Virus record (IMG/VR): IMGVR_UViG_3300025882_000423 | Reading direction: 5' to 3' (one strand) | Source of the DNA: an uncultured virus (IMG/VR IMGVR_UViG_3300025882_000423) | Taxonomy: Duplodnaviria; Heunggongvirae; Uroviricota; Caudoviricetes | Length of the DNA: 64,000 bases | In this document: positions 1 to 64,000 of the stretch, piece after piece | Numbering within the stretch: the first letter of the stretch is position 1 | Layout of the letters: each line of letters opens with the position of its first letter | Program-made: the position numbers and the translations under genes | The notes under the pieces: model-generated | What the model was told of the DNA's origin: nothing | Database searches by the model: none | The model's input: the letters and a program-made list of their open reading frames with translations, nothing else

Positions 1-276
1 TTAGCGATTAGCTTCAAAATATTGATCCATAAACATTGTTGCACAATAAGCACACACTAAGCTTAAGCCTATTGCCCCAAACATGAAATAGACCAATCCA
101 CCAGACTGCCAAACCATTGGTGACAACATCACTATGAGTGAGAATATTGCAAGAAATACTGGAATTAAAGGTAATGATCGGTAAATTCTAGTTTTTGTTT
201 TTGAATTTTCAGACATGTTGTTCCTAGTTTTTGGTAAATTACCAACCTGCCTTAGCAAAGGCATCCTGTAATACAT
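1..276 (-). CDS. small membrane protein, hypothetical
   Basis: Two hydrophobic segments; follows the pilin-like gene; true start probably downstream of 276. Confidence 0.5.
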   Translation of the reverse strand: MYYRMPLLRQVGNLPKTRNNMSENSKTKTRIYRSLPLIPVFLAIFSLIVMLSPMVWQSGGLVYFMFGAIGLSLVCAYCATMFMDQYFEANR

Positions 277-1342
277 TTACGTTGATTTGCGTGACAATAT
301 CATCATTACCACCAACGACTAAATCTGGTCCATAAGAAGTTACTGTGTAAGTTAAAATATTCCCTGCTGTTGCATTGCTTACTGAGGCGATATTTCTTGC
401 GTATACATAATTATTACCCCAAGGATCTAATGTCGTACTAGCGGGCAGGGCAGGTAAGGCCGCAGCTATTGGATAGATAAAAGCTCCTGGTGCTCCTGCT
501 CTATTTCTGACTGCATCAGCGATGATGCTATTTTTAATATTAGACAAATCTTCACTAATAGAAGCGCGATAATCCCCAATTGTGCCATGTGTAGTAAGTC
601 CGGCAAGTAAATCCGGAGCGGACAATGGCAACAAAATATCATCAAATGGGTTAGCTACTGCATCAGAATAATCTTTAATGACAAACTTACTGTCATTATT
701 GGTGTTTTCAATTTCATCTGCTCCTGCTGGAGCAGCTTTTTGTATCCCGTCTCTATCGAATGCACCTGCACCATCAGCACCATGCGACATAACCACTACA
801 ACAACTGAACATGGATTATAGTTGCCACCGACAGGTGTGCAGTTATTTGTTTGATTGGCTCCGGCAGCCGGAGGTAATACGGCAGGAGTTCCTGAATGAG
901 TTGATATTGCCCCCTTTAAGCCAGCAATAGTTTCTGAAGTGGTATTGGTCGCATTCAAAGTGACCTGATACGTGAAACGGTTGTAATACCCATCTGTTCC
1001 ATTTTCATCAGATAAAGATAAGCTAGCCCATGGCACTATTCCAGTTGCAACTTGACCGTTGATGGTCGCGCCTGTGCAAGTCCCGGGTGTAGCGGCCTCC
1101 AATCCATAACCTGCTGCTCCAAGGGCTAAATTTGAAACAGCAGGGCACGGTAATCGATTGTTTCTTGCAATAAAGCTAATTAAAGCGAGTTTGATTGCTT
1201 CCTGTTTTTGTTTTGTGCTTGTAATTCTTGCCTGTGCTATCTGAGTTGAACCAGCCCCAAAAATTGCACCCATCAAAAGCCCCATGATGACAAGCACCAC
1301 AGATAACTCAATCAATGTGAAACCTTTTTGTCTAACTCTCAT
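239..1342 (-). CDS. type IV pilin / T2SS pseudopilin-like protein
   Basis: Class III signal motif QKG|FTLIEL followed by a hydrophobic helix; start MRVRQKG chosen at 1342. Confidence 0.85.
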   Translation of the reverse strand: MRVRQKGFTLIELSVVLVIMGLLMGAIFGAGSTQIAQARITSTKQKQEAIKLALISFIARNNRLPCPAVSNLALGAAGYGLEAATPGTCTGATINGQVATGIVPWASLSLSDENGTDGYYNRFTYQVTLNATNTTSETIAGLKGAISTHSGTPAVLPPAAGANQTNNCTPVGGNYNPCSVVVVVMSHGADGAGAFDRDGIQKAAPAGADEIENTNNDSKFVIKDYSDAVANPFDDILLPLSAPDLLAGLTTHGTIGDYRASISEDLSNIKNSIIADAVRNRAGAPGAFIYPIAAALPALPASTTLDPWGNNYVYARNIASVSNATAGNILTYTVTSYGPDLVVGGNDDIVTQINVNVLQDAFAKAGW

Positions 1343-1457
1343 ATTACTCAATAGTGATGGCGAAACTTGACAAATCATATAGCATTTTTAAAGTAACTAG
1401 AAATAATCTTTAAAATTTGCACGAATTAATAAATATTGATATTTGGTGATTATAAAC

Positions 1458-1480
1458 ATAATTATTGTTACAATAATTAT
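1458..1480. promoter_or_regulatory. 23-bp palindrome, putative operator of umuDC
   Basis: ATAATTATTGT-T-ACAATAATTAT directly before the ATG at 1481. Confidence 0.55.
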
Positions 1481-2107
1481 ATGGACACACCAAACTCTAA
1501 AGTGAGCAAAATAGCTCCCCGTAAAAATAAACCCGGCGCTGGCCGTAAGGTAGGCACTGGTAAGTTCGGTGAGCCAACCTCTGTGATTCGCATACCGACG
1601 AGTTTAGAATCTAACGTCAAAGATTTCCTAACCGCCTATCAACAAAAGACCAAGCAGACTAGCTATGGCGAAGACATAGAAATCATCCTACCCGCCATCG
1701 ACCCTCCCAAAGTCTTTCTGAATCTGTACTCTAGCCAAGTCCCTGCTGGCTTTCCCTCACCTGCTGATGATCATGTCGAGAAACGATTAGACCTCAATGA
1801 GTTTTTTCAAACGGATAAACCTTACGTATTTCTGGCTCGCGTGGGTGGTAACTCCCTCTTAGACCTCGGGATTATCAAAGGCGATATTGCCATTGTGGAT
1901 CGTTCCCTTCCCGTCCGAGTCGGTCAGCCCGTCATGGTAAGAATTAATGAAGAATTCACCATGAAAATCTTTTCCGTCACTAAGCAAAACAAACCCTTGT
2001 TACTCAAAGCTAATGAGGGTGACCCGACTATTGAAAACATCCTGATTACCGATGACATGGACTTTGAGATATGGGGTGTGATTACCGGTGCAGTGCATAA
2101 GTTTTAG
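1481..2107 (+). CDS. umuD: UmuD/LexA-family S24 peptidase with basic N-terminal extension
   Basis: VPAGFPSPA autocleavage motif, GNS catalytic Ser, TMK Lys, WGVIT end; directly upstream of umuC. Confidence 0.85.
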
Positions 2108-2109
2108 TC

Positions 2110-3384
2110 ATGCGTCACATTGCCTTAATTGACGTTAACAACTTCTATGTGAGTTGTGAACGGGTATTCAATCCCAAACTGATCAATCGACCCGTCGTTG
2201 TTCTGAGCAACAATGATGGTTGTGCAGTGGCTCGTAGTAATGAGGTCAAAGCACTCGGTATTGGCATGGGTGCGCCATGGTTTAAGTTTAAAGACCTCGC
2301 TAAACAACATGGCATTGTGGCATTCTCCAGTAATTATGCTTTGTATGCCGATATGAGTAATCGGGTCATGGAGATTCTTAGAGACTTTAGCCCAGACCAA
2401 GAAATCTACTCTATTGATGAAAGCTTTTTAGACCTCACTGGCTTTGCCAAACGTGATCTTATCCAATATGGACAAGATATGCGGAGTCGCATTCTGCGAT
2501 GGACGGGGCTCCCGGTCTGTGTCGGCATTGGTGCTACCAAGACATTAGCGAAACTGGCTAACCATTGTGCTAAAAAGCGACCAGTGTATGAAGGTGTATG
2601 CAACTTCAACACCATGCCCCAACAAGAGTTGAATCAACTGCTTGGTGAGATTGCTGTGGGAGAAGTGTGGGGTATTGGCAGACAACTCGCCCCTAAGCTA
2701 GAAGCCATGGGGATTCAGACCGTGCGCGATTTAAAACAAGCCAACCATCAACACTTACGGCAACAGTTTAGCGTGGTGATGCAAAAAACCATTCGTGAAC
2801 TCAATGGTGAAGTATGTATTGAAATGGAAGAGCTCGCCCCTGCTAAGAAGCAAATCGTGAGTTCGCGTAGCTTTGGTCATCAGGTCACCGACTACCAAAG
2901 CTTAGCAGAATCCATCACACTGTATATAAGCCGTGCAGCGGAGAAACTACGCAAACAACAGTCCTATGCAGGTTCAGTGTATGTGTATATCCGCACTTCA
3001 CCCTTTAAAGAAAAAGAACCCTTTTACAGTAATGGCATGACCATCCCACTCCCCACGGCTACGGATGATACGAGACTACTGGTGAACGTTGCCTTATGGG
3101 GGCTAAAGCAACTGTTTAAGCCACACTATAACTACGCTAAAGCTGGGGTGATGCTGAGTGAACTGGTGCCAGTGCAAGGCATACAAACCGACCTATTCTC
3201 ATCCGTACAAGTGAACCCTAAATCCAGCAAACTCATGACCACCTTAGACCAGATTAATCAGAAAATGGGCAAAGAGTCCATCAAGCTAGCCAGTGAAGGT
3301 TTTAAGCGACCTTGGAAAATGAAACAAGAAAACAAGAGCCCTTGCTATACGACGAAGTGGGAAGATTTGGTGGTGGTTGGCTGA
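2110..3384 (+). CDS. umuC: Y-family DNA polymerase V subunit UmuC
   Basis: [31 protein letters not shown]-terminal SPCYTTKW. Confidence 0.95.
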
Positions 3385-3407
3385 GACTAACGCATATTAG
3401 AAATTAC

Positions 3408-3465
3408 TTTATTTATACCTACCCCATTTACTACTAGTTACTCAAATTGGGTAGGTATAAATAAA
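3408..3465. repeat. 17-bp perfect inverted repeat with 24-nt spacer
   Basis: TTTATTTATACCTACCC (3408-3424) / GGGTAGGTATAAATAAA (3449-3465). Confidence 0.8.
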
Positions 3466-3559
3466 TTAAATTAAAGTGACTAAAATACAACAAAAATACA
3501 TTTTTATCACAAAATTTACTTTAGCTACTTAAAATATTAGCAAAATACAAATAATTATA

Positions 3560-3587
3560 TTTACATTATTTAAATATGTGATATAGT
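3560..3587 (+). promoter_or_regulatory. putative sigma70 promoter upstream of the repeat array
   Basis: TTTACA-N16-TATAGT with extended -10 TG; the region is AT-rich, so a chance match is possible. Confidence 0.5.
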
Positions 3588-3635
3588 AAGTATAGTTAAT
3601 TGAAATTTTAAATTAACTGAATAAAGAAAATTTAT

Positions 3636-3797
3636 GTTAACCACTGAATAAGTGGGTTAGAAGTAGTAAAGTAGTGTGAAGTTAACCACCGAATAAGTGG
3701 GTTAGAAGTAGTAAAGTAGTGTGAAGTTAACCACCGAATAAGTGGGTTAGAAGTAGTAAAGTAGTGTGAAGTTAACCACCGAATAAGTGGGTTAGAA
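3636..3797 (+). repeat. tandem array, 3.6 copies of a 45-nt unit
   Basis: GTTAACCACCGAATAAGTGGGTTAGAAGTAGTAAAGTAGTGTGAA starting at 3636, 3681, 3726 and partially 3771; one mismatch in copy 1. Confidence 0.95.
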
Positions 3798-3822
3798 AAA
3801 AATGAGTTTTACTCATTTTTTT

Positions 3823-3858
3823 AAAAGGCCGATAATTAAAAACTATCGGCCTTTTTTT
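3823..3858 (+). terminator. intrinsic terminator after the repeat array
   Basis: AAAAGGCCGATA...TATCGGCCTTTTTTT; preceded by a second hairpin at 3796-3822. Confidence 0.75.
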
Positions 3859-3902
3859 ACTTATAAACAAACCTTCTGCTCATAATAAAAAGTTAACTCA
3901 AT

Positions 3903-3925
3903 AAAAAAGGACGCATTAGCGTCCT
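3903..3925 (-). terminator. intrinsic terminator of the HU gene
   Basis: Minus strand AGGACGC-TAAT-GCGTCCT followed by a T tract. Confidence 0.7.
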
Positions 3926-3945
3926 AGTTTCAGGCTAACTGTAAT

Positions 3946-4218
3946 TTAGTTCACTTTGTCTTTAAGCGTTTTACCTGCTTTAAATACAGGTGCATTTTTA
4001 GCTGCGATTTGGATTTCTTTACCTGTAGATGGATTACGGCCTGTGCGTGCTGGTTTCTTGTTCACTTGAAATGTGCCAAAGCCGACTAAGGCAACATTGT
4101 CACCCGCCTTTAAGCGGTCACCAATGGTGGTAATAAATGCTTCTAGTACACGACCAGCATCCGCTTGTGTGACCCCTGATAATGCAGCTAGGTTGGCAAT
4201 TAATTCTGATTTGTTCAT
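3946..4218 (-). CDS. HU family DNA-binding protein
   Basis: [26 protein letters not shown] motifs. Confidence 0.95.
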
Positions 4219-4309
4219 GAGTTTCCTTTGATAAATTTAGTTGTTATACGGGTATTGCGAAATTTTGTGTGAGTACAATAATGTACATACTGTTGCGCGT
4301 CAATACAAC

Positions 4310-4831
4310 TTAACAAATAAGACATTCACGATGTAGCTCCAGTAATTTTTCTTTAAGTTCTGCCTGGATGTTTTTGCAACTCAAGCCTTTTTCTTGATCT
4401 GTCAAAATTAAGTGATGGCGATGACTTTCTGGCCACTCATCCACCTCATAGCCTGAGAATAAATCATCAATTGCTAACCACTTTTTAAAACCAGTTCTGC
4501 TTGCATGACATTCTATTTGTTCAAATCTGTTCATGTTGCCACCATAGGAGTTTTGGTACATTTGGTGGTTCATTTGGCTGTGCCAAGTCGCTCCAATCAC
4601 ACGTTCTTTAAGTTTCAATGGCATTTTACTAAGTGTGCGGTCATAGCCAAGCACGCGTACCCAGCTCGTTGAAAGCACAATCTTGGCCTGAGAATATGGT
4701 GCTAAGGCATCATCTAGAATTTGAGCATGCATGAATAGCTCCCCCTCAGCTCTCAATACTAAGGGCCGATTTGGTGGGTTAAAGACCGCATCTGGGTGTA
4801 GCACCCCATCAAAATCTAAATATATAATCAT
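4310..4831 (-). CDS. HAD-superfamily protein (Swiss-Army-Knife RNA-repair-like type)
   Basis: YLDFDGVLH, IVLSTSW, WLAIDD motifs. Confidence 0.8.
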   Translation of the reverse strand: MIIYLDFDGVLHPDAVFNPPNRPLVLRAEGELFMHAQILDDALAPYSQAKIVLSTSWVRVLGYDRTLSKMPLKLKERVIGATWHSQMNHQMYQNSYGGNMNRFEQIECHASRTGFKKWLAIDDLFSGYEVDEWPESHRHHLILTDQEKGLSCKNIQAELKEKLLELHRECLIC

Positions 4832-4841
4832 ATTGCTTTAC

Positions 4842-5255
4842 CTATTTTCTTAACTTGTTTGCTTCGGTTAACATGTTATATACATGCTTATTGTAATAGC
4901 TATACTCATGGTTAAATTGAAGCTTATAAGCCGTTGCGATCCACTTTGCAACAGCAGCGCTTCTGGAAATGCCAGCTTTACAATGCACCATAATACCTTC
5001 GACATTTGGCGCAATGGCATTCACAAAACTAACTATCTCAAGTGCATGTTGGGGAGTCATCAAAACATTAGGCTCATATAACATTTCAACTTCAATATCG
5101 TGAAATTCGCTTCTATGCAATGCATGCCATCCATCTAATAGCTTAGCTTCCCCAAAAGCCGAATCCGGCTCTGAGATACTGATGATTGCCCAGTTATTCC
5201 AACCTGGTGTTGTTTCTGCAGTGGCCCGACCGACGAACATCGTTTTGTTCAACAT
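4842..5255 (-). CDS. PTP/dual-specificity phosphatase family protein
   Basis: HCKAGISRS (CX5R) loop and upstream FHD. Confidence 0.85.
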   Translation of the reverse strand: MLNKTMFVGRATAETTPGWNNWAIISISEPDSAFGEAKLLDGWHALHRSEFHDIEVEMLYEPNVLMTPQHALEIVSFVNAIAPNVEGIMVHCKAGISRSAAVAKWIATAYKLQFNHEYSYYNKHVYNMLTEANKLRK

Positions 5256-5303
5256 CTAGATTACTCCTCTTAAATTTCCAACTTAAACTTCAACCGCAAT
5301 TAT

Positions 5304-6050
5304 TTAAACTTTTTCCTGGCGGTAAATGCGATGCTCATCCTCACCACCGGCCACAATCATGCCGCCAAACATGTCAGTGACACCGCGAAATCCAACCCCA
5401 TGCGCGCTAAACCCTAGCGCATTTTCATGGGCAGAATAATTCAGTCGATCGTGGTGGTGCCCGTGAAAGCTATATTTCACCTTCATACTTTTCGCCAATA
5501 AATCAATAATTTTAAATCCATGTGGATGACAACTTGGTGCTTCGTGTGTTACTAAAATATCTGCATGCTGACCATATAGATTTAACCAAACATCATGAAA
5601 AATACTCGTTTTATGTTTGCGTAATTGCATATCTGATTTTTGAGAGCTGATTTTGTGATAAACCACTTCGGTGTTCAAATGTTGTGATAAGGCATCATAT
5701 GAATCATGATTTGGATTTGCATCGACCGGATCAGGCCACCAGATTTTTTCTCTAAAAATACCCCCCAACCCTGCCACTCTGATGCCATCAATTTCCACCA
5801 CGCGCCCATGCAAATTACGATCTGCGATTGCTGAATTGAAAAGATTGTCATGGTCAGCTTTTGAGTCTGAATCGTGGTTGCCATGGATATAGAAGACTTC
5901 TGTTAGCTCCATTACTTCAGCCAACTCAATCTCAAGCGGTCTTTGTGCTTGTAAGTCACCTAAAAAGATGATGGCACAAGGTTTTTCATGCTTTACCACT
6001 GGTAAAACATGCTCAAATGAACCATGTACATCGCCAAACATTAAAATCAT
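5304..6050 (-). CDS. calcineurin-like metallophosphoesterase
   Basis: GDVHG, LGD, GNHD, THEAP, HGHHH. Confidence 0.9.
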   Translation of the reverse strand: MILMFGDVHGSFEHVLPVVKHEKPCAIIFLGDLQAQRPLEIELAEVMELTEVFYIHGNHDSDSKADHDNLFNSAIADRNLHGRVVEIDGIRVAGLGGIFREKIWWPDPVDANPNHDSYDALSQHLNTEVVYHKISSQKSDMQLRKHKTSIFHDVWLNLYGQHADILVTHEAPSCHPHGFKIIDLLAKSMKVKYSFHGHHHDRLNYSAHENALGFSAHGVGFRGVTDMFGGMIVAGGEDEHRIYRQEKV

Positions 6051-6053
6051 CTT

Positions 6054-6410
6054 TTACCAATCCTCAATCGTTATATCCTTTTCATTAACAGTGCGATTAA
6101 TAAGCCTCCATTTAGCCCAGACATAATTGGCATCTGCATTTTGGCTTGATGGCCCACACAGCTCATAAATCCGTCCAGAGCTTGTTTTACCTCGTAACCT
6201 TAACGGGTTAAATTCAACAATGTCAGACGAGACCCTGCCTTCCCGGCACATACAGTCGTAACCGATGAAATGTCTGGAAATAACTCCTTCAGAATTTTTA
6301 GACTCTTTAATGCACCATTGAGTTAATTGAACGTTTGGTTGCGCAGTCAATGAAGCCACTGGGTGTACACCACCAGAAACTCCTACTAAAACGAATTTCT
6401 TTTCTTTCAT
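6054..6410 (-). CDS. hypothetical protein tightly coupled to the AAA ATPase gene
   Basis: 3-nt gaps to both neighbours; no recognised catalytic motif. Confidence 0.7.
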   Translation of the reverse strand: MKEKKFVLVGVSGGVHPVASLTAQPNVQLTQWCIKESKNSEGVISRHFIGYDCMCREGRVSSDIVEFNPLRLRGKTSSGRIYELCGPSSQNADANYVWAKWRLINRTVNEKDITIEDW

Positions 6411-6413
6411 GAA

Positions 6414-7847
6414 TTAATTTCGCATCGCATTTTGTGACTCGTTGACCATATGCTTTTCAATTAGAAACCTTGTCGTTTGGTTAATTTTTCTTGGGCTAGC
6501 ACTTTGTTTTATGACTTCAATATCCAGAAGGGTTAAGTCAGGCAACATACGTGTATCTAAACCTAATTCAGACGCAAATGCTTTGCGTGCACCATTGAGT
6601 AAAGCCATAAAGTGTTCTGGACCTGGTGCTTTTACGACGACAATGTGAAAGCGCTCCAGCAATGGCATTGGCAGTGACCCAATGGCATTGGCTGTGGCAA
6701 TCCAGCTCACCCAAGATAAATCACAAGGCATGCTTAAACATTCATCAAAAAAGTTTCTGCTATTGGCAGGTTCCAACAACCCAAGAAGTACATCCCATAT
6801 GCGTCCATTTCTAGCATCAGGACTAGCTTTATCAAGCTCATCCAACAAAATCATTGGGTTGGTAATACTTTCGGTGGCAATGGTTTGCAACACTAAACTC
6901 GGACGGGTTGAAGACCAGCCACGTGCCAAACCTTTCAACAACATGCTATCGTTACTGCCGCCCACCATAATGGTTCTGAAAGGTACATTACATAACTCTG
7001 CAACTCTACGCGCCCATGTGGTTTTACCGAGTCCTGAATCGCCCGCTATCAGCAGTGGCCTTAACTTAAAGGCTGGCTTAGCGTTGTATTGTTGTATTAA
7101 TAATTGCTGGTACACAATCGCATTAATATTGCTAAACCAAGGAAACTCTTTGTCTAAAGTTGACTTAACTAACTCAGGATCTGGCAATCGAATAAGCGGT
7201 AAATTTCGCTCTAATTTTTTATAAATGCCAGGCTTAAAATCGCTGTCTTCAGGAATCTTTTGCTTGATGACTTGCAAACTTAAAGGGTGCTTGCCATTAG
7301 CATCTGCATTTCCTTGCATTTTTAGTTGCAGCAAATTAAAGTCTGGATGTTTATCAAAATTATTTGCTTTAAGTACCTCTTCTATCAACTCAAAACACTC
7401 TTCGTCTGGTTCGTTCTCTAAAGCCAGGTTAATTACAGTAGCGGCGCGATGCATTTCAGTAATGCTTATCCGTTTCGACATCACAATATGGGCCAAAAAT
7501 TCCTTCGCATGCAGTTTTGCTTGGTCTATCATTTCAGTATTTTCATTGATAAAAAATAGCAGTTGCACGAGTCTTACCTTAGAGCCTACATGACCTAAAT
7601 GAGCCGCCCATTGATGCCACTTAATGGCCTCTTCTAGACCGTTTGAACGCGGTACATCACCCGACTCAATTCGTAAAGCAAGTTGATTTGCACTGTTAGG
7701 ATTCCTATCATAGGCGCTCCTATATAGCGCTAACAATTCTAATAGAGCGTCAGAGACCTTTTTAGGTTTATCCTGACGCATGGCCGAGTCAGCCGCTTTT
7801 AACCATTTAGGCATTTCAGGACATTCAACATTTGGGAGTTCGTCCAT
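6414..7847 (-). CDS. Lon-like AAA+ ATPase without protease domain; Sel1-like helical N-terminus
   Basis: Walker A GDSGLGKT, Walker B NPMILLDELDK, WIATAN, PLLERF; N-terminal EAIKWHQWAAHLGH. Confidence 0.8.
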   Translation of the reverse strand: MDELPNVECPEMPKWLKAADSAMRQDKPKKVSDALLELLALYRSAYDRNPNSANQLALRIESGDVPRSNGLEEAIKWHQWAAHLGHVGSKVRLVQLLFFINENTEMIDQAKLHAKEFLAHIVMSKRISITEMHRAATVINLALENEPDEECFELIEEVLKANNFDKHPDFNLLQLKMQGNADANGKHPLSLQVIKQKIPEDSDFKPGIYKKLERNLPLIRLPDPELVKSTLDKEFPWFSNINAIVYQQLLIQQYNAKPAFKLRPLLIAGDSGLGKTTWARRVAELCNVPFRTIMVGGSNDSMLLKGLARGWSSTRPSLVLQTIATESITNPMILLDELDKASPDARNGRIWDVLLGLLEPANSRNFFDECLSMPCDLSWVSWIATANAIGSLPMPLLERFHIVVVKAPGPEHFMALLNGARKAFASELGLDTRMLPDLTLLDIEVIKQSASPRKINQTTRFLIEKHMVNESQNAMRN

Positions 7848-8305
7848 TATTTTAAGATGTCCTTTTGTTGATAGATTGCCTCACAAGTTTTACATTTCAC
7901 ATGCACCCAGGAAGCTTGATAAAGTTTTCCTGGTAGCCCACATTCTTCACAAGTCACAAGGCTTTTAGATTCTGCTTTTGAAATAGATTGGTATATTTTT
8001 TCAATCATCGCGTCCGATGCTAATTTGTCTGCCTCGGTCACCATTGCGTTTGTAAAATCTGAGGTGTGGATATAAAAGCGCAGGCCACCAAACTTTTCTT
8101 TCACTTGTACGACATTTGGCCAAAGTTGCATTTCAGAACTTTGCACAATTTCCGAAATTTCAGCGCATAGTTCATTAATTAAGTCGTACCAACCGCTACC
8201 ACATTCAAAACCAAATGTTTCATCTAAACTACACACTTCACCGTTGTGCTTTCTGAACAACATGGGATAGGATTCAGTTAATTTCTGTGCTTTTTCTTTA
8301 TTCAT
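7847..8305 (-). CDS. conserved hypothetical protein with C-terminal Zn-finger-like cysteines
   Basis: QVKEKFGGLRFY, CEECG...CKTC; GGAG RBS before MNKEKA at 8305. Confidence 0.75.
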   Translation of the reverse strand: MNKEKAQKLTESYPMLFRKHNGEVCSLDETFGFECGSGWYDLINELCAEISEIVQSSEMQLWPNVVQVKEKFGGLRFYIHTSDFTNAMVTEADKLASDAMIEKIYQSISKAESKSLVTCEECGLPGKLYQASWVHVKCKTCEAIYQQKDILK

Positions 8306-8330
8306 TTTTTCTCCAGTCAAATTTTTTAAC

Positions 8331-9152
8331 TTAAATCTCAATAATATAATTTGGATTAAAGTCACGATTTTCTTCACCGTCTGGGTATCGACAATAGCCC
8401 CTGGGATTACAAACGATTCTGGTTCCGTCAGCATTGACTAGCCCTGCATCTTGCATCTTTTCTGTATTGTCATAAGAGTGTGAACTTGGGTGGAATGCTT
8501 GATAATCGAATGAATCATGGGTATGTCCATGTATCCAGGCATTACTGTACCCAAAAAGGTCATCAAGATTACTCGCAAAACAAGCGCTCAAATGACTTTG
8601 TTTATAGCGCTCTGCCACTGATAGCTGAGATGGTAAATGATGTGTTACCACAACCGTTTTGCCAGTGAATTTCTCAGCTTTTAGTTTTTCATTCAGCCAG
8701 GCCACTGATTCATCGTGCAAATCAATACTGTCCTGTGCGGTAAACATCCATTCGCCATTGCTAATGACTCTAAAATCATTCAAACAATTTTGACCTTCAA
8801 CGATACAAATTTTTTTAAGTGCTTCACCAAATAATTTGAAATCAGTCCAAAGGGTTGTACCCAGAAAGCGGACTCCATTGATAATGACTTCATCATTATC
8901 AAGGAAATGCACACCAGTTTTTTTTGCTGCAATACGAAGCATAGCGAGTACATTTTTACGGTCATTTCCATAAAATTCATGATTGCCGGCGACATAAGCA
9001 ATCTCGTTATTTGGCCAAGTTTGTCGAGCCCAGTAAATGCCTCGATCACCTTGCCAAATATCCCCTGCTAGCACTACTACATCTGCTTCAGCAGTGGGCT
9101 TTTGCATGTTGGAGAACTCAAGATGTAGATCACTTAAAACTAGTATTTTCAT
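8331..9152 (-). CDS. calcineurin-like metallophosphoesterase
   Basis: SDLH, AGDI, GNHE, THHLP, HGHTH, CNPRGY. Confidence 0.9.
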   Translation of the reverse strand: MKILVLSDLHLEFSNMQKPTAEADVVVLAGDIWQGDRGIYWARQTWPNNEIAYVAGNHEFYGNDRKNVLAMLRIAAKKTGVHFLDNDEVIINGVRFLGTTLWTDFKLFGEALKKICIVEGQNCLNDFRVISNGEWMFTAQDSIDLHDESVAWLNEKLKAEKFTGKTVVVTHHLPSQLSVAERYKQSHLSACFASNLDDLFGYSNAWIHGHTHDSFDYQAFHPSSHSYDNTEKMQDAGLVNADGTRIVCNPRGYCRYPDGEENRDFNPNYIIEI

Positions 9153-9163
9153 ATGTAATATCC

Positions 9164-9189
9164 AAAAAAAGGCCTCATAAAGAGGCCTT
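9164..9189 (-). terminator. intrinsic terminator immediately upstream of the phosphoesterase operon (attenuator-like)
   Basis: Minus strand AAGGCCTC-TTTAT-GAGGCC-TTTTTTT ending about 11 nt before the ATG at 9152. Confidence 0.75.
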
Positions 9190-9439
9190 GTTCTGTACTA
9201 AATCATCAAAATTTAGGCTACAGAGGGCCGTCCCTCTCAGTGATTACTGAGTTGGTTATCGCTGCAAAATAATTCGTGCATTTAAACTTCAACATTACGA
9301 CTTCTTAATTATGTGATTAACCTACTAAGCTAATCATATAGACCCTTAAATTCCAATTGATAAAGGCAATCAATCTATTATTAGTTCGACCTCATTAAGT
9401 TTGATATACTTAATGGTCAAATAATTTACTATAAAAGGT

Positions 9440-9468
9440 ATTATATCTATTATACTTTCTAAAGTCAA
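9440..9468 (-). promoter_or_regulatory. near-consensus sigma70 promoter, leftward
   Basis: TTGACT-N17-TATAAT on the minus strand. Confidence 0.75.
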
Positions 9469-9487
9469 TAGATAAATATATATACAA

Positions 9488-10285
9488 ATGGACGTGCGCG
9501 ATTTATTTAAAACTTTAGTCAGTCTTTCAAATTTTAATGCAGCTAAGATAGCAGACTTAGCTGGCGTGAAACGGCCTAACTTGTACACTTGGCAAGGTGG
9601 AAAGACGCAAGCGCTATCAGATGGCAATATTGAAAGTCTCTTCAATATTTTGGGGATAATCAAAGGCAAACTATCGCCTGAAATTGTTTACCGATGGCAA
9701 GTTGATTTTGAAGTGGATAATTTAAAAAGTGTGCTTAAACACTTTGTGAGCCAAGATTTCTTAAATCAGGCAGTAATCTACTTTATTGAAATTGATGGTT
9801 ATAACGAGACTGAGTCTAAAAAACATAACCTGATTCAAATTCCACAACCAACAGGCAATTTGACCATATTAATTTCAGCTGAAAACAGGCAAGCCGTTGG
9901 ATTCCCAGTAAAAAGCGCAAAATTGGGATTTGGAAAAGATAGTGAGAAGGTAAATATATCGAGTGAGCAGTGGCTAAATTGGTGGGATGCCACATTGTTG
10001 TCATCCACACAATTTTGGACGGAGTTTTCTCTTTATCTTAAAACTTTCAATAGCGAATCCAACACATACAATGATCAGCAGGATATTGATCAACTAAATG
10101 CTTATCAAAGTATCATTACAGAAAAGACTGCCGAAAATGCTGGGCTTAAAGCAATTGTCAGATCCTTGTTGCGAGAGCTAAGAATAGTTAACCCAAAAAA
10201 TACGCTGTTAAATCATGAAAACCGGGATTTGATATATAGGGAGTTTTACGAGCATGAACTATCTAAAATGCGCAAAGACGACTAA
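9488..10285 (+). CDS. HTH (XRE-like) DNA-binding protein, divergent from the phosphoesterase operon
   Basis: N-terminal AAKIADLAGVKRPNLYTWQGG. Confidence 0.7.
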   Translation: MDVRDLFKTLVSLSNFNAAKIADLAGVKRPNLYTWQGGKTQALSDGNIESLFNILGIIKGKLSPEIVYRWQVDFEVDNLKSVLKHFVSQDFLNQAVIYFIEIDGYNETESKKHNLIQIPQPTGNLTILISAENRQAVGFPVKSAKLGFGKDSEKVNISSEQWLNWWDATLLSSTQFWTEFSLYLKTFNSESNTYNDQQDIDQLNAYQSIITEKTAENAGLKAIVRSLLRELRIVNPKNTLLNHENRDLIYREFYEHELSKMRKDD

Positions 10286-10323
10286 AAATATAACTTATTG
10301 ATTTTAATAAATAATATTTTAAA

Positions 10324-10630
10324 TTGGTGATGAGATGACTAACTTTTTTGATTGATTAAAGTCATCTATTTCTAAGCTTACTGTTCTTTTATTTTGTCTT
10401 TGTTAGATATTTCTGTGGGATTTTGATTGCTTTTCACAGGTGTTAGTCCCATTAAAGTAAGCTTTCCTGAATCAAAAATCTCCTAATAATCTTCTGGTGC
10501 ATGTGTTGTAGTTGTCATTGGCCGAATTTTGTAATTTGTCTCGTTTTCTGGTTGGTCGATTGTTTACCTACTTCAAATTTAATTTATTTTGCCTATATAT
10601 TTGGTGACGAGATGACTAACTTTTTTGATT
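10324..10630. repeat. 30-bp direct repeat pair
   Basis: TTGGTGAYGAGATGACTAACTTTTTTGATT at 10324-10353 and 10601-10630 (29/30). Confidence 0.85.
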
Positions 10631-11368
10631 TCATCAAGCATGTCTATTCTTAACAAGATGCTAGTAATGGTAGTAAATTCATAGGGGTGGTATTTATCGT
10701 GGCAATAAGATTACTTTTATTTTGTATTATACAAAACCCAATTTAGTTATATTTCTAGTTTACTTATCCCGTTAAAACGGGCCTACGCCATATCTGGCGC
10801 CAAAGTCAAAACCAAAAGCAGTCACTAAAAATCTAAGCATAATAATTAAATTCTTAGCTAAACATCAACCAGTATATCGAGACATAATTTGTCAGTAAAT
10901 TGAATTGGGGTAAACAGAAGTAATCAATTACCATCATTCTCTATTTAGTTAACTTAATAAGCGCGTAGCGCATCGCATTTGAGCAGATTAGGCAAAAGTA
11001 AAAAATATTCACTTCGGCAATAATTGAAGTGCTGCGAAGGCATATTAGACAAATTATCCCCTCCCTTAACCTAGCTGGAATCATAAGTCATTTCGAGACG
11101 CAATCTAAGAATGACAAGTCAATTTAACTTAAAAATGTACTTAATATCCGAAACCACCAACACTTAATTTATAAATACTCTTCTGCCACATCTTCAAATA
11201 AAAAATATTATTAAGCGTTACATTGCATTTACATCTACAAAAAAATTTCCTAGACATAAATTTATCAAATGCTAAATTAATAAATGGGTTCACTACTTAC
11301 TTCAAAATAAATATCTTGAAGCACAGTTCTGAGAATATCTATTTTATATAAAGAAAAGGTAGTTAAGA

Positions 11369-11866
11369 ATGTATTTTAAAGTTTACGATACGATTGCAAA
11401 CACTATGTCTCCAAGAGACAGTCTAGTGCTGAGTTATATTATTAATAATAGTCAAAAACACGGTTATTGTTACTCCTCAGTTGACACAATGGCAAAAGCA
11501 ATCAACATTAATGACTCGACGCTAAGAAATTCCATTAAATGGCTGGAAAAAGAGGATTATGTTAATAGAAAAAAACAATTTAAGCGAGGTCTGCAGCAAA
11601 CAAATAAGTTAACGCCAACTCCTAAAACATATTCGTTGATAGCGGTTTCTCAACTGTCAATCAAATATACTAAAGTTAAATCAGCACCAAAAAAATTGAC
11701 TTTTTCAAAAACAAGAACTCCGAATCAAGAAATTGCGGATAAGATTAGATCCCTTAAAATTGCAAAGAGTTGTTTGATAAAAGCCGGGTTTAATAATCCC
11801 AGCGTAATATCAATTATTAATGATCATTACAGTTATCTAAACTCAATTGGCCAGAGTAGGAATTAA
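11369..11866 (+). CDS. winged-helix protein resembling phage replication-protein N-termini
   Basis: GYCYSSVDTMAKAININDSTLRNSIKWLEKEDYVNR. Confidence 0.65.
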   Translation: MYFKVYDTIANTMSPRDSLVLSYIINNSQKHGYCYSSVDTMAKAININDSTLRNSIKWLEKEDYVNRKKQFKRGLQQTNKLTPTPKTYSLIAVSQLSIKYTKVKSAPKKLTFSKTRTPNQEIADKIRSLKIAKSCLIKAGFNNPSVISIINDHYSYLNSIGQSRN

Positions 11867-11869
11867 AAT

Positions 11870-12214
11870 ATGGCTAACATGAACAATAAATATCGCCGCA
11901 TGAAATTACTTAGAAAAATGAATTTGGAGTTTGTGTTAGCCTCATTTGATATTTATAGAAATTTTCGTGGTTCCTTTCAAACAGATAATTGGGAAGCCAA
12001 AATGTCAAATGATTGCGCCTCTATTAAAATCACCAATGGCAAAACAATTACATCTGCAATTGATCTCGTTCAGTTTGTTTGCAATCTTGATTCTGTTGAG
12101 GGATTTGAAGTTGCCTATAATTATTTAAACAAACTTGATGAAAAAAGTATAAAAGTTAAAATTCATGAAAATAATATAAAAAATAGATCTGAAATTCCAG
12201 CATTATTTGACTGA
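11870..12214 (+). CDS. hypothetical protein, weak resemblance to primase N-terminal domain
   Basis: SAIDLVQFV...FEVAYNYL pattern; function uncertain. Confidence 0.45.
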   Translation: MANMNNKYRRMKLLRKMNLEFVLASFDIYRNFRGSFQTDNWEAKMSNDCASIKITNGKTITSAIDLVQFVCNLDSVEGFEVAYNYLNKLDEKSIKVKIHENNIKNRSEIPALFD

Positions 12215-12589
12215 ATAGATTTAAAAATGGCTTAGGGTGGTAAATTCACAGGGGTGAGTAATATTGCTTAAAGGCACCACCTTTTCTAAGTCAAACTAGC
12301 CACTTTCTATTACGTAATGTGAGCCACATTCAATTTAAAATAGTAGTCAAAATAAAGAAAATTAAATTACCGATTGGCAAAAAAATCCCCAAAGCTGACA
12401 GTAAATTAACTCCCTTAATCTGATTCTAAATTTACTAATTTGTTAAGTAATTTCTTGGAGAATATAAAATTAATTTGATATGCTGAACCAAATTTCTTAT
12501 TTAGTAATGACCTACATATCATTCTGAAGCTATTATGTTCTATGAGAATTGCTGTTTGCTTGATTCAGTCTCATCCGAAGGTTCAGTTG

Positions 12590-13141
12590 TTATGCTTTCT
12601 TATACTTCTCAATAATTAAGCGAAACAGCTCTGCTTGTGCAATCGCATCAGCAAGTGCATCATGATTTGCAGAAGATTTTGGCTGAAGGTCCTTAATCAT
12701 CACACTTGATTTTGACTGACTCCACTGATTATTTGTGACAGCAAAATACATCGCTTTGATATCCAACGAGGCAAATCCAAATGGATTTTCAACTTGAGCA
12801 TCATAAAAATAGTAGTTAATGAAAGACCAATCAAAGCATGCATTCAATCCAACAAAAATAGGCTTTGAGTTCGCCCCAGAAACCTTGATAACCCAGTCAC
12901 GAAACTGCTGCATCGCTAGTGCAGGATCCAAACCTACTTTTGATAGCACTTCTAAGTCAAAACCTGTCACTTTCAAAGCTTCTTCATCAACAAATTTACC
13001 AGTCGGTTTTAACAGGCATTCGAAAGATTGTTCCGGTGCATATACATTACAGGCACCGATAGAGAGCATGCTATACAAGCCTGGCACTGGACCAGATGCC
13101 TCAATATCAACAGAAATAAATAATTCAGGATTACTTGCCAT
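12590..13141 (-). CDS. DEDDh 3'-5' exonuclease associated with CBASS (Cap18-like)
   Basis: SVDIEASG, NACFDW, HDALADA; 3 nt after the JAB gene. Confidence 0.85.
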   Translation of the reverse strand: MASNPELFISVDIEASGPVPGLYSMLSIGACNVYAPEQSFECLLKPTGKFVDEEALKVTGFDLEVLSKVGLDPALAMQQFRDWVIKVSGANSKPIFVGLNACFDWSFINYYFYDAQVENPFGFASLDIKAMYFAVTNNQWSQSKSSVMIKDLQPKSSANHDALADAIAQAELFRLIIEKYKKA

Positions 13142-13144
13142 TCC

Positions 13145-13735
13145 TTACTCCTTTCTAATAGCCTGAAATTCCGCCTGAAATCGAGTATTGCCTCGAACTA
13201 GCCAAGCTCTGATACCTTCCGAACCTAGATTGCGTCCAACAATAATGGCAATAGGCGAAGGCAGTTCATGTTGATTGTCTTTGATTAACTGATGAAAACT
13301 TTGCATATCCTGCGAGGACAAATTTGGAATATCCTCAGGATGAGAATGCCAATAGCCTATTAATCTAAGATTATTCTCATTGGCTTCCTTAGTCTCTATG
13401 CGGCAACGCTCGTGATCGAAATCCAAAGAGTATCTTGTAGATTTATCTTTAGAATTGGGGGGGGTTGCTAGACACAGCACCACTCCGTCCTGGTGATTGT
13501 TGTGTACAAACAATAAACCACCACACTCATGCTGTTTACCAAACTGCCTGTTTGTGTCAAACAAGTTATAAACCGATTTTGAAACCAAGAGCTTGACTCC
13601 GATCTCTCTGAAATACCACTGCCAAGCATATGGTGAGTCACTATCCTCCAGCGGACTCTGGTACTGGCCATGGGAAGATGAACTCGCAACTTCCCATTTC
13701 TGCGGGAAGAGGCGGTCCTTTATACGTGCCACCAT
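13145..13735 (-). CDS. cap3: CBASS Cap3 JAB/MPN isopeptidase
   Basis: ECGGLL and WHSHP...SSQD JAMM motif; start uncertain (13735 or 13789), overlapping cap2. Confidence 0.85.
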   Translation of the reverse strand: MVARIKDRLFPQKWEVASSSSHGQYQSPLEDSDSPYAWQWYFREIGVKLLVSKSVYNLFDTNRQFGKQHECGGLLFVHNNHQDGVVLCLATPPNSKDKSTRYSLDFDHERCRIETKEANENNLRLIGYWHSHPEDIPNLSSQDMQSFHQLIKDNQHELPSPIAIIVGRNLGSEGIRAWLVRGNTRFQAEFQAIRKE

Positions 13736-15386
13736 ATTCTTCAATTTTTTTTGTGCTTCCAACAAGTGCATGCCATTCTGGTTTTTCAATTGGTTTAATA
13801 AGTTGGTTCAATGCATATTGAACAGTTTTTCCTGCAATCCTTGCTAATGCAACTGGCCCTCCAGGAATATAACCACCTCCACATGCAGGCAGTGCTTTAA
13901 CTCCACCATCGGGCCACTCTGACATGGTTTTAGCAAATACTCCTTTTTCAAAAAGGTATCGACCATCATGCTTCCCCCCTTCGGGCGCACTCAGAATATG
14001 GCCAACAATTCCATGAGGCTCACTCCAAGCTTGGATCATGGACCAATCTGTCCCTTTCGATTTCAAATTCCATAAATAATCTTCTGAGTTCCAGTTTGCA
14101 GTGGTTACTATAACCAAATCTGCTTCTGATAAAACTTTGGCGTGACTCCTATTATCTGATTGAATTTTTTGAGTACTATAATCAACTTCAACAGTGGGTA
14201 CATCTCGGTTAACTCTATCTGCCAGAGCTTTAGCTTTATATTCTCCTAGCTCTGAAACGCCAAGAGTATGTCGTCCTATGTTTACATCTTCAAATCTATC
14301 GTGATCGATCAGAAAGAGTTTGCCTACTCCAGATCTTGCGAGTAGTACAGCAACTTCACCGCCAAGGCTGCCTGCACCTACTAAGACCACCATTTTATTT
14401 GCCAAGCCCAGCGCAGCTGGACCTGCTCGTTGATGAATGACCTCTGCATCTAGTACATCAATAGTTGAGAACCTAACATTCAGGTTCACTTTGTTCGAGA
14501 AGAATTTTCGTCTGGTTGTTCTCCTGCCATAAAGTGTGGCATGTTTTTTCTTTAAATCAATGTTCTTTTCTGTAAATACAAAACCTTGTAACGCAATCTC
14601 ATCAGTCGGCAACGAAAGAATTAACCACTTAATCGGCAGGCCAGAGTTATCCTCAAACCATCTGGTAAGCATAAAAAATAGATCTGGCTTCACATGATCT
14701 TTGATCCAGCCAAGCAAGTCATCCTTTTTGATAACATTTGAAGGTGTTGTATCTAGTTTAAGAAAAAAAGCTGGCTTCGCTGTTGCTCGTTGCTTCAATG
14801 TACTACGCTTGTATCTTTTTTCAAATCGAGAGATAGCCTCATAGGTTTCCCCGCCAATGTACTGCCCGCTAATCAAGGGATTATTGGCATTTGCACTAAC
14901 CACGAATAATGGACAGCTTTGAATTGGCAACTTGACCAAAGTAAATCTGCTTGGTGATTCATCCAGCTGATGCGCCCAATATGATCTGATTTCGCTTGAG
15001 AACTCCGTTTCTCTAGCAACTGTATCAGAACCCTCCAATGAAAACTGTATCAATTTAACTAGCTGATTCATTGCGACAGAAACTGCTTCCTCTGGCGAGG
15101 TAGTTATGGGCTCTTGGTTTGCAGCAAATAAGCAAACTCCATAGCTCATTACGTGAGGCCAGACTTGAAATGCCGATGGAGTAATTGCAAACACCGGCAA
15201 TTCATATGGAAACTCTTTTGGAAAACTAATCCGTAATGTTCGCCTAACCCCTGTGTAGTCTGGTGGAAGCAGATAACTAAAAGCTGCAGTTTCTTCCAAT
15301 TTTGTTTTTACTAGCTTCAGTTGGTATGCTGAATCGCCTAAAAAACGTTTTAGCTCGGCGATCCCTCGTTCCAACTCCTCACTCAT
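13641..15386 (-). CDS. cap2: CBASS Cap2 E2-E1 (ThiF) fusion
   Basis: E2-like WPHV..GVCL; ThiF GAGSLGG, DHD...NIGRH; Cys in PACGG. Confidence 0.9.
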   Translation of the reverse strand: MSEELERGIAELKRFLGDSAYQLKLVKTKLEETAAFSYLLPPDYTGVRRTLRISFPKEFPYELPVFAITPSAFQVWPHVMSYGVCLFAANQEPITTSPEEAVSVAMNQLVKLIQFSLEGSDTVARETEFSSEIRSYWAHQLDESPSRFTLVKLPIQSCPLFVVSANANNPLISGQYIGGETYEAISRFEKRYKRSTLKQRATAKPAFFLKLDTTPSNVIKKDDLLGWIKDHVKPDLFFMLTRWFEDNSGLPIKWLILSLPTDEIALQGFVFTEKNIDLKKKHATLYGRRTTRRKFFSNKVNLNVRFSTIDVLDAEVIHQRAGPAALGLANKMVVLVGAGSLGGEVAVLLARSGVGKLFLIDHDRFEDVNIGRHTLGVSELGEYKAKALADRVNRDVPTVEVDYSTQKIQSDNRSHAKVLSEADLVIVTTANWNSEDYLWNLKSKGTDWSMIQAWSEPHGIVGHILSAPEGGKHDGRYLFEKGVFAKTMSEWPDGGVKALPACGGGYIPGGPVALARIAGKTVQYALNQLIKPIEKPEWHALVGSTKKIEEYGGTYKGPPLPAEMGSCEFIFPWPVPESAGG

Positions 15387-15395
15387 GTAACTGAC

Positions 15396-16649
15396 TTATC
15401 CTAAACGACCAGAATGCTGAATTGACTGAGGTTTGTTAGAAGCAACTGCCTGCCCACTCATTGTTGCAAGTGCTACTGTTGCACCAGTTTTACCTAATTC
15501 ACGGCCTGGCAAATTCCAGTCTTGAGGGAGGTAACGTAGCGTCTTATCAACTGTGGATGGGCCAATACTGAATGATTCATTCAACGCCTCCTGGAATAAA
15601 GCATTTGAAGAAAACTCCTGCAAGCCAATAGAAAAAGCTGTGACTGCACCTGAGTACCAGTCAAAAAAAGCAGCTTGGTAATTTTCCCCATCCTCTCTGT
15701 TCCATTTTTCGGCAAAATTTTCATTTTTATTGACTGGATTAAGCACTTCCCAGTGACCAGGTGTACCTTTGATAAACTCAGGCATGGTTTCAATTACGGC
15801 CTGCATTACTTCGAATGGGTTATGAATCACAATATTCGTTTGATTGTTCGCAAGCTTTTCGTAGGCAAACCCTGCCAGGGTCGTTAATATGGCAGAAATT
15901 GGACGATAATCTTTTTTTGATGGATTCTTTTGCGCCCAAATGTCACGAGTGCGTTTAATCAGTTTTATCAACGCTCTTAAAACATTTGGGTCAACGTATT
16001 CGCCATACTCAGGCATGTTTTCCACTGACGCTTTACTGACTATTTCAGTGCTTTCACGGAAGCTATCCATTGCCATCACCGGTAATGTTTTTTCTGAAAT
16101 ATTGTTAAGCCAATCACTATATTCAATTGGGCTGCTTGCTTTCCAACCTTGCTTGCGATCCGGAACTTCTAAAGCACCTTTACCGCAATCTTCCACGTTA
16201 CCTTTCAAGTTTCTCGCAGGCGTAACATCGATGTGAAAACCAGGGTTTTCATCTGCATATTTTATGCGGATACCACGGCGCAACTCTTCAATATCTGCAG
16301 TAACCCTCTTACCATCTTGGAATCTCTTCTGGATGGCTGTGAGCACATCTTCTGCAGAAGTAGTTGAAGCATTTTCAAGCCAAACAACCGCATCTGCATC
16401 AACTGTGCCCAAATCATCTTTTGCATCTTGAAGTGGTTTAATCGCAGTTTTAAGCCTGATTGAACCTTGTGGAAAGATGTGAGCACTTTTCAGAACCGGG
16501 TCATCCGCTCCATTTAAAATAGCGCCCAAGGTGGCGTAACGGGCATTAATGGTTTCATAAAGTGACGGTGGAATGGAAATATCGTAAGCAGCCTGTAACA
16601 GAACCGCCTCCCAACTTTTCTTACGTGAATCTTCAAACGCAGTACTCAT
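15396..16649 (-). CDS. CD-NTase (cGAS/DncV-like cyclase)
   Basis: PQGSIRLKT, DAD, HIDVTPA, ENFAEKW; ends ...SGRLG with a terminal Gly. Confidence 0.92.
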   Translation of the reverse strand: MSTAFEDSRKKSWEAVLLQAAYDISIPPSLYETINARYATLGAILNGADDPVLKSAHIFPQGSIRLKTAIKPLQDAKDDLGTVDADAVVWLENASTTSAEDVLTAIQKRFQDGKRVTADIEELRRGIRIKYADENPGFHIDVTPARNLKGNVEDCGKGALEVPDRKQGWKASSPIEYSDWLNNISEKTLPVMAMDSFRESTEIVSKASVENMPEYGEYVDPNVLRALIKLIKRTRDIWAQKNPSKKDYRPISAILTTLAGFAYEKLANNQTNIVIHNPFEVMQAVIETMPEFIKGTPGHWEVLNPVNKNENFAEKWNREDGENYQAAFFDWYSGAVTAFSIGLQEFSSNALFQEALNESFSIGPSTVDKTLRYLPQDWNLPGRELGKTGATVALATMSGQAVASNKPQSIQHSGRLG

Positions 16650-17791
16650 CGTTTCTCCTTAAGTTCGTTAAGCTTTATATGCAATCTGAAAGCGTTACTT
16701 GGGGGATCGCGATCATAAATGGCATATGGATGTTTATGGTTGGTGGTTAATAATGAACCAAATTTGATCGCCATTGCGGCGGGAATAGCTGCAAATACAT
16801 GAATTGGTTTAGGGCTTGATGCTTCCAGTTGGCTCAGTGCTTTTTGAATCTCAATTCCAAAGTGTGAGATTGCTTCTTCATTCTGAACAATGTTGTAATT
16901 AGGCATAGTTGCAGAAAATTTCGCAATTGAGCAATTTGGCAAAATACTTAACACATCTCGGTCAGGAATATCACCAGAAATGGACATAACGAGTGCATAT
17001 TCGGCATCGCCATTTTCAGTAAATGAAAATTTGAATTCAGGTACAGGTGCATTCACATCTGGCCAACGCAGCCTAGTATTTCTGTTGGATGAATAGATTT
17101 TGTGGCGAATCCTGTCGCCAAGCTGCTGCCCGAAAATCATTAAACTGGGAATATCAGCAATACCGACAACACCAATGATTGGATTATCTCCAAGTCTGCC
17201 TCTATAGAGGGTTAAATCATGCTCAAGTTTTTGATTGATGTTTGATTTGAACTGCTCGTAATATCTGTCATCACGGCCATAACGATCAACTACAGGCCCT
17301 TCAATGGTCAGAGGTCTGCATATGGGTTGAATCGCATCTCGCCATAAGGCCTGCTGTAATTCGCCAGGATCGATTCTGACCGGCGTTTCAAAATGCTTAC
17401 CGATAATAATGATTCCAGCAGAAGGATGAGTAATTGCATGGTTTGCTGCAAACTCCACTTTAGAGAGAAATGCTTGGTGAACTGCTGTTAAATCATCTTT
17501 GGGATAACCATCCGGTGTTTTATCGATTATGTTGTGACATGTCGGACAAAGCAACATCAGGTTGTTCGGATCGTCAGTCAAGGCTTCTGAGATTTCAGGT
17601 GTCTGATTTGTATCGGACCTTGGCCCTTTGGGGCTAGCTGGAATTATATGAGCAACTTCACCCAGTTTTGCCGGGGTGAGTGTAATTAAATCTTGTGTTA
17701 AATCAAGACTACATAATTCGCAGTGACCAGCTGCGCGGCTCCATACATAATTTTTAACCTTAGGGTCGGTGTCAAACCGGTTTTCGGCCAC
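16646..17791 (-). CDS. cap5: HNH endonuclease-SAVED effector (Cap5-type)
   Basis: CELC, AHIIPAS..GPR, NLMLLCPTCH; SAVED end IHVFAAIPAAMAIKFG. Confidence 0.88.
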   Translation of the reverse strand: MAENRFDTDPKVKNYVWSRAAGHCELCSLDLTQDLITLTPAKLGEVAHIIPASPKGPRSDTNQTPEISEALTDDPNNLMLLCPTCHNIIDKTPDGYPKDDLTAVHQAFLSKVEFAANHAITHPSAGIIIIGKHFETPVRIDPGELQQALWRDAIQPICRPLTIEGPVVDRYGRDDRYYEQFKSNINQKLEHDLTLYRGRLGDNPIIGVVGIADIPSLMIFGQQLGDRIRHKIYSSNRNTRLRWPDVNAPVPEFKFSFTENGDAEYALVMSISGDIPDRDVLSILPNCSIAKFSATMPNYNIVQNEEAISHFGIEIQKALSQLEASSPKPIHVFAAIPAAMAIKFGSLLTTNHKHPYAIYDRDPPSNAFRLHIKLNELKEKR

Positions 17792-17845
17792 AGCTAATCC
17801 TTTACGGTGATTTTGTTTACTTCATTTTTTTCCTCATATAACTTA

Positions 17846-17873
17846 AGATGGGGGTAAATTTCACGAATTCAAG
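17846..17873 (-). promoter_or_regulatory. sigma32-like promoter upstream of CBASS
   Basis: CTTGAA-N14-CCCCATCT on the minus strand, about 55 nt before the effector start. Confidence 0.6.
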
Positions 17874-18100
17874 AGATGGCGATTTATAATTCAAGAATTC
17901 CTACAAATTTTGTAGAAATAACTGCAACAAATTTAATTATGATTCATCTGTAAATGGCGTAATTACTAACTATACGAAATTACTGAATTTTTAGTGCAAT
18001 TTATACCTAGAGGGGGTCAAATATGTGTGCAATTCAACATTCTAATGCCACATGAATTGTTTTTCTTTGTTTAATTTAATGATTAACTTCACCTGGCATC

Positions 18101-19552
18101 TTAAATCTTCCCGTCCTTTTTTGCCTTTAAAAATAGCTCATAATCTGCAACAGTAATTTGAACTGTCTCAATACTCACTTTTTTGATACCAACTTCTTCC
18201 AATATTGAGTCCTCTAAAGATTGAAAGATTTTGCGAAGACTTAAGATGCGTGGATTATTAATATAATTCTTAGCCGCTACAGTGGCTGGCGCATGGTTGA
18301 GCGCATTTTCAATAGTTATATTTGATACGCCCTCCTCGTTTAACAGTGTAGCAAATGTCCGTCTTAGATCATGTGGCGAAAATTTTAATCCTGTTTGCGA
18401 AATGAGTTGCTGTATAGTTTTATTAGGTGAGACTATATGCTTCATTTGCTTTGTCAATGGACTTCTCCTACTTGATTGAAATACCCAAATTGACTGACCA
18501 ACTTTTGTGCCATCTCTTTTAGTGTAATTTCTCTCATTATTTTCAATTTCACGTCTTGCAAGAATCTCCCTAACGTATCTTGTAAGCGGGATAATATGCT
18601 CCCTGCGCCCCTTTGTTGTATAATCTGGCAGGGTAATTATGTTGTTATTTAAATCGACATTTTCCCATTTTAATTTCAATAATTCTGATTTTCTCGTACC
18701 AAAAAAGACGCTGAGCTGAAGCCAATCAGCAATTGCTAGGGAGTCTCTGCTTTCTCTACTTCTTAAATTCTCAACTGCTTCCCACCATAACTTTAAGGAC
18801 CCTTCTGTTTCTCCCAATCTACGATTCCTAGAATTACTATTGTGCCATTTAGGTAATAATTTATTGAGTTTTTTAAATGGACTATCAATAGTCAATTCTT
18901 TTTTAAGTACTGTGTAATTAAATGCTGCCCTAAAATATCGCATCGTGACACTTGCTTGGGTCATGCCGCCATTTGAAGCACTCTTGGAAGTTATAGATCT
19001 AGTTTGTCTTATTATTTCATCATGAAGGTCATCGCCTGTAATATCTAAAATTGAACGATTCCAAAGATTACTTTCTTTTAACTTTAAGGCTGCGCGCTCA
19101 TAATCTTGCAATGTTCTTTCCCTTGTTTTATTTTTGCCTGCCAGAGATTTTTTATATTCAACATATAGTTCCCACGCAACTTTCGAAGTAACTTTACTTT
19201 TAGAAATTTCTTTTTGTGTTTGAACCTGTTTTTTCTTCTTTTCTAAACTTGGATCTAGTCCTTGGCGTATAAACGCTGCAGCCTCTTCAGCAAGTTGACG
19301 AGCGCCTTTAAATGTTTCACCCGTTGCAGGATCAAATTTAGATTCTAGCGGATGACTTAATGCAGGACCCAGTGCCAACCTAACAGGCTTGAGACCAAGT
19401 TTCATTTGAAAAATCCAAGTTTTTGTTCCCGATGGATAGATTCTTAATCCTAGTCCAGGAGTCTTAGTGTCGCGTATTGTATAATCTGTATTACGAATAG
19501 TCGCATTTTTTGCAACTGCTAGCGTCAAAAGTTTTTTCTCAGTCATATGCAA
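18101..19552 (-). CDS. int: P4-type tyrosine integrase with arm-binding domain
   Basis: RDTKTPGLGLRI..SGTKTW arm domain; GTRKSE, TKG, HDLRRT, LNH, catalytic Tyr. Confidence 0.92.
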   Translation of the reverse strand: MHMTEKKLLTLAVAKNATIRNTDYTIRDTKTPGLGLRIYPSGTKTWIFQMKLGLKPVRLALGPALSHPLESKFDPATGETFKGARQLAEEAAAFIRQGLDPSLEKKKKQVQTQKEISKSKVTSKVAWELYVEYKKSLAGKNKTRERTLQDYERAALKLKESNLWNRSILDITGDDLHDEIIRQTRSITSKSASNGGMTQASVTMRYFRAAFNYTVLKKELTIDSPFKKLNKLLPKWHNSNSRNRRLGETEGSLKLWWEAVENLRSRESRDSLAIADWLQLSVFFGTRKSELLKLKWENVDLNNNIITLPDYTTKGRREHIIPLTRYVREILARREIENNERNYTKRDGTKVGQSIWVFQSSRRSPLTKQMKHIVSPNKTIQQLISQTGLKFSPHDLRRTFATLLNEEGVSNITIENALNHAPATVAAKNYINNPRILSLRKIFQSLEDSILEEVGIKKVSIETVQITVADYELFLKAKKDGKI

Positions 19553-19595
19553 TATTGGTGAAGTAAAATTTCATAATATCACAACAACTCATATA

Positions 19596-19693
19596 AGGCT
19601 CCCTAGAGGCTCCCTAAAAATGAGGTTAATCGAGAATAATTGAGGTTTGTTAAGGCAAGCTAAATTTTACAGAGATGTTTTAATATATTGATT
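19596..19693. promoter_or_regulatory. att-arm elements: tandem AGGCTCCCTA repeats and IHF-consensus site
   Basis: AGGCTCCCTA at 19596 and 19607; TAATATATTGATT at 19681-19693 fits YAANNNNTTGATW. Confidence 0.6.
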
Positions 19694-19728
19694 TATAATG
19701 ATTTAATAAATATTTTCTTTATTTTATT

Positions 19729-19789
19729 TTGGTAGAGCAGCGGACTTTTAATCCGTTTGTCGTGGGTTCGATCCCCGCACACCCTACCA
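19729..19789 (+). tRNA. tRNA-Lys(TTT) 3' fragment lacking the 5' end; att-site remnant
   Basis: TTGGTAGAGC D-loop, CTTTTAA anticodon loop, GGTTCGATCC T-loop, ACCA end; the 5' acceptor strand is replaced by AT-rich DNA. Confidence 0.9.
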
Positions 19790-19809
19790 ATCAAATCAAA
19801 GGCTTGTGT

Positions 19810-20883
19810 TTACGCACAGGCCTTTTGACTTTCTTGGCGTGACATAAACGTGACCATATCGATCACGTTAGCTGTACGTCCAGATTCAATCCTAGACGCG
19901 GCGACGGTTAAATGTTCCGTAGCAAACTTCGCATAACGATCCACCATCACGCGTGACTTCCAACCGCCTAAGTCTTTCAACTCATCACAGCTAGTGCCAG
20001 CCTGACGATGCCATGATGCCCATGTATGCCTTAGATCATGAAAACGAAAGTCAACAAGACTCGCTCTTTCAACTGCTGCATACCAAGCATTATTCGTGAC
20101 AGCGAATTTAATTGGATGCCCTTTGAATGTAAAACAGTATTTGGGATGTGTTCCTTGTAGCTGTTCTAACACTGCAATAGCATCTTGGTTTAGCGGTACA
20201 CCTCTCGGTGTTCCATTTTTGGTTTGATCTAGCCAAGCTGTTCTACGTTCTAAATCAACTCGACTCCACTCAAGACCCGTTATCTCCCTAGCTCGACAAC
20301 CAGTAGACAAAGCAAATTTGACCATAGCCGCTAAATGAGGTGGGCATTCCGCTATTAAACGATCTGCTTCCTCATGACTCAGCCAGCGGTCGCGTTCTGC
20401 TTCACCCGATAACAATCGGATTTTAGGCATACTATCAATCCACTGCCATTCATCACGTGCCATGCGGAGTATTGCACGAGTGAGAGCCAAATGACGGTTT
20501 ACTGTTGCAATCTTATTACCGCGCTTCAATTCCCCTTGTACAATGTTCCAAATAACGTCCCCGTTAATTTGGTTAAGCATCAAGTGGCCTAGATAAAAAT
20601 CTAACCTTCGGCAAATGCCCTGATAGCCTTTTACATCTCGCAAAGTTGTTTTAACTGCTAAAAATCTGACAACCGCTTCCTGCCATGAACGTTGAGGCTT
20701 AATTCCAAAATGATGCTCTCGATAGCTATCTAGCTTAATTTTTGCTAGGAATGCTTGTGCCTCATATTTGTCTTCAGTCCCAGTGCTTTGGCGTAATCGT
20801 TTGCCGTTAGGGAGCGTCGTACTAATCCACCAGTAGATTGAATCCTTTCTACGGTAGACTCCTTCTGAGGTTGGTTGGCGCAT
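19810..20883 (-). CDS. int: tyrosine integrase
   Basis: TGCRARE, TKNG, FHDLRHTWASW, LGGWKS..MV.RYA. Confidence 0.93.
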   Translation of the reverse strand: MRQPTSEGVYRRKDSIYWWISTTLPNGKRLRQSTGTEDKYEAQAFLAKIKLDSYREHHFGIKPQRSWQEAVVRFLAVKTTLRDVKGYQGICRRLDFYLGHLMLNQINGDVIWNIVQGELKRGNKIATVNRHLALTRAILRMARDEWQWIDSMPKIRLLSGEAERDRWLSHEEADRLIAECPPHLAAMVKFALSTGCRAREITGLEWSRVDLERRTAWLDQTKNGTPRGVPLNQDAIAVLEQLQGTHPKYCFTFKGHPIKFAVTNNAWYAAVERASLVDFRFHDLRHTWASWHRQAGTSCDELKDLGGWKSRVMVDRYAKFATEHLTVAASRIESGRTANVIDMVTFMSRQESQKACA

Positions 20884-21095
20884 TTAAAATCCTTTCCAAC
20901 TCGCCCTCGCTCGCTGCGCTTATATTCCTCTAACCAAAGATCTAAGTCAACTACATCATAAACCAGACGGCGACCAAACTTCACCGCTGGAATATCGAGT
21001 TCGGTTAAGAGCGTCACACCTATGCCTAGGTAAGACGCGGCTTCTTCTTTAGAAAGACAGCGAACTGGCGGTAAGGGCAAGTCATTGTCTTTCAT
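20745..21095 (-). CDS. excisionase-like HTH protein overlapping int
   Basis: LSKEEAASYLGIG...VKFGRRLVYD..DLDLWL. Confidence 0.75.
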   Translation of the reverse strand: MKDNDLPLPPVRCLSKEEAASYLGIGVTLLTELDIPAVKFGRRLVYDVVDLDLWLEEYKRSERGRVGKDFKCANQPQKESTVERIQSTGGLVRRSLTANDYAKALGLKTNMRHKHS

Positions 21096-21096
21096 G

Positions 21097-22416
21097 TTAT
21101 TCACCGTTGGATTGTTTTTCATATTCACGCATAGCGCGAATTTCTTCATCGACATAAGATTCATATATCTCAGCATTCACATCAATGGTATTAAACAATC
21201 TGGCTTTTAAAGCGACCTTTTCTTTCACGTAGGATTCAAAGGTAAGCCCCAAATTCATTGATTTATTATTAATGTGATGCGTTAGCGCTTCAAAGAAGTT
21301 ATGCACGGCTTCGTCATAGTTGGTATAGCCTTCTGCTGCCATCCAAGCAGCCAAAGTGCTAAATGTACGCCTGAGCATGGCATCATGATTTGGCACTCTG
21401 TTATTAGAAAAACGTGATTGCAAAGGCCCACCACTGGTTTCCCAATCTAAGGTGGCTAACGTAGCCCATAATGGGTGAATTGGCCACCGTGAGCGTGTTT
21501 GATCCTCTGGGTTTGGTATTGCGAGCCTAAGCCATTCAGTGGTGGCGTAAGACCATAATCCATTGAGATTAGCTAATACATCGGTGAGTTTAGCGAGGTT
21601 TTTCTGGACAAGCATTTCACGCTTGTATTCAAACTCCAAACGCCAAACAGGATCGTCCATTTGCCAGCCCATCATATGCCATAATGGAATGAGATAATCT
21701 TTGTGACTTTTAATGATTTCTAAGCGTTTATCGTAGAGACGACCAGCCATGACACCCCCTAGCCCGATTGCCCAGCCTGTAAAACGATTATCTACTGCAT
21801 AAGCACTCACAGCACTGGCATGGGTGACCCAAGCTTCACGACTCCATGCTTCCATATCTTGATATGAAATAAAGTCTACAAATAGATCGATACGACTGAC
21901 ATTCGCAGAGGATTCCAATACGCCTAATTCAGACAGGATGCTGGAGAGATGTTTTTCTGCTTGTTCTGGTGTTTTATAGGTTAGATACTCACTAGAAAAC
22001 TTTACATAGGCCATCGGAACAGCTTTATCTGGACGCGATAATTGAATGCGAAAGGCATTGTCCTCTAACACGTAATTAAACATGGAAGAGCCTTTGTCTT
22101 TTACCTCAAATAAATGATCCCCGACTTTGATTTGAGCCTTAGCTTGTTCTAGTGGGTTTTCTGATTGTGCTTGAGTTTTGAGTTGCTTAAGTTGTGCATT
22201 GATGTGTGGGTGAAGATTCCCTTGATAAGAGAGATATAAACTATCTACACCCCATCTTAAAAACTTAACTTCACCATTAATGCTGTTATTAGTAGCTGTG
22301 TTACTAGGCACCGCTACCGCTTCGCGGTCTCCGCTCTCGCCGCGCCCGAGCGCGCTGAGGTCGGCATCCCGTGAAGCGGTTTGAGGGTTTTGTGTGTTTT
22401 GGTTTTTCATATCCAT
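21097..22416 (-). CDS. Rep_trans-like rolling-circle replication initiator
   Basis: GVDSLYLS, SRIDLFVD, RLYDK, WRLEFE. Confidence 0.8.
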   Translation of the reverse strand: MDMKNQNTQNPQTASRDADLSALGRGESGDREAVAVPSNTATNNSINGEVKFLRWGVDSLYLSYQGNLHPHINAQLKQLKTQAQSENPLEQAKAQIKVGDHLFEVKDKGSSMFNYVLEDNAFRIQLSRPDKAVPMAYVKFSSEYLTYKTPEQAEKHLSSILSELGVLESSANVSRIDLFVDFISYQDMEAWSREAWVTHASAVSAYAVDNRFTGWAIGLGGVMAGRLYDKRLEIIKSHKDYLIPLWHMMGWQMDDPVWRLEFEYKREMLVQKNLAKLTDVLANLNGLWSYATTEWLRLAIPNPEDQTRSRWPIHPLWATLATLDWETSGGPLQSRFSNNRVPNHDAMLRRTFSTLAAWMAAEGYTNYDEAVHNFFEALTHHINNKSMNLGLTFESYVKEKVALKARLFNTIDVNAEIYESYVDEEIRAMREYEKQSNGE

Positions 22417-22503
22417 TCCTTAATGGTTACCAGCGTCCCAAATTGGTTACTGGAATGGATATGTATTATTTACATCTAAAAATTTAACTCCATGCAGTCA
22501 AAT

Positions 22504-23427
22504 TTAATTTGAGTGCATTGACACGCCGCCTGTCTTTTGGTAATTACGATAGCGTGCAAGTTGTTTAGTTACAGCATTAACATCCTCAATCCTGTTTTGC
22601 CAACGATCTAAACCTGCGGCATCACATAGGTCGAGTATCTCTTTGTGCGACAAGTCATCCAGCCAATCCAAAACCTCCAACATAGAGAATAAAAGATATA
22701 AACCAGGGTATCGAATCCGTCCGATCAAGTTTGGTTTAGCCTGATTGATGCCTAATTTTTCCAAGAACTCTTTTTCACCATCTGCTTGTGCTTTTTGATA
22801 TCTCTCTTTGAAGTAAGGATGGGCGACAAGTAAGTTCCGATCAACTCTGACCGCCTTGCAAAATGCCTCGTCATCACCGTTAATTGCTTTAGGAACTAGG
22901 GAGACCATCTTTTCACCATGTGCCATCAATCCAAAATAGTTATGCAACGAAAGTAAAATATGAATGAACAAGAAACTTATTCTCTCTAATTGCTGCTGCT
23001 GCTCATGAGAAGTTAAAGATTCAAATAAATTTTTCTGAGCAAGTTCCTCTTCTGGGGTTTCAGGCCATTTCCCTAAAAGATCATTAATCCATAAGGGATC
23101 ATTCAATAGCTCATCCGAAAAACTGACTACTTCTTGCAATTGAGCTGAAGGAGAAAGCTTTTTAAAATCGTCATTCCATTCCTTCAACCCTTCTTTTCCA
23201 AACAAAAATAGTAAAAGACATACATCAATTGTCATTTGGTCTTTATAAAAAGTGACGTAATAATCTAATTTGAGGTTGTCTTTTATTTTTCGAATTCGAT
23301 CTGGCCAGACAAGCCAGCCACCATCATAAGCTTTGAATTCGCTAAAAATATCCAAATAATCTGGAGCGGCTTTTTTGATTAACTTAATGACTTGAGGCTT
23401 TAAAAGGCGTGTTTTCGTGGTTTTCAA
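22504..23427 (-). CDS. hypothetical protein
   Basis: 307-aa ORF co-oriented with rep. Confidence 0.7.
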   Translation of the reverse strand: MKTTKTRLLKPQVIKLIKKAAPDYLDIFSEFKAYDGGWLVWPDRIRKIKDNLKLDYYVTFYKDQMTIDVCLLLFLFGKEGLKEWNDDFKKLSPSAQLQEVVSFSDELLNDPLWINDLLGKWPETPEEELAQKNLFESLTSHEQQQQLERISFLFIHILLSLHNYFGLMAHGEKMVSLVPKAINGDDEAFCKAVRVDRNLLVAHPYFKERYQKAQADGEKEFLEKLGINQAKPNLIGRIRYPGLYLLFSMLEVLDWLDDLSHKEILDLCDAAGLDRWQNRIEDVNAVTKQLARYRNYQKTGGVSMHSN

Positions 23428-23491
23428 TTAGTCACCAAATACAAAATAAAGAAACTCAAAAAAAACTTAATTCCGCTTGTTCAAATCTAAG

Positions 23492-24391
23492 CTAATAATT
23501 CCAAAATTTAAAAGGAGAGTTTGTCTTAGAGACCACTTTAGCTTTTAAAGTCCTTCGGCATCTTGGATAGTTTACGCAACCCCAGAATTGATCTAGTCCC
23601 CCTTCTTTTCTTAATTTCATCTTTACTCCACATTTAACACAAGTTGGCGTAGTAAAGTCACCCGATGTTGCCAATAAAAATAATCTGTCCTGAGCTTCTT
23701 TAGATAAGGCTTTAATTTTAGCCAACATACTTTTACCGTCAATAAGTTCCACATTGTTGTCTTTAGCAAACTGAATGGCTGCTTGATTAAAATTACTTGT
23801 GGTAATGAAATATCCTTTGAGAATTTTTTCGTGAAACATTACGCCTACAAGTTCCCTAATCAACTTTACACCAATGACCCCCGACCAACTTTTGCATTGA
23901 ACTAAGGCGGTTGATTTTTGTTGATCATTTTCATAAAGAAAAATATCTATGCCTCCATCGGCTCCAAGGGAAGTCTGCTTGTTCTTCATATTAATTTCGC
24001 TAAAATATGCGCTACAGAGATCTTCAAATCGCTTCCATTCAAGAGAGTAAAGAAGTTGGCTAGTCCATTCCCTTGAGATTGTCGTTTCAATAACTGGTTG
24101 CTCTAATAGCGAGACATGAGGTCTATTCGATGCAGTTTCTTGCGTTGAGACCAAAGGTTTAATAGTGTTATTGGCATTTACAATATTCTTAGAAGATGTT
24201 GCACCTTCTTGCTCCCTTGAAACGAAGTAAGCCAATAAAATTGTGAGGAACTGTAATAGACTTAACGGATAAGCGAACACTTGCAATAGCGTCCATATAT
24301 ACCAAAAAATAGTGACAATAAAACGATGTTTACCGCTAATAGCAATAGTAAAAAAAATAAAACCCTGCCAAGAAATTACAGCGAAGCTCAT
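23492..24391 (-). CDS. Mrr-family endonuclease with N-terminal TM segments and C-terminal Zn ribbon
   Basis: FEDLC, ADGGIDI, VQCKSW; CVKCG...FWGCVNYPRC. Confidence 0.85.
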   Translation of the reverse strand: MSFAVISWQGFIFFTIAISGKHRFIVTIFWYIWTLLQVFAYPLSLLQFLTILLAYFVSREQEGATSSKNIVNANNTIKPLVSTQETASNRPHVSLLEQPVIETTISREWTSQLLYSLEWKRFEDLCSAYFSEINMKNKQTSLGADGGIDIFLYENDQQKSTALVQCKSWSGVIGVKLIRELVGVMFHEKILKGYFITTSNFNQAAIQFAKDNNVELIDGKSMLAKIKALSKEAQDRLFLLATSGDFTTPTCVKCGVKMKLRKEGGLDQFWGCVNYPRCRRTLKAKVVSKTNSPFKFWNY

Positions 24392-25026
24392 TCGACTCCC
24401 TCAACGACACATACAATATTTGATTGGTTATCTATAGCTTAAAAAAAAGCAAAAATCTTACCAATAAAAATTACATGCATAAGTCATTAGATTACATAGC
24501 AATTTTATGTAAGCGATTAGCAGTAAAAATATGCTCGGGTTGTTTATAACCTAAAACTGGTTAAATACAACCAATTATGGTTCTGATAGGATTTGAATAT
24601 GAGTTGGACGCGACAATGACAGGTCACGACCCTTTTGGGACGATCAACTTTCTTATAAGCAGATAAGCTAAGGGACCGAGGCACGCTGTCCCAGATATCG
24701 AAACGAACGACTTGAGCGACTTTATTGATACATAACGTTTAAATTAAAGGGCTGGCTTTGGTCGGCTAGTAGTAGAAATAGGATGAATTAAACAACTAAA
24801 AAATGGCCTCAAATCCGCATAGAATATAGATAAACAGCAAAATTAAATAAACTTTGATTTCTGGATGATTTAAGGGGTAAATTACGCATTAAATACATCA
24901 ATAACTAAAATAAATCGGATAAATAATTAGTATTTAATTACCAAAGTCATTAGCATAAAAGACTTGCTTTGCATGCGCAACAGAGCGTTAATGTGTCATC
25001 AAATAAACATTAACGAGGTGATTAAA

Positions 25027-25263
25027 ATGGGTAAAAGAACAGATGCATTATTAGAATCAGAGCGCGAATATCAAACTAAAGTTTACACAGACTTTGATGC
25101 TGAAATGTCAATGCAAACGCTACCAAGCAGAATGCTAGCTCAAGTAATAAAAGGTGAAATTGATTTAAATGCGCTGGCTAAAGTAATATTAGCTAATCGC
25201 GGCCAAGACCAAAATGGCAACTGGGTTGGGTTCGATAAAGCCAAGCAAATACACGCTATTTAA
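25027..25263 (+). CDS. small hypothetical protein
   Basis: GAGGTG RBS before the ATG at 25027; convergent with the methylase over a hairpin near 25283-25305. Confidence 0.7.
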   Translation: MGKRTDALLESEREYQTKVYTDFDAEMSMQTLPSRMLAQVIKGEIDLNALAKVILANRGQDQNGNWVGFDKAKQIHAI

Positions 25264-25318
25264 ACAATCATTAAACACCATTTGAAGCCGCTTTAAAGCG
25301 GCTTTTATTTTGTCCTGG

Positions 25319-26098
25319 TCAAATACCATAATTAGCTATCAGCAGCTCAGTCACGGGCTTGTTGCTTTGCATATTAACGCTGTAGCTGGTTTGCACTTCT
25401 TTAATAAAATAACCATCAAAAAGCGTCCGAATTTGAGCCACATTATTGATGCTCACAAGCCATTTACCTTGGCAATTAATTAAAACGTCTCTAAGCCGCT
25501 CAAAATCGGTTTTATCAAATAAGCCTTTGCCATAGTCAGTTTCGCAATCCCAATATGGCGGGTCGATATAGAAAAACACACCTTTTCCATCGTAGCGTCT
25601 AATTAGCTCATGGTATGGCAGATTTTCAATGCTCACACGGCTTAAGCGTAGGTGCGCCTCGCTTAAATCCTCTTCAAGCCTGAGTAAATTTAAACGCGGC
25701 TTTGAGCTGTTGGCCACACCGTAACATTGGCCCACAATCTTTGCACCAAAAGCATTTTTAACTAAGTAATAAAATCGCGCTGCGCGTTGAATATCAGTCA
25801 GCGTGGTCTCATCGACTCGTTGCAATCTATCCCACTCATCACGCGAGACTAAGCACCATTTAAAGTAACGTACAAACTCTTCAAGATGGTTTTGAATGAC
25901 GCGATAGAGCGTGATTAAGTCGCCGTTGATGTCGTTTATCACTTCAACTTTGCTCGGCTCTTTACGAAAAAGCACCCACGCAGCACCTGCAAACACCTCT
26001 ACGTAACATGAATGTTTAGGTATTAAAGGGATGATAGTGCTGGTGAGTTTCGATTTACCACCGACCCATGCCAGTGGTGATTTTCTTTGTATTGCCAT
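25319..26098 (-). CDS. D12/Dam-class N6-adenine DNA methyltransferase in the mom position
   Basis: WVGGKS, YVEVFAG, INDIN, YIDPPY. Confidence 0.93.
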   Translation of the reverse strand: MAIQRKSPLAWVGGKSKLTSTIIPLIPKHSCYVEVFAGAAWVLFRKEPSKVEVINDINGDLITLYRVIQNHLEEFVRYFKWCLVSRDEWDRLQRVDETTLTDIQRAARFYYLVKNAFGAKIVGQCYGVANSSKPRLNLLRLEEDLSEAHLRLSRVSIENLPYHELIRRYDGKGVFFYIDPPYWDCETDYGKGLFDKTDFERLRDVLINCQGKWLVSINNVAQIRTLFDGYFIKEVQTSYSVNMQSNKPVTELLIANYGI

Positions 26099-26105
26099 GA
26101 TTGAT

Positions 26106-26137
26106 CCTATATTTAAGTATAGGTGCTCATGGCACTC
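26106..26137 (-). promoter_or_regulatory. Com-type target hairpin plus RBS-occluding stem
   Basis: GAGTGCCATGAGCAC overlapping CCTATA-CTTAAA-TATAGG, which covers the AGG of the RBS. Confidence 0.6.
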
Positions 26138-26139
26138 TG

Positions 26140-26547
26140 AAATATTAACTGCTTACGGCAGTTAGTCGGTCTTTTAGGTTATGGCACATAGACACACGCA
26201 CCCAGCTTTTGCATCCATCCCAAATTCGCCGCTGCGCTATTTGGTAAGGTGTTGGTACAGGGAGCTCTCTACCGGCTTTACTAACCAATCACTAATCCGC
26301 TTTGGAATCTACGAGCATTCCGATTCTCTGTCCTTAGCGGGGATGGCTTTCACCTTCGCGTTACTATGTACCCACATTACTAGCTACTTATTGTTCCGCT
26401 ATTTTTCAAGGCATCCCGCCTGCTAGAGTTAAATAGCTAGTAATGTGAATGCCCTGATAGATATTTAACACGGGCCATGCTCTGCATCTTTAGGTTCTAT
26501 CAGACCTTATATTATTGAAGGCTTTGCAGCGCCCTCTCTCGGGTATT
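26140..26547 (-). ncRNA. candidate large structured ncRNA
   Basis: No ORF of 60 aa or more on the sense strand; several nested helices (see findings). Confidence 0.6.
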
Positions 26548-26739
26548 CTATGCTTCTTTAATCACCAAATATCGAGTGCTGGTGATATAAGTCTCTTGGC
26601 CTGTAATGTCGCACGGGTTATTTAAAACCTGTTCACCGACCAGCACATCTGGCTCGCCACCGCTGCCTTTATCCCATGTTTGCACAAGCACTTTATAGCC
26701 AGCTGTGTCTGCGTTCTCAATTCGTACTCGTTTTGTCAT
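26548..26739 (-). CDS. 63-aa hypothetical protein
   Basis: AGGAG RBS; overlaps the com 3' end. Confidence 0.75.
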   Translation of the reverse strand: MTKRVRIENADTAGYKVLVQTWDKGSGGEPDVLVGEQVLNNPCDITGQETYITSTRYLVIKEA

Positions 26740-26878
26740 GATTGCTCCTAAAATTGTTAATGTTTCCGCACCTTGGGCATTTAATACTGAGCTGCTTTAC
26801 TTCACCCTCGGCTAGCTTTTTGTTGCATTTACTACACCTAAAATCTACTCGGTACTGCTTATCCTTTGTGTTGCTCAT
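26717..26878 (-). CDS. com: Com-family zinc-finger translational regulator (53 aa, not in the ORF track)
   Basis: Manual translation MSNTKDKQYRVDFRCSKCNKKLAEGEVKQLSIKCPRCGNINNFRSNHDKTSTN. Confidence 0.85.
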   Translation of the reverse strand: MSNTKDKQYRVDFRCSKCNKKLAEGEVKQLSIKCPRCGNINNFRSNHDKTSTN

Positions 26879-26997
26879 ACGGTCACCCTTATAATGACCT
26901 TGCCGACGTCGGCAGCAGGGTCTTTGGTTGATCCGTAGTCTGTTTACGGTGAGACGGGTTTTTTAGCGGTTGCTGCCGCTATTGCACTCGCCCTGTT

Positions 26998-27279
26998 TTA
27001 TTCACTTCTATATTCTGTCGGCAGTTGCCGCCTTTTTTTCTCGCTGCTATAAGCCTCTTGGCAGTGATTTTTTTGCCAAAAAAACACACTATTGATCACT
27101 TTAACTGCGATAAAAAACCGTCTTTTTTTGTGCTGATTGCGCCATGCGCGGGCACTTAATGACTCATCTGCCCAGCCCCATAGTGCGGTATTGATAAGTT
27201 GGTCTATTGCCAGCAAAATTTGCACTTTATTGCTGTGTAACAGCAATATTGCAAGTGCTATGAGTAAAAGTATCATCAT
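26998..27279 (-). CDS. phage hypothetical protein
   Basis: AIDQLIN..LWGWADESLSARAWR; follows the tail-fibre chaperone. Confidence 0.7.
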   Translation of the reverse strand: MMILLLIALAILLLHSNKVQILLAIDQLINTALWGWADESLSARAWRNQHKKRRFFIAVKVINSVFFWQKNHCQEAYSSEKKRRQLPTEYRSE

Positions 27280-27731
27280 GCTGGGTACGCGGGCATCATT
27301 GCCACGGCCTCTGCTGGTGTGAGCATGGGTGAAGTGCCTGCAATCACTTGGTCTCTATAATCATCTGCCGTCACCCAAACGCTTACCTCCCAATTACCAA
27401 AGGTTATTGCGGTGGTTTGATAGGCATTTTGCCAGCCCGCATACTGAATAACAGAGTCGCCACCGCTAAAGCCAAGCTCGCGTGCTTTAGTATTTATCGC
27501 GGCTTGTAGCGCAAGGCGTACTTGCTCAAACTGGGCTTGCAATGTTGGAGCAGGCGGGTTAATAGCAATTGGCAAACCAGTGTTATCATCAAAAACGATG
27601 TTTTTACCGATTTTGTTATCTGCCATGAGCGCTGCATGCTGTGCATCTGTTATTTCAATGGCATCTTCAGGCCGCGTGCTATGAATCTGATCATTGTAAA
27701 AACCACTGTTTAATTTAGAAAAATACCACAT
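27276..27731 (-). CDS. tail fibre assembly-like protein
   Basis: YFSK..GFY...PEDAIEIT..QH..L; lies after the fibre gene. Confidence 0.75.
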   Translation of the reverse strand: MWYFSKLNSGFYNDQIHSTRPEDAIEITDAQHAALMADNKIGKNIVFDDNTGLPIAINPPAPTLQAQFEQVRLALQAAINTKARELGFSGGDSVIQYAGWQNAYQTTAITFGNWEVSVWVTADDYRDQVIAGTSPMLTPAEAVAMMPAYPA

Positions 27732-27739
27732 ACGTGCTC

Positions 27740-28249
27740 CTAGTTAATTGTACCAATCGCTATCCAGCTAAATGATGCAGATGTATCTTTATATAAACTG
27801 AAACTGCTCCCCCCATTTAAGCCGGTTACCCACTGGTTGCTAAATATGCCAGTTGTTTGAGTTGCGTATGCGCTGGCTGTTACGCTAATCACCACATCAA
27901 ATGCGATTGGATAATTGACGGTAATGACTCCAGTGCTGGCCGATGAATGTAAGCCAAATTGCAATACAAATTTCTTTTTTGTGTTAGTTACTGCGTCATA
28001 AAACGGGAATATCATATAGCCCGGATTCGCGGCCACGCCGGCAGCGATTGCAATAGACTTTAATGCCTGCAGTAGTTGCGCATTATTGGCTTTGTTAAGC
28101 GTAATGCCTGCCGCTTCAATAACGTTAACTATTTCAGCTTGCACCGCATTAAGCCAAGCAGCATCTACAATACTTGCTGGTGTTGAAGTAGATGGATTTT
28201 CATTGACGAAAGTATTGTTTAAGTGGCCTGCGCCATCAGTTTTGTGCAT
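27740..28249 (-). CDS. very short tail fibre (Mu S-type N-terminal anchor)
   Basis: AAWLNAVQAEIVNVIEAAG...QLLQAL; C-terminal LQFG..YPIAF..WIAIG; 169 aa. Confidence 0.75.
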   Translation of the reverse strand: MHKTDGAGHLNNTFVNENPSTSTPASIVDAAWLNAVQAEIVNVIEAAGITLNKANNAQLLQALKSIAIAAGVAANPGYMIFPFYDAVTNTKKKFVLQFGLHSSASTGVITVNYPIAFDVVISVTASAYATQTTGIFSNQWVTGLNGGSSFSLYKDTSASFSWIAIGTIN

Positions 28250-28823
28250 AAAAAACCTCTCCACCGACACCGGTGATATCTTCAAACCATAAGTAAACAT
28301 GCGCTTGCTTAAATGCTGCTAGCGCATTAAAAATAATGTCTGGATTAACAACTGTTTTGTAGTATCTGACACGTAAAATAAATCGTGACCGTGCGCTGTA
28401 TAGGCGGTCACCTGCTTTGCTACCCGCTCTAAATGGGCCAACCAAGTGATCAATCTGCACCAATGGCACATTAAACTGTGTGCTATTAACATTGGCTGAA
28501 AATAAGCGGTCGCCTGCTTTACTGCCTGCTGTAAAGGGTTTGCGCGGTATGCTTTCTACCACGCCCGCATCTTGTAGGGCTTTTAAGGCCACGGCACGGT
28601 AGGCATCGATATGCCAGTTTGATTGTGCTGGTTTATGCAGCTCAATGGCGCGATCCATCACCATCTGCAAATCACTCTCAAGGCGATATGGCTCTTGCGC
28701 AAAGGCCATCATCAAATAATCGCCAAAGCCGGATTCTGTCCACTTCCATGCGTCGCCCGGTGGCAGTAATGCCAGCATCGCATCGGCAAATTGGCGTGCG
28801 GTATGTTTGATAAGCTGCATCAT
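28236..28823 (-). CDS. baseplate protein (Mu gp48-like)
   Basis: ALLPPGDAW, FKQAH; follows gp47. Confidence 0.7.
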   Translation of the reverse strand: MMQLIKHTARQFADAMLALLPPGDAWKWTESGFGDYLMMAFAQEPYRLESDLQMVMDRAIELHKPAQSNWHIDAYRAVALKALQDAGVVESIPRKPFTAGSKAGDRLFSANVNSTQFNVPLVQIDHLVGPFRAGSKAGDRLYSARSRFILRVRYYKTVVNPDIIFNALAAFKQAHVYLWFEDITGVGGEVFYAQN

Positions 28824-29869
28824 ACGAAGCTTAAGCCTCCGAGCACTAGCACTTCACCTGCTGCAACGCTGATATTAGCCAGCGGTGCATTGCGCACATA
28901 TTGCGTTGTTACTGTTGCGATTGCTGCATCAAGTTCGGCCATTAGCAACACAGATGTTTCTGAAAACTCAGCCAATATGACGTTGTTAATTGCCGTGTTG
29001 ATTGCGGCGCGATTAGGTGCGGTATCTACTGCAGAATCTAGGTCTAATGTGATGTTGACTATTTTTGGCGTAGGTGCGCTGACATAAATATCTGCGGTAG
29101 CTGGCGCAACGCCCGGGCTGGCAAGATAAGCGGTAACAGCATCTAGCACCGCCTGAGTGGGTAATCTATCAACCAAATTGTTGCATATTGGCCTAATGAC
29201 TACGCTGCCAAGGCCAAGTGTATGTGTTTGTACCAAGGCAGCGCTTACGCTTGGGTGTGCTGACTTTGCCCATGCTTTATAGTCATTTATTTTGCCGCTG
29301 CGTGCGCCTTGGCTCACCACAACTTGCCACTCATCCACCACGCGTGCACGCCAAGCGTGTACATCTTCCAAATCTGCGCCGCCTGTTAATCCGCTTGAAG
29401 CTACTGTTGCGTTACTATCTACACCAGCAATTGGGTCAACAAGCGTTAATACTTGATTTGCTGATAAGTTGGTATTTGCACCTGCTGTAGTGCAGGTGAC
29501 CGAGATATTGTTATTGCCAGCTGCTAATGTGCTAGCGACTGAGGTGATGTAATCAAAGCCGTTGTCACCTCTAAAAACCGCACCTGCGAGCACTATAGCG
29601 CCTACGTTGCCCGTGACAATTATTTGACCGCTAGATGGAAAATCAGTGAGACGATTGACGGCATACAAAGCAGCCCAATCATAAAGGCGCTCTAAATCAC
29701 AAGTAAGTGGCGAGCATTGTGCATCTACCCACTCTACATGACCATGTAAGCTATGAATAACTTTAGCCCAAGTGACAGCTAAAGCATCGCGTAGCGCAGT
29801 GACAAAATCGGTTAAGTCAGACTCGATACGTGTTTTTAATTGTGTAAATGTCGGTCTAACGTAACTCAT
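28820..29869 (-). CDS. baseplate J / Mu gp47
   Basis: RPTF..L, GGADLED...RAR, DYKAWA. Confidence 0.9.
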   Translation of the reverse strand: MSYVRPTFTQLKTRIESDLTDFVTALRDALAVTWAKVIHSLHGHVEWVDAQCSPLTCDLERLYDWAALYAVNRLTDFPSSGQIIVTGNVGAIVLAGAVFRGDNGFDYITSVASTLAAGNNNISVTCTTAGANTNLSANQVLTLVDPIAGVDSNATVASSGLTGGADLEDVHAWRARVVDEWQVVVSQGARSGKINDYKAWAKSAHPSVSAALVQTHTLGLGSVVIRPICNNLVDRLPTQAVLDAVTAYLASPGVAPATADIYVSAPTPKIVNITLDLDSAVDTAPNRAAINTAINNVILAEFSETSVLLMAELDAAIATVTTQYVRNAPLANISVAAGEVLVLGGLSFV

Positions 29870-29883
29870 TTTGCTCGCTTTAA

Positions 29884-30381
29884 TTAGTCATCGAACCACC
29901 TGAAGTCCCAAGTGCTATCCCACACGTACATGCCTGTTGCATCAATAGTTGCTTGATCTGGCAAGGTGAAGCGGGATAACTCAAAACGTATGCCATCATA
30001 TAACCCTGCAATGTCGAGTACGACACGCGAAACGTTTCGCAGTCTATCGTCATAGGTTTGTGGTAAGACTTCGATAACATGTACATCTGTGAGTAGTGGA
30101 TCTTGCTCTTCAAGCGCGTGGGCAACCATATTGAGTGTTTCTAGCCGTGCAGCATCGCTTAACGCTTGGCGCCGCACATACCATAGCCCCGTGCCAAGCT
30201 GTGGATCAAACCACCAGCCGCGTTGGTCTAGCTGGTCATCCACTCGGCCTTCAGGCGCGCGTTGATCAGTAAACAATGTGGTGTAGATAATGGTGAGCAG
30301 CCGTACCTTTTTAATATCATCGTCTTTGGTTTCATAAGCCAAATCAAACTGGCCGTCGGCTGTTGCAATGATTTTAAGCAT
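29884..30381 (-). CDS. Mu gp46-like baseplate protein
   Basis: LFTDQRA, RGWW, GTGLW. Confidence 0.85.
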   Translation of the reverse strand: MLKIIATADGQFDLAYETKDDDIKKVRLLTIIYTTLFTDQRAPEGRVDDQLDQRGWWFDPQLGTGLWYVRRQALSDAARLETLNMVAHALEEQDPLLTDVHVIEVLPQTYDDRLRNVSRVVLDIAGLYDGIRFELSRFTLPDQATIDATGMYVWDSTWDFRWFDD

Positions 30382-30383
30382 GA

Positions 30384-30878
30384 TTAAATCTCTGGTGGCT
30401 GGTGGTTATGATGTGGTCGAGGCTGGTCGTTATCTTGCCAAGTTTCAACACCTAAGCCGTCCCATTTTTGGCCTTGGCCGTTTACATCAAATTTATATTC
30501 GCTGTCGGCGTGTAACTTGATTTTATCTGCGCGCACTTCAAATGTTTTGCTGGTTTCTATCAGTATGCGGTCACGCTTGATATGTACTTTTTGACCCTGG
30601 TCGTCATGTAGTGCCACCTCGCCATCTTCTAGTGTTAGCGTGTAGCGTTTGTCGCCTTGCACTAAGCATAATCCATGTGTGCGGTCACCCGATGGAAATA
30701 CAATAAAAGCTTGGCAACCTGACTTAGGATGATAACTGAAGCCGTAAGGCTGAATTCGGTCAATATTGTCTAGCACTTCAGCGTCTAGCGCTTTCACTTG
30801 CACTTTATGCGTAGTAATGATCACGCCAGTGGCTTGCGCAATAACGAGCTGTAATCTATTCCAGATTTGATTGATCAT
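30384..30878 (-). CDS. Mu gp45-like baseplate spike
   Basis: QPYGF, GEVALHDDQG, C-terminal HHNH. Confidence 0.88.
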   Translation of the reverse strand: MINQIWNRLQLVIAQATGVIITTHKVQVKALDAEVLDNIDRIQPYGFSYHPKSGCQAFIVFPSGDRTHGLCLVQGDKRYTLTLEDGEVALHDDQGQKVHIKRDRILIETSKTFEVRADKIKLHADSEYKFDVNGQGQKWDGLGVETWQDNDQPRPHHNHQPPEI

Positions 30879-31917
30879 ACTTCACCACTTTTTTAGCTTT
30901 ACGTTTTGCCGCACTTTTTTTCTTGCTCTGCTCAGCTATACCAACAAATGCGTTGCGATGCATGACGGTCATGTGGGTGAGCGTGCCTTGCTTGTCATCT
31001 TGGCTAAAGTGCAGATCACCGATTAACATCACGCTGTCAATATTTTCGGTTGGTATGACCACGCGCACTTGGGTATTGATCTGCCAAGGCTGCCAGTTGC
31101 CAGCAGTCTCATGGCCCCAGCCGACCAGTGTTAGTTCAATGCGGTGCGCTCTGGCCAACCTGCGGTTACGCTCAAGCTCGGCGCGCCGTTGCAGCGCGCC
31201 AAGTGCGTTACCGTGTCTGTCAGCAACAATATGCATTGGTCTAAAGTAACTTAGGCCCGCATCAATCATCACACCTTTGCGAGAGGTGTTGGCTGCGTAA
31301 TCAAAACTCTTGACGTAATACTCGCTAAAGCGCAAACGGTACTCATCGGTAACCGCATAAGACTTGATATTGTCGCCAAGTACCAGCGTGGCCACTGGGG
31401 CATTGTTATCTGGCTCGGCAATTTTTAAACCACCATCAGGCAATGAGTAAATAAGCACATTACCTGCGCGTGCCGCATTTAAAATCGCATTGGCTGGGCT
31501 TTCAGCCTGCATAGAAAAATCTGGCACCAGCGGCGTAGTTTTAGGCGCATTTAAAGGCACTTTAAATAGCGTACAAATGCGCTTCACAATCTCGCCAAGC
31601 ATCATTTTTTTTAATGTGATGCTGTATTGGCAATCTATCAATTCACGCGCCAGCGATCGTGCGCTAAAACGCACAGTATGTGAATCAGCATCCACATTGC
31701 GAGTGAGTATATCGGCACGCACTGTGCTGATGAGTAAATTGTTTAAGTATATTTGCGCCACAGAGTTGGCATCAAGTTTGATATGGTTATCGTCACCTGT
31801 GGTAGTCAGACCCAAATCAACACTAGTGGCGAGATCATCAATGCTGGTATGAATACTGACTTGCTGCCAGTATGCATATTTAACGCCATTTAAGCGCACC
31901 TCAACAACATTATCCAT
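30856..31917 (-). CDS. Mu gpP-like baseplate hub
   Basis: ELIDC, RFSEYYV, PWQINTQV; position. Confidence 0.85.
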   Translation of the reverse strand: MDNVVEVRLNGVKYAYWQQVSIHTSIDDLATSVDLGLTTTGDDNHIKLDANSVAQIYLNNLLISTVRADILTRNVDADSHTVRFSARSLARELIDCQYSITLKKMMLGEIVKRICTLFKVPLNAPKTTPLVPDFSMQAESPANAILNAARAGNVLIYSLPDGGLKIAEPDNNAPVATLVLGDNIKSYAVTDEYRLRFSEYYVKSFDYAANTSRKGVMIDAGLSYFRPMHIVADRHGNALGALQRRAELERNRRLARAHRIELTLVGWGHETAGNWQPWQINTQVRVVIPTENIDSVMLIGDLHFSQDDKQGTLTHMTVMHRNAFVGIAEQSKKKSAAKRKAKKVVKYDQSNLE

Positions 31918-33076
31918 ATACAGTGCCTTGCACAAACAGCGGATGTGCAACATTGTTTTGTGCGTTAAAACTGGCCTCATCTATGCCCATTTGATAAGCA
32001 AGCACAACAGCAGGCAATGGGTTAACAACGCTGCGTGATGTAGTTGGTGTTAAGTCCTGATCTAGCAACACATCAATTAAAGCTGCTCTAGCATCAATGG
32101 CTTGGTTAAATACATCATCACTCATGCTTGGCAGCTGCGTATCAATCGCCTTAATCACTTTAACCAGCACTAAGTCACGGCTTTGTGCATCAGTGTAATC
32201 TGCAATGGCGAGCTGTGCGGCACCTGCCACAAGTAAGTTAGTGCGCAGCGCAGCATCTGCCTGCGCATTTAATTTAAAATTGGCATTGAGTGCCTCTGGC
32301 GCTGTGCTTTTTTCAATATCTGCTGGGCTAAGCGCTGAGTTAATAATGCGTGTTACCGCATTGGCACGGGTGCTGCTGGTGATGTTGCCGATAAAATCTG
32401 CACCAGTGACCACACTATCCACCGCGCTCAATAATGCATCAGCATACTGTTGCGGCGTTTGCAGCAGCGTTGCAATTTCTGTTTTGACTTCGGTAATGAG
32501 GCCAAGCCCGGCATTGACCCATTGCAGTGGTAATGAAGCCACTGAAATAGCCTTGCGTATATGCTCAATGTGCTGCTGCGCCTCTGCCACATAAGCGGTG
32601 AGCGTGTTGTTATTCATCGGCTGCAAGTCAAAGTCATCAACTATGGCTTGGCTGAGTGCGTTGGTTTTGTCGATTGCCACATCCACTTTATCTACTGCAG
32701 GTACGCTAGGTGCACGGCCGCCTGGTACGAAGGTTATCTTAATTGTACAGAAACCGCCTTGCTCATTGGTTTCTGTGCGTGACCACTCATGCGCACGCAC
32801 CCACACTTGACCTAGCCACGGATGTTGCAACCAAGCTGCACCCGGTATATTTAGCTTGGCATTAAAGCCGTTTGCTTCTAAATCATAGTCTGGCCCTATA
32901 AAATAAGCGCTAATGCTGTAGTCATTCGACTTGTTGCCGAAGTCTTCTATTTCAGGATCGTCGCGTTTTGGATATTCATGCACCACAAGGCGGTGACCAT
33001 AGCGCGTATCATGGTCGTCGGTGAGGAATTCAAAGCCGCGAAATGAAGCTTTTTTTAAACGATCTTGCCAAGCCAT
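31910..33076 (-). CDS. Mu gpN-like DNA circularisation protein
   Basis: WQDRLKKASFRG, HEYP, LQHPWLG, HPLFV. Confidence 0.9.
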   Translation of the reverse strand: MAWQDRLKKASFRGFEFLTDDHDTRYGHRLVVHEYPKRDDPEIEDFGNKSNDYSISAYFIGPDYDLEANGFNAKLNIPGAAWLQHPWLGQVWVRAHEWSRTETNEQGGFCTIKITFVPGGRAPSVPAVDKVDVAIDKTNALSQAIVDDFDLQPMNNNTLTAYVAEAQQHIEHIRKAISVASLPLQWVNAGLGLITEVKTEIATLLQTPQQYADALLSAVDSVVTGADFIGNITSSTRANAVTRIINSALSPADIEKSTAPEALNANFKLNAQADAALRTNLLVAGAAQLAIADYTDAQSRDLVLVKVIKAIDTQLPSMSDDVFNQAIDARAALIDVLLDQDLTPTTSRSVVNPLPAVVLAYQMGIDEASFNAQNNVAHPLFVQGTVYG

Positions 33077-35040
33077 TATGGAATACCCCACACACTGCCT
33101 GTTTGTACCCAATTTTTAACTGGGCCTGCAGTATTGGTTGTTTGTGATGTGGCTTTAAGGCCATCTGCCAGTTGCACTTTTACAGTAGTTTCGACTTTAG
33201 CTGGCTCAGTTTTAAACGTTTGCATAACCGCATTTCGAGCCTCTTCGCTAAACGGTAACATGAGTGAAGCTGCTGCAAACCCTATACCATTGCCAATGCC
33301 TAAGCCTGTTTTTTTATCAAAAGCCTCAATAGCAGGGTTAATTACTTTATCACCGAATTGAAACCCAGCAAATGCAGCGGCGGCAAGCGGTACTACCCTT
33401 GCAAGGCCTGATAAGCTGCCAGTGATTGTAGAAGCAACCCCAGCTAATCCGCTTGCACCACTGGTGCCAAGTGCAAGGCTTGCCAACCCTGATGCTGTAG
33501 CAACAGCCGTTAATCCAGCGGTGGCCAATGTGCCTGCGCCAAGTAAAAATGGGTGTTTTGTAGCTAACTCTTCAAAGTTATCAGCTACTTTGCCAATCGT
33601 TGGTGTTAACTCATCCATCGCGGTTTTTTGCGCTGCCGCTGCTGCTTGCTCTGCCGCGCGCACCTTTACGCTGGGAATTGTTTGCATAAACGCATAGTTG
33701 CTATCATTAGCGCCAAATTCAGTACGGTTTTTACTTACCTCTGTATTTACTCGATCTACAACAGATTTGTTGCGCATGCCCATCAATGCGCCTACTGCCT
33801 GCATGTCTTGAAAATATTTACCGATGGTTGTGCCTTCCGACAGTGCAGTAATAGATTTTAAAATCTCTTCTTGCTGCGTTCTATCTTTTGTTGATTGCAG
33901 CTTGGTAATCGCGGCTTTCAGTTGAGGGTTCTTGGCAGCTTCTTTATCAATTAAGCCCATCCACGCATCAACAGCATCTACGCCTTGCATGCGTTTTTTC
34001 ATTAAGAAGCCAGTTAAGTCTGTGCCAGTTTGTTTTTCAAAATCCTTAGCAGTGTCAGAGCTAGATAACTTGGCCAGCAAGTTACGCACATTGTTACCAG
34101 CTTCGTCAGTAGTGCCGCTAGTCAGAATAGCGGCTTGGTTCATGGTGAGCACTTTTTGCAAGCCATTCAAGCCTAGCATGCCAGATTTACCTGCTAGCGG
34201 TAATTGCTGTGCTAACCATTTAGCCTGGTCTTTAATTTCAAAACCACCCGCTTGGCCAGAGGCTGTGACCATATTAAGCGCGGTTTTAAGCTCGCGGTCA
34301 TTAGACACAATGCCTTGACCAACTAACACGCTAGACAAGTTTGCAATATCTAATGCGTTAGCGTTAGCACCGGTGGCGGTGCGCATGACTGTAGGTAAAA
34401 ACTTGATTGACCTATCATAGCCAAGCGTGCCTTTAGCAATTAAAGCGTCTAGCGCTTCAGCGGCTTGATCGCGCGTGCCACCTCCTACACCTGATTGAAC
34501 AGACCTATTAATAATGGCCTCTAGTTCTTTCATGCCACGTTGTTTGCCAGCCAAATCTCGTCCAGAAAAGGCCGTGTTTGCCATACCAGCCAAACGCTCA
34601 TCAAAGCTCATGGCTTGATCAGCAGCACGCTTGATGACATAGCCACCTGCGGCAATCCCAGCTGTTGCAGTCATTAGACGATTTAACCCGCTATAGCCAT
34701 CTTTTGCACCTTTAAGCTCATTTCTCAGCTCACGCAGTTTTTTAATCTCAGCGTCTTTTGCCCGTGCTAATTCGCGGCTACTTGCTAGCCCAGCCCGCGC
34801 TAATCTGTTATAAGCGGCCTCTGTTTGCTGCATTTCACGGCGCACCGCGTGCTCGCTGCGAATGCCAAGCTGCTCACGCGCCTGCGACATTTTTGCAAAA
34901 GCTTGTGTGCTTTTGGTTGCAAACTGCTCGTTATTGCGCAGCGCGTTTTTGCTTAGTCTATCCAGATTTTGCTGGACGGACTTAAGCCCGCCACTGGCGA
35001 GGTCTTTAAGGGTTAAGCGTAGTTCGACGGTGGTTGACAT
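33076..35040 (-). CDS. tail tape measure protein
   Basis: LKDLASG N-terminus, Ala/Gly-rich helical sequence, GGFEIKD; precedes gpN. Confidence 0.88.
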   Translation of the reverse strand: MSTTVELRLTLKDLASGGLKSVQQNLDRLSKNALRNNEQFATKSTQAFAKMSQAREQLGIRSEHAVRREMQQTEAAYNRLARAGLASSRELARAKDAEIKKLRELRNELKGAKDGYSGLNRLMTATAGIAAGGYVIKRAADQAMSFDERLAGMANTAFSGRDLAGKQRGMKELEAIINRSVQSGVGGGTRDQAAEALDALIAKGTLGYDRSIKFLPTVMRTATGANANALDIANLSSVLVGQGIVSNDRELKTALNMVTASGQAGGFEIKDQAKWLAQQLPLAGKSGMLGLNGLQKVLTMNQAAILTSGTTDEAGNNVRNLLAKLSSSDTAKDFEKQTGTDLTGFLMKKRMQGVDAVDAWMGLIDKEAAKNPQLKAAITKLQSTKDRTQQEEILKSITALSEGTTIGKYFQDMQAVGALMGMRNKSVVDRVNTEVSKNRTEFGANDSNYAFMQTIPSVKVRAAEQAAAAAQKTAMDELTPTIGKVADNFEELATKHPFLLGAGTLATAGLTAVATASGLASLALGTSGASGLAGVASTITGSLSGLARVVPLAAAAFAGFQFGDKVINPAIEAFDKKTGLGIGNGIGFAAASLMLPFSEEARNAVMQTFKTEPAKVETTVKVQLADGLKATSQTTNTAGPVKNWVQTGSVWGIP

Positions 35041-35043
35041 GGG

Positions 35044-37200
35044 TTACCACTTGCTACCAATTTCAGTGCCCTTTATATAGTAAGTGCCTGCATATTGAGA
35101 GTTAGTGCCGATGTCAGGCACCACAATAAACAAGCCTGCGAATTTACGTTTTGTCTTGCCTGCTTGCGGTATGTCGCGCACATTTTGGTCATAAATTTCG
35201 CCGATTGTTAAAGGCACATTAAAAAATGTATTGTAAACACGCTCAATAATCTCAGGATATGGACACCAGTCGGTATGGAATTGGCTATAAGCGCAGTTAG
35301 TAGCGAGCGGCGTTGTATATGTAGAGCCAACTATATACACTTCATTGCCCGCAACTTGTCTAACAAAAAATGCTTTTTTCTGTCCTGCGGTTAATCCTAA
35401 ATCAGCCCATCCACCCGCTGGTGCAGTAATTACCACGCGCTTCTCTGGCAGGTTTGTAGAAAATGGAATATGTGGCGCAGTGCTTAAAGTGAATTTTACT
35501 TCGCCAGTTGTATGCGCCCCAACACCTGCGGCTGATATTGTGCCTGTTGTAGCATTCCCGCCTGCGTTGTCGTTCGCATAAAAATGTACGCGACCATAAC
35601 CGCCTGCGCCATCATGAGTGTTTAAAATCGCAGGTATTAAGTACCTAGTTACATCCCAGAATGATTTTTCGCTTGTAGAAGCGCCATGTGTCCAGTTGTT
35701 TTGTTGTAAAGCGTATGAGTTTATATCATCAGCCGCACCTATTAAGCTATGCTCACCAATCATCACTTTTGGTGGGTGCGTGCGACCATACCATGCACTT
35801 GTTGTGATGTATTTCGTCATTGCAAGTATCGTATCTTTAATGACCCTCATACTGCCTTTTTCAACTACGCCAGCGTACCCGTTTGTCTCGCACAATTCTT
35901 TATGCAATGCGAACGTGCCATTGTTGAAAGTGTAGTTATTGTAACCAAAGCCACCTAAATACTCACATGCTTGTTTTCCCGTGCCACCATCACCTTCTAC
36001 CGAGATTGTGCTTGCCGCGCTTGCCAATAAAAAGCCTGTGAGAGTTCTACGCCCTTGGTCACTAGTGTCAGATGTCACTGTGGTGAGTGGGCAGTATTTT
36101 TTAAATATTTTATTCACGTATCTTGCAACACGCGCAAACTCATTTTGACCGTTCGTTAATTGAGCACCAGCGGTTAAGCTGTCAGATAAAGCTTCATTGC
36201 TGATTTCAACATTATCTAAGGCAGGGTGGCCTTCTAAAATTCGGTTTAATGCACTGGCTACTAACACTTGACCGTCTGTAAACGTACCTGAGCCACCAAT
36301 TGCGGTTACGTTTAAAGTGCCAACACCAGTAACATTGTCATAAGCCGTTACATTACCAAATACAAAGTTTGCAGGGTTGGTAATACTACGGATTCTTAAA
36401 TAATTGTTAGTAGTGTATAAACGGTGCGTTTTTGTGGTTGTAAATGACTTTGCACCTAAGCTAACAGAGATTGATGTCGTTGTGTTTTCGCCATCAAATA
36501 ATTTATATAAGTAATCTACTATTGCCTGTTCATGTGCCGTTGTGTAGCGTGTTTCAACACCAATTTCTATACGCCAATTAGCATTGGCGGATGTACCAAC
36601 GTTCGTAGTCATGTTGGCAACAAGTTCACCTGTCGCGTCATTGTAGGAGGTAACTGTGCCTCGCATATTCAATCCTCCAGAGTCTCCTTGCTTGTAAGCG
36701 TAAACAGCTAACCCTGGTGTAATAGTTTTACCTGTAGGTATAGTAAAGGTCTTAGACCCTGTTCCCCCTGCAGTACTGGTTGTAGATTTATAATTACTCT
36801 TAATTAGAGAATTGGTAATGTCTTTTGCGCTGAAAAGTTGCAGAACCCAAGTAACAACGCTATCTTTTGCGTACCAAAAATCCATAGTGCGCAACCAATT
36901 GTGTAGAGCCTGAACCCCTATAGCCGCGCCACCTTGCGCATAGAAGTCGTATAACTGACTTACACCTGGCCTATGATTTCTAAACGAACCTAACCATAAA
37001 GAAGTATCTAATAATTCTTTACCCGCATCGTTTGATGGAGTTGTGTCATAAGTAAGTTGCGCCTCCACATCATTAAATTGACTATCTCCAAGGTGGTTAA
37101 TAGGCCATCCTATGTAACTACCACCTAAATTAGCGCGCGTTAATACAATGTTTTTATGTGTAACGATTGCATTTTTTGGTAATGTTCTGTAGTTTGCCAT
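35044..37200 (-). CDS. 718-aa virion-associated protein; possible glycoside-hydrolase-like spike
   Basis: Two ~70-aa beta-rich repeats; VEISNEAL and MIGEH resemble clan GH-A catalytic motifs (inference). Confidence 0.5.
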   Translation of the reverse strand: MANYRTLPKNAIVTHKNIVLTRANLGGSYIGWPINHLGDSQFNDVEAQLTYDTTPSNDAGKELLDTSLWLGSFRNHRPGVSQLYDFYAQGGAAIGVQALHNWLRTMDFWYAKDSVVTWVLQLFSAKDITNSLIKSNYKSTTSTAGGTGSKTFTIPTGKTITPGLAVYAYKQGDSGGLNMRGTVTSYNDATGELVANMTTNVGTSANANWRIEIGVETRYTTAHEQAIVDYLYKLFDGENTTTSISVSLGAKSFTTTKTHRLYTTNNYLRIRSITNPANFVFGNVTAYDNVTGVGTLNVTAIGGSGTFTDGQVLVASALNRILEGHPALDNVEISNEALSDSLTAGAQLTNGQNEFARVARYVNKIFKKYCPLTTVTSDTSDQGRRTLTGFLLASAASTISVEGDGGTGKQACEYLGGFGYNNYTFNNGTFALHKELCETNGYAGVVEKGSMRVIKDTILAMTKYITTSAWYGRTHPPKVMIGEHSLIGAADDINSYALQQNNWTHGASTSEKSFWDVTRYLIPAILNTHDGAGGYGRVHFYANDNAGGNATTGTISAAGVGAHTTGEVKFTLSTAPHIPFSTNLPEKRVVITAPAGGWADLGLTAGQKKAFFVRQVAGNEVYIVGSTYTTPLATNCAYSQFHTDWCPYPEIIERVYNTFFNVPLTIGEIYDQNVRDIPQAGKTKRKFAGLFIVVPDIGTNSQYAGTYYIKGTEIGSKW

Positions 37201-37202
37201 AA

Positions 37203-39002
37203 TTAAGCCGCCCTTCCGTTAGTAATGTTTATAATGCGCTGTGTGGTATTATTGTCGCCTAAATAAACTTGTCCTACTGGGCTTGTAGCATCTGTGATGA
37301 AGGTAGGCGCACCTGCCTCCACAGATACGTTAGCAATCAAACCACTTAAGTCATAAAGTTGATAAGGTACACCAAATATTTTAGGGTGCGCTCCCTTTGT
37401 GATAGCATCTAATTCAGCTATTGATAATCTATCTTCAATAATCATCACCCGCGCTACATCCATCACGGCCGCTGACCCTGTGCCGGGTCTAATAATGAAC
37501 TGTAGATTCTGATAATTAGTTTCAGTCAAGCCACCACTAGTCATTGTCGTGCTTGCTACGGTAGGTACAGAGCCGCCAAGCCCTCTGCGCACCGTATAAT
37601 CACCGACCCCACCAGGCGTGCCGCCTGTTTGCGCGAAAATGTAATGGTCACTACCAGAGCTAACAACTGCCCCAATCTCAATTGTTCCACTCACCATAGA
37701 GGTTACATTTAGAGTGCCATTAGAGCCTCCTACAATACTGCCAATAAACTCAGCCGTTCCTGCATAGGTGTGGTTTGTGTGTTGGGCTCTAATGTTAGTT
37801 GGGCTGAATTTGTGTATAGCTTTACCAACAAGCAGTTTGTTGGCATACGTCAAACTACTACCACTGGCGACAATGTTGTCACCAACGAGCTGGGTGTCTT
37901 GAGTGCTGCCACCTACAATAAATGACCAAAACCAATCACTATCTTGCTTTACAGCCGTAGCCCCAAACAGTTCAGCCGAAGTGACATAACCGCTATCTGC
38001 CCCCGCTGAATAACAAAACCCTCGTGTGTTATTATTGGTCTCAAATTCAACGCCAATTCTCGAGGCTTTATTACCATCACCAATAGATGCCCCTGCAATG
38101 CCTAAACTGTAAAGAGGCTGGCCGCTACCGCCATTTTGAGCGGAACTTAATAACAAATGCCTGCCGTTGTAGCCTGTAATTGCTGAGTTAGGCAGCCGCG
38201 CTAAAACGCCAATGGTATGTCGTCTAGGCAAGGTAATTGGCGTTGCCGCACCTATGCGCAAAGCATTGGCGTTACCATTCAATCTGGCAAAGCCTAGCCT
38301 GCCATCCGCGTAAATATCGCTTTTTGCAGAGCCAACTTTTTGCGCTACAGTTTTAACATAGTTAGGTGTAGTTGCCGCAATGATGTAAGCCGAACCCTCC
38401 GCGCCATCATTAATAGATACAGTTTCAGTCGTTGTCGAGGTGACAATTGCAGGCGTAGACCAACTATTTAGAGATTGTGAGTCGCCAATTCCACCTTGCG
38501 CGGCTGGCGCTTTAACAGTACCAACAAGTTTAATAAAATCCGTGCCATCGCAGTAATACTGCATGAACATTTTAGAGCCGAGTGCAGCACCTGTAATTGT
38601 TTCGCCATGCAAGGTCACTGAGTACCCACCGCTACCGCCTTGCACGAACTGGTACAAGTAGTAAGTGTCTGCCACTGGAGTCGCGGGATTGCCTATGATT
38701 GTAGTATTGGCTGATAAAGTAATAGTTGGCAAAGTAACAAAGTTGCCACTAGTCTGTTGCAGATTCTCAAGCTTGGTTTTTTCTTCGTTTGTGTAGTCGT
38801 TGCTCGATAAACCCTTGCCGCCCACTGCATTTTGTTTTTGTGCCAAAGCCGTGGCTTGTGATGCAATCGTTTGTTGCGCAGAAGATAAGCTGCTTTCTAA
38901 CGCAGTAATTTCAGTTTTTGCAGTGGCGAGCGCCTCGCGCAGCTTAGTAACTGGTATTTTGCCGTTGCTGGCGGGGGTGAGTGCTGCGTCGATATTGCTC
39001 AT
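37203..39002 (-). CDS. 599-aa fibre/adhesin-like protein
   Basis: N-terminal coiled coil, KGLSSNDYT.EEK.KL fibre motif, Gly/Ser/Thr-rich beta region. Confidence 0.6.
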   Translation of the reverse strand: MSNIDAALTPASNGKIPVTKLREALATAKTEITALESSLSSAQQTIASQATALAQKQNAVGGKGLSSNDYTNEEKTKLENLQQTSGNFVTLPTITLSANTTIIGNPATPVADTYYLYQFVQGGSGGYSVTLHGETITGAALGSKMFMQYYCDGTDFIKLVGTVKAPAAQGGIGDSQSLNSWSTPAIVTSTTTETVSINDGAEGSAYIIAATTPNYVKTVAQKVGSAKSDIYADGRLGFARLNGNANALRIGAATPITLPRRHTIGVLARLPNSAITGYNGRHLLLSSAQNGGSGQPLYSLGIAGASIGDGNKASRIGVEFETNNNTRGFCYSAGADSGYVTSAELFGATAVKQDSDWFWSFIVGGSTQDTQLVGDNIVASGSSLTYANKLLVGKAIHKFSPTNIRAQHTNHTYAGTAEFIGSIVGGSNGTLNVTSMVSGTIEIGAVVSSGSDHYIFAQTGGTPGGVGDYTVRRGLGGSVPTVASTTMTSGGLTETNYQNLQFIIRPGTGSAAVMDVARVMIIEDRLSIAELDAITKGAHPKIFGVPYQLYDLSGLIANVSVEAGAPTFITDATSPVGQVYLGDNNTTQRIINITNGRAA

Positions 39003-39028
39003 TGGGCTCTCCTGTTAATCTACAAGAG

Positions 39029-39078
39029 AGCTTACGCCCGCGCGGGGTTTGTAATGAGGTGCGAAACGTTTCGCGGTG
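39029..39078 (-). promoter_or_regulatory. late promoter with activator dyad
   Basis: CACCGCGAAACGTTTCGC-N26-TAAGCT. Confidence 0.75.
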
Positions 39079-39091
39079 GGTGGTGCTGAGA

Positions 39092-39528
39092 TTAGACGAA
39101 TGTTTTACCTTCATGCCAAGCTGCTTCTTTTGCCCAAATAAACAGCTCAGGTAGTGGCATTTTTTTAACTTGATTTAAGTCTTGATGTAGCCCTCTGGCA
39201 ACAAGGGCAACGGCAATCAAGACTCTTGATCTTTTTTTGCTGCGATAGCTAATGCCTCGTCTGGGTCTTTTATACCTTCTGTGCCAAGTTCATTTTTAAT
39301 CATTTTCATGGCGATTTCATCTGCAGCATAATAATCGCTTACATGCAGCTTTTTGATGATAGCTTCATCTGTACCAGTTAAGCTAGCAATAAGTGCAATG
39401 GTTTGGGCATGCATGCCACGTAAATCAAACGATATTAAATCTTCTGCGGTAGCGTGGTCTTTAAAAGTGAGTTTTGAGATCTCAGTTTTTTCAAGTTTGA
39501 TTGGTTTTTTGAGGTTGAGGGTTTTCAT
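39092..39528 (-). CDS. tail assembly chaperone (39217-39528) with predicted -1 frameshift extension to 39092
   Basis: Slippery A-AAA-AAA at 39232-39238; the -1 frame reads RSRVLIAVALVARGLHQDLNQVKKMPLPELFIWAKEAAWHEGKTFV. Confidence 0.8.
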
Positions 39529-39546
39529 GGTTAATCTTCCTTTTGT

Positions 39547-40344
39547 TTATAAACCTAGACGATACGCAACAGTAATGCGCCAGATCACACCAGTTGTGGC
39601 TGGTGCCACCACTGTGGTATTAGTACCAATTGCGGTAGCGGCCATACCTTGCGACCCAAAATCCATTTCACGCACTACATCTGAACCTTGAGCCTCTGCC
39701 CCCGCCGGAAAGTTAATCACGGGTGATCCCGGTACATTGGTTGTTGTTAATAACACAGGTGCAGCAGCTGCGGTTAAGGCGGCAGCATTAAACTTAACAA
39801 CCTGTACAAAATCAATATAGTGTCGCAGCCCAGCCACCAATGGCACAGTTGCGGTGACCGCTGCACCTGATACACCCGTGGCTGTTACTAGCAAGGTTGC
39901 TGATTTTTGATCTCGCACATAAGGGCTGAGCGCTTGTCTATCATCTGCGTTGATTGTGACATCAAGTGTGCCAGCAGCGTATACGCTTAAACGCACGCGC
40001 ACTTTTTTTAGCTGAGCCACGCATACCGATAATACTCTACGCACTGATGCAGCATTCACAGCTTCTAGCAGCAAGGGCTGTGCCGCTAGAGGTATAGTGC
40101 CAGCGTTGCAAAATTGCGGAATCGGAAAAGCCAACAGCGCGCCATATGTTAAGCCATCTACAGAGCCTTCAATCACATATGTTGCATTGAGCGTGCCGCC
40201 GCCGCCATCTAAAAATATAGTTGCGCTCTCATCACCATTCACATCAAGCACCACTTCTGAGTTGATGCCAGAAATAGAGCCAAACTCACTTCTCTGCTCA
40301 AAATGTGGCATAAAATCGCCAAGTAGATTTCTCAATATGCTCAT
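39547..40344 (-). CDS. hypothetical beta-rich virion protein
   Basis: Inserted between the tube and chaperone genes; IEGSVDG.TY motif. Confidence 0.6.
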   Translation of the reverse strand: MSILRNLLGDFMPHFEQRSEFGSISGINSEVVLDVNGDESATIFLDGGGGTLNATYVIEGSVDGLTYGALLAFPIPQFCNAGTIPLAAQPLLLEAVNAASVRRVLSVCVAQLKKVRVRLSVYAAGTLDVTINADDRQALSPYVRDQKSATLLVTATGVSGAAVTATVPLVAGLRHYIDFVQVVKFNAAALTAAAAPVLLTTTNVPGSPVINFPAGAEAQGSDVVREMDFGSQGMAATAIGTNTTVVAPATTGVIWRITVAYRLGL

Positions 40345-40353
40345 ATGTTTGCC

Positions 40354-41022
40354 TTAGTTAAGTATTTTGTATGCCACTTTAAAGTCACCTACGATTGGGC
40401 CTTGGGCGGTTAAGTGAAAATCAATGCTGCCATTGTTGGCTTGTGCATTAATTTGATAGTCTGCGAGATCATCTAAGTCATGGTCATCGTTTAGTAGGAG
40501 TTGTGCGTCAATAATATTCACGCTGGTTACCGCTGCATCAATACTATTAATTGTGCATTCGACATATTTTGCGGGTGAAATATTGAGTGTCACTATTGTG
40601 TGAGCTATAAAACCCGTGTCACCTTTTAATCCTTGCGCACCAGTTAAGCCTTGAGGACCCTGTGGGCCAGTGTTACCAGTGTCACCTTTTAAGCCCTGTG
40701 GACCTTGTGGTCCCGTATCGCCAGTGTCACCTTTTAAGCCTTGCGCACCAGTTAAGCCTTGAGGACCCTGTGGGCCAGTGTTACCAGTGTCACCTTTTAA
40801 ACCCTGTGGCCCTTGATCACCAGTGTCACCTTTTAAGCCTTGCGCACCAGTTAAGCCTTGTGGACCCTGTGGACCAGTGTCACCTTTTACCCCATGTTTA
40901 CCAACATTAATGCTGGTGACTCGGTTTGTACTGCTGCCAGCATTGCGTACAGTGAGCGTGCTGTGTTTACCGATTATTTTGCTCACGCGTACTGGCTGTG
41001 ACTTTTTAATAACGGTAATCAT
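40354..41022 (-). CDS. collagen-like (Gly-X-Y) fibre protein
   Basis: About 30 GXY triplets with DNA-level repeats at ~40618-40890. Confidence 0.9.
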
Positions 41023-41345
41023 GGTGTGCGGCGTGTATAGGTTTTAACCAGCTTGATACTAAATGCTTCGGTGTAGATCGGTGCGGCGTTAATAGTGTAA
41101 ACAAGGTCTGCAAAATAATCACCTAGCGGCAGCGCTTCTGTATCGAGCGCGGGGGTTAGTGTGTATTGCCCTAGTGCAGCGTTGGTGATAGTGCCAACAA
41201 ATTGATGCACGGCGTTGCCGTTTTTATCGACTACATCAGCCTTAATGGTAACACCAACCAATGAGGCAGGTGTTTTACCGTCTGCCTCAAAGTATTCTAC
41301 CGTGGGCGAAAATAACTCACCGCGCTTGACCTCGACCACTTGCAT
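41019..41345 (-). CDS. Ig-like/BppU-N-like adaptor protein
   Basis: [24 protein letters not shown]; precedes the collagen gene. Confidence 0.55.
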
Positions 41346-41707
41346 TAGGCAATTTTCTCGCTAGTGTTAGCCATGATGCTAATTTTGCTCTCACCATTTT
41401 CAACGCCAACAGCATCCGTCACAAAGGCTTGGCTAAGCATATGCACGCTACCATCGGCTAGACGCACTGTGACATCTTCGTCTTTGATAGCATTGAGAGC
41501 CACTACATCTACCGCACTTAGCAAGTTGATATTTAGATCAAGCTTGGCTGGTGTGCTGGTTTCAATGTAACCACCATCGGCAGCAAGGCGGCCACCTTTA
41601 TGCTCGCGCTTGGTGCCGCTTGGTGTGAATGAGCCGGGGTTTTCTGCCAGTGGCAACTTACCAATGCTTGGTACGCTTACCGTGCGGATATTATAAATTT
41701 GTGCCAT
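41345..41707 (-). CDS. tail tube protein
   Basis: 120 aa directly after the sheath gene. Confidence 0.8.
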   Translation of the reverse strand: MAQIYNIRTVSVPSIGKLPLAENPGSFTPSGTKREHKGGRLAADGGYIETSTPAKLDLNINLLSAVDVVALNAIKDEDVTVRLADGSVHMLSQAFVTDAVGVENGESKISIMANTSEKIA

Positions 41708-41748
41708 GATTGAATGCCTTTTAAATAATGTTTAAAGTATGTTTAAAC

Positions 41749-43218
41749 TTAAACCAACGGTACTGCAGTGCGGAACTGGTTAATACCCGCAATGTTGTAG
41801 AATGGGCTTAAGAACACGGGCGTATCAAAGAAGTCAAAGCGGCTTTGGTTATCGCTATTTTGTTGAACGATTAAAGTCGATTTGTAATAGTCTTTGTTTT
41901 GGCACCAGCCAAGGTCGTAGCAGAACTTATGCTCGTACAAGCTGAGTAATTTGATTTTAACGCTGTCTTCAGTGGTGATACGCAGACCAGGACGATAGCC
42001 TTCATCATTTTTAGCTGCAGCTGTGCCAACAAAAGCTTTGGCCAACTCAATGCGTTGGGTGTAGCGATAACGCTCTTGACGCTCTGCAGCGTTAATATCA
42101 AGCCAAGCGCTATCGGCGCTGCCATCTGGCCGCACCTGGTACATTGAGATTAAGCGCTTAATGTAGCAGCTACCATCTTTTGCCACTTCCATAATCGACA
42201 TGCCCTTAAACAGCAAGCTGTTGGCTTGTGTCCAAGTAAAGTAGCTCAAGCCAATCAAGCCGGGCAATGCAATGCCTTCAAGACTTGTAACAGGGTTGTT
42301 GTAAAGTTTTGGAGCAGCTGCAGCTGCTAAAATCGCAGCAGATTCCCATGTGGATTTTGGGTTGATGCCTAAAGCTAGATCGCAAATGTGCTCATAGTTT
42401 TTAGTCTCGCCAAAAGCCACTGCGCCTGCATAGTCACCACGGTAAGTTGTGAATAAACGGAAGCCTGCTTGAATAGGCGGTTGATAACGACGGCGTTGTT
42501 CTGTATGCCATGCGGCCAGTGTTGCAGCATCACTAAAGCCTAATGCAACATAACGGTACCAGAACGTGCCAAGGATTGTTTCAAGATCACCTAATGCTGG
42601 ATTACCGGCACCGCCAGTAAAGCCAGCAATGGCTACCACTAAGCTGGTAGGTGTTAACTCGCCATAAATATTGGTGCGCAAATCAATATCGTTGCCGCAA
42701 GTGCCTTTGTGTTTTGCTGTTAATGTGACCACTGCAGCTACAGCTGCGGCGGTGCATGGTACGTTAGCATCTGCATTAATAGCAGCTGTAATAGCCGTGG
42801 CAATTTGCGCAAGCGTCATGCTGCTAGTGACACCCACTTCAATTTTGTGGCCAGCGATATAGAGCGTGTAAACGCCACTGGCTGTTGCTACTGCGGTAGC
42901 TGTAAGCGTAGCTGTGGCTTGTACGCCTGCGGCGTTATCAGCGTACGGCAGCATGAATAGATCAAACACTTGATCCACCTTGCGATAAGCCTCTGCCATT
43001 TGGTGCAGCATAGAGCCTGCGCCTGCTTTGGTTTTAGCGTCTTCCACACTGCTGATACGTGTAATTTCACCCGCTGGTGCTGTGCCTGTGGCTAGTTTTT
43101 GGCCAACTAACAACATTGTGGGGATGGTGTCACCCAAGCCCGCTTGTGAACCGTCAATCTCAATTTGCACACCAGGATAGCGTAATGCCTCTGGAATGTA
43201 GTCAAATGGTAAACTCAT
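41749..43218 (-). CDS. Mu gpL-like tail sheath
   Basis: FDYIP...PGVQIEID, GAGSMLH.M, TAKHKGTCGN. Confidence 0.92.
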   Translation of the reverse strand: MSLPFDYIPEALRYPGVQIEIDGSQAGLGDTIPTMLLVGQKLATGTAPAGEITRISSVEDAKTKAGAGSMLHQMAEAYRKVDQVFDLFMLPYADNAAGVQATATLTATAVATASGVYTLYIAGHKIEVGVTSSMTLAQIATAITAAINADANVPCTAAAVAAVVTLTAKHKGTCGNDIDLRTNIYGELTPTSLVVAIAGFTGGAGNPALGDLETILGTFWYRYVALGFSDAATLAAWHTEQRRRYQPPIQAGFRLFTTYRGDYAGAVAFGETKNYEHICDLALGINPKSTWESAAILAAAAAPKLYNNPVTSLEGIALPGLIGLSYFTWTQANSLLFKGMSIMEVAKDGSCYIKRLISMYQVRPDGSADSAWLDINAAERQERYRYTQRIELAKAFVGTAAAKNDEGYRPGLRITTEDSVKIKLLSLYEHKFCYDLGWCQNKDYYKSTLIVQQNSDNQSRFDFFDTPVFLSPFYNIAGINQFRTAVPLV

Positions 43219-43703
43219 GCTAATTTCTCCTGATATTCCGCTTTTTCAAATGGCGGTGGGTCTGGTAAATAATTGGTAATTTCTGCAACAAAGCTGTAAG
43301 TGTCTGCCCAGTAGATATCGCCCTCGGCATATTGCAGCACGCGCCCGCCATCGTAGTTAATGGCTTTGGTATCATCATGCGGGTAGCTGCCAAGCAGCTC
43401 AGTTTTAACTGCTTTGCGATATTGCAATAGCAAGTCGTCTGTTTCGCCCGGTGTGTGCACACGGGCATTTTCAATGGCAATCACCACATCAAAAGTGACT
43501 GTGATCTCTTCACGACGCTCGCCCAGGTGTTTGCTTTTTTCATTGGCACGCACCACCCAAGCAGCTGGCAATGGCAAAGCATCTGGGCGAATTTGCGCAT
43601 ACTCTGCAGCGCCTGCCACTTGCCTAAACCATAACGCATTAAAGCTTGGTGGCTTATGCTCAAGCTGTTGAATGATGGGCGTGAGGGATAGCATTATTGC
43701 CAT
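43215..43703 (-). CDS. Mu gp37-like tail terminator
   Basis: QVAGAAE, LPAAWV; position. Confidence 0.7.
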   Translation of the reverse strand: MAIMLSLTPIIQQLEHKPPSFNALWFRQVAGAAEYAQIRPDALPLPAAWVVRANEKSKHLGERREEITVTFDVVIAIENARVHTPGETDDLLLQYRKAVKTELLGSYPHDDTKAINYDGGRVLQYAEGDIYWADTYSFVAEITNYLPDPPPFEKAEYQEKLA

Positions 43704-44233
43704 ACCTCATCAAAAGGCTGGTCTATCGGTTGATCTAGCGTAAATTCGTTATCGACATCTGAGTTAACGCGGTAGCGCCCAGTGTTGCTGGTGATGGTAA
43801 TCACATCGCCCACAATTGGTGTGGCGGTAGGGTCAGCGGGTATAAGGTTAATCTCACCACGTGCGTGAGATTTAAGCGTTGCAATTGCGCCATCATAAGC
43901 ACGTTGTACATCATCTGTCATGCGCTCTGCGCCTTGCAAATAGTAAAGCGCAATAGTTGAGGTTAAGCGCGCCAGCAAAGTTGTTTGTACCGTGGCTGGT
44001 ATGCCGTAGGTTAAAATTAAAGCATTAGCATCTGCCAGCGCTTTATCAATGGCATCTAGGCCTAATTCAATCGCATCTTGATCTGCTTGCGTAAAGTCAC
44101 CCATAGTACCGCCACTTATTGCAACACGTAGCGCATCATCTGGCGGCATGGCAATATCGGCGGGTATGGCGAGCTGTGCTAAACGACGTGCGTTTGAGCG
44201 TGCAAGCAGATCTATGCGGGTAGCGAAAGGCAT
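43694..44233 (-). CDS. Mu gp36-like head completion protein
   Basis: AIDKALADA, IALYYL, YDGAIATLK. Confidence 0.8.
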   Translation of the reverse strand: MPFATRIDLLARSNARRLAQLAIPADIAMPPDDALRVAISGGTMGDFTQADQDAIELGLDAIDKALADANALILTYGIPATVQTTLLARLTSTIALYYLQGAERMTDDVQRAYDGAIATLKSHARGEINLIPADPTATPIVGDVITITSNTGRYRVNSDVDNEFTLDQPIDQPFDEVWQ

Positions 44234-44239
44234 GACAGA

Positions 44240-44638
44240 TTATTTGCCTTTTGCTTTAGCCGTTGCTTTTTTAGCAGCTGCAGCTGGTGCAGGTGCTGGA
44301 TCGGCTGGTGCTTGTTCAGCTGGTGCTGGTGCTTGTTCAGCTGGTGCTGGTGCTTGTTCAGCTGGTGCTGGTGCTGGATCGGCTGGTGCATCTGCATGGT
44401 TGCCGTCATCACCACCGGTGTTACCTGTGTCATCATCATTGTCACCCGTATCACCAGTGGCGCCGCCGGCTTCACCTGCCCCTACAACTTCAACTTCTAG
44501 CATTTGCTCTTCAAGCAAGCGTGTTGCTGTGGCATCATCCACCTCAACTTCTTTTGCTTCGTCGGTAAATTCAATACCACAGCGATAAAACTGTTTTGCA
44601 CCAGATTTTGGGGCTACACGTACATTTAAAATTGGCAT
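44240..44638 (-). CDS. HI1506-like protein with Pro/Ala-rich repeat tail
   Basis: FYRCGIEF...L.V; PAEQAPA repeats encoded by 21-nt tandem repeats. Confidence 0.7.
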   Translation of the reverse strand: MPILNVRVAPKSGAKQFYRCGIEFTDEAKEVEVDDATATRLLEEQMLEVEVVGAGEAGGATGDTGDNDDDTGNTGGDDGNHADAPADPAPAPAEQAPAPAEQAPAPAEQAPADPAPAPAAAAKKATAKAKGK

Positions 44639-44698
44639 TGCAGATTCTCCTAAACTTTAGTTAAAACATGAGGCTCAATGCTGAGCCTCATATGTTGG

Positions 44699-45613
44699 TT
44701 AAGCCAATAGCGGCGTTACAATCACTTTTACGCGGTTGTAAAGCGCATTGTCTGCGCCATTTGCCAAGGTTTTAACCGTGATTAAGTTTTCTGCTGCAAC
44801 ACGGTTAGCTGGGCCAACTACAATGGTGTCTGGGATGATATTAAGCGGACGGTTGCCATCGGCTTTAATTTGCATCATCGCGTTGTAGCCAAGGTTAAAG
44901 TTTGTTGCATCTAATGCAGCTTTAGAGCCATATGCTAACTGCCAGAAACCATAGGCAGCTTCACCACGCCAACGGCCACCCCAGCTGAACACATCGGTGT
45001 TATACACCGTGTCAGAGTCAGTGTTAGTTTGGCTATATAGTTCGGCATTAGTACGCTCTTGCAAGTAAAACGCCTGTGGAGCGCGTTTTGTGCAAAGCAA
45101 TACCCAAGGCTCTAATGCGCCCGCTTGCATATTGCTTACAGTTGCCGCTGTACCTGAGCCATCTTCGTTTGGGGCTACTGGGTGATCTGTATCAAAAAAG
45201 AATTGGCCGTCATAACAAATGGTCGAGAATGCTGCTTTAATTGCGCCAAAGATTAAATCGTTTTTCAGATCAACAACAGACTGGCCGAAGCTCTCAGCCA
45301 CGTCGCCATACATTTCAAGGTTGTTATCTTCAAACGCTTCGCGTGGTACATCAAGCGTATTTTCAAACTTGCGGTTTGGCACGGTGTAAGCGCGCTCTTT
45401 AACCGTTTTGTGTAAACGAGAGCCTACCCATTCGCGGAATGCTGGGAATTGTGATAACCATGCGTAAGTGTTGCTGGCACCGCCAGAGCCAATACGCTTG
45501 GCAATTTGTTTCCATGTCTCTTCAGACATGCCCAAGCCTGCATTAAAGCGGGTTTGGATAGTGGTGTTAAACGCATTAATTTGCGCTTGGGTTAAAATTG
45601 TAGCTGCTACCAT
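44699..45613 (-). CDS. Mu gpT major capsid protein
   Basis: YAWL...P.FREWVG, CYDGQFFFDTDHPV, YGFWQLA. Confidence 0.95.
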   Translation of the reverse strand: MVAATILTQAQINAFNTTIQTRFNAGLGMSEETWKQIAKRIGSGGASNTYAWLSQFPAFREWVGSRLHKTVKERAYTVPNRKFENTLDVPREAFEDNNLEMYGDVAESFGQSVVDLKNDLIFGAIKAAFSTICYDGQFFFDTDHPVAPNEDGSGTAATVSNMQAGALEPWVLLCTKRAPQAFYLQERTNAELYSQTNTDSDTVYNTDVFSWGGRWRGEAAYGFWQLAYGSKAALDATNFNLGYNAMMQIKADGNRPLNIIPDTIVVGPANRVAAENLITVKTLANGADNALYNRVKVIVTPLLA

Positions 45614-45646
45614 TTTTGATCTCCTAAAGTGATCTGATTAGTTAAT

Positions 45647-46633
45647 TTAAGCTTGTGCTTGTTGTTTACGTGTTAACTCAGCCTGTTTGGTTTTAGCAAA
45701 CTCTTCAGGCTTCACACCCATGCGCGAACACATCGCCAACTCAGCTTCATCTAAGCCGTGGTTAATATCTTTGTGAGCAGGGTCAGCTTGACGGCCTTGT
45801 GGCACCAACGGTGTGGTGGCTTCCAAGTATTCCGTCAGTGCAGCAAGGTTGAGTTTTTCAGCCCACGCTTTTTGTGCTGGCGCTACACGGCCATCAGTCA
45901 GCGCAGTCTGTAACAAATCTGCATGGGCTTTTTTTTCAGCCGCCAGTGCTGCTTGCGCTTTCTCTTCATCCATTTTTGCTAGCTTGTTGGTTAGCTCGGT
46001 TTTATCTGCTGTGAGCGCAATCACTTGCTCATTGGCTGTTTTTAAATCAGCAGTGAGTTTTGCCATTTGAGTGGTCAGCGCGGCTAACTCGGTGTCTTGT
46101 TTGTTATCGGGCATTGCAATGTCTCCTGTGTAAAAGTCTTGCGTGGATTTGGTAAGGGCAGCCAAAGCTTTAAGGCCATCAAGCGCTGGCGTGTTGGTAA
46201 GGGCGACAGATACGATGTTGACAATCTCGCCAGTTTTAGCGTGGTAGTTAAATACAGCACTGATGTATTTGTATTCTTTGGTGCGAATATGCTCGAGTGC
46301 TGCTTGTGTCCATTCAATGTTGACAGCCCATAGGCCATCATCACGATATTCCATTTGCTTAAACCAACCTGCAGCAATGACTTTTTGACCGTTTTCTTCA
46401 GCACGTAAGCTTTGATGCTCATAGTCAATCAGCGTCATGTTTTTGCGTACTGCCATGACGGCGATAATATTTTTTGCAATAGCGGCTGAAAGCTTAAAAC
46501 TATCGACATTCAGAGGACGGCCATCATCTGGCGTAAAGTCGCCTGCAGGCAGCAAGTGTGCCTCATGATTATTTGGCTCGATGCTGCCATCGAACACAAA
46601 AGACATCGACATTACATTTTGATTTTTAGCCAC
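45647..46633 (-). CDS. Mu gpI protease/scaffold
   Basis: DGRP, IDYEHQS, AAGW, YKYISAVF, ALTNTPAL. Confidence 0.93.
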   Translation of the reverse strand: MAKNQNVMSMSFVFDGSIEPNNHEAHLLPAGDFTPDDGRPLNVDSFKLSAAIAKNIIAVMAVRKNMTLIDYEHQSLRAEENGQKVIAAGWFKQMEYRDDGLWAVNIEWTQAALEHIRTKEYKYISAVFNYHAKTGEIVNIVSVALTNTPALDGLKALAALTKSTQDFYTGDIAMPDNKQDTELAALTTQMAKLTADLKTANEQVIALTADKTELTNKLAKMDEEKAQAALAAEKKAHADLLQTALTDGRVAPAQKAWAEKLNLAALTEYLEATTPLVPQGRQADPAHKDINHGLDEAELAMCSRMGVKPEEFAKTKQAELTRKQQAQA

Positions 46634-46658
46634 TCAATAGCCCTCGGTTAATAAGTGC

Positions 46659-46708
46659 ATTGTGGGCTGTGGCATTAATTAAAATAACATGCGAAATGTT
46701 TCGCGGTG
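46659..46708 (-). promoter_or_regulatory. late promoter with activator dyad (upstream of gpI)
   Basis: CACCGCGAAACATTTCGC-N26-CACAAT. Confidence 0.75.
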
Positions 46709-46850
46709 CCAGAGGGTGGCTTAGATTTGATTTAACGCGTTTTGGCGCGTTTTTGTTTTTGGCTGCGCTAATGATACCAACTCAAAGGTGTTAAACGTTT
46801 GTGGGATTATTTAAACGCATTTTTGCTGGGTATTCGATTGAGTGCTTTGC

Positions 46851-47273
46851 TTAAAATAAGTCAAACTGCCTGTCATCCTCTTCACGGCAGATATTTAAGA
46901 TGTGCCGTGAGGTGAGGCGATAGTTTTTTGCAAGCTTTGATAATGTAGATTTGCTGCGCTCTTTGCGAATTTGCGTATCGCGTACCAGAATAAATAATTT
47001 GTCAGCTTTTGGTAGGCAAATACGATCTGCGCTATCAAGCATATTTGCCAGTGCAATACGCAAGCGCATCAACTCATCATCAGCAAGCCCAAGTGCATAG
47101 CTTTTATGCTTTGGCAAACTCACTAATACGCCACCGTGCGTTGATAAAAAATCACGGGCACGGGCAAAGCCGAGCGCTTTAACAATACCGCGTAATGCAG
47201 GCGGCAAGGTTTTAAGCAGCTCTGGTTCTACATTCGGCCATGTGATTTGATTTGTCATTAACGTGCTGCCCAA
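46851..47273 (-). CDS. Mor/C-family transcription activator
   Basis: RDTQIR...LAKNYRLTSRHILNIC...QFDLF. Confidence 0.85.
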   Translation of the reverse strand: MGSTLMTNQITWPNVEPELLKTLPPALRGIVKALGFARARDFLSTHGGVLVSLPKHKSYALGLADDELMRLRIALANMLDSADRICLPKADKLFILVRDTQIRKERSKSTLSKLAKNYRLTSRHILNICREEDDRQFDLF

Positions 47274-47710
47274 GCTTTGAGTGACTCAATAATCACTGAG
47301 CACTCTTTCAGTGATAGCTCATCTAGGTTATTGACCTGTTTGCCAGTTTGACGGCCACAAAATTTAAGTAGGCTGGCACGGGTGGTAGATTCCACCTTGC
47401 CCGCTTGGCCTAGCTTGGCCCATAATTTAAAAATGTTGGCAATGCGTGGCGGTACATCTTTACGCGTGTTGTTTGCTTTGTCATTAAAGCTGCGCGTGCG
47501 CGGCCAGCCACGTTTTTCATAATCTTCTAGTGCTGCGGCGAGCTGCGGCATATTCATGCTGCTTGCTGAGATACGGCCTTCAATTTCAACTGCGCCATGA
47601 CGGGCGAGTAAATTGCGGTGCAGATCATCGCACCAGCCGGGGAGGTTTTTTTCAGCCCAACTTTTGGCAATGCCAAGCAGCTGGCGGTAATGTTTTATGA
47701 GATCACTCAT
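47258..47710 (-). CDS. GemA (Mu gp16)-like protein
   Basis: IFKLW..L, VIIESLKAW..R; precedes the Mor-like gene. Confidence 0.75.
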   Translation of the reverse strand: MSDLIKHYRQLLGIAKSWAEKNLPGWCDDLHRNLLARHGAVEIEGRISASSMNMPQLAAALEDYEKRGWPRTRSFNDKANNTRKDVPPRIANIFKLWAKLGQAGKVESTTRASLLKFCGRQTGKQVNNLDELSLKECSVIIESLKAWAAR

Positions 47711-47967
47711 GGCTGACCTATTGCTCCTGATGTTGTGCGATCTAATCCGTTCTGAATGGCATTTTCGTGAGGCTCAATTGTTTCTTCAATCATATGCAGA
47801 TCAATATCCAATACTTCACACCAGACCTCACTAGGACTTTCTACTTTAGCGAACTGGTTCCAATATCTATTTACACTATAATATCTACCTAGAAATATCA
47901 GTCTTTCTGACTGTCCTATCCAATTGTACTTACCACCGATTTTCATTTTTACTCTCCTGAAAATCAT
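47707..47967 (-). CDS. AT-rich hypothetical protein
   Basis: Likely start MKIGG after AGGAG; 14-bp hairpin at 47960-47993 upstream. Confidence 0.6.
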   Translation of the reverse strand: MIFRRVKMKIGGKYNWIGQSERLIFLGRYYSVNRYWNQFAKVESPSEVWCEVLDIDLHMIEETIEPHENAIQNGLDRTTSGAIGQP

Positions 47968-48026
47968 CTTGTTAACATCAACAAGATGATTTTTTATTAA
48001 ATTGCTCAGTATTAAGTTGCTTAGGT

Positions 48027-48305
48027 TTAGCCTGCGTTAACTGCATCCTTAAGCGCTTTAGCAGCACTAAAGCCGGGCACATTTTTGGCGGGGATTTGAA
48101 TTGCCTCGCCTGTTTGCGGGTTGCGGCCAGTGCGTGCTTTACGTTGGCTAACTTTTAGCTTGCCTAGGCCGTGTAATGTGACTTCATTGCCTTTGGCTAA
48201 CTCATGTTGGGTAACCGTTGTTAATGCTTCTAGCACGCGCTCTGCATCAGCTTTGGTAGTGCCTGATGCGTTTGCTACGGCGTCAATTAAATCTTGTTTA
48301 TTCAT
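48027..48305 (-). CDS. phage-encoded HU family protein
   Basis: MNKQDLI, RKARTGRNPQTG. Confidence 0.93.
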   Translation of the reverse strand: MNKQDLIDAVANASGTTKADAERVLEALTTVTQHELAKGNEVTLHGLGKLKVSQRKARTGRNPQTGEAIQIPAKNVPGFSAAKALKDAVNAG

Positions 48306-48457
48306 GGTTTAAATCCTTTTAAAATGTAAAAAATGTTTGTTTTAAGTTGACCGCGCCCGCTGTTTGGATGACGCGCCCGAAGGCGTGGAGGTCAAACAAG
48401 CGTCACGGTCTGCTGCGGTTATATCCCCACTCACAGCTTGGGTTGTGGATCAACAAT

Positions 48458-48706
48458 CTACTTTTTCATCCATTTATCGTGCGCCCACATGCTGGCTATA
48501 ATGGCAAATGGCCCTGCGCTTAAATAAGCGCTCATTTCAAAAAAGCCCGCCTGTGGTACGGTTTTAAATAGCACTAAGTTGCTGGTGCCGATTAAGAAGC
48601 TGGTAAAGAATGCAGCAAAGTAATGGCCACGGTTAACATTCATGCTCTGAAAACCGAGCGCAAATACCAGGACGAAAGTGCTACCAAAAATAAGTGCGGC
48701 TTCCAT
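48458..48706 (-). CDS. small membrane protein
   Basis: Three hydrophobic segments; GGAGG RBS before MEAAL. Confidence 0.65.
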   Translation of the reverse strand: MEAALIFGSTFVLVFALGFQSMNVNRGHYFAAFFTSFLIGTSNLVLFKTVPQAGFFEMSAYLSAGPFAIIASMWAHDKWMKK

Positions 48707-48927
48707 TAAATATCCTCCGCGCTGCGAGGTACAAAGCTGGCACATACCGCGTTTACTTGTGTAGAGAATCTGCCAAGACTGCAAAATGCACCGTGGTTTT
48801 TGTCAATGCTTCCGCAATCACCACACTTTTGTACTAAGCCTTTTTTATTGCGCTCTTGTGGACTAAGCCATTCACGCTTAAAGCGCACTTGCTCTGTCCA
48901 TGTGCCAGATTGATCAGCTTTCATCAC
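48706..48927 (-). CDS. Cys-rich hypothetical protein
   Basis: CGDC...C...C; coupled to neighbours. Confidence 0.6.
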   Translation of the reverse strand: MMKADQSGTWTEQVRFKREWLSPQERNKKGLVQKCGDCGSIDKNHGAFCSLGRFSTQVNAVCASFVPRSAEDI

Positions 48928-49535
48928 ACGCTCGCAATATCTAAGCTAATGGGAGTGTATTCATCACTGTCACCCACACGCTTGTAAATGCGCACATAAG
49001 CTTTGGTGCCAGCCACGCGCAGGCTATCTGATATGGCATCCATCGCTTGATGCCAGTCTCTATCTTCAATTTTGTGTTGACGCAGGCTCAGCACTTTGGT
49101 GGTACTAATCTTGCCTTCTTTATCTACTTCAAATGCGCCATTAACCAACACGCGAATATTGTCGTTGATGCCTTCAGCCCAGCGATTGATGCACTCGTCA
49201 ATCAAGTGCTTTGCCGCTTGCAGGCGCTCATCAAACACCAAGTTTTCAGCATAAGCGCGCTGTATTTTGTAGCGGCCATCGTAGCTGGTGAGGGTGACAT
49301 TGCCTTTGTTGCCACCCAGCTTGGCGCCATATTGCTCACCGCTGATCTGCACAAAGGCGGCAATGTTGCCAAAAACATTGTCTTTGTAAGCTTTAATCAA
49401 CTCGTGCAGCTCAATGGCTTCAAGCACAATTTCATTGACTAAGTTGTCACGCATCAAGTCGATTTCTTTAATTTTGCTAATTGGCACTAAATTGCCTTTT
49501 GCATCTTCTCTGTAGCCTTCTGGTATTGCGGTCAT
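48924..49535 (-). CDS. DUF3164-like Mu-type early protein
   Basis: DAKGNLVP, GGNKGNVTL.SYDG, FDERLQAAK.LIDEC. Confidence 0.85.
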   Translation of the reverse strand: MTAIPEGYREDAKGNLVPISKIKEIDLMRDNLVNEIVLEAIELHELIKAYKDNVFGNIAAFVQISGEQYGAKLGGNKGNVTLTSYDGRYKIQRAYAENLVFDERLQAAKHLIDECINRWAEGINDNIRVLVNGAFEVDKEGKISTTKVLSLRQHKIEDRDWHQAMDAISDSLRVAGTKAYVRIYKRVGDSDEYTPISLDIASV

Positions 49536-50041
49536 TTTGTTTCTCCTAGGTTGGTTAATTTTTTAAGGGTTGCTTTTAAGTTCACGGGTGCATCTTTTTT
49601 AATCTGCTTGGCTGTGTGCACCTCGCCATATTTGCGGCCTTGCTCTTGTTGACGCTCGGCTTGAGTTGCGGCTTTCTCAGCCATGCCTGCAATAATCTCA
49701 AGCAAGTAGCCGTGGCTTTTAATCGGTAAGCTGAGCTTGTCACGGCTGGCCAACATAGTTTCAATCGCTTGCTGCCAATAAGCTTGCGGTGCGGCGTAAA
49801 TAGTGCCGCTGCGTGTGATTTGGCCTGACTTAATCATGGGTACCAACTCATCGAGCAGCTTTGCCAATTTGCTCATGCTGATAGCGTGCTTGGCTGGCTT
49901 AAAGAGCTGCACGTAGCGAATAAGAAAGCTGCCAATTTCAGTGAGCTCAAACGCACGCACTACCGCCTGACGCGCTGCCACATCATTGAGTGCAGATTCA
50001 AGCGGGTATTCAGCTTGGCAAATTGGGCAGACGAGTTTCAC
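49532..50041 (-). CDS. Mu-like conserved hypothetical protein
   Basis: CPIC N-terminus, LPIKSHGYLLEI. Confidence 0.75.
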   Translation of the reverse strand: MKLVCPICQAEYPLESALNDVAARQAVVRAFELTEIGSFLIRYVQLFKPAKHAISMSKLAKLLDELVPMIKSGQITRSGTIYAAPQAYWQQAIETMLASRDKLSLPIKSHGYLLEIIAGMAEKAATQAERQQEQGRKYGEVHTAKQIKKDAPVNLKATLKKLTNLGETK

Positions 50042-51530
50042 GCTGGCTCCGAGTCATTTTGTTTAGATAAATCAAATTCAATACGATTAAAAACATCTGC
50101 AATTTTGTTTAATCTGATTTCGATTTCACAATTAGCTACATGTATGCTTACTGATGGATCGTCACCAGCCTTTAGCTGTTTTGCAAAATTGCAAACCACA
50201 TCAGCAAGCCAATCTTTAGCGGGTTGTTGTAAGTTTCCAATCATGGCTTACTCCATCGCACCGACAATTGGCATAACTTGCTCGCTAAGAAACTCAACCA
50301 CATCTTTGGTTTGCGCTGGGTTAAGCTCAATCGGCATACCGTAATCATTTAATCCAAATAGCATCAAGCAACCATCGTTGGTATATGCCACGCGGAAAGG
50401 TTTAGTAGCTTGCTCAGCCACTTTTGGCGCGATAGGCGTTGGTTTTGGTATAGATAAGCTCTCGTACACCTTATCAATATCAATTACTGGTGCATCGAGT
50501 GGCGCTTCTAGCAATGTAGTTGCCAAGTCAGCCATATTTTCAACGGCTTTTGTTTGCAGCTCTGGCGCACGCACGCGACTAGGTTCTACCTTGGCTGTAT
50601 CTTTCGGTGCATCTTCAGCCATATAAAACATGCGGCCTCTTCCATCTGGTACTGGCATGGTGATGACTTCGCTTCTTGCTATCTCATGTTTAATGTATGC
50701 ACATACGCCAGTTACGCCCATCGCTACGTCCAGCTCACCACCTGTAATGCCTGGTTGTTTTTTTATCAGTGCTAATGCATCTAATCTTGTACTCATCATT
50801 GTCTCCAAATGTTTGTTTCTCAATGGGCAAGCCGCGCGACCTGCAGGGGTGATTTGCCACATGCCACTTTTAAAGTCTGCGTAACCTTTTTTTTGCAATA
50901 CATTAGCTGCGTGCGCACCATCAAATCTGGTATTTAAGTCTGATCCATCTATCGGGCCAGCTCGAAGCACCTGCAGCGTTGCAATTTCAAGGGCACTCAG
51001 TTTCACGCGGCTTGCCTTTGCATGTGGTTAAGTGCAGCGCGGCCAGCTTCGGTGATGCTGTACACATAGCTTTTGCTCATTTCAATTGCGCCTTCGGCCT
51101 GCATTTTTGATAGCAGCTGCTGCAAAGACACATCAAACAAATGGATGTGCGAAATCATGTTTGGCACGGTGGCTGGTTGTGCTGCCAGCAGCTCTAATAT
51201 CTGCTGCTCGACGCTGCGAAAATAAAGCTGGTTAATCAAGTATTGCTGCATTGCTAAAACCCCCAAATTAAGCGACATGCCAAACAAAGTGCAAAAATTG
51301 GCACGGCTAGGTAAAATAAAATGGCTTTAATCATATGCATGTTATTTATGCGCCAAGTGCCAGCTCATATCCCAGTTATGATGCGTGGTGAGCCACACTT
51401 TAATAGTGCGTAAAGTGCTTTTAAATCTGGTATCGTTGATATACATCGCAGGTGTTGCCACACGCTTTGTGTTAGTTGTACGTGTTTTTACGCGGTGTAT
51501 CTGCGCCCAAGTTTGGTCATATTTAGTCAT
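50038..51530 (-). CDS. four early-region hypothetical genes (50038-50244, 50248-51006, 51003-51287, 51342-51530), two wHTH-like
   Basis: Closely packed ORFs; ITPAGRAA and ITEAGRAA wing-like motifs. Confidence 0.6.
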
Positions 51531-51660
51531 TGTGTTGCCTCCTGTTGAGTGTTTAAAAACGGGTCTTTGTGCTGCATGCGAACGGCTAAGACGATTACAA
51601 TTAAAATGTTGATCACCAGCCATGTTGCTAAAACATAAAAGAGTGTCATCTTGTCCTCCG

Positions 51661-52629
51661 CTATTTAATTGGGTGTAAGCACAGTGCTTGTGCGGCAATG
51701 GCATCAACCAGCTTGGTATCAAGCTCACGCCCTTTGCGAAACTGATTGACACTGGCGATTAAGCCTTCAACCAACATACGCGCCGAGCCTTGGCAGTAGG
51801 CCATCATGCGTTCTATCACTTCATCACTAATGTCTTCACCCGGAAAGGCGGCTTGCACCAGCGCTGCGCCATCATCTTTGGTGATTTTTCTAATCGTTTC
51901 AGGCCAAAAGCCTGTGCGGCTGCGGATTTGGTCAAACTGACCATGCTCTGGCTTAATCAAGCCGTTGAGGTATTCGGTACCACTTAACACCACGCCGATG
52001 TTGGCTTTGTCGCGTATGCGGCGCACGATATGCAGTTGCTTAGGCGTTAAGGTTTCAGCCTCGTCTAAAATAATCAGGCTGTCTGTGTCTTTAAGTTCTG
52101 ATATCACAGCCTCTAACATCACATAGTTGGTGCCGTGAGCATCTGGCCCCAATATGCGCTTGGCAAACTCTTTTACAATGGTTTGCGGCGTCATGGTTGG
52201 GTCGGCTTCAATCATGAAGGTGTTGGGGTTTTGCTTGGCGTAGTACTTTAGGCTAAAGGTTTTGCCTAAGCCTACATAGGCGCTAATCACGGCAAAGTTA
52301 CGATTGCGGCGCGCCATTGTGCAAGCGGTTTGCACCATTTTAAAAACACTGGTTTCAACCGCTGGCAATAGATCAGTCTCTTGCTCTTCAATGTGTTTAA
52401 TTGCGCTGATGATCTGCTCAATTATTTTGGTTGGGCTGGTGGCATAAGTGCCGCTTAAAATTTGGCTGATCGTGCTCACCCCAATGCGTGCCATACGTGC
52501 TAGTGCGGCTTGGCTGACGCGCTGTATATCATTCGTTGTTAATTTGCGCTCATCAAGCCAGTCTTTAACAATCTCAAGGTTTTTTAAGTCTTGGTCGGTA
52601 TATTCAGTGTCTGTTTTAGGTCTTGCCAT
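51661..52629 (-). CDS. MuB-like transposition AAA ATPase
   Basis: N-terminal HTH, GLGKT, IILDEAE, SRTG. Confidence 0.9.
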   Translation of the reverse strand: MARPKTDTEYTDQDLKNLEIVKDWLDERKLTTNDIQRVSQAALARMARIGVSTISQILSGTYATSPTKIIEQIISAIKHIEEQETDLLPAVETSVFKMVQTACTMARRNRNFAVISAYVGLGKTFSLKYYAKQNPNTFMIEADPTMTPQTIVKEFAKRILGPDAHGTNYVMLEAVISELKDTDSLIILDEAETLTPKQLHIVRRIRDKANIGVVLSGTEYLNGLIKPEHGQFDQIRSRTGFWPETIRKITKDDGAALVQAAFPGEDISDEVIERMMAYCQGSARMLVEGLIASVNQFRKGRELDTKLVDAIAAQALCLHPIK

Positions 52630-52643
52630 TGTTTTACCCTCCG

Positions 52644-54299
52644 TTAAATATCAGTTAAATCAAGTATCAGCGCTTCGCCGTCGTCGTCATCTTGCTGTTG
52701 CTCTATCGCAAGCGCATTGGTTAATGCGTCAACATCAATGACGCGCCCAGCACGTGCTTTTTGTTCTGCCATTTTTTTCTCAAGGCGTTTAAGTGCGTCT
52801 TCAGCACTGGCGATGCGTTTTTCTTCAAGCCTTGTGGTATCCACAGCATCGATGCGGCCAATCAGATTTGCATCGCATATCCAGCGGCCATCAAGCGTGC
52901 GTACAATGCCGACTTCGTTCACCATTAAGTCGTACTCAAGCAGTACTTTTTCGCCATTGAATGCAATCAAATCAGGGTGACCATAGGCGCGTTTACCATG
53001 CGTTAAGCAGGCGCGGCGCACTGTTAGCTCTACCACTTGACGTTTCAGATCATGCACAGTGGCGTGCGGTGGAATTGGCACTAAATCAGCCCACAGTTGC
53101 GCACGGGTAACGTGTTTGTTTTCAGGGTGTGGGCGGTTGTGGTAGCGCTCTAGCCACTCGTTAAAAGCTTGGGTAAACTCTTGCAGGGTTGGTGGTTGTA
53201 AACGACCTGCTTTAATCTCACGCACGGTGAGCTGCTGCACTTCACTTGCCATGTCGGTACCGCAATAAAACTGCGGGCGCCATAGCTTTAAAAAGTCGTC
53301 TTTAACGATTCTAAAGAAGCGCTCAATCCAGCCCTTACCGTGCGGGTTACCGGGGATAGAGTGAATGATTTGTTGTATGCCAATGCGCTTATAGAAGCCC
53401 ACTACATCATCGCTCATCAGTTTGTTTTTATAGCCCGAGCCGTTATCGATGTAGAGCATTGGTGGCACGTGGTTGTGCTGGTCGATGGCCTGCGCCCACA
53501 TGTTTTGTACAGCAATCGTGCCTTCGTGCTCATCGGCACGCCATGCTACGATTTGGCGGCTGTGTAAATCCATGCCGACAGTCAATTCAGGCCGCCATAG
53601 ATCACCAGTAACAGGGTGCGCTAAGTAAATGTCTGCTCTATAACCGTCAGCCACATATACATCGCCCGCCAGTGCGTTTTCTGTGCTGCGGCGTATGTAG
53701 GCTTTTTCAGTTAGGCGGTAGAGATTTTTACCAATACGTGCTGGGCTGTTGCGGCCTAGCATGGCAGGCACGCTATTAAGGTAATGGCGCACTTGGTCAT
53801 AGGTGACCGCAAAATTATCAACCTCAACCAAGCGGCGATGCACTGCGCTAATGTCTGGTTTGCCCGGGTTGTTAAAGTACTCGAGCGCAGGCCCCCACCA
53901 GCTGCTTGACTCTACCACGCGGCCTTTATGATCTGGCAGTAAACCGATTAAACCTTCGGCTTTATAGTCAGCCATCCAAGCGCAGATGGTTGAGCGAGTT
54001 GGGCTGGTGCGGTCTTTTTTAGCTGTTGCCGCCATTGCGTTGGCTATGTGTACTGGCAGGCGTTTTGACTCGTTACGCTCTAACAGTAAGGCAACAGCGT
54101 TGTTTTGACTCACGCCATCTAACACCATGCTTTGCAATGTGTTGACAATAATTTCACGCTGCATTGCCACCTCACGTGCCTTGGCTGTTGATTCTTTCCA
54201 AGGGTCGCGTGCGCGCATTGCTAACACGTTATTGGTTGGCAGCACTACTTTACCGCCTGTGGGCGGGGTGACATGCATCATCATGGCCTTGGCTCCCAT
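52644..54299 (-). CDS. Mu-type DDE transposase A
   Basis: VADG, YIDNGSGY, KGWIERFF, YHNRPH. Confidence 0.93.
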   Translation of the reverse strand: MGAKAMMMHVTPPTGGKVVLPTNNVLAMRARDPWKESTAKAREVAMQREIIVNTLQSMVLDGVSQNNAVALLLERNESKRLPVHIANAMAATAKKDRTSPTRSTICAWMADYKAEGLIGLLPDHKGRVVESSSWWGPALEYFNNPGKPDISAVHRRLVEVDNFAVTYDQVRHYLNSVPAMLGRNSPARIGKNLYRLTEKAYIRRSTENALAGDVYVADGYRADIYLAHPVTGDLWRPELTVGMDLHSRQIVAWRADEHEGTIAVQNMWAQAIDQHNHVPPMLYIDNGSGYKNKLMSDDVVGFYKRIGIQQIIHSIPGNPHGKGWIERFFRIVKDDFLKLWRPQFYCGTDMASEVQQLTVREIKAGRLQPPTLQEFTQAFNEWLERYHNRPHPENKHVTRAQLWADLVPIPPHATVHDLKRQVVELTVRRACLTHGKRAYGHPDLIAFNGEKVLLEYDLMVNEVGIVRTLDGRWICDANLIGRIDAVDTTRLEEKRIASAEDALKRLEKKMAEQKARAGRVIDVDALTNALAIEQQQDDDDGEALILDLTDI

Positions 54300-54301
54300 T
54301 T

Positions 54302-55405
54302 TTACTCAGCCTTGGCTTTAGCTGGGCGACCACGACCACGTGGCTGGTCTGCATCACGTTTAATTTGACGTGCTGCCTCGGCAGCGCCGTGTGCGTTTTT
54401 GAGTGACTCAAAATCAAGCTGCCATCTTTCAGCCTCTGCAGGTGTTAGCACATGCTGGCCTTGTACGCGCTCTGGTAACTCTGGCGCGCGATTTCGCATA
54501 GCTTCTATGATGCTTAAACCTTTTGATACAGCTACACAGGTGGCGATATAGACTTGCTCAATACATAAATTCACTTCAAGAAATGTTGCTTGCACAAAAG
54601 ATGATTCAAACAGCTGTTGAAGACTTTTTAAATTGAGTTCAACGCCTGCTTGTAAAACCATAGACTCTTGACGACAATCTTCGGTGAAGCGGTCAAACTG
54701 GGTGATGCGTTGCTGTTTTGAAAGGCGCTCAATTAGCATTTCTTGGCGCTCAATTTCGGCATCCATATTTTTGGTGCGTCTGCCGCTAGCTTCTAAATCT
54801 GCCTCAAGGTTGGTAACTTTTTCATTGAGTTCGGCTTTGTCTTTTTGATGTTTTGATACGATTCCATCTACTAAATCAATCAACTCATCTTTGTTGCCAG
54901 AATTAGCAACTTGCTCAATCATTGCTCTATCTGTATCAGATACCTGTCTAATTGACCGCATGGTGGATGGGCCTATGCCAATTTTCCGCAAAGCATCGAA
55001 CGTAGGCTGACCGAGTGACTCTAGATTTAGAATTTCTAAATCAATTGTTTTGTTGCTGCGACCTTCACAGTACTGACAAAAATCTGACCAACTGCTAACC
55101 GTTAGCAGTTTTCCATCTACGATTAACTGAGCACCCTTATAAGCTTTGGTTTCCTTAATGTTAATTAGGTCTATTAAATCGCTAACCGTTAGCAATTTTG
55201 TTACTGCGTCAATCACAGATTTTCGCCCAATACGCTGATTAATTAGCGCCGTTGCTTCATGTGTAGAGTGCTCTACATCTAAACCAAGCGCGTCTTCATT
55301 AGAAGGGATGGCTACAGCTTTTTTTAATTTATTTGGTAGGCCATTTGTTTGGCTGGATAAGTTAATTAAATCTAAATCGATTTCATTAGTCATGATTAAC
55401 CTCAA
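54302..55405 (-). CDS. hypothetical coiled-coil protein upstream of the transposase
   Basis: 367-aa ORF ending in RGRGRP; likely start MTNEID. Confidence 0.75.
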   Translation of the reverse strand: MRLIMTNEIDLDLINLSSQTNGLPNKLKKAVAIPSNEDALGLDVEHSTHEATALINQRIGRKSVIDAVTKLLTVSDLIDLINIKETKAYKGAQLIVDGKLLTVSSWSDFCQYCEGRSNKTIDLEILNLESLGQPTFDALRKIGIGPSTMRSIRQVSDTDRAMIEQVANSGNKDELIDLVDGIVSKHQKDKAELNEKVTNLEADLEASGRRTKNMDAEIERQEMLIERLSKQQRITQFDRFTEDCRQESMVLQAGVELNLKSLQQLFESSFVQATFLEVNLCIEQVYIATCVAVSKGLSIIEAMRNRAPELPERVQGQHVLTPAEAERWQLDFESLKNAHGAAEAARQIKRDADQPRGRGRPAKAKAE

Positions 55406-55550
55406 GACGTGAAATTTTTTTAATAAACATAGATTTAGAAATTAGAAATACCTCTTCTAAATATTTTCTATCTTTGGAAGATAGTTTTTCTTCAGGTACG
55501 CCACATTCTTTACATGCAGCAGTAATCATGGGGTTTAATAATTCATCCAT
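55386..55550 (-). CDS. 54-aa hypothetical protein (not in the ORF track)
   Basis: Manual translation MDELLNPMITAACKECGVPEEKL...EVNHD; fills the gap between two coupled genes. Confidence 0.55.
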   Translation of the reverse strand: MDELLNPMITAACKECGVPEEKLSSKDRKYLEEVFLISKSMFIKKISRLEVNHD

Positions 55551-55552
55551 AA

Positions 55553-55747
55553 TTAAGCCGCCTCTTTAATGCCAAGCGCGACAGCTGCTTTGTGTGCTTT
55601 ACCGAAGTTACCGTGGTTTCGACCATTCAATACTGCTACTACTGTTGGGTAGTCACAGCCAATGTCTTTAGCGATCTCTTTAAAGGTTTTACCTTGTTTT
55701 AAAATATGGGCTTTTGCCTCTTGTGGAGTGAGTAATTTTGGTGTCAT
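55553..55747 (-). CDS. Ner/Cro-like DNA-binding protein
   Basis: TPQEAK, VLNG...GKAHKAAVALGIK; divergent from the repressor. Confidence 0.85.
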   Translation of the reverse strand: MTPKLLTPQEAKAHILKQGKTFKEIAKDIGCDYPTVVAVLNGRNHGNFGKAHKAAVALGIKEAA

Positions 55748-55836
55748 AATGAATACCCTTTTTTATTAAATCTGAACATAAATTATCAAAGTGTTCACAT
55801 TATGATAACTCAAGTTCTCTTTGTCAAGAGGTTTAT

Positions 55837-56301
55837 ATGAATATTGATTCTCAATTTGGCGAACGCCTTAAAATAGAGCGAAAAAGATTGAACTATAGCC
55901 AGCAAGCCGCAGCTGATTTGGTTGGAGTTAGCCGTGAAATGTGGGGTAAATATGAGCGCGGCTCTAAGCCTGGTGCAGATGTTATAAAGAAGATGAGCGT
56001 ATCTGGCTTTAATGTTCAATATTTACTCGTTGGCGAACATACCTTGGCGGTTGAAATATCGGTCGAGGAAATAGAGCTGCTGGATAAATTTAGATTAAGT
56101 CCAATACAGGCGCAGGCAGCAGTATTAAATCTATTGGACATTACATCCAAGAGAGAACAAAAGTTAACATCAACTGAGAATGTATATGAAGCTGCAAATA
56201 ACCACTCGAACTTAATAGCCGCTCAAAAAAGAGCTAAATATGGAGATGACGAACCTATTGTTTTGGATTTAAATAATCCGTCTTTGGGAGGTAAAAAATG
56301 A
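55837..56301 (+). CDS. XRE-family prophage repressor
   Basis: GERLKIERKRL..SQ..AADLVGVSR..WGKYERG. Confidence 0.9.
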   Translation: MNIDSQFGERLKIERKRLNYSQQAAADLVGVSREMWGKYERGSKPGADVIKKMSVSGFNVQYLLVGEHTLAVEISVEEIELLDKFRLSPIQAQAAVLNLLDITSKREQKLTSTENVYEAANNHSNLIAAQKRAKYGDDEPIVLDLNNPSLGGKK

Positions 56302-56702
56302 AATATTCAATTCTATTGATTACATTGGCCTTAATATCGCCAACTTCCTATGCGGAACCAACAAAGGCAAAGGCTGAAAAGTGGCGTACAGAGTTCAGAG
56401 CAGCAAAAGATAAAGTATTTGACGCATTATTTATCACTAAAACTAGCGAACATCAAAATCTCACTAAAAAACTAAATCAGCTTAATGCGCAAGCAGAAAA
56501 ACTATTCGGTAAGCCGATGACTTCGGAATTAGCGAGCTGTACTATTGCCGCGATAGACTTAAAAGGTGTGTGGCAGCATATAGCAGAAATAGGCCGCACT
56601 GGACAGTTGGATAAAATGGTGCCGTCAGGGATAGCTTATGCGGCATGGAATGGTGGAGAGCATTATCCAGAATGCTTAGATGCAATGGACAAACTAAAAT
56701 AG
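56298..56702 (+). CDS. exported hypothetical protein co-transcribed with the repressor
   Basis: Signal peptide ending SYA-EP; two Cys. Confidence 0.7.
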   Translation: MKYSILLITLALISPTSYAEPTKAKAEKWRTEFRAAKDKVFDALFITKTSEHQNLTKKLNQLNAQAEKLFGKPMTSELASCTIAAIDLKGVWQHIAEIGRTGQLDKMVPSGIAYAAWNGGEHYPECLDAMDKLK

Positions 56703-56768
56703 GCGCTTTGACTCTCTAGGGGTTCCGGCGCTCAGGCTTCATTAAGCACCAGTTAAACCGCTAATATA

Positions 56769-56818
56769 CACCGCGAAACATTTCGCGCCTCATTAAATCT
56801 CACGCGCGCGCGTAAGCT
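56769..56818 (+). promoter_or_regulatory. late promoter with activator dyad (lysis operon)
   Basis: CACCGCGAAACATTTCGC-N26-TAAGCT. Confidence 0.75.
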
Positions 56819-56837
56819 CTTATCATCTTAACGATGA

Positions 56838-57215
56838 TTGGAGCTTGCAATGTTTGACTTTATTACCCGTTTTAGTTTTAAACTCCCACGCCTTTTTGGC
56901 TTGCTGTTGCTCAATGTAGTTCTTATTTGCATTGTGCTGGCATTTTCGCCACAGCAGTTACCCGTCACTCTTTATAAGTTATCTCTGGTCACGCTGGCAG
57001 GCTTTGCTGGCTATTGGCTAGATCGTGCGCTATTCCCTTATGCTCGCCCTGATGACTTTGTGGTGTATCTGCAAGAGGTCAGCACATTCAGCCCCGATAA
57101 CCATTATCAAAAAGTACGTGTTAAGTCTGATTATCAATGGGCGTTTTGCGTGAGCATGTTACGGCGTGCCATTGTGGTGGGCGCTGCGATGTTATCTTTA
57201 GGCTTAGGTGCTTAA
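56838..57215 (+). CDS. putative holin
   Basis: YKLSLV...GYWLDRALFPYARP, RRAIVV; first gene of the lysis cassette. Confidence 0.8.
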   Translation: MELAMFDFITRFSFKLPRLFGLLLLNVVLICIVLAFSPQQLPVTLYKLSLVTLAGFAGYWLDRALFPYARPDDFVVYLQEVSTFSPDNHYQKVRVKSDYQWAFCVSMLRRAIVVGAAMLSLGLGA

Positions 57216-57852
57216 CATGCTTAGCAGAAGTGATATTCGCTATGTGATTGCATGGCTCATATTTATTGTTTGCGTTACCTACTATATGAGCGAGGCAGAG
57301 GCAGACCCTCTGCCAGCTAACGCAATTAAATACCGCGCTACGCTCACTCGTGAGGCACAACAGGTTTGGGGTTTAAATGCTCCAGTGCCAGTGTTTGCCG
57401 CGCAAATTCAGCAAGAGAGCGCATGGCGTACCGATGCGCTAAGCCGCGTGGGTGCGCAAGGCATGGCGCAATTTATGCCTGCTACTGCTAAGTGGTGGTG
57501 TGATCTCAATAAGCTTAGCCTGCTAGATTGCCAACCCAATAACCCACAGTGGGCGATGCGCGCACTGGTTGGCTATGATAAGTGGCTGCATGACCGCGTG
57601 TGGGGTGATAGCGAATATGATCGCCTACATGCTGCATTGCGCGGCTACAACGGTGGCCTAGGCCATTGGATGCGCGAAGCTGCAGTAGCGCAATCACGCA
57701 AGCGCACGCTAATAGATGCTGCCTGTGGCAAGGCACGCAGGCATATTATCCACTGCAAAGAAAACCTAAGCTACCCCAAACGCATTTTAAATGTGTATCA
57801 ACCGCGCTATTACGGCTGGGGTAGAGCTGTGATGATGACAGGAGGTGTGTAA
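57208..57852 (+). CDS. SLT-type lytic transglycosylase endolysin with N-terminal TM/signal
   Basis: QQESAW, GAQGMAQFMPAT, YNGG. Confidence 0.92.
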   Translation: MLNMLSRSDIRYVIAWLIFIVCVTYYMSEAEADPLPANAIKYRATLTREAQQVWGLNAPVPVFAAQIQQESAWRTDALSRVGAQGMAQFMPATAKWWCDLNKLSLLDCQPNNPQWAMRALVGYDKWLHDRVWGDSEYDRLHAALRGYNGGLGHWMREAAVAQSRKRTLIDAACGKARRHIIHCKENLSYPKRILNVYQPRYYGWGRAVMMTGGV

Positions 57853-58083
57853 ATGGCTGAAGATACGCAAACCGCTGTGGCCGTGACGCCACCAACCAAG
57901 CCTTGGTATAAAAGCCGCACGATATGGTTTAACGTGATTGTGGCGATACTCATTGCGCTAGAAACTGCTTTGCACATTGTGCAGCCGTTTATTCCCGGCA
58001 ATATTTACGCCTGGTCTTTATTGCTTTTAATCATTGTTAATGCTGGCCTGCGCATTATTACCAGCCAAGGCTTAACGCTATGA
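57853..58083 (+). CDS. second holin-like membrane protein
   Basis: KPWYKSRTIWFN plus two TM segments. Confidence 0.65.
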   Translation: MAEDTQTAVAVTPPTKPWYKSRTIWFNVIVAILIALETALHIVQPFIPGNIYAWSLLLLIIVNAGLRIITSQGLTL

Positions 58084-58631
58084 AATACATCATTCCACCT
58101 TGGGTTAAGCTGCTCGTCATTGTTGGCATTATCGCTGGTTTTGCATTGTATTTTTACCAAGCTGGCGTTAAGCACGAGCGCACTAAGTGGCAATCTAGCC
58201 AACATTTAGCCTTAATAGCAGCAGCTGAAGAAACCACCAAGCTAGAAGCCGCCAACCGCAAGCTAGAGCGCGATATGGCAAGCCAAGCCGCCCAATTATC
58301 CAACTTTTATAAAGGCCAACTCAATGAAAAACTTGCCCAAAAAGAGCGTGTTATTGTTAGTTTGCGCGCTGGCGCTCAGCGCTTGTCAATCCCAACCCGT
58401 GGCGGTCAAAACTGTGCCAGTGCAAATAGCAGTCAACCCGCCAATAGACCCAGCATTGCTGAAACACCGCGAGCCGAACTTTCTGATACGGCTGGTGAAT
58501 TTCTTGTCGGACTCACCACCGAAGCCGACGAAGTAGTGATTGAAAGTAACCACGTTAAAGATTTACTCGCGCAATGTCGTGCGCAAAACCAACAACAACA
58601 ACGCATTGAAGGGCTGCAAAATGGCAACTGA
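58080..58631 (+). CDS. Rz-like i-spanin
   Basis: N-terminal TM, coiled coil, LRAG..RLSI, EADE. Confidence 0.8.
   Translation: MKYIIPPWVKLLVIVGIIAGFALYFYQAGVKHERTKWQSSQHLALIAAAEETTKLEAANRKLERDMASQAAQLSNFYKGQLNEKLAQKERVIVSLRAGAQRLSIPTRGGQNCASANSSQPANRPSIAETPRAELSDTAGEFLVGLTTEADEVVIESNHVKDLLAQCRAQNQQQQRIEGLQNGN
58324..58536 (+). CDS. Rz1-like o-spanin lipoprotein embedded in Rz
   Basis: Lipobox LSAC, Pro-rich mature part, nested in another frame. Confidence 0.75.
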   Translation: MKNLPKKSVLLLVCALALSACQSQPVAVKTVPVQIAVNPPIDPALLKHREPNFLIRLVNFLSDSPPKPTK

Positions 58632-58947
58632 AGACGATTTAAAAGAAGTGATTAAAGGGTTTGGTGAGCTGACAGGCAAGATGGATTTTATTCATTCGAG
58701 CATTACCGAAAACTTTAGAACCATGCGTGAAGATATGCGCCGCATGGAAGACGCCAATAAAGCTAATATGCAACACCTTGAAGACCGCCTCAATACCAAG
58801 GTGGATAGCTTGGGTAAGCGCGTGGCCAGCCTTGAAAGCGCTGAAAAAGACAATATTAAGCTTACCGCTAAGCACAGTGTTGGCTTGGCTGCGGTTGGCA
58901 GCGCAATAACTTATGGCTTTGTAGAACTCTTGAAACGGTTGCACTAA
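58621..58947 (+). CDS. coiled-coil protein with C-terminal TM
   Basis: Between the spanin and small terminase genes. Confidence 0.65.
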   Translation: MATEDDLKEVIKGFGELTGKMDFIHSSITENFRTMREDMRRMEDANKANMQHLEDRLNTKVDSLGKRVASLESAEKDNIKLTAKHSVGLAAVGSAITYGFVELLKRLH

Positions 58948-59441
58948 TGGCACATAACCAGCAAACCCGCGATAACGTAAGGCGACTTTATATTGAAGGT
59001 ATGCCTCTGAGCGGTGCCTCTGTCACCACAGGGGTGAGCTATGAAACTGCGCGCGATTGGAAAGCAAAAGCTAAATCAAACGGTGATGACTGGGATACTG
59101 CACGCACAGCGTATTTAGTGAGTGAGCAAGGCGTTGATGAGTTGATGAAGACGCTCATCGAGCAAATGATGCGCCAAGCCGTGACTACTATGCGCGAAAT
59201 TGAAAATGCGCAAATGAGTGCGCAAACTAAGGTTGAGCTGCAAGCGCAGCTAAGTGATGCCGTTTCAAAATTCAGTAAGTCAATGAGCCGCATTAACCCT
59301 AAACTTGGTGCGCTGAGTGTGAGCTTAGACACACTTAAAACTATTGCGGATTACCTCGCTAAAAACGATAAAACTGCGCTGGCACAATTTCAAGAGCACC
59401 TAGAGGGCATTGGTGCCGTATTACAGGCACGCTATGGCTGA
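58947..59441 (+). CDS. DUF1804-like putative terminase small subunit
   Basis: MAH...R..VRRLY, TARDWK......GDDWD.AR.A. Confidence 0.8.
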   Translation: MAHNQQTRDNVRRLYIEGMPLSGASVTTGVSYETARDWKAKAKSNGDDWDTARTAYLVSEQGVDELMKTLIEQMMRQAVTTMREIENAQMSAQTKVELQAQLSDAVSKFSKSMSRINPKLGALSVSLDTLKTIADYLAKNDKTALAQFQEHLEGIGAVLQARYG

Positions 59442-61155
59442 TATTGATGACTTAGACATTAAGCCAATTAAAAGCTGGCGTGAGTTTGAAGCAGAGCTCG
59501 CCCAGCTGGGCGAAGATCTACGCGCAACCATTGAGCTAGAGTGCGAGGCTTTTGACGTTGACCCAGCGGCCAGCAAAGCACGCCGTGAACGCGCGATTTT
59601 TGATTATGAGTTTTTTTGTCGGACGTACTTTCCACACTATGTGCCTACTGAGCATTTTAGTGTTTTTCAGCAATTTATCTTTAAGCAGCTACCAGCCTGT
59701 ATAGACTCACCAAAAGATGCACGCGAAGACCATGAAGCGCCACGCGGTGAGGCTAAATCAACTTATGAAACACAGTTAGGCTCTCTCTGGTCAATTTGCC
59801 GCGCAACTTATATTCAGCAGCATATCACCAGTGGCAAGCTGCCGCGCAAAGCTCGCAAGCACATGATCGGTATCATTATGAATACCGAAGAGCAAGCCGC
59901 TGAAATGCTAGAAAGTATCAAAGCTGAGTTAGATACTAACCCACGCTTAATGATGGATTTTAGCGAAGCTACAGGGCAAGGCAGAGTGTGGCAAGCCACC
60001 ACGGCCATCACGGCTAACAACATCAAAGTGCGCATTGGTGGCACGGGTAAAAAGCTACGCGGTATGAAACATGGCCCACATCGGCCAGACCAAATTCACC
60101 TAGATGACTTAGAAAACGACGACAATGTTAAGTCTCTAGAGCAACGCAAAAAAACGCAAGACTTTGTCTTAAAAGCCGTGCTTGGCTTGGCTGGCCCACA
60201 AGGTGGCATGGATGTATTTTTAGTAGGTACCAGCCTACATTATGATGCTGCGATTAACCGCATAGGCCGCGCACCCGGGTGGCGTTTACGCGTGTTTAAA
60301 TCCATTATGCGCTGGCCAGACAATATGCACCTCTGGGATCAGTGGGAGGCGATTTATGCGCGCCCTGGTACACCTGAAGAAAAAGACGAAGCCGAGGCCG
60401 AAGCCTTAGCCTTTTATGAGGCTAACAAAGCCGAAATGGAAAAAGGCGCGGTGGTCAGCTGGCCACAAGTGCGCCCGCTATACCGCTTAATGTGCATGCG
60501 CGCGATTGACCATGAAGCCTTTAACCATGAGCAACAAAACGAGGCTGGCAATAGTGAAGATGCACCATTTAAAACGATACAATTTTGGGTTAATAAACTA
60601 TCTGATTGGCTATTTTTTGGGTCGATTGACCCATCTATGGGCAAGAAAAAGAAAAAAAATGATTACTCAGCAATATTGGTTGGTGGATACAGAATTGTGA
60701 CCATGACCTTAGATGTAGTCGAGGCTGATATACAGCGCCGTGTGCCAGATCTGATTATTACGCACGCCATTGATTACCAGAAAGAATATAACTGCTTGAT
60801 GTGGGCAGTTGAGACCGTGGCTTTTCAAGAGTTTTTATATACAGAACTACTCAAACGCGCGATTAAAGAAGGTGTTTATTTTCCTACGGCGCCAGAGGGT
60901 GGTGTTGAGAAAGGTCGCGACAAAGATCTGGCTATTTTATCGTTGCAGCCTCCTGTTAATCGCGGTCAGATTCGTTTGCATCATCAGCAAAGCAAGCTTA
61001 TTGATCAGCTGAAGTTTTACCCTGAAGCCGACCATGACGACGGCCCTGACGCACTAGAGATGCTGTGGAAGATTGCCACCAGCTATTCACAAGCCTTTGA
61101 GTATGTATCCGCTGCCAGCAACCGTGGCAAAAATAATGATGATATGGATGACTAA
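59434..61155 (+). CDS. terminase large subunit
   Basis: APRGEAKST, LDDLEND, IDPSMG, HDDGPDALE. Confidence 0.93.
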   Translation: MADIDDLDIKPIKSWREFEAELAQLGEDLRATIELECEAFDVDPAASKARRERAIFDYEFFCRTYFPHYVPTEHFSVFQQFIFKQLPACIDSPKDAREDHEAPRGEAKSTYETQLGSLWSICRATYIQQHITSGKLPRKARKHMIGIIMNTEEQAAEMLESIKAELDTNPRLMMDFSEATGQGRVWQATTAITANNIKVRIGGTGKKLRGMKHGPHRPDQIHLDDLENDDNVKSLEQRKKTQDFVLKAVLGLAGPQGGMDVFLVGTSLHYDAAINRIGRAPGWRLRVFKSIMRWPDNMHLWDQWEAIYARPGTPEEKDEAEAEALAFYEANKAEMEKGAVVSWPQVRPLYRLMCMRAIDHEAFNHEQQNEAGNSEDAPFKTIQFWVNKLSDWLFFGSIDPSMGKKKKKNDYSAILVGGYRIVTMTLDVVEADIQRRVPDLIITHAIDYQKEYNCLMWAVETVAFQEFLYTELLKRAIKEGVYFPTAPEGGVEKGRDKDLAILSLQPPVNRGQIRLHHQQSKLIDQLKFYPEADHDDGPDALEMLWKIATSYSQAFEYVSAASNRGKNNDDMDD

Positions 61156-61157
61156 AA

Positions 61158-62747
61158 ATGAGCAGAAAACATAAAAAAGCCGCTTTTAAAGCTGCACCGC
61201 CTACAGGCAAACCAGACACCAACTTGCAAGCTGGGCCGCGTACCAGCCTTGGCCACACACTTAATTATGCTAGCGTTAACACGCTTGACCCTAGCCGTTT
61301 GGCCAATGCATTCAGGCAGGCAGATAGTGGCCAGATTACGCACCAGGCATCATTGTTTGAGTTGGTAGAAGAGCAAGACGCACATATTTATGCCGAGTTG
61401 GCCAAGCGTAAGCGCGGCATTACCTCATTGGGCTGGCAACTTGAGCCGTCTGATGATGCTGATCAGTCAGAGCTAGATCGTACTGATCAGCTGGAAGATA
61501 TGATCCGCAAAATCCCCAATATTGAAGACGCACAATATGACTTGGCTGACGGTATAGGCAAAGGCTTTAGTGCGCTTGAAATAGAGTGGCGCTTTGGCGC
61601 AGAATGGCTACCAAAAGCACTGCACTATGTGCCGCAGCGTGACTTTGTGCTGCATGATAAAGACCGCCACTTACAATATAACGGCACAGGCATACCGGAA
61701 GATTTAAGACCGTTTGGCTGGGTGATTCACGAGCATAAAGCTAAGTCTGGCTATATGGAGCAATCAGCGTTATTTCGCGTGTTGGCGTGGACGTATGCTT
61801 ACAAAGCCTACACGATTAAAGATATGCAGCGCTTTTTAGAGCTGTACGGCTTGCCGCTGCGCTTAGGTAAATACCCTGCGGGCATCGATAAAGCCTCACG
61901 CGACCAATTGCTCAAAGCCGTGAGGTCAATCGGTAATGATGGCGCTGGCGTAATACCAGCCAATATGATGATTGAATTTGTCCAGGCACAAGCTAAAGGC
62001 AATGTCACCGACTTTTTAAGCAATATAGAATATTGGGAGCAAAAACAAAGTAAGGCTATTTTGGGCGGTGAGCCTGACGGTAAGTCGATGACTGAAGCGC
62101 GCATTATGTTATTTGATAAAACGCGTCGAGAGATCATGCTGCACGATGTATCACAAATGCAGCCGACACTCACCGAGCAGCTGGTAGCACCTATCAATTT
62201 ATACAACGGTATCTTTACGCCAGACCGCATGCCCAAGTGGTCATACTTAACCCAAGAGTCTGTTGATCAGCAAAAAATGGTTACCGTGTTGCAAGCGGCT
62301 ACAGGGCTAGGCATGGAGATTAGCCTAGAGTATGCGCATGAGGTAATGCAAATACCAAAAGCTGAAAAAGGCGCGCGATTGCTTGGCAAGGTTGCCGAAC
62401 CAAAGCAAGACCAGGATAAACCAAAGTCGGAAAAACCAGAGCCAAAAGAAGATGACGAAGATGAAACCAAAAGCGCACTCACACGCTTGGCCACACTGGC
62501 AAAACAGCAAGGTGCAAGCGCTGATCTAACCGATGCTTACACTGCACAACTGGCTGCACTTGGTGCAAAACATGAAGCCACATTGGTGCAAAAGATATCA
62601 GCCGTGGTGGCCGAGGCTGGCGACTTTGATGAGGCGATAGCAGGCATAGAAGCGCTGGCTGTTGACTTTAAAGTGCCAGCACTGGCAGAGGTGATTGCGC
62701 TTGGTTTGGCCGCAGCGAATTTGGGTGGACGCAGTGAGGTAATATAA
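61158..62747 (+). CDS. portal protein (DUF935 / Mu gp29)
   Basis: DAHI.AEL.KRK, E.YGLP.RLGKYP, SKAILG. Confidence 0.93.
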   Translation: MSRKHKKAAFKAAPPTGKPDTNLQAGPRTSLGHTLNYASVNTLDPSRLANAFRQADSGQITHQASLFELVEEQDAHIYAELAKRKRGITSLGWQLEPSDDADQSELDRTDQLEDMIRKIPNIEDAQYDLADGIGKGFSALEIEWRFGAEWLPKALHYVPQRDFVLHDKDRHLQYNGTGIPEDLRPFGWVIHEHKAKSGYMEQSALFRVLAWTYAYKAYTIKDMQRFLELYGLPLRLGKYPAGIDKASRDQLLKAVRSIGNDGAGVIPANMMIEFVQAQAKGNVTDFLSNIEYWEQKQSKAILGGEPDGKSMTEARIMLFDKTRREIMLHDVSQMQPTLTEQLVAPINLYNGIFTPDRMPKWSYLTQESVDQQKMVTVLQAATGLGMEISLEYAHEVMQIPKAEKGARLLGKVAEPKQDQDKPKSEKPEPKEDDEDETKSALTRLATLAKQQGASADLTDAYTAQLAALGAKHEATLVQKISAVVAEAGDFDEAIAGIEALAVDFKVPALAEVIALGLAAANLGGRSEVI

Positions 62748-63016
62748 TGATAGGCAAAAGACTTTATAGAGAAGATGGCGAAGAGAATTTTCTAAATCGC
62801 ATTTTTAATACACATGGCTCCTATGGAACGGCCAATGGCAAAGACTGGTTTTGCTCAACACCCAATGGATTGTTTGGTAATATCAGCAACCATTCTGTAA
62901 CTGAGCATGAAGATGGCACAATCACTGTGTCGCCATCAATATTAGTATCACAAAGTCATAATAATTTAAGTTGGCATGGATGGCTTGAAAAAGGCATCTG
63001 GCGTGAGTGCTCTTAA
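62747..63016 (+). CDS. DUF6527-like small protein inserted between portal and gpF
   Basis: TVSPSIL...WHGWL..GIW. Confidence 0.55.
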   Translation: MIGKRLYREDGEENFLNRIFNTHGSYGTANGKDWFCSTPNGLFGNISNHSVTEHEDGTITVSPSILVSQSHNNLSWHGWLEKGIWRECS

Positions 63017-64000
63017 TGGCAGTCAATCCCACTCAACTCCCATTCAAAGAAGCGATCGCTTTCTACCGCGATAAAATCAAACTGCCAACCAGCGGCTGGA
63101 CTGATATTTGGGAAGAGCAGCACAGCAAAGCCTTTGTGGTGGCTGGTGCTCAATCTGACGCGCTGCTTGAGGACTTTTACAACGCCTTGCAAGATGCTAA
63201 ACAAAACGGCGGTGGCTATGCCGACTTTAAAGAACGCTTTGGCCAAATAGTCGATAAACACGGCTGGAGCTACAACGGAACACCAGGCTGGCGCAGCCGC
63301 ATAACATACGATACCAATATTACGCAGGCTTATAGCGCTGGCCGTTATGTGCAAATGCGAGAAGTTAAGCACCTACGGCCATACTGGCAGTATGAGCACA
63401 CCAGCATTGAGCACCCACGATTAGAGCATAAATCATGGGATGGCATTATTCTGCCAGCCGACGATGCATGGTTTGATACGCACATGCCCCAAAACGGCTG
63501 GGGTTGTAAATGCCGTATTCACTCGCTTAGCAGTTATGAGGCCGAACAAGCTTGGATGGCCAAAGGCAACACTGGCCCAGATGAAGCGCCAAAAATCATT
63601 TGGGAAGATAAAATCGTCGGCAAAAACGGCAGCAACCCGCGCGTAGTAAGCACGCCTGAAGGCATTGACCCCGGCTTTGCATATAACCCGGGTAAAGCGT
63701 ATTTAGAGCCGCACAGCCCATATCCCTATGGATATGAGGCCATCAACCCTAAAAATATTAACAAGAGTGGGCATTATGTGCGCACGGCCAACTTTGATGA
63801 ACCGCTGCCAGCCACGCCCATGCAGCCACATTGGCTTAATGATAAATCAATCTCAGGTGAAGCTGCAGTCATTAACTTTTTAGATTTCTTTAATGCTGAC
63901 CTCAATAATGCTAGCGTGTTTACTGACAAGGCTGGGGTTAACATCAGCATATCAAAAGCCTTGTTTATTGAGGGCAAAGACAAAGCGTCAGACCAGTTTA
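63016..64000 (+). CDS. Mu gpF head morphogenesis protein (partial, not in the ORF track)
   Basis: ATG at 63016: MAVNPTQLPFKEAIAFYRDK..., HPRLEH, PQNGWGCKC, GIDPGFAYNPG. Confidence 0.9.
   Translation, partial: MAVNPTQLPFKEAIAFYRDKIKLPTSGWTDIWEEQHSKAFVVAGAQSDALLEDFYNALQDAKQNGGGYADFKERFGQIVDKHGWSYNGTPGWRSRITYDTNITQAYSAGRYVQMREVKHLRPYWQYEHTSIEHPRLEHKSWDGIILPADDAWFDTHMPQNGWGCKCRIHSLSSYEAEQAWMAKGNTGPDEAPKIIWEDKIVGKNGSNPRVVSTPEGIDPGFAYNPGKAYLEPHSPYPYGYEAINPKNINKSGHYVRTANFDEPLPATPMQPHWLNDKSISGEAAVINFLDFFNADLNNASVFTDKAGVNISISKALFIEGKDKASDQF

Follow-up and report, generated by a model that had tools for sequence, protein, structure and literature searches.

A predicted Com-responsive leader and probable exchangeable structured RNA units between com and an adenine methylase gene of a Mu-like prophage

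The DNA analyzed here (64,000 nucleotides from an uncultured virus, referred to as the window) contains a Mu-like prophage of a Methylophilaceae host in which a com-like gene and an adenine DNA methylase gene are separated by a 63-amino-acid (63-aa) open reading frame and a non-coding gap. We found that this gap is made up of four units, A to D, which are listed in Table 1. Unit D, the leader of the methylase gene, is very likely a translation switch of the Mu type that responds to Com, as judged from its predicted folds, its alignment, and a motif known from Mu. Units A, B, and C are exchangeable units that are probably constrained RNA structures, and the core of unit B belongs to an undescribed phage RNA motif that has no match in Rfam. 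On the wider reading we are evenly divided: the gap may be four juxtaposed RNA elements of the late com-operon transcript and not one large RNA, with A to C as accessory cassettes.

Table 1. Genes, units, and predicted helices between the com-like gene and the methylase gene (positions in the window)
Feature	Position	Strand	Remarks
Com-like zinc ribbon gene (53 aa), presumed translational activator	26878..26717	-	Pfam Zn_ribbon_Com PF10122, E 8.4e-10, 38.4 bits (cut-off 22.9)
63-aa gene	26739..26548	-	5' end overlaps com 3' end by 23 bases
Non-coding gap, 449 nt	26547..26099	-	Between 63-aa ORF and methylase
Unit A	26547-26449	-	Gap bases 1-99; also in L040, L130, L044
Unit B	26448-26248	-	Gap bases 100-300; also in L040, L130, L036, L041
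Unit B, first part: 19-pair hairpin including 14-bp stem, variable tip	26368..26448	-	z -5.75, 0/200 shuffles
Unit B core: closing helix, long irregular helix, inner hairpins	26246..26379	-	Covariance model, 129 bits
Unit C	26247-26146	-	Gap bases 301-402; also in L036 only, upstream of B there
Unit D	26145-26093	-	Gap bases 403-449; in nearly all close relatives
Unit D, small hairpin	26135-26132/26126-26123	-	4 pairs
Unit D, alternative long helix	26134-26127/26100-26093	-	Covers AUG 26098-26096
Unit D, inner hairpin	26123-26118/26111-26106	-	Contains ribosome site
D12-class Dam-type N6-adenine DNA methyltransferase	26098..25319	-	Pfam PF02086, E 1.4e-30; PHROG 56, E 1.2e-89

All of these features lie on the minus strand. 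In the direction of transcription, a tail-fiber assembly gene and a 93-aa gene precede the com-like gene, which is followed by the 63-aa ORF, the gap, and the D12 methylase. The com-like gene also matches PHROG 6417, a translational regulator (E 3.6e-13). The methylase gene occupies the position that mom has in Mu, where it closes the late region and encodes a DNA-modification enzyme other than Mom, and its closest relatives (76 to 87% identity) come from Methylotenera and Methylophilus assemblies. An identical copy of the region is present in a second viral record, positions 20000-34000 are absent from the nearest host genome, and a search of isolated-phage records with an 851-base region gave no match. 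Just past the methylase, inside the stretch missing from the nearest host genome, a minus-strand gene (23492-24391) encodes a protein of 299 aa in which an Mrr-type restriction endonuclease domain (E 4e-28) is combined with a topoisomerase-type zinc ribbon. On the other side of the region, a perfect 14-base palindrome (26901-26914) stands about 30 bases upstream of the com start, beside a minus-strand TATAAG-like hexamer, and might be bound by a late activator of the C/Mor type.

We examined unit D as the leader of the methylase. Its minimum free energy fold combines a long helix across the start codon with an inner hairpin that contains the ribosome site, and the four phage leaders that were folded all gave strongly negative z scores (-4.13 in the window and -4.52, -4.29, and -3.35 in the others). 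There are 17 distinct versions of unit D among the relatives, 16 of which were aligned. The long helix is 93.8% paired across these 16 and the small hairpin is 100% paired, each with two pairs changed on both sides, and alignment column 12 covaries with each of its two alternative partners. The small hairpin of the window has CC-AU-GAG and then GAG-CA-CC in its loop and 3' side, a sequence that fits both CC(N)2-3GAG and GAG(N)2CC. These are the motifs selected for Mu Com, preferred when they sit in a hairpin loop beside an inhibitory structure (PMC6483171). In most relatives, the first CC of the Com-type motif is replaced by UC.

These features suggest a switch with two states. In the first, an upstream 8-base stretch would pair with the start-codon region while the inner hairpin holds the ribosome site, and translation would be blocked. 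In the second, the same upstream bases would form the 4-pair hairpin that bears the Mu Com recognition motif, and Com bound to this hairpin would release the AUG. We infer Com binding from the Mu motif, the Com encoded here being a distant relative.

The arrangement resembles com-mom of phage Mu in that a Mu-like late region ends with a DNA-modification gene preceded by a gene for a Com-family zinc ribbon, and in that the start codon and ribosome site are predicted to be sequestered in a stem beside a short hairpin whose loop fits CC(N)2-3GAG. An adenine methylase following com in place of mom is itself already on record for B3, FluMu, and Pnm1 (PMC3299994). There are two differences. In Mu, com overlaps mom by 50 bases, whereas here 618 bases, comprising another gene and three RNA units, lie between com and its presumed target. 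Furthermore, the Com-type hairpin and the inhibitory helix of unit D use the same bases and would exclude each other as two states, while for Mu neighboring hairpins are described. A second, unrelated type of leader takes the place of D in six relatives, about 80 bases upstream of the methylase start; in it, a conserved hairpin precedes a stem in which the ribosome-site region is paired, and the Com-type motif is missing.

We compared the gap with the DNA upstream of methylase relatives encoded in 53 viral, 39 genomic, and 80 metagenomic loci, and we also ran BLAST with the gap against 203 loci. Gap bases were numbered from the first base past the stop codon of the 63-aa gene, and three loci were treated as duplicates (L127 of L036, L134 of L041, and L136 of L044). 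The BLAST comparison shows that the units are shared piecemeal and that their order differs among relatives. In the window they adjoin one another without spacers. In the relatives that have them, units A and B come after a Gp49-like gene instead of the 63-aa gene; this holds for A in L040, L130, and L044.

In seven relatives, com stands directly before the conserved methylase leader, and in five of these it abuts or overlaps the regulated gene, which is not the case here. Therefore, the ancestral layout was com, operator, and methylase, as in Mu. In other relatives, the same slot holds small protein genes instead. By these sequence comparisons, the space between com and its putative operator is a cargo slot, occupied here by one small gene and three non-coding units. 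Other non-coding stretches, 100 to 360 bases long, lie between com or its cargo and unit D in L035, L037, L043, L085, and L038; some are common to L043 and L085 and others to L038 and L043, so further types of cassette probably exist.

A preliminary description of this DNA had proposed that a cassette made of a small protein and a large RNA was inserted between com and its target. Part of this proposal held: the material is inserted, it has conserved RNA structure, and it lacks an Rfam match. The pairing of the small protein with the RNA did not hold. The same description took the gap to be a single multi-domain RNA of about 400 nucleotides, and here our results point elsewhere, to a chain of separable, reordered units whose domain-tying long-range helices are not conserved. 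Those helices, of 9 bp (26364-26372/26183-26191) and 7 bp (26340-26346/26215-26221), are both complementary in the window, as had been noticed, and neither is conserved among relatives. L040 and L130 lack the partner unit, and in L036 it lies on the opposite side, where the bases are no longer complementary.

The local elements of that description are present. The perfect 14-bp stem (26373-26386/26434-26447) grows to 19 pairs in the fold, and the 8-bp stem (26454-26461/26496-26503) and the 7-bp hairpin (26146-26164) were also recovered. The longest sense ORF of the gap has 47 aa, so none reaches 60 aa. An antisense ORF of 81 aa matches nothing in Pfam, and gaps of 1 and 2 bases interrupt its alignment with the relatives, so its reading frame is not conserved. 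The suspected absence of a group I or group II intron core was borne out, as there is no Rfam intron match and the flanking genes are complete.

Next, we compared the folding of the gap with that of shuffled controls, a check on which the idea of a structured RNA had been made to depend. The minus strand as a whole is more stable than its shuffles (z = -2.93, 0 of 100 as good), and the plus strand is as well (z = -2.32, 1 of 100 as good). Taken by part, the excess stability belongs only to the long hairpin of unit B (Table 1) and to the methylase leader (1 of 200 shuffles). For unit A (z -1.20), the B core (z -0.07), and unit C (z +0.17), stability does not exceed that of shuffles. What supports the B core and unit C is covariation and not folding energy.

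No Rfam covariance model gives a credible match in the gap. Over 5 kb, five weak matches were obtained and none of them lay in the gap. When the gap was searched at E <= 10, there were four matches (E 1.3 to 7.3), all to microRNA or lncRNA families and far under thresholds. At E <= 1, the loci that carry the B core (L212, L216, L040, L036, L041, and L130) gave no match either. These same searches returned no model of GOLLD or ROOL, the large phage RNAs to which kinship had been suggested. No tRNA or tmRNA was found in positions 24000-28000 or in L212 or L216.

Unit B begins with the long hairpin. Its stem in the window differs entirely in sequence from that of L040 and pairs in both, and between L040 and L130 a T-to-C change in one arm is matched by an A-to-G change in the other. 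The tips of this hairpin are unrelated among L040, L130, L036, and L041. The rest of unit B is 94 to 96% identical among L040, L036, and L041 by BLAST.

In the B core, the internal loops are invariant, and the closing helix and inner hairpins vary. The closing helix occurs in four different sequences, all of them complementary. In addition to the methylase loci, the core recurs in three unrelated viral contigs: L212 and L216, which were found with a pattern from the invariant 3' strand, and L287, which was found with a looser pattern and the covariance model (31 bits, E 1.8e-6). In an alignment of eight sequences from five lineages, 95.4% of 152 cells are paired and 9 of 19 pairs are changed on both sides; this alignment was fitted to the model and so leans toward the structure, and four of the eight sequences are 94 to 96% alike. 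None of 500 shuffles reached the observed pairing, and partners slid out of register paired at 36 to 47%. An independent run with MAFFT and RNAalifold on seven sequences gave the same helices.

The strand on which the core would act was considered in two ways. The alignment contains 22 G-U cells and 3 A-C cells, so the core pairs better on the strand of the genes (95.4%) than on the other (82.9%). By free energy the outcome was mixed, with the sense strand favored in 6 of 11 stretches and the antisense strand in 5. The 5' strand of the closing helix shares 4 to 5 bases with the 3' arm of the big hairpin. Because of this overlap, the closing helix and the big hairpin compete and are never both fully formed.

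The distribution of the core is narrow in what we searched. An exact 19-mer of the B core occurs in only five known contigs, and one from unit C occurs in three. The looser 3' pattern returned 109 stretches, of which 100 were searched with covariance model R1 and 9 with model R2, and L287 was the only new member. Two other loci, L264 and L278 (19.9 bits), were rejected since their flanks do not pair. Five new loci obtained from two combined patterns were also set aside; none passed the model and none had the closing helix. Model R2 had no match in 76 other loci. A 47-base query from the core returned three rows from isolated-phage records, all at chance level (E = 3), and a literature search for the core motif string returned only unrelated probe sequences.

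Units A and C were compared in fewer sequences. Unit A starts 2 bases past the stop codon of the 63-aa gene and consists of two hairpins, one of which includes the 8-bp stem; among its four sequences, 3 of 22 predicted pairs are changed on both sides. Unit C consists of three hairpins, including the 7-bp hairpin, and is common to L036 and its duplicate; between its two sequences, 3 of 27 predicted pairs are changed on both sides, and two of these are adjacent. Although these samples are very small, the paired double changes are suggestive of RNA structure in both units.

To see the region in sequencing data, six runs were found, three of which are DNA runs that contain the stretch; two of these three may be where it comes from. 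Four runs were compared with the region. In one RNA run, consisting of activated-sludge metatranscriptome contigs, a single 182-nucleotide contig is identical to 26178-26359 and covers parts of the B core and unit C; it shows neither strand, ends, nor level, and it could come from DNA in an RNA library. No contig of this run lies on com, the 63-aa gene, or the methylase, and in contig data missing cover is no evidence. Two DNA runs contain relatives in which diverged pieces of the B core are joined to other sequence.

We then considered where the B core lies in relation to genes. It is on the same strand as the next gene in all five lineages. In L287 and in the methylase relatives L040, L130, L036, and L041 it is just upstream of that gene's start or leader, and in the window unit C puts about 100 nucleotides between the core and the methylase leader. 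The core of L287 is flanked by a Phage_antitermQ gene (PF06530, E 2e-6) on its upstream side and by genes for an HNH nuclease and a small terminase on the other, and about 22 bases separate its 3' end from the start of the HNH gene. The untranslated stretches that hold the core in L212 and L216 are long, and there the distance from the core to the next gene is 150 to 340 bases (about 335 nucleotides in L212). In L212 the core, in a minimal form of 93 nucleotides, opens a 427-nucleotide non-coding stretch (876-1302, minus strand; fold z -3.05). A VRR-NUC gene lies downstream, and so does a gene that was read as a small terminase subunit by eye and not by family search. In L216 the core is contained in a 784-nucleotide non-coding stretch (704-1487, minus strand; fold z -4.67), which may be a large multi-domain phage RNA.

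Two further observations concern these long stretches. A segment of the one in L216 resembles a tRNA T-arm and 3' acceptor strand; it has no Rfam match, and ARAGORN reported no tRNA or tmRNA. The stretches of L212 and L216 also share other short motifs (positions 84-155 and 329-357 of the L212 gap) in a different order, which suggests modular assembly there too.

The position and orientation of the core are the basis for reading it, and units A to C with it, as a cis-acting leader element, a reading that we hold tentatively and at a little under even weight. Recombination would have brought A, B, and C into the variable slot that separates com from its operator. The core would bind a conserved factor through its invariant internal loops, whether this is a protein, RNA polymerase, the ribosome, or some small ligand, and would thereby adjust how strongly the late message downstream is expressed or how stable it is. 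The core was also compared with a riboswitch. It is closed by a helix, its internal loops do not vary, and an upstream pairing competes with the closing helix; the genes downstream are not of one kind (the methylase, the HNH nuclease, and unassigned genes) and suggest no ligand.

Alternatively, A, B, and C could be independent trans-acting small RNAs or decoys, either cut from the late transcript or made in the lysogen. They would have host or rival-phage targets, for example as anti-defense RNAs, and the tip of the B hairpin would set their specificity. The shuffling of the units like cassettes, in a slot beside an anti-restriction methylase, fits such a role, as do the unrelated tips on cores that are 94 to 96% identical and the RNA-library contig that spans B and C. 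However, the minus strand of the gap has no promoter-like site, no unit is followed by a convincing terminator, and there are no known processing sites. No unit has complementarity to the rest of the 64-kb window that exceeds that of shuffles, and in other phages the core is found in gene leaders. Given these points, trans action is possible but unlikely.

It could also be argued that only D is functional and that the remainder of the gap is decaying former cargo genes, the shared stretches reflecting recent common ancestry. Protein genes do occupy this slot in relatives, A, the B core, and C are thermodynamically ordinary, and only close relatives are known to have A and C. Decay does not sit well with a core that is found again in three unrelated phage settings and whose helices have undergone compensatory change; nor do the copies of A and of C, which differ by paired double changes among others, or the lack of any frame kept across relatives, favor former genes. 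We consider this explanation very unlikely.

The least probable of the named alternatives, to which we give hardly any weight, is that the units are MITE-like non-autonomous mobile DNA, with closing helices as terminal inverted repeats and conservation as the mark of recent spread: an inverted repeat does close each unit, and units are present or absent between close relatives and joined head to tail without spacers, but each is single copy with no second copy in the window, A to C occur in none of 301 Methylophilaceae genomes (a 30-base piece of D is in one) and model R2 finds nothing in 151 genomes of the class, the junctions show no target-site duplication, the surplus of G-U relative to A-C cells points to single-stranded RNA of one strand, and it is the internal loops that have invariant bases while the helices vary. 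The balance goes to readings other than cis action, trans action, mobile DNA, and debris.

Returning to the cis-acting leader, we compared it with known phage elements. Like GOLLD and ROOL, the gap is phage borne, non-coding, and rich in helices, and in L216 and L212 the B core lies inside long structured stretches; unlike them, the gap in the window consists of separable units instead of one conserved large fold. The put element of phage HK022, located just downstream of a promoter, is an RNA that while still nascent renders RNA polymerase resistant to terminators. On this reading, the B core is like put in acting in cis from a phage leader early in an operon and in having conserved irregular helices, and in L287 it follows a gene for a Q antiterminator. 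It differs from put in having one long irregular helix, a terminal closing helix, and variable inner hairpins, a comparison made by description only; put has about 70 nucleotides and two stem-loops in a V shape (PMC9378689). The slot as a whole resembles phage morons and cargo slots, where a variable insert between conserved genes differs among close relatives, and departs from them in that part of the cargo is non-coding structured RNA and not protein genes.

Finally, we examined the 63-aa protein, which had been proposed as the partner of the RNA in a ribonucleoprotein. It is a member of a real phage family (158 proteins at E <= 1e-3 among 161 candidates) that has no assignment in Pfam or PHROG. 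Its structure is confidently modeled as three strands (pLDDT 89.6), and a fold comparison gave no informative match. Relatives of the protein occur in 30 viral loci at many different phage positions. Downstream of these 30, RNA units were present only in two loci that are identical copies of this phage. Because the relatives do not carry the RNA units, a ribonucleoprotein or protein-RNA cassette is unsupported. From this distribution, we think that the 63-aa protein is the product of a cargo gene unrelated to the RNA units. The overlap of this gene with com (26717-26739), its start lying 23 bases ahead of the com stop, is at the overlap position of mom in Mu.

The com-methylase arrangement, together with the proposed switch, extends the textbook control circuit of Mu to phages of methylotrophs and offers a clean, testable two-state model. 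It also appears that part of the variable cargo of this phage is structured RNA and that one such unit, which has no name, recurs near the late genes of unrelated phages. At its most speculative, and quite unlikely in our estimation, the B core would represent a new class of phage leader RNA whose partner is universal (RNA polymerase, the ribosome, or some metabolite). Phages would then trade units A, B, and C as RNA "morons" with the B tip as a swappable specificity element, and the same kit would have built the larger assemblies in L212 and L216. If a partner of the B core is found, the core would be a new cis-acting RNA element in the control of phage late genes, and non-coding cassettes would be exchanged between phages in the way that accessory genes are.
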